Shown here in pieces: positions 1 through 28,540 of a stretch of DNA of 28,540 nt. The DNA comes from a virus. Its lineage: Duplodnaviria > Caudoviricetes. The notes beneath the pieces are model-generated. The model was given only the letters and a program-made list of their open reading frames with translations, did no database searches and was not told the DNA's origin. A program made the position numbers and the translations under genes. The DNA lies in the IMG/VR virus record IMGVR_UViG_3300032332_002270, positions 1-28,540 of that record; one strand, given 5' to 3'. How positions within the stretch are numbered: the first letter of the stretch is position 1; each line of letters starts with the position of its first letter.

Positions 1-648
1 GAAAACCTCCATCACCATGATGTTCTTGAGCGCGGAAAAAGTGAAATGCTTAGCGCGCTCAAGCACGTTCGTGTTGATCCAAACGCATCTCGACCACCAC
101 CTGCACCCAAACCCGCGCAGGTTCCTCCCGAGTTGCCGCCTGATGAGACCGCGCCGGATGCACCTGCCCTCGGCGCCGAGCTCAAAAAGCTTTATAGAAA
201 GATCGTCCAAGAAACACATCCTGACAAAGTAAGTGCTTTGGGTCTCGGCCAGAAGGAAGTTGATCGTCGTTCAAAACTGTATAAACGTGTGATCGAGGCT
301 TTTAAGAAATCAGAAGAGGATGTTCTTGTTGAGGCAGCTCTTGACCTTGATATCGATACGGGGCTTGACGAGACACGAGTTACAGAATCTCTCAGAAAAC
401 GTGCCACCATTCTCGAAAAAGAGATCAAAGCAATAAAGGGATCTGTAGAATGGTATTGGGTGCACGCGTCTGAAGAAGATAAGATACGAGTCATCAAAGA
501 GATCTGCAATAGAAACGGCTGGATTTACGTCACAGATGAGCAGATTGCTGAAGGTGTCAGATTCGCTATTGGCGTGCATCCCGGGTCTCGTGAGGAGGTT
601 CAACGTCGGGCAAGGCAAAAAATAATGGAGAGACGAAAAACGTCTTAA
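1..648 (+). CDS. J-domain (DnaJ-like) co-chaperone protein, 5' end probably outside the window
   Basis: Frame is open from base 1. Contains 'LKKLYRKIVQETHPDK' (J-domain helix II plus HPD motif) after a Pro-rich linker. Confidence 0.75.
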   Translation, partial: ENLHHHDVLERGKSEMLSALKHVRVDPNASRPPPAPKPAQVPPELPPDETAPDAPALGAELKKLYRKIVQETHPDKVSALGLGQKEVDRRSKLYKRVIEAFKKSEEDVLVEAALDLDIDTGLDETRVTESLRKRATILEKEIKAIKGSVEWYWVHASEEDKIRVIKEICNRNGWIYVTDEQIAEGVRFAIGVHPGSREEVQRRARQKIMERRKTS

Positions 649-673
649 AAACTAGACACGTCATTGCTATACT
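645..673 (+). promoter_or_regulatory. sigma70-like promoter TTAAAA-N17-TATACT with extended -10 (TG)
   Basis: TTAAAA 645-650, TGCTATACT 665-673, GAGAGG RBS before ATG 690. Confidence 0.5.
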
Positions 674-689
674 CCTAGAGAGGTTAACA

Positions 690-1133
690 ATGAACAACGT
701 CTACATCGCAAGCGGTTGGTTTTCTCCTGAGTGGCTCCAAGAGGTTGAGGACATTAAGAACGTCCTTGAGGAGCTGAATCTTGACTATTTCTCCCCGAAG
801 GATCACGCGATCTGCGAAGCTGATGCAGGTACCGACACCCAGCAAGCCATCTTTGATGGCAATGTCAAGCATCTGAACATCTGCGATTGGATGATCTGTA
901 ACACCCGCAACAAGGATATGGGTTCTATTTGGGAAGCGGGTTATTTCTACGCGCTTGGACGTCCCATCGTCTATTACTGCGCTGGCCTTCCTCCTGGCGC
1001 CAAGTTTAACCTGATGCTTGCTGCGAGCGGCGTCGCCGTCTGCACTTCTATCAACGACCTTCGTGAGTATCTTGCTGAATGTAAGGAAGCGGGTCACCTG
1101 ATTCCGCGTGATTACAAGGGCCTTATTGAGTAA
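690..1133 (+). CDS. Nucleoside 2-deoxyribosyltransferase / nucleotide N-hydrolase family protein
   Basis: VYIASGWF...YFSP...IFDGNVKHLNICD...DMGSIWEAGYFYALGRPIV, the typical NDT pattern with catalytic Glu in GxxWExG. Confidence 0.85.
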   Translation: MNNVYIASGWFSPEWLQEVEDIKNVLEELNLDYFSPKDHAICEADAGTDTQQAIFDGNVKHLNICDWMICNTRNKDMGSIWEAGYFYALGRPIVYYCAGLPPGAKFNLMLAASGVAVCTSINDLREYLAECKEAGHLIPRDYKGLIE

Positions 1134-1173
1134 GGTGAGGCTACCTGATACGTAGTGTCATCAGGAGCTCTTA

Positions 1174-1713
1174 ATGACCATCAATCGTGAAAAATTGCGC
1201 CGTATGATTCTTGCTGAGATGCATCAGCACGGCATTATGTCAATGGATTCAACAGGTCGAATCTTCGACCACAACGGCCCAGAGGCAGAATCGGGAATGA
1301 TTCGCTCAAATCTCTTCACTATCGGCAAGAAGGCACACGAACTTCACGACATGGTGGGTGAGCACGATGACCTTCCTGAGTGGGTGCAGGAGAAGATCGC
1401 TGTCGCTGAAGGTATGATCAGCAGCGTGCATGATTATCTCACCTATGAGTACGGGAAGCATAATGAGCCTGGGGGCCCACCTGAAGGCGATGTCATCGTT
1501 GCGCTCAACGAGGCGAAAAAGAAGAACGGACGTGTGAAGACAAAGAAGTATCACGATAAGGAGTACAAGGCGACCACAGCGCTTGTTAAGGCAATCAAGA
1601 AGGGTGCTTCTTATGAGGAACTTCGTGACATGGCGTCTTGGGCAGATAATCCCGATGCTGTAGTTAACGCCGCAATAATCGTCGCTAAGGGCAAGCCCAC
1701 TCGCGCTGACTGA
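1174..1713 (+). CDS. Phage hypothetical protein (DLPEWVQEKI-type), probable late/virion protein
   Basis: AGGAG RBS, 179 aa ORF, upstream GATACGTAG motif, N-terminal 'LRRMILAE' leader. Confidence 0.7.
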   Translation: MTINREKLRRMILAEMHQHGIMSMDSTGRIFDHNGPEAESGMIRSNLFTIGKKAHELHDMVGEHDDLPEWVQEKIAVAEGMISSVHDYLTYEYGKHNEPGGPPEGDVIVALNEAKKKNGRVKTKKYHDKEYKATTALVKAIKKGASYEELRDMASWADNPDAVVNAAIIVAKGKPTRAD

Positions 1714-1743
1714 AGTTGATAGACACACCTGCGGGTCAGGAGG

Positions 1744-1777
1744 CGAGCCCAGCGACTTCGTGCGCTGGGCTCGTTTT
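1744..1777 (+). terminator. Intrinsic terminator
   Basis: Perfect 11-bp stem CGAGCCCAGCG (1744-1754) / CGCTGGGCTCG (1763-1773) followed by TTTT. Confidence 0.8.
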
Positions 1778-1787
1778 GTGTTATAAT
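1759..1787 (+). promoter_or_regulatory. Putative promoter CGTGCG-N17-TATAAT (extended -10 TGnTATAAT)
   Basis: CGTGCG 1759-1764, TG 1779-1780, TATAAT 1782-1787. Same architecture at 3392 and 25009. Confidence 0.6.
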
Positions 1788-1898
1788 AAAAGCAGGAGAC
1801 ACGAGAAGATAGGCAGGACAAGAGCCCCTGATTACCTACAAGTGAATCAACAGTGAATGGCGGCGTGTCACAGAAGCAGCGCCGTTTATGGAGGCGGG

Positions 1899-2348
1899 AT
1901 GGGTTGTGATATTCATGGATTTTGGGAGCTTCGAACGCCTGAAGGCACATGGGTGGCATTTCGAGAAATTAACATGATGCGCTCCTATATGTGGTTCGGA
2001 ATCATCGCAGGTGTTCGCTCTCTTGTGCACACTTCAACCACAGCGGGCCGAGGCATCCCTGATGATGCATCAGCAGCTTGGCGCACTTATGCAGGAGTCG
2101 GTGGTTACGGTCTGCACAGTCATACATGGCTGTCTTACGATGAGGTTGATAATGCAAATCAGCTGATGCGAGCTGAGAGTAGAAAGGCACATGAGACATT
2201 ACCCACTCGCTCTGATGAAGTTGAGCACATCTACGCACTGGGTCACGATTATCCCACCACCATTCCCTGGTTTGGCACGCTGTCGGAGCTCATCAAGGCG
2301 CAGACTCTGTCTGATTGCCTTCGAATTGTCGTAGCTTTTGACAACTAA
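1899..2348 (+). CDS. Phage hypothetical protein (MGCDIH-type N-terminus)
   Basis: GGAGG RBS before ATG 1899 (better start than 1857). MGCDIH...YMWFGIIAGVR...RGIPDDAS...HSHTWL resembles a widespread phage hypothetical family. Confidence 0.75.
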   Translation: MGCDIHGFWELRTPEGTWVAFREINMMRSYMWFGIIAGVRSLVHTSTTAGRGIPDDASAAWRTYAGVGGYGLHSHTWLSYDEVDNANQLMRAESRKAHETLPTRSDEVEHIYALGHDYPTTIPWFGTLSELIKAQTLSDCLRIVVAFDN

Positions 2349-2366
2349 GAAATTGCACGTTACAAT
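2338..2366 (+). promoter_or_regulatory. Near-consensus sigma70 promoter
   Basis: TTGACA 2338-2343, 17-nt spacer, TACAAT 2361-2366, then AGAGGAG RBS. Confidence 0.75.
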
Positions 2367-2384
2367 CTTAAGAGGAGATGACAG

Positions 2385-3359
2385 ATGCGTGTTCTAATCA
2401 CGGGTCACAAGGGTTTTATCGCGAGGAATCTTCCCGCTGCATTCGAGCGTCTTGGACACGAGGTCGTCCCACCAAATGTGCTCAACCTCCTGCACAAGAT
2501 TCAAACCGGTGAGCACTGCGTCCATCGTAACAGTGAGGAGGCGTGGCACGCTGAGTTTGAGCGGCTCCAAGTAGATGTCGTCGTCCATAACGCTGCGACC
2601 GTTGGAACTGATGTCGTGGCACTTAATCCTCACGAGGCGACCCTGACCAACGTGACCGGGACGTACAACATCTGCCGGGCTGCCTCAAAGTCGGGCGCTG
2701 CTGTCCTCTACCTCGGAACGACGGTCATCTACGACACGGACAAATACCAGGAACAACCCATCGTCGAGACTTCATCTCATGCTCCTCGGACGTTCTATGG
2801 TGCCCAGAAGTTGGCTGGTGAGCACATCGTTCGAACCCATTCGAAGCGGTGGGCAACTGCACGTCCGCTCTTCTGTTACGGCGGCGTGGGTGATAATAAC
2901 TCACTCATCTCGAAGACACTGTTTGGTGCTGCGACCGGTCGCGAGAACATCGACATCTTCCTCGACCCGGAGAAGGTGAAGGATTATATGCACGTCACCG
3001 ACTTCTGCGATGCTGTCGCGACCGTGGCCCACCAAGGCCTCTGGAATGATGATTGGAACGTCTCAGCTGAAACTCCTCACCAGACGGGACACATCGTTGA
3101 CATGATGTCCGAGGTGTCTGGTCATCGTCTTGACCCCGTCGTCAGGTGGCACCCACAGACGGATTACCTGGGCAATCACAGGCTTAGTTCACAGAAGTTC
3201 CGAGCCGCATCGGGTTGGGCACCAAAAGTCAGCCTCGTTGAAGGCATCCAGCGTTCCTGGGATGAGATCTCCAAATCGAGCAATGATTTCAACCCACTTC
3301 AGTACCTCGATGACGCTGCATCACGCGGCCTTGAGTTGACGCAGTTCTTCAATCGCTGA
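2385..3359 (+). CDS. NAD-dependent sugar epimerase/dehydratase (extended SDR)
   Basis: VLITGHKGFIA Rossmann motif, HNAA, NVTGT, YGAQK (YxxxK), KDYMHVTD. Confidence 0.9.
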   Translation: MRVLITGHKGFIARNLPAAFERLGHEVVPPNVLNLLHKIQTGEHCVHRNSEEAWHAEFERLQVDVVVHNAATVGTDVVALNPHEATLTNVTGTYNICRAASKSGAAVLYLGTTVIYDTDKYQEQPIVETSSHAPRTFYGAQKLAGEHIVRTHSKRWATARPLFCYGGVGDNNSLISKTLFGAATGRENIDIFLDPEKVKDYMHVTDFCDAVATVAHQGLWNDDWNVSAETPHQTGHIVDMMSEVSGHRLDPVVRWHPQTDYLGNHRLSSQKFRAASGWAPKVSLVEGIQRSWDEISKSSNDFNPLQYLDDAASRGLELTQFFNR

Positions 3360-3391
3360 TAAGATAGAACAAAATAAAACAACCCCGGCGT

Positions 3392-3420
3392 CGTGCGAGA
3401 CCCCAGCTGTGTGGTATAAT
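3392..3420 (+). promoter_or_regulatory. Putative promoter CGTGCG-N17-TATAAT
   Basis: CGTGCG 3392-3397, TGGTATAAT 3412-3420, upstream of endonuclease and dnaE. Confidence 0.6.
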
Positions 3421-3475
3421 CGACATGTAATAAACCGGTGTGTGAATCACCCCTATATAGTAATAGGAGGACAAC

Positions 3476-4387
3476 ATGCCCACACTGGTTACAATTAATT
3501 GTGTCGTTTGCTGTAATGAATTTGTTACTACATTTAAAAAGCGCAATCAACAAACATGTAGCAAAGATTGCGCATATAAGCTTCGAATCTCAACAAGACA
3601 GACACAACACGAACCTACTAGAAAAAGATGCGCTAGTTGTAATCAAGAATTTGATGATACAAGCAAGAAGAAGTTAGTTAAAAAATGCGAAATCTGCATT
3701 CTAAAAGATGGAGTTGCTAAAAGAAGAGAAAAAGGCACATATGCGCGCTCTCCAGAGCAAAACCATAAGTTGAGTGAGACGCTCAAAGAAAAATATTCAT
3801 CGGGCTGGAATCCAAACACATTTGAACATAAAGAAAAATTGTCACGCTTGCTGAAGGCACGATGGAAATCAGGGTCGATGTCGGAATCAATAAAGAAAAC
3901 GTGTCAAGAAAAATATGGAACCGACCACTGGACGAAATCAACAGTTGGCAAGAAAACTTTAAGTGCTTTGTCAAAAGGACGTAAATTTTCTGATCTTGCA
4001 AGACGAAACATGTCTGCTGCACATGCACGAAGTATTCTTGCAGGCAGAAAATGCTACACAAGTGGTAAGGGTGGCGTAAGAAGTGATATTGGTTTTTATG
4101 TTCGCAGTAGGTGGGAAGCCAACTTTGCAAGAATATGCATTTATGAAAAATGGCAGTTTAAATATGAACCTTGCTCTTTCGACTTGGGAAATCATAAATT
4201 TTACATTCCCGATTTCGTAATTGGAGATGAGCTCTATGAACTGAAAGGTTACATGAGCGATGAATCTAGGACAAGGTTAGATGACTTCAAAAAAATATAC
4301 CCAAATATTGCATTGAAAATCATCGGCCCCAAAGAATATAATCAACTAAAGACAAAGTACAAACAACTAATCAACTGGGAAGAATAA
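3476..4387 (+). CDS. Free-standing putative homing endonuclease: Zn-ribbons, NUMOD3-like repeats, C-terminal PD-(D/E)xK nuclease
   Basis: AGGAGG RBS. CxxC pairs (CVVC, CSKDC, CASC, CEIC); repeats SPEQNHKLSETLK / TFEHKEKLSRLLK / SDLARRNMSAAH; RSRWEANFA...YEP...YIPDF...ELKGY nuclease motif. Visibly more AT-rich than its flanks. Confidence 0.8.
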   Translation: MPTLVTINCVVCCNEFVTTFKKRNQQTCSKDCAYKLRISTRQTQHEPTRKRCASCNQEFDDTSKKKLVKKCEICILKDGVAKRREKGTYARSPEQNHKLSETLKEKYSSGWNPNTFEHKEKLSRLLKARWKSGSMSESIKKTCQEKYGTDHWTKSTVGKKTLSALSKGRKFSDLARRNMSAAHARSILAGRKCYTSGKGGVRSDIGFYVRSRWEANFARICIYEKWQFKYEPCSFDLGNHKFYIPDFVIGDELYELKGYMSDESRTRLDDFKKIYPNIALKIIGPKEYNQLKTKYKQLINWEE

Positions 4388-4388
4388 C

Positions 4389-4469
4389 ATGTCGAACGGG
4401 AGCTCTGAGAAGCCGGTTCGTGCGCCTAACCGATTTGTCGGTTTGCATGCGCACTCCGGCTTCTCCTAA
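4389..4469 (+). CDS. dnaE: N-terminal 26-aa segment of DNA polymerase III alpha (PHP motif LHAHSGFS), ending at TAA
   Basis: Manual translation from ATG 4389: MSNGSSEKPVRAPNRFVGLHAHSGFS*. This is the canonical DnaE start motif, in a different frame from the 4480 ORF. Confidence 0.8.
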   Translation: MSNGSSEKPVRAPNRFVGLHAHSGFS

Positions 4470-4479
4470 GTAATCTACT

Positions 4480-7400
4480 ATGGACGGTTTGGGCTATCCT
4501 GCCCAACACATTGACTGGATTGTCAAGAATGGAATGGACAGCTGGGCGCTGACTGACCACGGCAATGGATCAGGTCTCGCTCACGCGCAGTCACACGCCA
4601 AGAAATTGAAGAAGTCGGGTCAGAAGTTCCGCCAGCTTAATGGTGTTGAATTCTATTTCGTCCCATCGCTTCGTGACTGGTCACATCAATATCGTGACCA
4701 CCTCGACGCTGTCAAAGCAGCGCGTTCTGAGAAGAAGGCGAAAGAGGCTACCGACATCGACGCTGATGACGAAGGTGAGGGTGGCCACGTTATCGAGAAT
4801 GAGGATGAGACGAAGCGCGCTCAGACAGCTGAGGTTAAGGATGATGAATGGAAGCGCCGTTATCACCTTGTCGTCATCGCCAAAAATCAGAAGGGCCTCT
4901 CCAACCTCTTCACTTTGGTGACACGTTCTTTCAAGGAGGGCTATTACAGGTTCCCACGCATTGACTTTGATATGCTCAAAGAGCACGGTGAGGGTCTCGT
5001 AGTCAGCACAGCTTGCATCGGCGGAATTTATTCAAACAGGATTCTCCGCGGTCAGGCAATGGGTAAATCTGACGCCGACGTCCAACGTGAGCTGCTCAAC
5101 CTGACTGACTGCTTTGTCGATGCTGTCGGGCGCGACAACTTTAACCTTGAGATCCAGTTCAACAAACTGCAAGCGCAGCACGACGTCAATCGACACCTGA
5201 TGATGCTCGCCAAGGCGCACAACCTCAATGTCGTCGCAACCTGTGACTCTCACTACCCGACTCCTGACAAATGGAAAACACGCGAGCTCTATAAGAAGCT
5301 GGCGTGGATGAATGCAAAGGACGCGCCCAAGCCGCTTCCGTCGTTTGAAGAGCTGAAGTGTGAGCTCTATCCCAAGAACGCCGACCAGATGTGGGCTGAG
5401 TATCTTCGGCATAAGCCTGAGCACAGCTTTTACAACGATGACGAGATGATTGTCAACGCCATCGAGCGGACGCACGACATCGCTTGGCAGCAGTGTGAGG
5501 ACGTCTGGGTTGATACGAAAGTGAAGTTACCTATTCACTCATTTGCTGATGAGACACCATTCCAGCATCTTGTCAATCTTGCTAAAGAAAGGCTCATTGC
5601 AGAGGGTTTATCTGACAATTCTGTCTACATTGAACGCCTGAAGGAAGAGTTGTCAGATATTAAGCATCTCGGCCACGAGTCGTATTTTCTCACGATGTAT
5701 GAAGTGTTTAAGAGCGCAGAAAAGAAAACTCTGCTTGGGCCGGGCCGCGGCAGCGCCGCTGGAAGTTTGCTCAACTTTCTTTTGGGAATCACACAGGTAG
5801 ATCCAATTCCCTATGGCTTGCTGTGGGGCAGATTCCTGGGCCGGTGGCGTGTTTCATATCCAGACATTGATACAGACGCTGCCGACCGCGATGTTCTTAT
5901 TAACTCTGCTAGAGAGCTTTACGGGAATGATGCTGTCATTCCCGTGTCAAACTTCAATACGCTAAAGCTCAAATCTCTCATCAAGGATATTTCCAAGTTC
6001 TACAACGTCCCTTTTGAAGAAGTAAATGCGATGACTGGCCCTCTTCAGAATGAAGTTGAACCTCACGCGCGTGACGAAGATCAAGAGAAATCGGTTTTCG
6101 TTCTAAAGCACGATGACTGTATGAAGTATTCTGAAAGCTATCGCAGCTTTATGGAGAAATACCCAGATGTTGCTGAACACGTTAATGCACTCTTTATGGA
6201 GAATCGTTCCATTGGCCGCCATGCGGGTGGTGTTCTGATTGCAAATCCGAGAGATCTTGAGCAATCGATGCCAATCATTTCTGTTCGAGGAGAGATTCAG
6301 ACGCCCTGGACAGAAGGAATGAACTTTCGCAACCTCGAAGACAATGGTTTCCTCAAGTTCGATTTCCTCGGTCTTACCCTGCTGAAGGACGTCGAAAATT
6401 GTATTGCAAGAATCTTAAAGAAGAAGGGCAATCTTAATCCCACTTTCGCTGATGTGAAGCAATTTTTTGATGAAAATGTAAATTGTCGTTATCATAAACT
6501 TGATGACAAAAAGGTGTTTGACCACGTCTATCACAGTCGTCACAAGACTGGAGTGTTTCAATTCACCAACGAAGGTGCTAGAAAGCTTTGTGAAGAAGCG
6601 AAACCCTCGTCGATTGAAGAGGTTTCTGCTATCACTGCAATCTATCGACCCGGTCCGCTTAAGGCGAATGTTCACAAGAAGTATATTCAAGCGAGAGAAG
6701 ATTTTAACAATGGAAGAATGAAATTTGAGCACCCAATAATCGAAGAGATTCTTGGTCCCACAGCGGGTTTCTTGATTTATCAAGAGCAGTTTATGGAGTT
6801 GGCCCGTCGACTTGGTGGCTTTACGAATGCTGAATCCGACCAGCTTCGAAAGACGCTTGTAAAAAAATCTCTTGACACTCTTGGCAAAAAGAGTTCCGAG
6901 AAGGAGCAGGCTAAGCAGAAGTTTATTGAGGGGGCACAGCTCCTTCACGGTTTGAATCCGAAAATCACCGAGCCGCTCTGGCAGACAATTGACTTTATGT
7001 CTGTGTATTGCTTCAATAAGTCACACTCTGTGTCATACGCGATTGACTCCTATTATGCGGCTTGGTTCCACACCCACTATGAGAAGGAATGGCTTGCAAC
7101 TATCCTGCAATCTGAGACAGGGAAGCCTGATGCTCTTGCTAAGGCGATTTCCGAAATCAAAGCGATTGGTTACAAGTTCGCACAGGTTGACATCAACTAC
7201 TCAGGTACTGAATGGCTCTTCTCGGAAGAACTCCAGGCATTCGTCCCGCCGCTGACGTCTGTCAAAGGCTTGGGTGATGCTGCAGTTACCGAGATCTTTG
7301 AGCATCGTCCCTATCGTGAGCTCGATGACCTCTTCTACGACACCGAGGGCGAATGGCGTCACTCCAAGATGAACAAGAGCTGCTTTGAGTCGCTTATCAA

Positions 7401-7983
7401 GGTTGAAGGTTTCGGTTCTCTAAAGGAGTTCTCGACAGGTGAGCTCCGGAACCACAAGCAGCTCTATGAGTTCGTCATCAATGGCTACGACACCCTTCGC
7501 AAGGGCCGCGGCGGAATGAACAAGACAGCAGCAAAGAAGTTTGCCAAGGAGCATGGTCGAGCACCTAATGTTATCCGTGATGTTCTACCATCACTCATTG
7601 AGGTTCAAGATTGGACGCGTCCTGAGAAGATTGGACACGCTGTTGAGATTCTATCGACTGCACCTGAACTTCTGCTTTTCCCACCCCAGATTATTGAGAA
7701 GATAAACAAGAGCCAAGTCGATTCTCTTGTCGGCCTTGAACCTGGTCGACCTGGCATCGGTTGGTTCTGTACAACTGCTGTTCAGAAAAAGACGACAAAG
7801 ACGGGTAAAACGTTCCACTTGTTTGATATACTTGACGACAAGAACCAGACAGCACGCCTCCGTGTCTGGGGTCAATTCAAGCGTGACCCGCAACCTTACA
7901 CGCTCTGGATTGCTGAAGCCGAGAAAGATCCAAACTGGGGCCTTTCAACCCAGGCGTCAAAACTTCGAATGTTTGAGGTTTAA
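4480..7983 (+). CDS. dnaE: DNA polymerase III alpha subunit (DnaE), main body
   Basis: DG...ALTDHG, GVEFY, HLVVIAKN, STACIGG, TCDSHY, GPGRGSAAGSL, PDIDTD, GRHAGG, KFDFLGL, YRPGP, IYQEQ, FNKSHS, C-terminal OB-like region. Confidence 0.95.
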   Translation: MDGLGYPAQHIDWIVKNGMDSWALTDHGNGSGLAHAQSHAKKLKKSGQKFRQLNGVEFYFVPSLRDWSHQYRDHLDAVKAARSEKKAKEATDIDADDEGEGGHVIENEDETKRAQTAEVKDDEWKRRYHLVVIAKNQKGLSNLFTLVTRSFKEGYYRFPRIDFDMLKEHGEGLVVSTACIGGIYSNRILRGQAMGKSDADVQRELLNLTDCFVDAVGRDNFNLEIQFNKLQAQHDVNRHLMMLAKAHNLNVVATCDSHYPTPDKWKTRELYKKLAWMNAKDAPKPLPSFEELKCELYPKNADQMWAEYLRHKPEHSFYNDDEMIVNAIERTHDIAWQQCEDVWVDTKVKLPIHSFADETPFQHLVNLAKERLIAEGLSDNSVYIERLKEELSDIKHLGHESYFLTMYEVFKSAEKKTLLGPGRGSAAGSLLNFLLGITQVDPIPYGLLWGRFLGRWRVSYPDIDTDAADRDVLINSARELYGNDAVIPVSNFNTLKLKSLIKDISKFYNVPFEEVNAMTGPLQNEVEPHARDEDQEKSVFVLKHDDCMKYSESYRSFMEKYPDVAEHVNALFMENRSIGRHAGGVLIANPRDLEQSMPIISVRGEIQTPWTEGMNFRNLEDNGFLKFDFLGLTLLKDVENCIARILKKKGNLNPTFADVKQFFDENVNCRYHKLDDKKVFDHVYHSRHKTGVFQFTNEGARKLCEEAKPSSIEEVSAITAIYRPGPLKANVHKKYIQAREDFNNGRMKFEHPIIEEILGPTAGFLIYQEQFMELARRLGGFTNAESDQLRKTLVKKSLDTLGKKSSEKEQAKQKFIEGAQLLHGLNPKITEPLWQTIDFMSVYCFNKSHSVSYAIDSYYAAWFHTHYEKEWLATILQSETGKPDALAKAISEIKAIGYKFAQVDINYSGTEWLFSEELQAFVPPLTSVKGLGDAAVTEIFEHRPYRELDDLFYDTEGEWRHSKMNKSCFESLIKVEGFGSLKEFSTGELRNHKQLYEFVINGYDTLRKGRGGMNKTAAKKFAKEHGRAPNVIRDVLPSLIEVQDWTRPEKIGHAVEILSTAPELLLFPPQIIEKINKSQVDSLVGLEPGRPGIGWFCTTAVQKKTTKTGKTFHLFDILDDKNQTARLRVWGQFKRDPQPYTLWIAEAEKDPNWGLSTQASKLRMFEV

Positions 7984-7984
7984 G

Positions 7985-8884
7985 ATGAATTTTGACTTGC
8001 TTAGTGTCACACTTGAAGGTCCTGACTGTGCAGGTAAGACGACCCTTTACAATCTGATTCACAAGGGCTCGGGCTTCCGCTGGAACATCCAGGATAGGGG
8101 CACACTCTCAATGTTGTGCTATGCTCTATTCTACGGAAGAACGGCTGCAGTGTCACGATGGCGTCGTATCCTCGACACAGAGCTTCACGACCTTAATCGA
8201 GTCATTGTCACCATTTTACCCTCTCTTGATGTTATCTTAGAACGTCTTCGTTCACGCGGTGACGAGTATCAAGATGAACGTAGCATCGTGACTCTCTACA
8301 AACTATTCTCCCAAGAGATTGATGCAATACGTGATTATCCTAATGTTCTTGTCTGTGATGAGACAACTCAACCTGATGATATCGTTTCGTGGCTTCGTCG
8401 GCGCGAGAGTAAATCATATTCCGAGATTGCAGGCTCAGTTCGTGACCTCGCGTCTGCCAGCAAGACACATGAGATTGTGCAGCTGAGGGCGCAGTGGACA
8501 GACACAGATTTTACTTCCTTGGAGCGAGCTGCTCTTCTTTATCCAAAGGAAGTCGAATATTACGACACCACGCGACAGAAGTTTCTTCAAAAGATTGAAG
8601 ATGAGCTTGCAGGCAGAAATGAGTATTCACGAATCGAGACAGCAGCGTCTCGTCGTTTTGTCATGACTCAAGACACCTGCATTTCCTATTTTCACGCGTT
8701 GGTTCGAGATGGTCGTATTATTTGCACAGTCGTCCTGCGCTCCTCAGAGGTGCGGCACACATTTCCAAATGACATCAACTTCATCGCCCAGTTAGGAATA
8801 TTATTTCGTGACAAAGTGGGATGTAACAGTGACACACCCGTGGAGTATGATTTGACGTTGGATTCAGCACACATCATAGTGTAG
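7985..8884 (+). CDS. dNMP (thymidylate-like) kinase fused to a compact thymidylate synthase/dCMP hydroxymethylase-fold domain
   Basis: ATG 7985 follows the dnaE stop. P-loop LEGPDCAGKTT, DR motif, RLRSRGDE. C-terminal DTCISYFH...LRSSEVRHTFPND...DSAHI. Confidence 0.75.
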   Translation: MNFDLLSVTLEGPDCAGKTTLYNLIHKGSGFRWNIQDRGTLSMLCYALFYGRTAAVSRWRRILDTELHDLNRVIVTILPSLDVILERLRSRGDEYQDERSIVTLYKLFSQEIDAIRDYPNVLVCDETTQPDDIVSWLRRRESKSYSEIAGSVRDLASASKTHEIVQLRAQWTDTDFTSLERAALLYPKEVEYYDTTRQKFLQKIEDELAGRNEYSRIETAASRRFVMTQDTCISYFHALVRDGRIICTVVLRSSEVRHTFPNDINFIAQLGILFRDKVGCNSDTPVEYDLTLDSAHIIV

Positions 8885-8892
8885 GAGTGTAG

Positions 8893-9888
8893 ATGGCAAA
8901 GGTTCTTGTGACAGGCGGCGCTGGCTTTATCGGCTCGCATCTTGTTCGACGGTTACACGCAGAGGGTCATACCGTCGATGTCGTTGACAATATGACCAAT
9001 GGTTATTACGAAAATCTTGAGGAGCTAAAGCCTCGCTGCTTGCTGCCAGGATTCGTTGACATTCTTGACAAGCAAGTTGCTGATCGTCCTACGGGCAAGC
9101 TATATCTCTTTGAGGATGATTTCGCCTCGCCAGAGACATTGAAGAGAATTGCGACATACGGTTATGATGTTGTCTTTCATCTCGCCGCTCAACCTCGTGT
9201 CTCATACTCAGTTGAGAATCCTGTTGAGACGACTGATGAGAATCTCTTAAAGTCAGTTCGTCTTTTAGAGGCGTGTAGATCTAATGTCAAACGGGTTGTT
9301 GTATCATCAACGTGTGCGGTTTACGGCGACACTGAAATCTTTCCGACGCCCGAGACAGCGCCACGTGCTCCGATCTCTCCATACGCTTTACAGAAGGCGT
9401 GTTTAGAAGATTTCGGGCAGATGTTTAGCAATCTTTATGACCTTGATGTAGTTTCGCTTCGTTATTTTAACGTATTTGGCCCACATCAAATGGGTTCTTC
9501 ACCCTACTCCACAGTTATTAGCGCTTGGTGTAATGCCATCGCCGACAAACGTTCGCTGAGGTTTGATGGAGATGGAACGCAGACACGCGACATGGTTTAT
9601 GTCGATAACGTCGTCGAAGCGAATATCCTCGCAGGATTTTCTGACAGAAAGTTCAGGGGTGAGTGCTATAACATTTGCACAGGTGTGAGCACGTCAAACA
9701 ATGAGATTCTTGAATATCTCCAGGCCAAGTTTGACGATATCGACATCAAATATGCACCTAAACGCCCAGGCGATGTCATGAAAGCACTGGGAGATTACAC
9801 GCGAGCACAGCGAGATTTTGGCTATTCACCTGTTGTTTCATTTACCGAGGGGCTTGAGAGGACATTGATGTGGTGGGAGCTGGTGTGA
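8893..9888 (+). CDS. NAD-dependent epimerase/dehydratase (GalE/WbpP-like)
   Basis: VLVTGGAGFIGSHL, HLAA, SPYALQK, LRYFNVFGP, GDGTQTRD, RPGDV. Confidence 0.93.
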   Translation: MAKVLVTGGAGFIGSHLVRRLHAEGHTVDVVDNMTNGYYENLEELKPRCLLPGFVDILDKQVADRPTGKLYLFEDDFASPETLKRIATYGYDVVFHLAAQPRVSYSVENPVETTDENLLKSVRLLEACRSNVKRVVVSSTCAVYGDTEIFPTPETAPRAPISPYALQKACLEDFGQMFSNLYDLDVVSLRYFNVFGPHQMGSSPYSTVISAWCNAIADKRSLRFDGDGTQTRDMVYVDNVVEANILAGFSDRKFRGECYNICTGVSTSNNEILEYLQAKFDDIDIKYAPKRPGDVMKALGDYTRAQRDFGYSPVVSFTEGLERTLMWWELV

Positions 9889-10472
9889 TGAATCCCGGAT
9901 TTTATATCTTTACAGGCCCTATGATGGGCTCTAAGACAACACGACTGATTGCACTTGTTGATCGCTTTAAACACAAGGGTTTGCAAGTTCTCGCTTTTAA
10001 ACCCAAGTTGGATAACAGGTACGCCGAGGGCGAGATCTGCACACACAACGGCGGAAAGATTCCTGCATTCAACGTCAATGACGGCGACGAGCTGCTAAAC
10101 ATCGTCCTATCTCAGAATCGACGGCCTGATGTCATAGCAGTCGATGAAGCATTTATGATTGAAAAATCCAGCGACGCGCTTATTATGTTATATAAGGCAG
10201 GATTTACCGTAGTTGTTTCTTCGATAGAGATGTCGGCATCATGCAATGTCTTTCCTGAGATCAAGGAGATGATGCCCTGGGCGACACATGTTGAGAAGTG
10301 TTCAGCTGTGTGCACGACGTGCGGTGCTGATGCTTACTTTACAGCGAGAAAGTACGAGAATATGGAAGAAATTGCTGTCGGAGGTTCTGATCTTTATGAA
10401 CCTAAGTGCTTTAAGCATCATCCTGTGATGACTTCAAGTGACTCTGACACGGGTTCGTTCGAGTATACATAG
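9888..10472 (+). CDS. tdk: Thymidine kinase
   Basis: TGATG coupling. FTGPMMGSKT, FKPKLDNRY, VDEA, Zn site CTTCG...IAVGGSDLYEPKC. Confidence 0.9.
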   Translation: MNPGFYIFTGPMMGSKTTRLIALVDRFKHKGLQVLAFKPKLDNRYAEGEICTHNGGKIPAFNVNDGDELLNIVLSQNRRPDVIAVDEAFMIEKSSDALIMLYKAGFTVVVSSIEMSASCNVFPEIKEMMPWATHVEKCSAVCTTCGADAYFTARKYENMEEIAVGGSDLYEPKCFKHHPVMTSSDSDTGSFEYT

Positions 10473-10489
10473 ACGCAAAGGAGAGAGAA

Positions 10490-11410
10490 GTGAGCAAATC
10501 AGTGTTGTGCTTGCTGCTATCACTTGCAGCAGGTTGCGTTCAAGAGAGAGTAGGCCTTAGACATGTCTCACAAATTGAGACACGAACTAAAGGCATCAGC
10601 TTCGTAGATGATGGTAAGACAGTCGATATCGGGATGGCAGGTAATACGTGTCGTTTTGATGTTGATTCGGGTGTCATCACGCTAGACGCTGATATTGCGC
10701 AGGGTGAAGATGACGCCGTTGTGGATTCTTGGAACGGTAACACGGTCGTGATTAGTCGCGCAGGCGGATTCATTATGACCGACGATTACATGAATTCAAA
10801 TCTTATTCACATCTTTCCAGGGCGCAATATCGCGGATGCTCGCTTCACTGAAGAGGGCATCACTGCGTTAATCAGCGATAATAACAGCTGCCAGTTTGGC
10901 CGTTTCACAACCACATCAGAGACGACAGTTCAGATTGATGACATCTGTCCCACTGATTCAAATCAGTTTGATGTGAATCGTGAGACGGGCTTTTCCTTTG
11001 TCGCCACGGATGAGGCCATCATGACTTATGGGCCGCTTGGGTTCGAGTATTATGCCCCACGCGCCGATAAGATTAAGTGGGATGATGCAATGCAGATGCT
11101 CTACGCGACCTCGTCAGGGCGTGATGTGACAGCTTACGACTCTTCTGGAACTGCACGATGGGTCACTGAGCTAAATGGTCGAATCACAGCATTTGATGAT
11201 ATGGGCGCTGCCGAGTCAATGATTGCGATGGTCGAACTAGCTGATGGCAGCGGTGAGCTTGTCATCATTGACTCGCAGACTGGGCAGGTCAGAAAGACAT
11301 TTCCGACCCCGTCGGCAGCAAAACAGATTATCGCTTCTCGTGACGGGGAGACGCTAGCCGTCGTTCTCGATAATGAGACACACTTCTTCACAATTAACAC
11401 CGTTTATTAA
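10490..11410 (+). CDS. Putative lipoprotein with beta-propeller-like repeats
   Basis: AAGGAG RBS, GTG start, MSKSVLCLLLSLAAG-C lipobox, beta-rich repeats (AYDSSGTARW, IIDSQTGQV, ASRDGETLAV). Confidence 0.65.
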   Translation: MSKSVLCLLLSLAAGCVQERVGLRHVSQIETRTKGISFVDDGKTVDIGMAGNTCRFDVDSGVITLDADIAQGEDDAVVDSWNGNTVVISRAGGFIMTDDYMNSNLIHIFPGRNIADARFTEEGITALISDNNSCQFGRFTTTSETTVQIDDICPTDSNQFDVNRETGFSFVATDEAIMTYGPLGFEYYAPRADKIKWDDAMQMLYATSSGRDVTAYDSSGTARWVTELNGRITAFDDMGAAESMIAMVELADGSGELVIIDSQTGQVRKTFPTPSAAKQIIASRDGETLAVVLDNETHFFTINTVY

Positions 11411-11411
11411 A

Positions 11412-12251
11412 ATGCTACTTTCGCCAAATGACGTCGATTTCGTCATTTATCACGCGAACTGTTCTGACGGGTTTGGCGCAAGATTTGCAGCTGAATTTCT
11501 TCTTGGTGCTCGGGCAACTTACTTCGCAGCGAAGCATGGTGAACCGCCTCCGAACGTCAGTGGAAAAAATGTCGTTATAGTTGACTTCTCATATGATAAT
11601 GCAACAACAAAGCGTATGATAGAAGAAGCCAGCACTCTCATAATTCTCGATCATCATAGAACAGCACTCGTTGAACTTAGTGATATTCCAAATGTAAGAT
11701 TCGACATGGACAAGAGCGGAGCAGTTCTTTCTTGGGAATTTTTTCATCCTGGTCAACAGCCTCCACGATTCCTGGAATACATTCAGGATCGAGATCTTTG
11801 GAAATGGAAGCTTCCTTACTCGAAAGAATTCGCTGCTGCATTTGACATGGTAGATTTTTCATATGAAGAATATGAAAAATTCTTGACAGATTCCGAAGTG
11901 GACAATGCGCAAGAGCGTGGTGCATACATTCTCGCTTATTCCAAGACAGTAATCTCTAAGATAGCTAAACACGCCTCACATCGAAAGATGGGTGGAAAAG
12001 ATGTTCTTGTTGTTAATTCACCCCACTGGATGTCGGAGATTGGAGCGGCTCTCTCACCGCGCTGTGATTTTGCTATCATCTGGTTCTATGACCACGAGAC
12101 ACATCAAGTAAAGGTGAGCTTGCGTTCTCATCACGATGACATAGACGTCAGCGAGATTGCCAAAAACTTCAAGGGCGGCGGTCACAGAAAGGCAGCAGGT
12201 TTCATACTACCTCCTAACGCAAGTATCGAGACAATCTTCGATAAGGAATAG
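11412..12251 (+). CDS. DHH/DHHA1 family phosphoesterase
   Basis: IYHANCSDG, VDFS, LDHH, DRDLW, VSLRS, GGGHRKAAGF. ATG 11412 follows the upstream stop. Confidence 0.92.
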   Translation: MLLSPNDVDFVIYHANCSDGFGARFAAEFLLGARATYFAAKHGEPPPNVSGKNVVIVDFSYDNATTKRMIEEASTLIILDHHRTALVELSDIPNVRFDMDKSGAVLSWEFFHPGQQPPRFLEYIQDRDLWKWKLPYSKEFAAAFDMVDFSYEEYEKFLTDSEVDNAQERGAYILAYSKTVISKIAKHASHRKMGGKDVLVVNSPHWMSEIGAALSPRCDFAIIWFYDHETHQVKVSLRSHHDDIDVSEIAKNFKGGGHRKAAGFILPPNASIETIFDKE

Positions 12252-12261
12252 GGAGACAATC

Positions 12262-12726
12262 GTGTATTACGACACGTTGATGCAGCAGAAATCACACACC
12301 ACACGACCCGCGTGGGATACAATCTGGATGGACGTTGCCAAGACAATTTCAGAGCGCTCACCTGACCCCAATTACAAGGTAGCAGCGATTGTTGTCTCTT
12401 CAGACAACACTCAGGTTCTTGCTCTGGGTTACAACGGCGACCACGCAGGCGGTTCAAATCAGAGAGATTCTGATGAGCCAGGTGAGTCAGGATTCATCCA
12501 TGCTGAGGTTAATGCACTGATAAAGCTTGATTATAACAATCCAAAACGCAAGATAATGTACGTCAGCATGAGCCCTTGCAAGATGTGTGCCAAAGCCATC
12601 GTCAACGCAGGAATAGCAGAGGTTGTTTATCAGGATGATTATCGTGATCTGACAGGCATTACTTTGTTAAGAAATGCAGGCATCCGGGTCAGGAAGATAA
12701 ATACTACTGCGATGGAAAATCAATGA
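12262..12726 (+). CDS. dCMP deaminase (ComEB-like)
   Basis: GGGAG RBS with GTG 12262 (or ATG 12280). RPAWD, GYNG, HAEVNA, SPCKMC. Confidence 0.92.
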   Translation: MYYDTLMQQKSHTTRPAWDTIWMDVAKTISERSPDPNYKVAAIVVSSDNTQVLALGYNGDHAGGSNQRDSDEPGESGFIHAEVNALIKLDYNNPKRKIMYVSMSPCKMCAKAIVNAGIAEVVYQDDYRDLTGITLLRNAGIRVRKINTTAMENQ

Positions 12727-12983
12727 AGACACTTACTGCTAATGATATCCAAAAAATGGTTTCTTCCATTCAGGAAGATCTTAAAGTCACTGTAGGAAAA
12801 GGCAAGAAGCAAAAGATCTTAATCTCTCAGGGATTTAAGATTATGCATCTTAAATCTGGTCTCACATATACAGTCGATAGCGTGAAGATCGAAGCGGGAA
12901 AACCAGTCATTGTCGCCCATAGTGGCGACGGTGAGCCGATTGAGATTCACTCAAAAGATTTTAAGCAGTACAAGGGCCTCTAA
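12723..12983 (+). CDS. Hypothetical protein
   Basis: 86 aa ORF with ATGA overlap, preceded by GATAAATAC motif. Confidence 0.7.
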   Translation: MKTLTANDIQKMVSSIQEDLKVTVGKGKKQKILISQGFKIMHLKSGLTYTVDSVKIEAGKPVIVAHSGDGEPIEIHSKDFKQYKGL

Positions 12984-12984
12984 A

Positions 12985-13680
12985 ATGATAAAAAATTCCG
13001 ACATCAAGAAAATTATCGAAGAGTCGTTAGGCACGAAGCAGTCTTCTCTGACTGAATCCCTTGTTGCCCAGCAAAAAACCTTTAAGCTTGCCACAGAGTT
13101 CCAGAGTGGCGCCACAAAGAAGGCCCATGATGAGCTTTATCAGGGATACCTTGAGGCTTTTAACAGGATAAGCGCCGAGCTTGACACAGCTGATAGAGAG
13201 AACGTCAAATCGACGGGCTCCACATACAGATCGCTCAAGCAGGATGAGACATACAATATGAATGGTGTCTATCTGCACGAGCTCTATTTTGCCAATATCA
13301 GTGACCTTGCAAGCAACGTCTCGATGGACACGCTTGCTTTTATGCGTCTCTCTCGCGATTTTGGCGATTTTGACAAGTGGCAGACAGATTTTATTGCTTG
13401 TTGTCTTGCATCACGATGTGGTTGGGCAATCACTTATTACAACATCTTCACGCAGACATACATAAATACATTCATTGATCTGCACTCCTCCAGTGTACCT
13501 GTGGGCTGCATTCCCGTCATTGTGATGGATGTCTGGCAGCACGCTTACTACCGCGATTACCTCTCAGATGTCAAGACATTCACATATGCGATGATGAAAG
13601 AGCTCAACTGGAGCGTCATAGAAGAGCGCGTTAAAAGAGCAGAGAAGGTCGCACAGGTTCTCAAGGGAGCAATGCAATGA
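12985..13680 (+). CDS. Fe/Mn superoxide dismutase family protein with N-terminal extension
   Basis: AHDELYQGY, NGVYLHELYF, RDFG, GW, PVIVMDVWQHAYY. ATG 12985 lies just after the upstream stop. Confidence 0.88.
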   Translation: MIKNSDIKKIIEESLGTKQSSLTESLVAQQKTFKLATEFQSGATKKAHDELYQGYLEAFNRISAELDTADRENVKSTGSTYRSLKQDETYNMNGVYLHELYFANISDLASNVSMDTLAFMRLSRDFGDFDKWQTDFIACCLASRCGWAITYYNIFTQTYINTFIDLHSSSVPVGCIPVIVMDVWQHAYYRDYLSDVKTFTYAMMKELNWSVIEERVKRAEKVAQVLKGAMQ

Positions 13681-14243
13681 GACGGATGATTTTTGAAGCA
13701 GAGAATGACTCACCCGTCTCGGGAATGTATCAGAGCGTCGAGGCGCCTCCTGATTCCGTTGACGACCAGATTGACGCGCTCATCATCCGGTATGAGAAAG
13801 ATTCTATCGAAGCTGCAAAAGAAGAGACAGAAGAAGAGAAGATGTTTGAATCTCTTCGCAGACGTAGCCTGCGCTTTCTCTTCGAAGCTGAGGGTGATGA
13901 CCCAGCAGCCGACCCTGGGGCCGCACCTGCTGAACCGCCTGTGGGTAGTGAGACGCCGAAAGAAAATCCAGAGCCTCCTGAGGAGAAGAAGCCTCCTCTT
14001 GATATTGATGCTTTTACAAACAAGGTCGCGCGGCTTGTGATGAACGCTGATACACTTCTCGATGTCGAAGAGATCGTCATCTCAAGAGCGTCTGCATTTC
14101 TGAGGAAAAATTACGGAAAGAAATACGTTGAGCAAATGCAGGATATCCTTGATAATCAGTTCGACTTCGACCTGACAGGCGACGAGGACATCATCGATGT
14201 TCCAATCGCAGCAGGGGCGGCTACAAAGTCAGCTGGCGGTTAA
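13677..14243 (+). CDS. Acidic/Pro-rich hypothetical protein, probable virion or scaffold-like
   Basis: ATGA overlap, repeated IFEAE/LFEAE, Pro-Ala linker. Confidence 0.7.
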   Translation: MRRMIFEAENDSPVSGMYQSVEAPPDSVDDQIDALIIRYEKDSIEAAKEETEEEKMFESLRRRSLRFLFEAEGDDPAADPGAAPAEPPVGSETPKENPEPPEEKKPPLDIDAFTNKVARLVMNADTLLDVEEIVISRASAFLRKNYGKKYVEQMQDILDNQFDFDLTGDEDIIDVPIAAGAATKSAGG

Positions 14244-14248
14244 GATGA

Positions 14249-14554
14249 ATGAAGAGGACAGCTAAAGAAAGAAAGCTCATTGACCTCGTCACAAAGAAGA
14301 CGGTCCACGTCAATCTATCAACAGAATCGCACGCAGGCATAAAGATTGCCTGCTTCAAGCATCAGATTAGCATGCAAGAAGCGATTGAAGAGTTTGCGCA
14401 CCTCATCGCGATAGGCCATCCTGATATGATTTCTGTTCTTGAATCTGTCGCTCGTAAAAAACTTAGCGACCAGATTAAGAAATTGGATAACTTTGACGAG
14501 AAGACAATCTATGATATCCTGGAGATGGAAAATCCGCTCAAGGATGGCACATGA
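14249..14554 (+). CDS. Putative ribbon-helix-helix DNA-binding protein
   Basis: KTVHVNLSTESHAGIKIACFKHQISMQEAIEEF fits the RHH strand-helix-helix pattern. Confidence 0.55.
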   Translation: MKRTAKERKLIDLVTKKTVHVNLSTESHAGIKIACFKHQISMQEAIEEFAHLIAIGHPDMISVLESVARKKLSDQIKKLDNFDEKTIYDILEMENPLKDGT

Positions 14555-14829
14555 ATCGGTGGTCGGCTACGAAGGCCTTCCTGAGGAAGACGTTAGGCGT
14601 TGATAACATTATTGAGAAGCTGGATGCAGCTGATAGTCGGTGCTTAAAGGACGAGGAGAGATGGGCGATGATTGAGCACCGCCTTGTAGAGAACACTCGG
14701 GCCCTCGCGACACTTGCCCTTGTTCAGGCAAATCTGATCAAGGAGCTTGATGCCCTGTTAGAAAAGAGCGGCTCCTCGTCAAAAATGAAAGGTGTTAGCA
14801 GAAAGATTGACCCCGACTTCACAAATTGA
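14551..14829 (+). CDS. Hypothetical coiled-coil protein
   Basis: ATGA overlap, 92 aa. Confidence 0.65.
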   Translation: MNRWSATKAFLRKTLGVDNIIEKLDAADSRCLKDEERWAMIEHRLVENTRALATLALVQANLIKELDALLEKSGSSSKMKGVSRKIDPDFTN

Positions 14830-14864
14830 TGTAGAGCAGATATTTAAGCGCAAAGGGTGTAAAA

Positions 14865-16892
14865 ATGCAAGTTGTCGTCAAGAAGAGCGTGCTTGAGCAG
14901 ATGCTCAATCAGCTTGTCGAGGAGAGGAGCTTTCATTCACGTCGATACGACCAGATTGCAGGCGATGACAAGCCTGTCCTACCCGACGCGCAGGTCGCAT
15001 CCCAGCTATCTGCATCAACTGTGCCGCTGGGAGATCCCGACTTCTTACCTGTCAATAAGCAACAGCTCTCTTCTGCTGCGTCACAGATGGCACAGCAGGT
15101 CTCTCCTGATAAGATCCAGAAGTTCTACAGCGGACTCAAGAAGCTCATTCGTAAGACAGGCGAGAAGAAGCAGTACAAGGGAATGAGTGACACGGATCTG
15201 ATGGAAGAAGTCCGCCGTGCTGTTAAAAGCATCTTGGCTGAATCTGAAGACGAAGAAGAAGATCCATTCTCCGGTGACGCTAACAGAGAGATTAGCAATC
15301 TAACAGGATACAAAGAAAAAAGTCCTGGCGTCAAGAGGAACGTTGGACGTACATCAGTCGGGCCAAAAGGTGATGACTTTAATCCGCAGTCACGCGACGC
15401 CGTGAAAGATTTATTGCGCACCGCCGGCGAAGGCGGTGAAACAGCTGTTAGTGCAGCCAACACCCGTCAGCTTATGGGAATTCGGGCGGGTCAAGGTTAC
15501 GCTTTTGAAAAGACGCCCCCAGAATCGGATGACTCCCCTGCAACAAGCGTCTTTGATGTCAATAGACGACCTAGGCGCCGGCCGATTACAATAGAAGATC
15601 ATCTAATCGGTGTAGTTAATAATGTTCTTGACAGTATTAAGAAGAAATCGTTAGAAAAAGATGCAAGTGCGCCAGTTGTCTATCCCCGCAATGTAGCAGC
15701 TGGAGCAATTGAAATCGATATAAAAGAAGGCGAATACAAAAAAGAAAGAAGACTCGATAAAGAACGGGCAGATAAGCTTACAGATATAACAATTACAATC
15801 TCATCTAAAAAGCCGGATTTAATGAAACCTGCCGTTATATCGATTGTAGGTGATAAAGAAGCAGGCACACCTTTCGCCACAAGCACGGGAGCGCCATATA
15901 CTTGGGATCAATACAAAAAAGCTTTTTCAAAGCTGTACGCAGAACAAGCTTTTATCCGGAACAATTATCCATCTTCAAAAAAAGACGATCAAAAATTTGA
16001 TGATATGCCAGATGATGCCGATAACGATATCGGCACTGAGTCTGATGGTAATGCACGGCCCTCTCTAGACACACTTGATAATAAAGACAGGAATCTCGGC
16101 GGAGATTTTGCAGCAATGCTTGGATCAAGAACAGGCAAAGGGTCACCTGGCGATGTTCTTGATCCAAGAAAAGTAGTAATGAATAATTCAATAAACCAAT
16201 TAATGTATAGCACATTTATTTATTCACCTGTGAGAACAGCTGCAAGAGGCAAAGGGATTTTTAAAGGAATTAATGAACTATTCCCCGAATCCTTTTCAGA
16301 ATTTTGTAAAAAAAATCCCGATGCCATCGAAGCTGTCAATGATTTATTTGATAGTTTTATAAAATTATATCTAAAATCTTCTAATTTTGAAAATGACTTT
16401 TTTGAATTTAAAGAACTTCGTGACACCAGCCCTAATGAATTTCAACATGTTAAATCGATTACAGCGACAGAGCATCGACTCGGTATTAGAGATACAAATT
16501 CAGTTTTTAGATTTGTATTAGGATTTAATCTTGTGAGCGAAGAAGTCCGTGGAAGATGTATAGATTATGTCAAAAAGCTAATTGAAGGGGATACGCCCGA
16601 TGATGAATACTTGTCTTCTAAGCTTGAAAAGCAGCTGAGCTCTGAATTAACTACTAAGGGTCGTAACAAGAACACTCTAAAGTCAGGAACAGGATCTGTA
16701 GAAGAAGGCATAGAATACTTAACTGGCATCGATGGTTACCTCCAACGGTACTTCCAGCCTGGCACTGAAAACGATTCCCCCAACAGTGTCCTCTACATGT
16801 CACTTGCAGGATTTTTTGATGATATAAAATCTAATCCTGCTGTTACTAAAAAGATAACAAAATTTATTACAACATTATCCAGCTTAAAATAA
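14865..16892 (+). CDS. Large hypothetical protein, probable late/virion protein with AT-rich variable C-terminal part
   Basis: 675 aa ORF, upstream GATATTTAA motif, LVEE/ILAE motifs. Confidence 0.8.
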   Translation: MQVVVKKSVLEQMLNQLVEERSFHSRRYDQIAGDDKPVLPDAQVASQLSASTVPLGDPDFLPVNKQQLSSAASQMAQQVSPDKIQKFYSGLKKLIRKTGEKKQYKGMSDTDLMEEVRRAVKSILAESEDEEEDPFSGDANREISNLTGYKEKSPGVKRNVGRTSVGPKGDDFNPQSRDAVKDLLRTAGEGGETAVSAANTRQLMGIRAGQGYAFEKTPPESDDSPATSVFDVNRRPRRRPITIEDHLIGVVNNVLDSIKKKSLEKDASAPVVYPRNVAAGAIEIDIKEGEYKKERRLDKERADKLTDITITISSKKPDLMKPAVISIVGDKEAGTPFATSTGAPYTWDQYKKAFSKLYAEQAFIRNNYPSSKKDDQKFDDMPDDADNDIGTESDGNARPSLDTLDNKDRNLGGDFAAMLGSRTGKGSPGDVLDPRKVVMNNSINQLMYSTFIYSPVRTAARGKGIFKGINELFPESFSEFCKKNPDAIEAVNDLFDSFIKLYLKSSNFENDFFEFKELRDTSPNEFQHVKSITATEHRLGIRDTNSVFRFVLGFNLVSEEVRGRCIDYVKKLIEGDTPDDEYLSSKLEKQLSSELTTKGRNKNTLKSGTGSVEEGIEYLTGIDGYLQRYFQPGTENDSPNSVLYMSLAGFFDDIKSNPAVTKKITKFITTLSSLK

Positions 16893-16917
16893 ATTTTTAT
16901 ATGGCGGAGGTTAGCAC

Positions 16918-17280
16918 GTGGGTTTCTATTTTCTTAATGAATCAATGCGAAGGCCCGCGGGCTCCCTTGACTTCTTGCACGAGGACATCGAGGTGCCCAT
17001 CAGCGTCAAAAAGTCAACCTGGGAGCAGCTTGACGATCCAAAACGAATTGCTAAAATCTACAGCTTCGATGACCTGGGACAGCAGAGATATTTCATCGAC
17101 GAGTTAATGAAGGTCGTTGATATCCATCGTCACAGCGTCAAGATGACGATTGAGGGAAAGCGCATTCAGGTTGAGACACACACAGCAGAGATTGATGATG
17201 TCACTGAGATCGATCTGCAGATTGCACGTGTCGCAGACGAGATTTTTGATGACGCACAATTTATCCTGGATGTCGAATGA
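16918..17280 (+). CDS. Pterin-4a-carbinolamine dehydratase (PCD/DCoH)-like protein
   Basis: GGAGG RBS with GTG. W...RIAKIYSF...FIDEL...HRH...THT...VTEIDLQIARVADEI follows the PCD pattern. Confidence 0.75.
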   Translation: MGFYFLNESMRRPAGSLDFLHEDIEVPISVKKSTWEQLDDPKRIAKIYSFDDLGQQRYFIDELMKVVDIHRHSVKMTIEGKRIQVETHTAEIDDVTEIDLQIARVADEIFDDAQFILDVE

Positions 17281-17606
17281 GCCTCCTGCTAAGTGACTCG
17301 CTCGTTGGTGTCGTCAATGAGCAAGATCTTGAGGATGCTGAGCCAGAAGTCTGTGGTTCTATTCGCATTGACGAAGACGAGCACGAAATTGACGCTTTCC
17401 TGTCAGATGGCCGAGCTATTCGAGTTCATGTTGTTGCACAGCTTGAAGATGCATTGCGTCTGATGAGACAAAAAACATGGGGAAATGCCGAGCTCAAACT
17501 GGGCACAAAGGCATTCACAGCCCAGGGAAAGATCTTACAGGTAGGGTGGGAACAACTTCCACATGGCGGTCGTCTCGTCATCAGCGTCGGCCTGCGTGAT
17601 AAGTAG
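17277..17606 (+). CDS. Hypothetical protein
   Basis: ATGA overlap, 109 aa. Confidence 0.65.
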   Translation: MSLLLSDSLVGVVNEQDLEDAEPEVCGSIRIDEDEHEIDAFLSDGRAIRVHVVAQLEDALRLMRQKTWGNAELKLGTKAFTAQGKILQVGWEQLPHGGRLVISVGLRDK

Positions 17607-17626
17607 TATTAAACGGGAGTGCAGCG

Positions 17627-17800
17627 ATGCAAGATTTTGATTTTGATAAGTTTATCGCGGACATCTGCAGACGTGAGGAGGAGGCCGCTCGCCGCCTTGA
17701 GGAGTACGGACGTGGCCAGGAAGAGCTCCCACAACGTCAGTACAATAGACTCTATCGAGAGTTACCCCAGAATCGCATCACTTATCGTGGCGGTCGGTAA
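17627..17800 (+). CDS. Small hypothetical protein (57 aa), not in the ORF track
   Basis: GGGAG RBS, ATG 17627, MQDFDFDKFIADICRREEEAARRLEEYG...TYRGGR*, TAA 17798-17800. Fills the gap to ATG 17806. Confidence 0.7.
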   Translation: MQDFDFDKFIADICRREEEAARRLEEYGRGQEELPQRQYNRLYRELPQNRITYRGGR

Positions 17801-17805
17801 TCAAG

Positions 17806-18501
17806 ATGAGCACTATCAGGTTGAACACTCCCAAGGATCTTGAGCGTTTTCTTCGAATTCTTGCTGAAGAGAGCGTTACTGCTGCTAAGGCCGATATCCA
17901 GATGCCCAAGCCTGACGAGAAGGCACGGCAGAAGTCATTTCAGAGCAGAATTCCTAAAGATAAGCGCGCGCTTAGCGAGGAAGATCCACCTGCTGAAGAG
18001 GCGACTCCTGCTCCACCCGATGCTCCAGCAGCAGCACCTGTGCCAGAAGCGCCCAAAAAGCCCGTGGCACCCCCAGCGTCAGCAGAGATGAATCCCACGA
18101 TCAACGCTGTCATTGATGCTATCAAGGATATCCGCGGGGGCCGCGGCGCTTCAGACAGTGCTGTTGAAACAGAATTGACTGCCTATTTTGACCGTCTTGA
18201 AGACGCTGAAAAGACATCACTTGTTGTCATGCTTAGAAGTTTGGGTGGAATCCTTCGCCAGCAACAGATGGGCACAGATGCCCCTGAGCCAACCGATTAT
18301 CAAATCTTCACGTCGATGAACGCGAAGGAAAAATCATCGAGCAAACCTGCACCAGCCGCTACAACAACCCCCTCAGGTGAGGAGGAAGCTGAGCCGTCCC
18401 CCACGGGCCCAGAAGACACATCGCCCCCCATCAAGGTGGGCGCGCCCGTGACAGAGGCATACCGTAATCGGATTAGAGATTTACTGGCACGGAATCGATG
18501 A
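17806..18501 (+). CDS. Pro/Ala/acidic hypothetical protein, probable virion-associated
   Basis: 231 aa, LERFLRILAEES leader, Pro-rich linkers. Confidence 0.75.
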   Translation: MSTIRLNTPKDLERFLRILAEESVTAAKADIQMPKPDEKARQKSFQSRIPKDKRALSEEDPPAEEATPAPPDAPAAAPVPEAPKKPVAPPASAEMNPTINAVIDAIKDIRGGRGASDSAVETELTAYFDRLEDAEKTSLVVMLRSLGGILRQQQMGTDAPEPTDYQIFTSMNAKEKSSSKPAPAATTTPSGEEEAEPSPTGPEDTSPPIKVGAPVTEAYRNRIRDLLARNR

Positions 18502-18513
18502 TAAATTGACCCC

Positions 18514-18720
18514 ATGCGGTCAATAAAGATTCAAACAGAACAGGGGCAGATGGAGCTACAGGTGACACCTGCTCTATCTGCCTTACTAGCGAAGCGGAAC
18601 GGAGTCCCTGAGGATGCACTCACCGACGGGATGATTCTCGGATTTTTTCGCGAGGCGTCAGATGTCGCATTTCAACGTGCAACAACAGAATACATAGATA
18701 CTGATGGCAAAACAACCTGA
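18514..18720 (+). CDS. Hypothetical protein
   Basis: 68 aa ORF tiling between neighbours. Confidence 0.55.
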   Translation: MRSIKIQTEQGQMELQVTPALSALLAKRNGVPEDALTDGMILGFFREASDVAFQRATTEYIDTDGKTT

Positions 18721-18919
18721 GCACTACGGTTCGATTCAATATCTCCACGAGCTTGACAGAATTCTGGGAGAGCTCGATGGCATTAGGGGACACCTGGGTA
18801 AGGTGGAACGGAAGGAGCGATTCACTATCACAAGAGCGATGGAGAGCTTGCGAGACCTCCGACGAAAGGCAGCACGTCACGGCCTGAAGATTGGCCTGCT
18901 ATCTGAGGATGATGTATGA
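18704..18919 (+). CDS. Hypothetical helical protein
   Basis: 71 aa ORF tiling between neighbours. Confidence 0.6.
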   Translation: MAKQPEHYGSIQYLHELDRILGELDGIRGHLGKVERKERFTITRAMESLRDLRRKAARHGLKIGLLSEDDV

Positions 18920-19815
18920 GTTCCGTTCTCCGTGCCTTTATTAGAGAATCTCTACAGCAAGAAGCAATCGGCCAGATTCGTTTCATTCGACCGTCTGATG
19001 AGAGAACCAAGTATCAAACGACCGACACAGACACGAGTAAAGCTATGGGAGATGCCTTTTCTAAGATTTCAGACACGTGGCTGGGTAGGGCTCTAAGAAG
19101 AACCTTTGGAAGTTTTGGCGTCTTTAATCCGATGAGAGCAGCTGCTGGCGTCATTCCGTCTTTAGTGAAATCGACTTTTAAGAATCCTAGAAAAGCAATC
19201 GCCGCCGCCGGTGTCCTCGGCGCAGGTAGCTATCTCGCTAATTTAATAGCACCAGATGCTGTGGAGAATGCTTCAAATACAGTCAAGAGCTGGTTAGGCC
19301 TCACAGGTAGCGACGATGATGCAGTCCAAGAAAAGTTTGCAGATGATCTTGCAAAGTTTGTTGGGCAGTTATCATCTATAATCACACCGAATAATATTGA
19401 TAATGAATTCATCCAGAAACAGGATGCCTTTAATCAAAAGACATTAAAAAATTATTTTGATGATAAAGTTAATAAAATAGGTAACTCATCAGATTTTGAT
19501 GACTTCTTCGGTAACTTTAACGACATATCAAGTATAAAAGATGACATTGAAAACATAATAAACAATTACACCTCGCAAGAAGAGCAAGCTTTCCTTAAAA
19601 AAGTTGCATATAACATGCTCCTGTACTACACCGCCTCCGCAGCCCTTCCTAATGCGTATGTTTTAAGTGTCGCCCCCTTTCAGACTAAGCTGAGTGATCA
19701 GCAACAGAAAGAAGTTACAAGCTACATAGACATCATGATCAATAGTATCAACAGCAAACAGACCTTCAAGGGAGCAAAAGGCTTCTGTGAAGAGTTAGGC
19801 ATCGCCCAGCAGTAA
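18916..19815 (+). CDS. Hypothetical protein with hydrophobic segment and AT-rich C-terminal half
   Basis: 299 aa, LRAFIRESLQQE leader, AIAAAGVLGAGSYLANLIA hydrophobic stretch. Confidence 0.75.
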   Translation: MSSVLRAFIRESLQQEAIGQIRFIRPSDERTKYQTTDTDTSKAMGDAFSKISDTWLGRALRRTFGSFGVFNPMRAAAGVIPSLVKSTFKNPRKAIAAAGVLGAGSYLANLIAPDAVENASNTVKSWLGLTGSDDDAVQEKFADDLAKFVGQLSSIITPNNIDNEFIQKQDAFNQKTLKNYFDDKVNKIGNSSDFDDFFGNFNDISSIKDDIENIINNYTSQEEQAFLKKVAYNMLLYYTASAALPNAYVLSVAPFQTKLSDQQQKEVTSYIDIMINSINSKQTFKGAKGFCEELGIAQQ

Positions 19816-19831
19816 TAGGAGAAATAGCACG

Positions 19832-20164
19832 ATGTGGTATCCAGAGATTATGTACGAAGAGGAAGTGGGGGGGTCTTCCTCTAAGATTCCATTCATCCTT
19901 GTGCCCAAGGGACAAGCGATGCCCACACTTCTTTACATTTTTGAATCACGTGATACGGGCGAGACAGAACCCGGAAATGATGGTGCAGATATGCCCGTCT
20001 TTGAGATGGATCTGCACCAGTATGCTGATATGTCTGTCCTGAAGGAGAATCTAACACCTGACCTTTATGATCAGGTTCGACTCTCCCTCGGATTAGAGAC
20101 GATGGCAGCAGCTGCCAAGAAGGGTTCAAAAATCACGCAATCTGTCAGAAAGAATCTCGAGTAG
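19832..20164 (+). CDS. Hypothetical protein
   Basis: AGGAG RBS, 110 aa. Confidence 0.75.
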   Translation: MWYPEIMYEEEVGGSSSKIPFILVPKGQAMPTLLYIFESRDTGETEPGNDGADMPVFEMDLHQYADMSVLKENLTPDLYDQVRLSLGLETMAAAAKKGSKITQSVRKNLE

Positions 20165-20199
20165 CCTGATAGATAGCGTTTAACAGAGGAGATTTTTGT

Positions 20200-20673
20200 A
20201 TGCGTTTCAATGTCGATCGTATTTGTGAGCTCGCGGGCCTTGGGTCAGAAAGGGGTCACCTCATTTCCGAAGGTGCTCCAGTTCCAGCACCTGCTAAGCC
20301 TGCTGCACCCGCAGCTAAGCCAGCCGCTAAAACTCCTGCTGCGAAGCCTGCAGCTCCCGCGATGGAGGAAGATGATTACGCTGACATTAGCGCTGACGAA
20401 GTTGACACACCTGGCGTCGACCTCGCTGAGATGTCTTTCGATGACGAAGCGATGTACGAGATCGACGAGACAGCGCTGATGGAAGCTCTTGTCGATATGC
20501 GCCAGGCGCGCCTCGAGGAAGAGACTGTCCGTGATGCTGTCCGCGAGGAGATTACACGAGCTCTGGCCGACAAGAGCGGCTCTTGGGTTTACGGTTCAAA
20601 TCGACCCACAGCCTCACGTCAGGGTCAGATTGCCCGCGGCGGCTTCGGCGTCGGCTTTGGCTTTAAGCGCTAA
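20200..20673 (+). CDS. Hypothetical protein with PAAK repeats and acidic region, probable virion or scaffold-like
   Basis: GAGGAG RBS, RICELAG start, upstream GATAGATAG motif. Confidence 0.75.
   Translation: MRFNVDRICELAGLGSERGHLISEGAPVPAPAKPAAPAAKPAAKTPAAKPAAPAMEEDDYADISADEVDTPGVDLAEMSFDDEAMYEIDETALMEALVDMRQARLEEETVRDAVREEITRALADKSGSWVYGSNRPTASRQGQIARGGFGVGFGFKR
20290..20358 (+). repeat. Degenerate coding repeat (P-A-A-K/P)
   Basis: PAKPAAPAAKPAAKTPAAKPAAP, encoded with varied codons. Confidence 0.6.
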
Positions 20674-20688
20674 ATAACTGATTCATTG

Positions 20689-20718
20689 TTGAAAATAGGG
20701 TGACCAGCACGCTATGAT
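20689..20718 (+). promoter_or_regulatory. sigma70-like promoter TTGAAA-N18-TATGAT
   Basis: TTGAAA 20689-20694, TATGAT 20713-20718, upstream of ATG 20738. Confidence 0.5.
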
Positions 20719-20737
20719 AAGCGTGCTGGAGCCGTTT

Positions 20738-21073
20738 ATGAAATATGAAGTTGGTCAGATAATCTATCTTCTTCTCAATAATGAGATGAAGATCTTTCCT
20801 GTTCGCGTCGCCGAAGAAATCATCAGACGCCGTCTCGGATCAGAGGACGTCACTTACAAGGTCATTCTTCCCACCAAATCACGTGAGCTCGTAGATCTTA
20901 GTGACCTCGACGCGACGATTTTTACATCAACTGACGCCCTTCGCAATCACATGGTTGAGAACGCTGTTAAGACGATTAACACGTTGATTGAACGGTCTAA
21001 TCGGGTTGCTGCCTCACTCACTCAGCAGCGTGAAGAGCCGCCGCAAGAGCCCGTGCGCGAAGACGAGGAGTGA
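20738..21073 (+). CDS. Hypothetical protein
   Basis: GGAG RBS before ATG 20738, MKYEVGQIIY start. Confidence 0.7.
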   Translation: MKYEVGQIIYLLLNNEMKIFPVRVAEEIIRRRLGSEDVTYKVILPTKSRELVDLSDLDATIFTSTDALRNHMVENAVKTINTLIERSNRVAASLTQQREEPPQEPVREDEE

Positions 21074-21097
21074 GATAAAATGTTACCAGGAGGCGGG

Positions 21098-21898
21098 ATG
21101 CGAGTCGCTTTTCTCGACGGTTACAACCTGATGCACCGATCACGTTTTGGTATTCCTGGCCCGACGGGCATCATCTACACATTTTACAGGAGCCTCCGTT
21201 CTCTTCTTGAAGAGCTCCGGGCTGACAAGGTTTATCTTGTCCTCGAGGGCGTGCCAGAGCATCGACAACAGCTTGATAGTGAGTACAAGGCAAATCGACG
21301 CCTTGAGCCCGGCACTCCTAAATGGGACGAGATGCAGGAGTTCCGGCGCCAGAAAGCAATCATCATCGATCTCCTTCAGTATCTCCCAATCAGTATCGCT
21401 GTCCATCCCAAGCTTGAGTGCGATGACACCATCGCAAGCCTCGTTAGTCACTATCCAGATGATGAACGTGTCATCGTCTCAACTGACACCGATTTCATCC
21501 AGCTTTTGGCGATTCCCGGTGTCAAAATCTTTAATCCGGTTAAGAAGGCATACGTTGAGAATGTGACGTACGACTACGTCAGTTGGAAAGCACTTCGCGG
21601 TGACAAAACAGACAATGTGCCATCTGTCGGTGGTATGACTGATAAGGCAGCTGAGAAACTGCTCGCAAATCCCCAGAAGCTGGAAGCTTTTCTATCTGAA
21701 GGGACACATCGCGCTGATTATGCACGTAATCTTGATCTGATTCGTCTGAGAATCGCTGTCCGCGATGAGATTGAGGTTCGCTCGCCCACTCCCGATTTTA
21801 TCAAGCTCAAGGAAGAATTCACGTGTCTTCGTTTCACATCACTCCTTAAAGAGTCTGCTTGGAACACCTTCGTCAAAACTTTTGAGACGATTTACTGA
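21098..21898 (+). CDS. 5'-3' exonuclease / flap endonuclease (PolI N-terminal, T4 RNase H-like)
   Basis: AGGAGG RBS. LDGYNLMHR, YKANR, LECDDTIA, STDTDFIQL, LRGDKTDNVPSVGG. Confidence 0.92.
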   Translation: MRVAFLDGYNLMHRSRFGIPGPTGIIYTFYRSLRSLLEELRADKVYLVLEGVPEHRQQLDSEYKANRRLEPGTPKWDEMQEFRRQKAIIIDLLQYLPISIAVHPKLECDDTIASLVSHYPDDERVIVSTDTDFIQLLAIPGVKIFNPVKKAYVENVTYDYVSWKALRGDKTDNVPSVGGMTDKAAEKLLANPQKLEAFLSEGTHRADYARNLDLIRLRIAVRDEIEVRSPTPDFIKLKEEFTCLRFTSLLKESAWNTFVKTFETIY

Positions 21899-21924
21899 CA
21901 TCACACACAAGTTAGGATGCTAAT

Positions 21925-22116
21925 ATGGAAAACTACTTATCTGATTCTCAACAAGCCTTAATGAGGCAGCAGGGTATTATCACTGCAACTGAAGTCATCC
22001 GACAAGTCGGAGATCTTTTCGTTGCAGAGGATGTTGTCGCAGGAACACGACGCGTTATTGAGAGATTCACTCACGTTCTACCTGAATCTACTGGCCGCAG
22101 GATTTTAAAGGGATGA
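21925..22116 (+). CDS. Small hypothetical protein translationally coupled to groEL
   Basis: 63 aa, ATGA overlap with groEL. Confidence 0.6.
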   Translation: MENYLSDSQQALMRQQGIITATEVIRQVGDLFVAEDVVAGTRRVIERFTHVLPESTGRRILKG

Positions 22117-23714
22117 CTGAAGAAGTAGATAAACTCGTCATTTTTGATGCTGATACACGTGATAGGCTCTTGCGTGGTGTCAATATCCTGGCTGATGCCG
22201 TCAAGGTGACGATGGGCCCACGAGGTCGCAACGTCATCATTGAGCAGAAAGGCCAGCATCCTATCCTCACCAAGGATGGCGTGACCGTCGCGAGGTCAAT
22301 CAACCTTAGGGACAAGGTCGCCAACCTGGGCGCGCAGATGATTAAGGAAGCTGCCTCACGTTCTGCTGAAGAAGCAGGCGATGGGACGACCACAGCAACT
22401 GTGCTAACCCAGGCCCTCTACGCAGAAGGTTTGAAGATGCTGGCAGCAGGCTACTCCGCATCTGACCTCAAGAAGGGCATCGATCTCGCAGTTGAAACAG
22501 CACTTGCTGAGGTGGCACGACTATCATCTCCTGTTGCTGGCACGGACGACCTTCTTCGAGTTGCCACTGTTTCTGCTAACGGTGAGATTGAGCTGGGTAA
22601 GCTCATCGCATCTGCGATTGAGACAGTGGGTCAGGATGGTGTTGTCACGGTCGAAGAAGCAAAGGGATTCAATAGCACACTGAACGTCGTGTCAGGTGCG
22701 CGCCTTGATAGAGGTTACCTCTCTCCCTACTTTGTGACAAATCAGGACAGGATGGTGTGCGAGCTCGATAAGCCCGTTGTCCTCATCCTCAATACCCGAT
22801 TAGACACACTTCGTGAAATTTCTGCTTTCCTTGAACGAATCTTAGCAGCAAAGCGCTCATTACTTCTTCTTTGTGAAGACGTCGATGGCGAAGCGCTCCA
22901 GGGCCTCGTCGTTAATAAGCTGAAGGGAATTCTGAACGTCTGTGCTGTCAGGCTTCCGGGATTGGGTGAAAGCAGGTATGATTTTGCTCAAGATCTCGCT
23001 TCTCTGCTGGGGACAACTGTCTATCACGGTGCTGACATTGCATCACTCGCCAACGTCAATATTGATAGCTTGGGTGCCTGCGTCAAGGTGTCTGTCAGCA
23101 AGACGGAGACGATTCTCGTCGGAGCTAAGGGAAATCCTGAAGCATACAGTGACCGAGTCACTGAGATTCGGACACGTGCATCAGAAACACCTGACGATGA
23201 CGAGCGTGAGCATTGCCGACGAAGACTCGCTCTTCTCTCTGGAGGTGTTGCGGTTCTTCGTGTCGGCGGCGCAACTGAAGCCGAGCTTAGGGAGCGTAAG
23301 GACAGAGTTGATGACGCTCTTCACGCGACGCAGGCTGCCCTTCGTGAGGGCATCGTTCCTGGCGGCGGTGTCGCCCTCGCGCGTGCTTCTGCTAAGTTAA
23401 ATAATCTGGGTGTGACAGGCTCGGAAGCAGCAGGTCGACATGTCGTTCGACTTGCGTGCTGCTCCCCTCTTCGACAAATTGTTCTAAATTCAGGCGGTGT
23501 TCCCGACATCGTCCTAACGCGGGTGCTTGATGGATCTGACAACCAGGGTTACAATGCTTACACTGAGTCTTACGGAGATATGCTTGAGATGGGAATTATC
23601 GACCCGACTCGAGTCGTTAGGTGTGCCCTTCGTAATGCTGCTTCTGCAGCAGGTATGATGCTAACTGCGGGTTGCTCAATCGTTGAGGACGAGCCGCAGC
23701 AGCAGAATACTTAA
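22113..23714 (+). CDS. groEL: Chaperonin GroEL-like (Cpn60)
   Basis: AVKVTMGPRGRNV, TKDGVTVA, AGDGTTTATVL, DRGYLSPYF, VGGATEAE, DDALHATQAA, GIVPGGG, GIIDP. Confidence 0.96.
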   Translation: MTEEVDKLVIFDADTRDRLLRGVNILADAVKVTMGPRGRNVIIEQKGQHPILTKDGVTVARSINLRDKVANLGAQMIKEAASRSAEEAGDGTTTATVLTQALYAEGLKMLAAGYSASDLKKGIDLAVETALAEVARLSSPVAGTDDLLRVATVSANGEIELGKLIASAIETVGQDGVVTVEEAKGFNSTLNVVSGARLDRGYLSPYFVTNQDRMVCELDKPVVLILNTRLDTLREISAFLERILAAKRSLLLLCEDVDGEALQGLVVNKLKGILNVCAVRLPGLGESRYDFAQDLASLLGTTVYHGADIASLANVNIDSLGACVKVSVSKTETILVGAKGNPEAYSDRVTEIRTRASETPDDDEREHCRRRLALLSGGVAVLRVGGATEAELRERKDRVDDALHATQAALREGIVPGGGVALARASAKLNNLGVTGSEAAGRHVVRLACCSPLRQIVLNSGGVPDIVLTRVLDGSDNQGYNAYTESYGDMLEMGIIDPTRVVRCALRNAASAAGMMLTAGCSIVEDEPQQQNT

Positions 23715-23719
23715 CATTG

Positions 23720-24061
23720 ATGGACAACCTTTACGAAGACAAGACACTCACAGGTAAGCTGGTAAAAGTCCAGCTTACTATCAAAATGAATGAGAACGCA
23801 CATGTTCCAGACACCATGCTTCTCATTCGCTGCCTTCCAACTGTCGCAATCTGCAGTCAGTCGGACAAGGTTGAGCGTTCTCAATCAACAGGAACAATCC
23901 TTGACGTCTTCGTCAAGTTTCTGCCCAAACACGGAACACTTTACAAGAACATCATCGATCTCTGCAAGATGATTAAGCGCATTCCTAATGTTAAGCATAT
24001 CAAGGTTGAGAAGGTCGGAAGTCGACCTGTATCCTTCAAGGGTAATCCGATAGTCATATGA
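23720..24061 (+). CDS. Hypothetical protein
   Basis: About 113 aa ORF directly after groEL. Confidence 0.65.
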   Translation: MDNLYEDKTLTGKLVKVQLTIKMNENAHVPDTMLLIRCLPTVAICSQSDKVERSQSTGTILDVFVKFLPKHGTLYKNIIDLCKMIKRIPNVKHIKVEKVGSRPVSFKGNPIVI

Positions 24062-24267
24062 ACGCACACGTAATCGCAAGATTCAAGACAGATTTAGAAC
24101 TTGCCCTCGGTTACCTGCGGCTCAAAAAGCTCATCAGCGATATGGCAGAGATACATCAGGCGCGCGGCGTCTATGTCTGCACTGTCAAACTGAAGGGCTC
24201 TTTTAAGGAAGTCGCCGACACGTTATCTGCAAGATATGGTCGTTTCGTTCAACTTCGTCGCCCGTAA
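24058..24267 (+). CDS. Hypothetical protein
   Basis: ATGA overlap, 69 aa. Confidence 0.6.
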   Translation: MNAHVIARFKTDLELALGYLRLKKLISDMAEIHQARGVYVCTVKLKGSFKEVADTLSARYGRFVQLRRP

Positions 24268-24296
24268 TTGTAAAGCAGGCGATTCACCCCTAAGAT
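24268..24296 (+). promoter_or_regulatory. sigma70-like promoter TTGTAA-N17-TAAGAT
   Basis: TTGTAA 24268-24273, TAAGAT 24291-24296. Confidence 0.5.
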
Positions 24297-24309
24297 ATGA
24301 GTAGGCTCA

Positions 24310-24567
24310 ATGAGGAGCCAACGACAGGAGATGAGATTGCGAATCAATAAGATGGATGACCTTGCTCTTGCGGAGCTTGGTGAGCTTGAATCACTTCAGG
24401 CACTGTATCGTGAGAACATTCGGCAGGCACGACGTCATGGTGACGACCCCTCGCCCTTTGAAACAGAGCTGAATTACGTTCAGCGTGAGCTTCACATTCG
24501 TGAGCAGCGCGCGCGCTTTGTAGAAAAAATGAGTCGAACCAGTTTCCAGTCAGAAAACCGTGTCTAA
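24310..24567 (+). CDS. Hypothetical helical protein (start may be ATG 24331)
   Basis: 85 aa ORF, AGGAG/GAGGAG near alternative starts. Confidence 0.6.
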   Translation: MRSQRQEMRLRINKMDDLALAELGELESLQALYRENIRQARRHGDDPSPFETELNYVQRELHIREQRARFVEKMSRTSFQSENRV

Positions 24568-24592
24568 ATAAAGGGCGCAACTCGGAGGTAAA

Positions 24593-24970
24593 ATGAGTTT
24601 TGCAACTTTCAATGACCCCTTTGACATCTTCTTCACCAAACGTGACAGCCGTGACCCACAGATCAATGTGGGCCACAATAAGAACGAAGTGGTTCTTCAC
24701 ATCGCTCTTCCCGGTTATTCACGTTCTGACGTCAATGTCGAGGTGAATGCAGGTCGCCTGACCGTTTCCGCCAAGGGACAAAAGCTCTCTTCGGAGTACG
24801 AGTATCCAACTCGAGGCATCTTCTTGGGTGATTATTCCCGAACTTGGACACTGCCCAAGAGCGTGAATGCAGACGCTGTTGAAGCTTCATACGAAGCAGG
24901 CATCGTCACAGTTAAGATTCCATACACACAAAATAATCGTGAAACAACCCGTAAGATTGAGCTACGCTAG
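24593..24970 (+). CDS. Hsp20 / alpha-crystallin small heat-shock protein
   Basis: GGAGGT RBS. PQINV, IALPGYSRSDVNV, RTWTLP, ASYEAGIVTVKIP, RKIEL. Confidence 0.92.
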   Translation: MSFATFNDPFDIFFTKRDSRDPQINVGHNKNEVVLHIALPGYSRSDVNVEVNAGRLTVSAKGQKLSSEYEYPTRGIFLGDYSRTWTLPKSVNADAVEASYEAGIVTVKIPYTQNNRETTRKIELR

Positions 24971-24981
24971 CTAAACCACAC

Positions 24982-25012
24982 CACGCGACGTCGATTCGCT
25001 CGACGTCGCGTG
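24982..25012. repeat. Perfect 13-bp inverted repeat (possible terminator or operator) overlapping the -35 of the sigma gene promoter
   Basis: CACGCGACGTCGA (24982-24994), loop TTCGC, TCGACGTCGCGTG (25000-25012); no strong U-tract. Confidence 0.75.
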
Positions 25013-25037
25013 CGCTGTCTTCGAAGTATGGTATAAT
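25009..25037 (+). promoter_or_regulatory. Putative promoter CGTGCG-N17-TATAAT of the sigma gene
   Basis: CGTGCG 25009-25014, TGGTATAAT 25029-25037, AGGAG RBS, ATG 25060. Confidence 0.62.
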
Positions 25038-25059
25038 CTAGACGTACAGGAGATAAAAC

Positions 25060-25803
25060 ATGGCCGACACGATGAGCAACTACTTTAGCCACCTTTCGAA
25101 AGGTCGCCTTCTGACCCGTGAGGAAGAGGTTGTGCTCTCTCAGCGAATCGAGGCAGGCGACGCATACGCACGCAAGCAGATGATTGAGTGTAATCTTCGT
25201 CTCGCCGTTTCCATCGCGAAGCGTCACCAGCGTAGCGGCTGTAATCTTGAAGATCTCATTCAGGAATCGAATGTCGGTCTCATCAAGGCAGTCGATCGGT
25301 TTGATTGGCGCCGCGGCTTCAAGTTCTCGACCTACGCGAGCTGGTGGATCAAGCAGGCTGTCCGACGTCACGTGACCGACTCCGCATCTGATATTCGCGT
25401 GCCTGCTCATATGAACTCTCTGGCATGGCACATCTCCGTCTTCGTTGAGGAATATGAATCGAAGTTCAACACGAAGCCGACTCACGAAGAAATCGCCGCG
25501 ATGATGTGCATTACGGTTGATGCTGTCAAGGAAGTTCTGAGCAGCAGCGGCGTTCGAAGCACCGTTTCGCTCGACGCGATGATCGGTGATGCCGATGGCA
25601 AGAAAGTCATTGAGACGATTCCTGATGACAATGCCGAGCTTCCCGACGACGCGATTGATCGCCAGAAGATTATGCGTGCAATCGGCTTGTGCCTGGATAA
25701 GCTGACTCCGCGTGAGGAGCAGGTTCTTCGTCTGCGGTTTGGTGTTTCCGATGTGCAGAATGATGACATGTTTGAATCCCGTCTTTTTACAGGAGGTGAG
25801 TGA
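25060..25803 (+). CDS. RNA polymerase sigma70-family factor (regions 1.2-4.1), lacking the region 4.2 HTH
   Basis: LLTREEE, NLRLAVSIAKR, DLIQESNVGLIKAVDRFD, GFKFSTYASWWIKQA, IRVPAH, PTHEEIA, VSLD, LTPREEQVLRLRFG, then a stop about 19 aa later. Confidence 0.92.
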   Translation: MADTMSNYFSHLSKGRLLTREEEVVLSQRIEAGDAYARKQMIECNLRLAVSIAKRHQRSGCNLEDLIQESNVGLIKAVDRFDWRRGFKFSTYASWWIKQAVRRHVTDSASDIRVPAHMNSLAWHISVFVEEYESKFNTKPTHEEIAAMMCITVDAVKEVLSSSGVRSTVSLDAMIGDADGKKVIETIPDDNAELPDDAIDRQKIMRAIGLCLDKLTPREEQVLRLRFGVSDVQNDDMFESRLFTGGE

Positions 25804-26099
25804 TGGCTAAACCCAAGGGTCATAAAGCTGAGAATGGTTACTCTGTCTTCACTGAGTTCGATGGAGGTTTGGGTTACAAGGATATTGCGGAGAAGATGAC
25901 CGAGTCAGGTCATAAAATGAATCTCTCGACCGCACGCAATGTCCTCGTGTCTGCCCTTGATAAGGTTGCGCGGGGTGTCTGCGAAGTATATGGTGTCCCT
26001 GCGACTGAAGAACGCCTCAAGAAGATTGCAGCTGACCCACGATTCCAGTCAGGTGTCTATGACATCCTTAGCACGCGGTCTAAGAGCACGCCTAAGTAA
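25803..26099 (+). CDS. HTH protein resembling a detached sigma region 4.2
   Basis: AGGAGG RBS 25791-25796, TGATG coupling, LGYKDIAEKM...MNLSTARNVLVSALDKVA. Confidence 0.65.
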   Translation: MAKPKGHKAENGYSVFTEFDGGLGYKDIAEKMTESGHKMNLSTARNVLVSALDKVARGVCEVYGVPATEERLKKIAADPRFQSGVYDILSTRSKSTPK

Positions 26100-26125
26100 T
26101 TCAGGCTCAAAGCCTGGAGGACGTC

Positions 26126-26353
26126 ATGGATGATTGTGTGTATGATCCCACTTCGAAGCAGATTTTCCTACGGTTCAACAGAACCGTTATCTCAGTAGAG
26201 CTCGAAGAATTTATGGACGTCCTCTATTGCATACAAGACGCGAAGCGCGTTATTCAAGAGGATCCAGAAGTAAGTCTTGCCGAATACACAGATGAAGATG
26301 GTAAGGTGTGGCAAGAATTCATTGTAAATGATACTAGTAATGGTTACAATTAA
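26126..26353 (+). CDS. Acidic hypothetical protein
   Basis: GGAGG RBS, 75 aa. Confidence 0.7.
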   Translation: MDDCVYDPTSKQIFLRFNRTVISVELEEFMDVLYCIQDAKRVIQEDPEVSLAEYTDEDGKVWQEFIVNDTSNGYN

Positions 26354-26369
26354 TCACTTGGAGGTTTAG

Positions 26370-26582
26370 ATGGACACTGAATCGGTACGTGAGCTTGTAG
26401 ATAAGATTTCGCAGATTGACCATGAGATTAAGCTGCTACAGGATGACCGCAAGGGTCTCCTCGATGAGTACAAGGAGAAGCTTGATATCAAGGCATTTAA
26501 GGCTGCGATGCGAATCGTTAAGCTGCGAGAGAATGTTGATTCGACTGAACTTGACAACATCATTGAGGTCCTTGAAAAGTAA
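26370..26582 (+). CDS. GapR/DUF2312 / T4 DsbA-like dsDNA-binding protein
   Basis: GGAGGT RBS. VRELVDKISQIDHEIKLLQDDRKGLLDEYKEKLDIKAFKAAMRIVK matches the family pattern. Confidence 0.7.
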   Translation: MDTESVRELVDKISQIDHEIKLLQDDRKGLLDEYKEKLDIKAFKAAMRIVKLRENVDSTELDNIIEVLEK

Positions 26583-27047
26583 ATGCGTAAACAACTGACT
26601 CCTGCAGGCATGGCACGCCTTCAACAGCGCCTCAACATCATCAAAACTCAAGACCTGCTAAAGGCTCAGGAAGAGGTTGTCCGCTCGAGAGATGAGGGTA
26701 AGCTTGAAGAGAACGAGTCGTATCTCCAAGCGTTAGAACAGTTTAAGATGGTCGAACGCCGGGTCGCAGAACTTAACTCTGTCCTGAAGGCATATGAAGT
26801 TTCGACGGAAGCACCGCCTACTTCACATGTGGGATTTGGCAGTACCGTCATGGTCGAGGATGTTGATTCGGGTCGACAGAAGACACTCACGTTAGTCGGT
26901 GAGCCTGAAGCTGACCTCTCTTTGGGAACAGTTAGCATTACCTCACCGATTGGTTCATCACTTCTTGGTGCAACCGTTGGTGATCTTGTTGAGGTCGGTG
27001 CTCCGAAAGGTATCACTAGATACGAAGTTCTCCAGATTACCGCTTAA
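26583..27047 (+). CDS. greA: GreA/GreB-family transcription elongation factor
   Basis: LTPAGMARLQ, EGKLEENESY (GDLxENAEY-like), VGFGSTV, LVGEPEAD, SITSPIGSSLLG, VGD...APKG. Confidence 0.88.
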   Translation: MRKQLTPAGMARLQQRLNIIKTQDLLKAQEEVVRSRDEGKLEENESYLQALEQFKMVERRVAELNSVLKAYEVSTEAPPTSHVGFGSTVMVEDVDSGRQKTLTLVGEPEADLSLGTVSITSPIGSSLLGATVGDLVEVGAPKGITRYEVLQITA

Positions 27048-27069
27048 GAAAAGCGTCGATAAAATGGTG

Positions 27070-27105
27070 GGCTTGCTCGTTACAGTTCGAGCAAGCCATT
27101 TTATT
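27070..27105 (+). terminator. Intrinsic terminator after greA
   Basis: Stem GGCTTGCTCG (27070-27079) / CGAGCAAGCC (27088-27097) followed by ATTTTATT; stem can extend with upstream ATAAAATG. Confidence 0.75.
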
Positions 27106-27118
27106 AGGAGGGTGCCGC

Positions 27119-27691
27119 ATGAACATCTTCGTCCTCGACAAAGATCCTATTTTGGCAGCAAGAGATCACTGCGATCGCCATGTTATCAAGATGATACTTG
27201 AAAGTGCACAAATGCTTTCAACGGCACACTGGTCGTCATGGAGGCGAATTCTTAACCCGCCTCCGCTTAAGGGACAGAAGCTGATGCAGGAGTGGCTGGC
27301 ATCCAATGTTCCAGTTGAGCACAGACCTGCTTGGAAGATGACTCATGTGAATCACCCCTGCACTCAATGGGCAGGCCTATCGTGGGGTAATTACAGGTGG
27401 TTGAGTTTGCATGGGCAAGAGCTCTGTCGCGAATATACACGTCGCTATGGTCGTGAGCATAGCAGTCATTCCATCCACCGTTGGCTCTATTCACATGTGC
27501 CACCGCATTTTGAACACATGTCAGTCACACCTTTAGACATTACTCCGTTTGCGCTGGCGATGCCAGACGATTGTAAGGTTGCCGGTGACGCTGTACAATC
27601 ATATCGAAACTACTACATCAACCACAAGAAAAGGATGGCCAAGTGGGCGCACAGCAAGACACCAGCTTGGTGGCCGGAGGAAGGAAAGTGA
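27119..27691 (+). CDS. Pyrimidine-dimer DNA glycosylase / endonuclease V-like family protein
   Basis: MNIFVLD...HCDRHVIKMILESAQMLSTAH...THVNHPCTQW...EYTRRYGREH...TPFALAMPD...YRNYY. Confidence 0.8.
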   Translation: MNIFVLDKDPILAARDHCDRHVIKMILESAQMLSTAHWSSWRRILNPPPLKGQKLMQEWLASNVPVEHRPAWKMTHVNHPCTQWAGLSWGNYRWLSLHGQELCREYTRRYGREHSSHSIHRWLYSHVPPHFEHMSVTPLDITPFALAMPDDCKVAGDAVQSYRNYYINHKKRMAKWAHSKTPAWWPEEGK

Positions 27692-28540
27692 GCGATAATA
27701 CTCGTGTGATTGAACGTGAAGATTGGGTGGGCTTCTTCCCATTCAACGCGCCTCGGCAGGAGCAGGTTGATGCTATCAATTTCATCTTAAACTCCTTTCT
27801 TTCCCAGGGAAAGCGCTTCGTCATCGCTGATCTGGGCACCGGCGTTGGTAAGTCAGCTATCGCTGTCACTGTCGCTCGTTATCTGAACGCTCATGATCCT
27901 CCCCCGCCTGACAAGGCTTCTGACGGTAAGCCTGCTGTCGCACCCGGCGCGTGGTTCCTAACGACCCAAAAGATATTGCAGGAGCAGTATCTGTCTGACT
28001 TCGGCGGGGCCCGTGGCAATATGAAGTCAATCAGGTCATCTGCTAATTACACATGCGGTTTCTACAAGAAGATCAACTGCAGCGAGGGTCAGCAGATGCT
28101 TCGAGCTGCTGATCAATCCTCACGATTCTGGAAATCTTGCATGATGGGCTGCAAGTACAAACAGGAGAAGAAGGCATTCGTAGAAGCATCAGAATCGGTC
28201 ACAAACTTCTCCTATGCGTTGACCGAGTCTTCAGGCGGCTCGGGTAAGATTGGAAAGCGCAACCTTCTTGTCATAGACGAGTGCCATAATGCCGACCCTG
28301 AACTTTCGCGTCACATTGAGCTTACGATCACTGACCGCACAGCTGGGGCGATTGGTGTTGAGTGGCCTGAAGTTACGACTCACGCCCAGGCCGTCAAGTG
28401 GATCAAAGAAGCCTACCTCCTGTCAGCCCAGCGTGTCATCCTCGAGATGGAGCGTGATGTCCAAGATTTCAAGGGCCTTGAGGGTCACGAGAAGGAGTAC
28501 GCCGACCTCGTCAAGAAGACGACAGCGCTGAAATCTCACA
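27688..28540 (+). CDS. DinG/Rad3-family SF2 helicase, 3' end outside the window; not in the ORF track
   Basis: GTG 27688 (GTGA overlap). FPFNAPRQEQ (Q motif), ADLGTGVGKS (Walker A), TTQKILQEQY, Cys cluster NYTC...CSEG...CMMGC, VTNFSY, LLVIDECHN. Open to the window end. Confidence 0.88.
   Translation, partial: MSDNTRVIEREDWVGFFPFNAPRQEQVDAINFILNSFLSQGKRFVIADLGTGVGKSAIAVTVARYLNAHDPPPPDKASDGKPAVAPGAWFLTTQKILQEQYLSDFGGARGNMKSIRSSANYTCGFYKKINCSEGQQMLRAADQSSRFWKSCMMGCKYKQEKKAFVEASESVTNFSYALTESSGGSGKIGKRNLLVIDECHNADPELSRHIELTITDRTAGAIGVEWPEVTTHAQAVKWIKEAYLLSAQRVILEMERDVQDFKGLEGHEKEYADLVKKTTALKSH

Follow-up and report, generated by a model that had tools for sequence, protein, structure and literature searches.

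Comparative sequence analysis makes it highly probable that the dnaE gene of an uncultured phage is translated by programmed ribosomal bypass within a homing cassette, a variant of the arrangement known from T4 gene 60 and MobA. The gene lies in a window of 28,540 nt (IMG/VR record IMGVR_UViG_3300032332_002270, Caudoviricetes) and is interrupted by a 10-nt gap that opens with a stop codon. Ribosomes are likely to hop this gap, a form of decoding that is very rare, because relatives of the gene share gaps of 5-16 bases, a predicted hairpin and, often, a likely selfish nuclease. No paper on the dnaE gap was found in the literature.

The split dnaE gene

The features of the region, all on the + strand, are as follows.

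3476..4387, +, free-standing nuclease gene, 303 aa (PHROGs match, PF05367 in homologues, invariant residues)
4377..4382, +, run of purines within the final codons of the nuclease gene, likely the dnaE ribosome-binding site
4389..4469, +, dnaE ORF1, 26 codons: an N-terminal extension specific to the element, then the PHP HxH motif, with the take-off Ser and the stop at its end
4398..4402, +, internal Shine-Dalgarno (SD)-like motif immediately 5' of the base of the hairpin, not followed by a start codon
4407..4465, +, predicted long hairpin of three stacked helices; the outer helix (4407-4416 with 4456-4465) stops at TC, the first two bases of the take-off codon
4464..4466, +, predicted take-off codon, Ser TCC
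4467..4476, +, coding gap, 10 nt, with an in-frame stop, a +1-frame stop and the predicted landing triplet TCT
4477..7983, +, dnaE ORF2, starting at the resume codon and containing the remainder of the PHP domain and the core of DNA polymerase III alpha

As read from the sequence, dnaE begins with a short frame of 26 codons (ATG at 4389) that ends in HAHSGFS. The last Ser codon (TCC, 4464-4466) is followed directly by TAA (4467-4469), and the gene resumes in the +1 frame, in an open frame of 1169 codons (4474-7983) that starts on the last triplet of the gap (TCT, 4474-4476). A second stop within the gap (4471-4473) would be met by a +1 or -2 shift. ORF2 matches the Pfam families PHP, DNA_pol3_alpha, finger and HHH_6 as well as phrog_405 of PHROGs; in relatives, positions 2-10 of the Pfam PHP model fall 5' of the stop. 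Gene callers shorten such polymerases, dropping two predicted metal ligands.

The stop-led gap at 4467-4476 had been reported in a first-pass annotation, and it is borne out by the sequence, by contigs and by 95 related alleles. The read-mapping check proposed there was run on assembled contigs. Two of these span 3200-5400 without gaps and contain the insert: a contig of run X1 (depth 8), which is possibly the source of the window, and a contig of run X2 (depth 171), which comes from a second sample of the study and has 8 substitutions at other positions. An assembly error was rejected as the origin of the gap, which stands in contigs from two samples. Nor is the gap a product of chance, because 95 distinct related alleles carry a gap at the same site.

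The gap family

The 95 alleles represent 53 gap types of 5-16 nt in all three frames; 33 types are 9 or 10 nt long and 25 are in frame. The position is constant, at the Ser codon of the PHP motif in every allele. Gapless relatives are contiguous at this site, and in gapped alleles the two frames yield the conserved protein only when the block is skipped. The pattern searches yielded 155 loci, of which 19 without a dnaE match were left out; L057 (a distant dnaE with a spurious parse) and L015 and L160 (not parsed, with a 3-nt in-frame sense insert) were also dropped. A search anchored on the nuclease finds gaps without a stop-biased pattern, and all 21 gaps that it recovered open with TAA, TAG or TGA. 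TGG occurs at the gap start in none of the 53 types, though the TRR patterns admitted it. Every gap allele, the 21 pattern-free ones among them, has TCN as its predicted take-off codon, and the corresponding Ser is AGY in 14 of 30 gapless alleles.

Landing and take-off triplets match at three positions in 23 types and at two positions in 30, which covers all 53; in 22 of the 53 the landing triplet is a near-cognate that does not encode Ser. In all 19 types with a mismatch at position 1, the third base belongs to the class found in the take-off codon (purine in 6, pyrimidine in 13; Fisher p 4e-5, the types not being independent), and this covariation is spread over several separate clades. Gap interiors are poor in C (4 of 182 nt), so that only 3 of the 53 types contain an earlier NCN triplet. 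The geometry of take-off, stop and landing suggested previously is strongly supported by these data, but the fixed length of 10 nt and the synonymous landing codon that went with it have to be given up, given the range of 5-16 nt and the non-Ser landing triplets.

Among cultured relatives, the best phage dnaE match has less than 30% identity, and the nuclease has partial matches only. The gap is absent at the PHP motif of Gordonia phage LilyPad. One pattern searched against cellular genome contigs gave six matches, none of them dnaE. No tRNA genes were found within the window; four of five larger relatives encode tRNAs.

RNA signals upstream of the gap

The predicted hairpin at 4407-4465 has a z-score of -5.32, and none of 200 shuffles was as stable. 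Among 26 sequences, compensatory changes were detected at 5 of 9 outer-helix pairs, and the covariation score was 0.364 compared with 0.203 in shuffles (0/500). Even a Phe-to-Arg change in the hairpin of L037 is compensated on the 5' arm. Folds of -20 kcal/mol or below were obtained for 48 of 50 gap alleles vs 4 of 30 gapless ones. Two of the 50 representatives, L164 and L106, lack the normal hairpin and are omitted from the SD count, since the hairpin base could not be placed.

The SD-like motif pairs with the 16S tail at -5 kcal/mol or below in 48 of 48 representatives, vs 16% of 2042 control windows, and it occurs in all three reading frames. Its effective spacing ranges from 7 to 22 nt (11 nt in the window). 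A rigid ruler formed by motif, hairpin and landing site was rejected: it predicts a negative correlation between gap length and the spacing from motif to hairpin, and the observed correlation is positive (rho 0.43, n=43). In gapless alleles, the start region of dnaE lies at the site of the motif (L001, L002 and L005 have an ATG at -57). The motif overlaps this region and so may derive from an old ribosome-binding site.

A small, weak hairpin over the gap was noted previously. Its predicted stability (-4.7 kcal/mol, z -0.02) is that expected by chance, and nothing significant was found in four of four folded relatives; the predicted stimulatory RNA is instead the long 5' hairpin together with the SD-like motif. 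The window has two small hairpins 3' of the landing site. A conserved 3' barrier hairpin is not claimed, because the folds of 13 representatives vary.

The upstream nuclease gene

The nuclease frame stops 1 nt 5' of the dnaE ATG and has a GC content of 37% vs 48% for dnaE. Its product combines N-terminal CxxC repeats, a helical middle and a C-terminal PD-(D/E)xK-like domain. It matches an endonuclease family of PHROGs (E 1.2e-9), its homologues carry PF05367, and P245, D246, E255 and K257 are invariant in the alignment. The top Foldseek rows, T7 endonuclease I and TnsA, are weak (best E ~0.08). The HNH family is absent by Pfam and PHROGs. We infer that the protein is a homing endonuclease.

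The gene is missing from close relatives at the same site; L021, for example, has ~1 kb extra between the same epimerase gene and dnaE when compared with L005. The 5' end of dnaE lies directly behind the nuclease in 29 of the first 30 homologues listed that are full-length or nearly so (L022-L050 and L052; L043 is cut by the contig end). The 78 nt 5' of the gap are nearly uniform among the window, L021, L165 and L212 (72-78/78 identical); for the next 180 dnaE bases the figure is 122-146/180. The proposed link to a mobile upstream nuclease is strongly supported in that an optional gene occupies a fixed site. Co-occurrence of the two, which the first-pass annotation suggested checking, is partial both ways: the gap is present at 21 of the 29 nuclease-anchored loci and missing from 8, and in 20 of the 95 gap alleles the upstream DNA, though long enough, holds no vestige of the nuclease. 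Protection from cleavage by the gap is for this reason only a proposal. A further 11 gap alleles retain only a short C-terminal remnant of the nuclease, whose persistence may be explained by the purine-rich stretch at 4377-4382. Based on these comparisons, the nuclease gene, the gap and the hairpin that is predicted and conserved between them are likely to constitute one mobile homing cassette.

Alternative explanations

The gap might be removed from the mRNA as a micro-intron, with the hairpin as recognition signal for a nuclease and a ligase of host or phage origin. The hairpin stops precisely at TC, and excision from that point through position 2 of the landing triplet would give back a Ser codon in 53 of 53 types. 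We nevertheless regard excision as improbable. Splicing explains neither three different in-frame stops at a fixed register without TGG nor third-base covariation by tRNA class; there is no Rfam match at gathering score in 3200-4800, and RtcB, the one family searched for, is absent from the phage genes of five of five gap-bearing records. Group I, group II or other structured introns are opposed by the same Rfam result and by a gap of only 5-16 nt.

A split gene appears just as improbable. A 26-residue peptide would be released, the hairpin-bridged SD would start a second protein and the parts would join non-covalently. Hairpin-bridged binding sites are known from T4 genes 25 and 38, with spacings of 5 and 11 nt (PMC3014915), and the window has an in-frame ATG at 4480. 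That ATG, however, lies at an effective spacing of 17 nt from the SD-like motif. Only 6 of 50 representatives have an in-frame ATG, GTG or TTG before the conserved DG, leaving 44 without one, and the covariation of landing with take-off triplets indicates a Ser tRNA rather than the initiator.

Ordinary readthrough of the in-frame gaps, with +1 or -1 frameshifting at the others and a few extra residues, is very improbable. It would suit the 25 in-frame types of 53 and the 21 of 28 out-of-frame types that have no stop in the downstream frame. The window and six other out-of-frame types have a second stop in that frame, however, and seven in-frame types hold two in-frame stops. Sister alleles also change frame (8 vs 9 nt, 6 vs 5 nt), so that three mechanisms would be needed on one RNA structure. 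Equally improbable is a dead or dispensable N-terminal piece, with a polymerase that works without PHP strand 1 or a phage that uses the host enzyme: the polymerase core lies entirely in ORF2, but all 50 representatives retain, with synonymous changes, the two His codons before the gap (CAT/CAC) and the Asp-Gly after it (DG being partly pattern-selected), five of five gap-bearing phage records (two complete, with terminal repeats) have the gapped gene as their sole PHP gene, and PHP metal-ligand mutants of the Mtb enzyme lose exonuclease activity and stability (PMC5636811).

A model for bypass

Ribosomal bypass could proceed as follows. The ribosome would stall once the stop occupies the A site, while peptidyl-tRNA-Ser is paired with TCC. 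The inner helices of the hairpin would form on mRNA already outside the ribosome and zip down to 4465, which would draw ~10 bases through and separate anticodon from codon. At the end of zipping the base of the hairpin would stand ~8 bases upstream of the P site, and the SD-like motif, now looped out, could reach the 16S tail at the effective spacing given above for the window. The same tRNA would re-pair on TCT, and decoding would restart at ACT. Such a hop would reunite the HxH strand with the metal-site Asp of the PHP domain. During co-infection, the nuclease would cut gapless dnaE alleles in the conserved motif and the cassette would be copied, the gap destroying the nuclease's own target.

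A more specific reading is offered tentatively, with slightly less than an even chance of being right: a minimal, host-independent bypass, in which a hairpin with the take-off codon in its 3' arm winches the ribosome forward by the length of its mRNA exit path while looping in a former ribosome-binding site, which catches the ribosome so that a near-cognate landing suffices. If so, the module serves selfish nucleases as a means of disrupting essential motifs, and the 53 gap types found in nature are a ready-made ruler for exit-channel geometry and P-site pairing rules.

Comparison with known systems

Programmed bypassing is established only for T4 gene 60, the byps of yeast mitochondria and, with a reporter, phage Hau3. 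The dnaE family, if correctly interpreted, would represent an independent origin of bypass in a replicative polymerase of many uncultured large phages. A 2016 review knew of no natural in-frame stop-hop; the 25 in-frame types of 53 would supply them. Events at the mRNA exit site are arguably the main unsolved problem of bypass (10.1101/2024.12.09.627546). The dnaE family offers one continuous hairpin with a defined end base and gaps of 5-16 nt behind it. This RNA design is far simpler than that of gene 60 and makes the question of forward ribosome drive directly testable.

Bypass in T4 gene 60 sits within the MobA homing-endonuclease element (10.1101/2022.08.31.505936), and a driver stem-loop model has been put forward for it (10.1101/2024.12.09.627546). 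In both systems a stop directly follows the take-off codon, the landing triplet is readable by the same tRNA, a 5' RNA structure is proposed as forward driver and an SD-like sequence as landing aid. Both have an element-encoded N-terminal extension with a homologous stretch, and a free-standing endonuclease upstream that is often decayed while the gap remains. The differences begin with the host gene, which is dnaE at its PHP motif here and the topoisomerase large subunit (Gly46/Asp45) in T4; take-off is at Ser rather than Gly/Asp, and the gap is 5-16 nt compared with ~50 nt. The nuclease is PD-(D/E)xK-like, whereas MobA is HNH, and the insertion replaces the 5' end of dnaE, whereas that in T4 splits the gene into two subunits. 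T4 has an A-site stem-loop in the gap and dnaE has none (z -0.02); dnaE has one 59-nt hairpin, which holds the take-off codon in its 3' arm, as against the 5' arm of the stem-loop in T4; and a strong SD 5' of the hairpin contrasts with a mini-SD inside the T4 gap. Landing mismatches at the first or second position are common in dnaE, while gene 60 homologues differ at most at the wobble position. The driver structure, which lies 5' of the landing site in both, is separated from it by 26 nt in T4 vs ~8 in the dnaE model.

In T4 genes 25 and 38, as predicted for dnaE, a hairpin sets a distant SD at working distance (5/11 nt vs 11); initiation there is at AUG, whereas no start codon follows in dnaE and the motif would aid landing (PMC3014915). 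For the terminase of Streptomyces phage Hau3, a bypass of 10 nt has been demonstrated in E. coli by MS (PMC10732093). Gap length, the short hop and the proposed signals (internal SD and RNA structure) resemble those of the window, and with UAA in place of the slow codon the Hau3 hop still functions in E. coli. Its natural trigger is a rare UUA codon with a proposed regulatory role, as opposed to the stop in dnaE; the accessible text mentions no nuclease, and reports 3/100 genes vs the large dnaE family (PMC10732093). The mitochondrial byps of Magnusiomyces are likewise mobile inserts of variable length that are skipped with loose matches between take-off and landing. They differ in being 27-55 nt long, in an unused sense codon, in mitochondrial ribosomes and in affecting many genes, and no linked nuclease is mentioned (10.1101/2022.08.31.505936).

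The split dnaE locus

The dnaE gene of the window is read in two frames. The first-pass annotation had described an opening frame from ATG 4389, a stop and a +1 resumption, and the sequence confirms this description:

3476-4387, + strand: putative nuclease ORF, 303 aa, ending one base ahead of ATG 4389
From ATG 4389, + strand: dnaE 5' frame, 26 codons, ending HAHSGFS with Ser TCC 4464-4466, then TAA
After TCT 4474-4476 to 7983, + strand: resumed dnaE frame, +1 relative to the 5' frame

The stop-led block 4467-4476 (10 nt) is called the gap; the Ser codon before it is the predicted take-off codon, and its last triplet the predicted landing triplet. The dnaE product carries PHP, polymerase III alpha, finger and HhH domains (Pfam). 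The record, a 28.5-kb virus fragment, also encodes a sigma factor, GroEL, GreA and nucleotide-metabolism genes. The proposed read-mapping check was run with contigs: those of two samples (from one study, and X1, one of the runs, may itself be the source of the window) cover the site with no alignment gaps. One spanning contig has a depth of 171 and 8 substitutions elsewhere.

A strong sigma-70-type promoter match (11/12; 4313-4342, +) lies within the 3' end of the nuclease gene, directed toward dnaE, and could allow dnaE to be transcribed separately; four promoter-match sites were found in the region vs 2.3 expected. Upstream of the nuclease gene, an extended -10-like sequence (3410-3420, +) was spotted by eye 3' of a GC-rich inverted repeat (3381-3402) that was also found computationally. 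Elsewhere, a 675-aa ORF (14865-16892, +) had no Pfam match above cut-off and none in a PHROGs search.

Related gaps at the same dnaE site

A dnaE-anchored search returned 18 loci, 17 of which could be parsed (2 gapped, 15 contiguous). From the 444 loci of a nuclease-anchored search, 80 were retained; a dnaE 5' end was parsed directly downstream in 29, and 21 of these have a gap. All 21 gaps, which are free of pattern bias, begin with a stop (7 TAA, 11 TAG, 3 TGA). Pattern scans added 155 loci, with dnaE in 136. Because the patterns required T-T-Y-T-C-N-T-R-R and the downstream Asp-Gly (DG) motif, the take-off codon, stop and DG are pre-selected in these loci; no such selection applies to the landing triplet or to anything upstream. 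TGG at the gap start was permitted by the patterns and never found. The merged set holds 95 distinct gap alleles, 50 of which serve as representatives, and 30 gapless alleles. The 53 take-off/gap types span 5-16 nt and all three frames, with 9 or 10 nt in 33. Gap alleles L164 and L240 (5 nt) and L106 (8 nt) lack the usual hairpin geometry; short hops may need less drive, or these alleles may be recombinants.

Hairpin and Shine-Dalgarno-like motif

The small hairpin initially drawn over the gap proved to be a chance pairing. At 4407-4465 three stacked helices are predicted (z -5.32), the outer one closing at the TC of the take-off codon. Taking the best helix at this site, the 95 gap alleles average 10.7 pairs vs 7.0 for the 30 gapless ones, and folds of -20 kcal/mol or better occur in 48/50 representatives vs 4/30 gapless alleles. 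When 26 of the 50 representatives, chiefly those sharing arm spacing, are aligned, 5 of 9 outer-helix pairs show two-sided changes. The covariation score exceeds 500/500 shuffles and every slid register, with the structure derived from the same sequences and relatedness raising such scores.

A Shine-Dalgarno-like motif directly upstream of the helix pairs with the 16S tail at -5 kcal/mol or better in 48/48. GGAG is present in 43/48 vs 87/2042 control windows, and is spread over the three frames (16/14/13). A start codon (ATG, GTG or TTG) stands at the helix base in just 5/48. The gapless alleles L001, L002 and L005 have their start ATG at that same position, so the motif probably derives from an old binding site; its retention in all three frames argues for a new role. 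L170 and L037, both gap alleles, have an ATG at the hairpin base just behind the motif plus an upstream ATG, and may represent intermediate stages in how the device arose. Effective spacing from motif to landing triplet is 7-13 nt in 32/43; the window has 11, as is reported for T4 gene 25 (PMC3014915). Motif-to-hairpin spacing and gap length are positively correlated (rho 0.43), which counts against a rigid ruler.

Predicted landing triplet and the probable need for a joined polymerase

With wobble scored by class, the landing triplet matches the take-off codon at three positions in 23 types and at two positions in the other 30. Landing triplets starting with A or G share the third-base class of the take-off codon in 19/19 types, which are not independent. 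The dnaE tree places each class in several separate clades, with sister clades changing in step (L132/L134 vs L144/L147/L149). With 4 C among 182 nt of gap interior, few types (3/53) contain an earlier landing triplet. A similar scarcity is reported for gene 60 homologues (10.1101/2022.08.31.505936).

In the window a plain shift to the downstream frame runs into a second stop. Restarting ahead of DG would find a possible start codon in just 6/50 representatives, and two His codons 5' of the gap are conserved with synonymous change in 50/50. The PHP gene is single in 5/5 gap-bearing phage records, including two complete ones that have terminal repeats. By motif reading, we take the two His of HxH and the Asp 3' of the gap to be three of nine PHP ligands; the remaining six presumably lie in ORF2, the dnaE part after the gap. 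The PHP site of Mtb DnaE1 has nine ligands, and its D23N variant loses exonuclease activity (PMC5636811).

The putative nuclease and probable cassette mobility

The nuclease assignment draws on a PHROGs match (E 1.2e-9), PF05367 on homologues and PD..E.K residues invariant in the family. Its structure model is confident (pLDDT 92.7), but the Foldseek matches it gave, to T7 endonuclease I and TnsA, were only weak.

L021 has ~1 kb more than L005 between the epimerase gene and dnaE. Homology ends at -1039/-59 (L021/L005, relative to the take-off codon) and restarts at -33, so the cassette substitutes for the dnaE 5' end. L021 and L165 share all 78 nt ahead of the gap and 146 of the following 180 bases, which points either to a recent transfer or to strong constraint. 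A tree of 90 leaves shows 13 changes in gap presence, against a minimum of 16 and a mean of 21 in shuffles.

Insert and nuclease had been expected to co-occur; this holds for most nuclease loci, and 8 of the 29 are gapless, so pairing is not strict. On the nuclease tree two gapless loci are nested among gap-bearing ones and another four group together as a clade, suggesting secondary loss or some other form of protection. Of the 95 gap alleles, partly chosen via the nuclease, 43 have an intact nuclease gene and 15 a partial one (8 run off the sequence end); 11 retain just a short piece of its C-terminus, and in 26 it was undetected, 6 of these having little DNA upstream.

L040 and L044 have near-identical dnaE proteins and related nucleases; only L040 has gap and hairpin, L044 having an ordinary dnaE start, and they are a candidate reversion pair. 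A different AT-rich gene, whose start we take to be GIY-YIG-like from its motif, occupies the same site in L006 (2214-2915), ahead of a gapless dnaE with 5' codons recoded relative to L005. It is possibly a second homing element relying on sequence change in place of a gap. In L020 (reverse strand; ORFs 2582-4237, 4268-5179, 5115-6623) dnaE is interrupted again further downstream by other inserted ORFs, as in L007, L034, L045 and L049. Some of these pieces end or begin with what are presumably intein-like motifs, and such re-broken genes look like published fractured split-intein genes.

Proposed mechanism and relation to known bypass systems

The dnaE gap is real, conserved and strange. Sequence comparison establishes the gap family, its stops, the landing match, the covarying hairpin, the Shine-Dalgarno-like motif and the optional insertion, and on this basis ribosomes probably bypass the gap. 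A ribosome would stall at the stop after the take-off codon, hairpin zipping would pull ~10 nt from it, the looped-in Shine-Dalgarno-like motif would capture it, and tRNA-Ser would re-pair at the landing triplet. A rival role for the motif would be to restrain the trailing ribosome, giving the hairpin room to form. In the capture scheme the nuclease would cut gapless alleles; that the gap itself protects against the window nuclease is a little better than an even bet.

Our literature search, covering few subscription journals, found no report of a bypass gap in phage dnaE; preprint supplements might list further cases. Neither 'dnaE' nor 'polymerase' occurs in the accessible part of 10.1101/2022.08.31.505936. 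According to that part, the MobA element provides an N-terminal extension and a homologous stretch, which the replaced dnaE 5' end resembles, and nuclease decay with gap retention likewise parallels T4. The hairpin-driver idea is taken from gene 60 work (10.1101/2024.12.09.627546), which envisages exiting mRNA pairing continuously and describes exit-site events as unsolved. The T4 driver structure stops 26 nt before the landing site (same source), whereas the dnaE hairpin stops ~8 nt before it. The dnaE cassette would work like T4 gene 60/MobA, yet by the membership tests for that element it falls outside it, and so it appears to be a separate variant of programmed bypassing.
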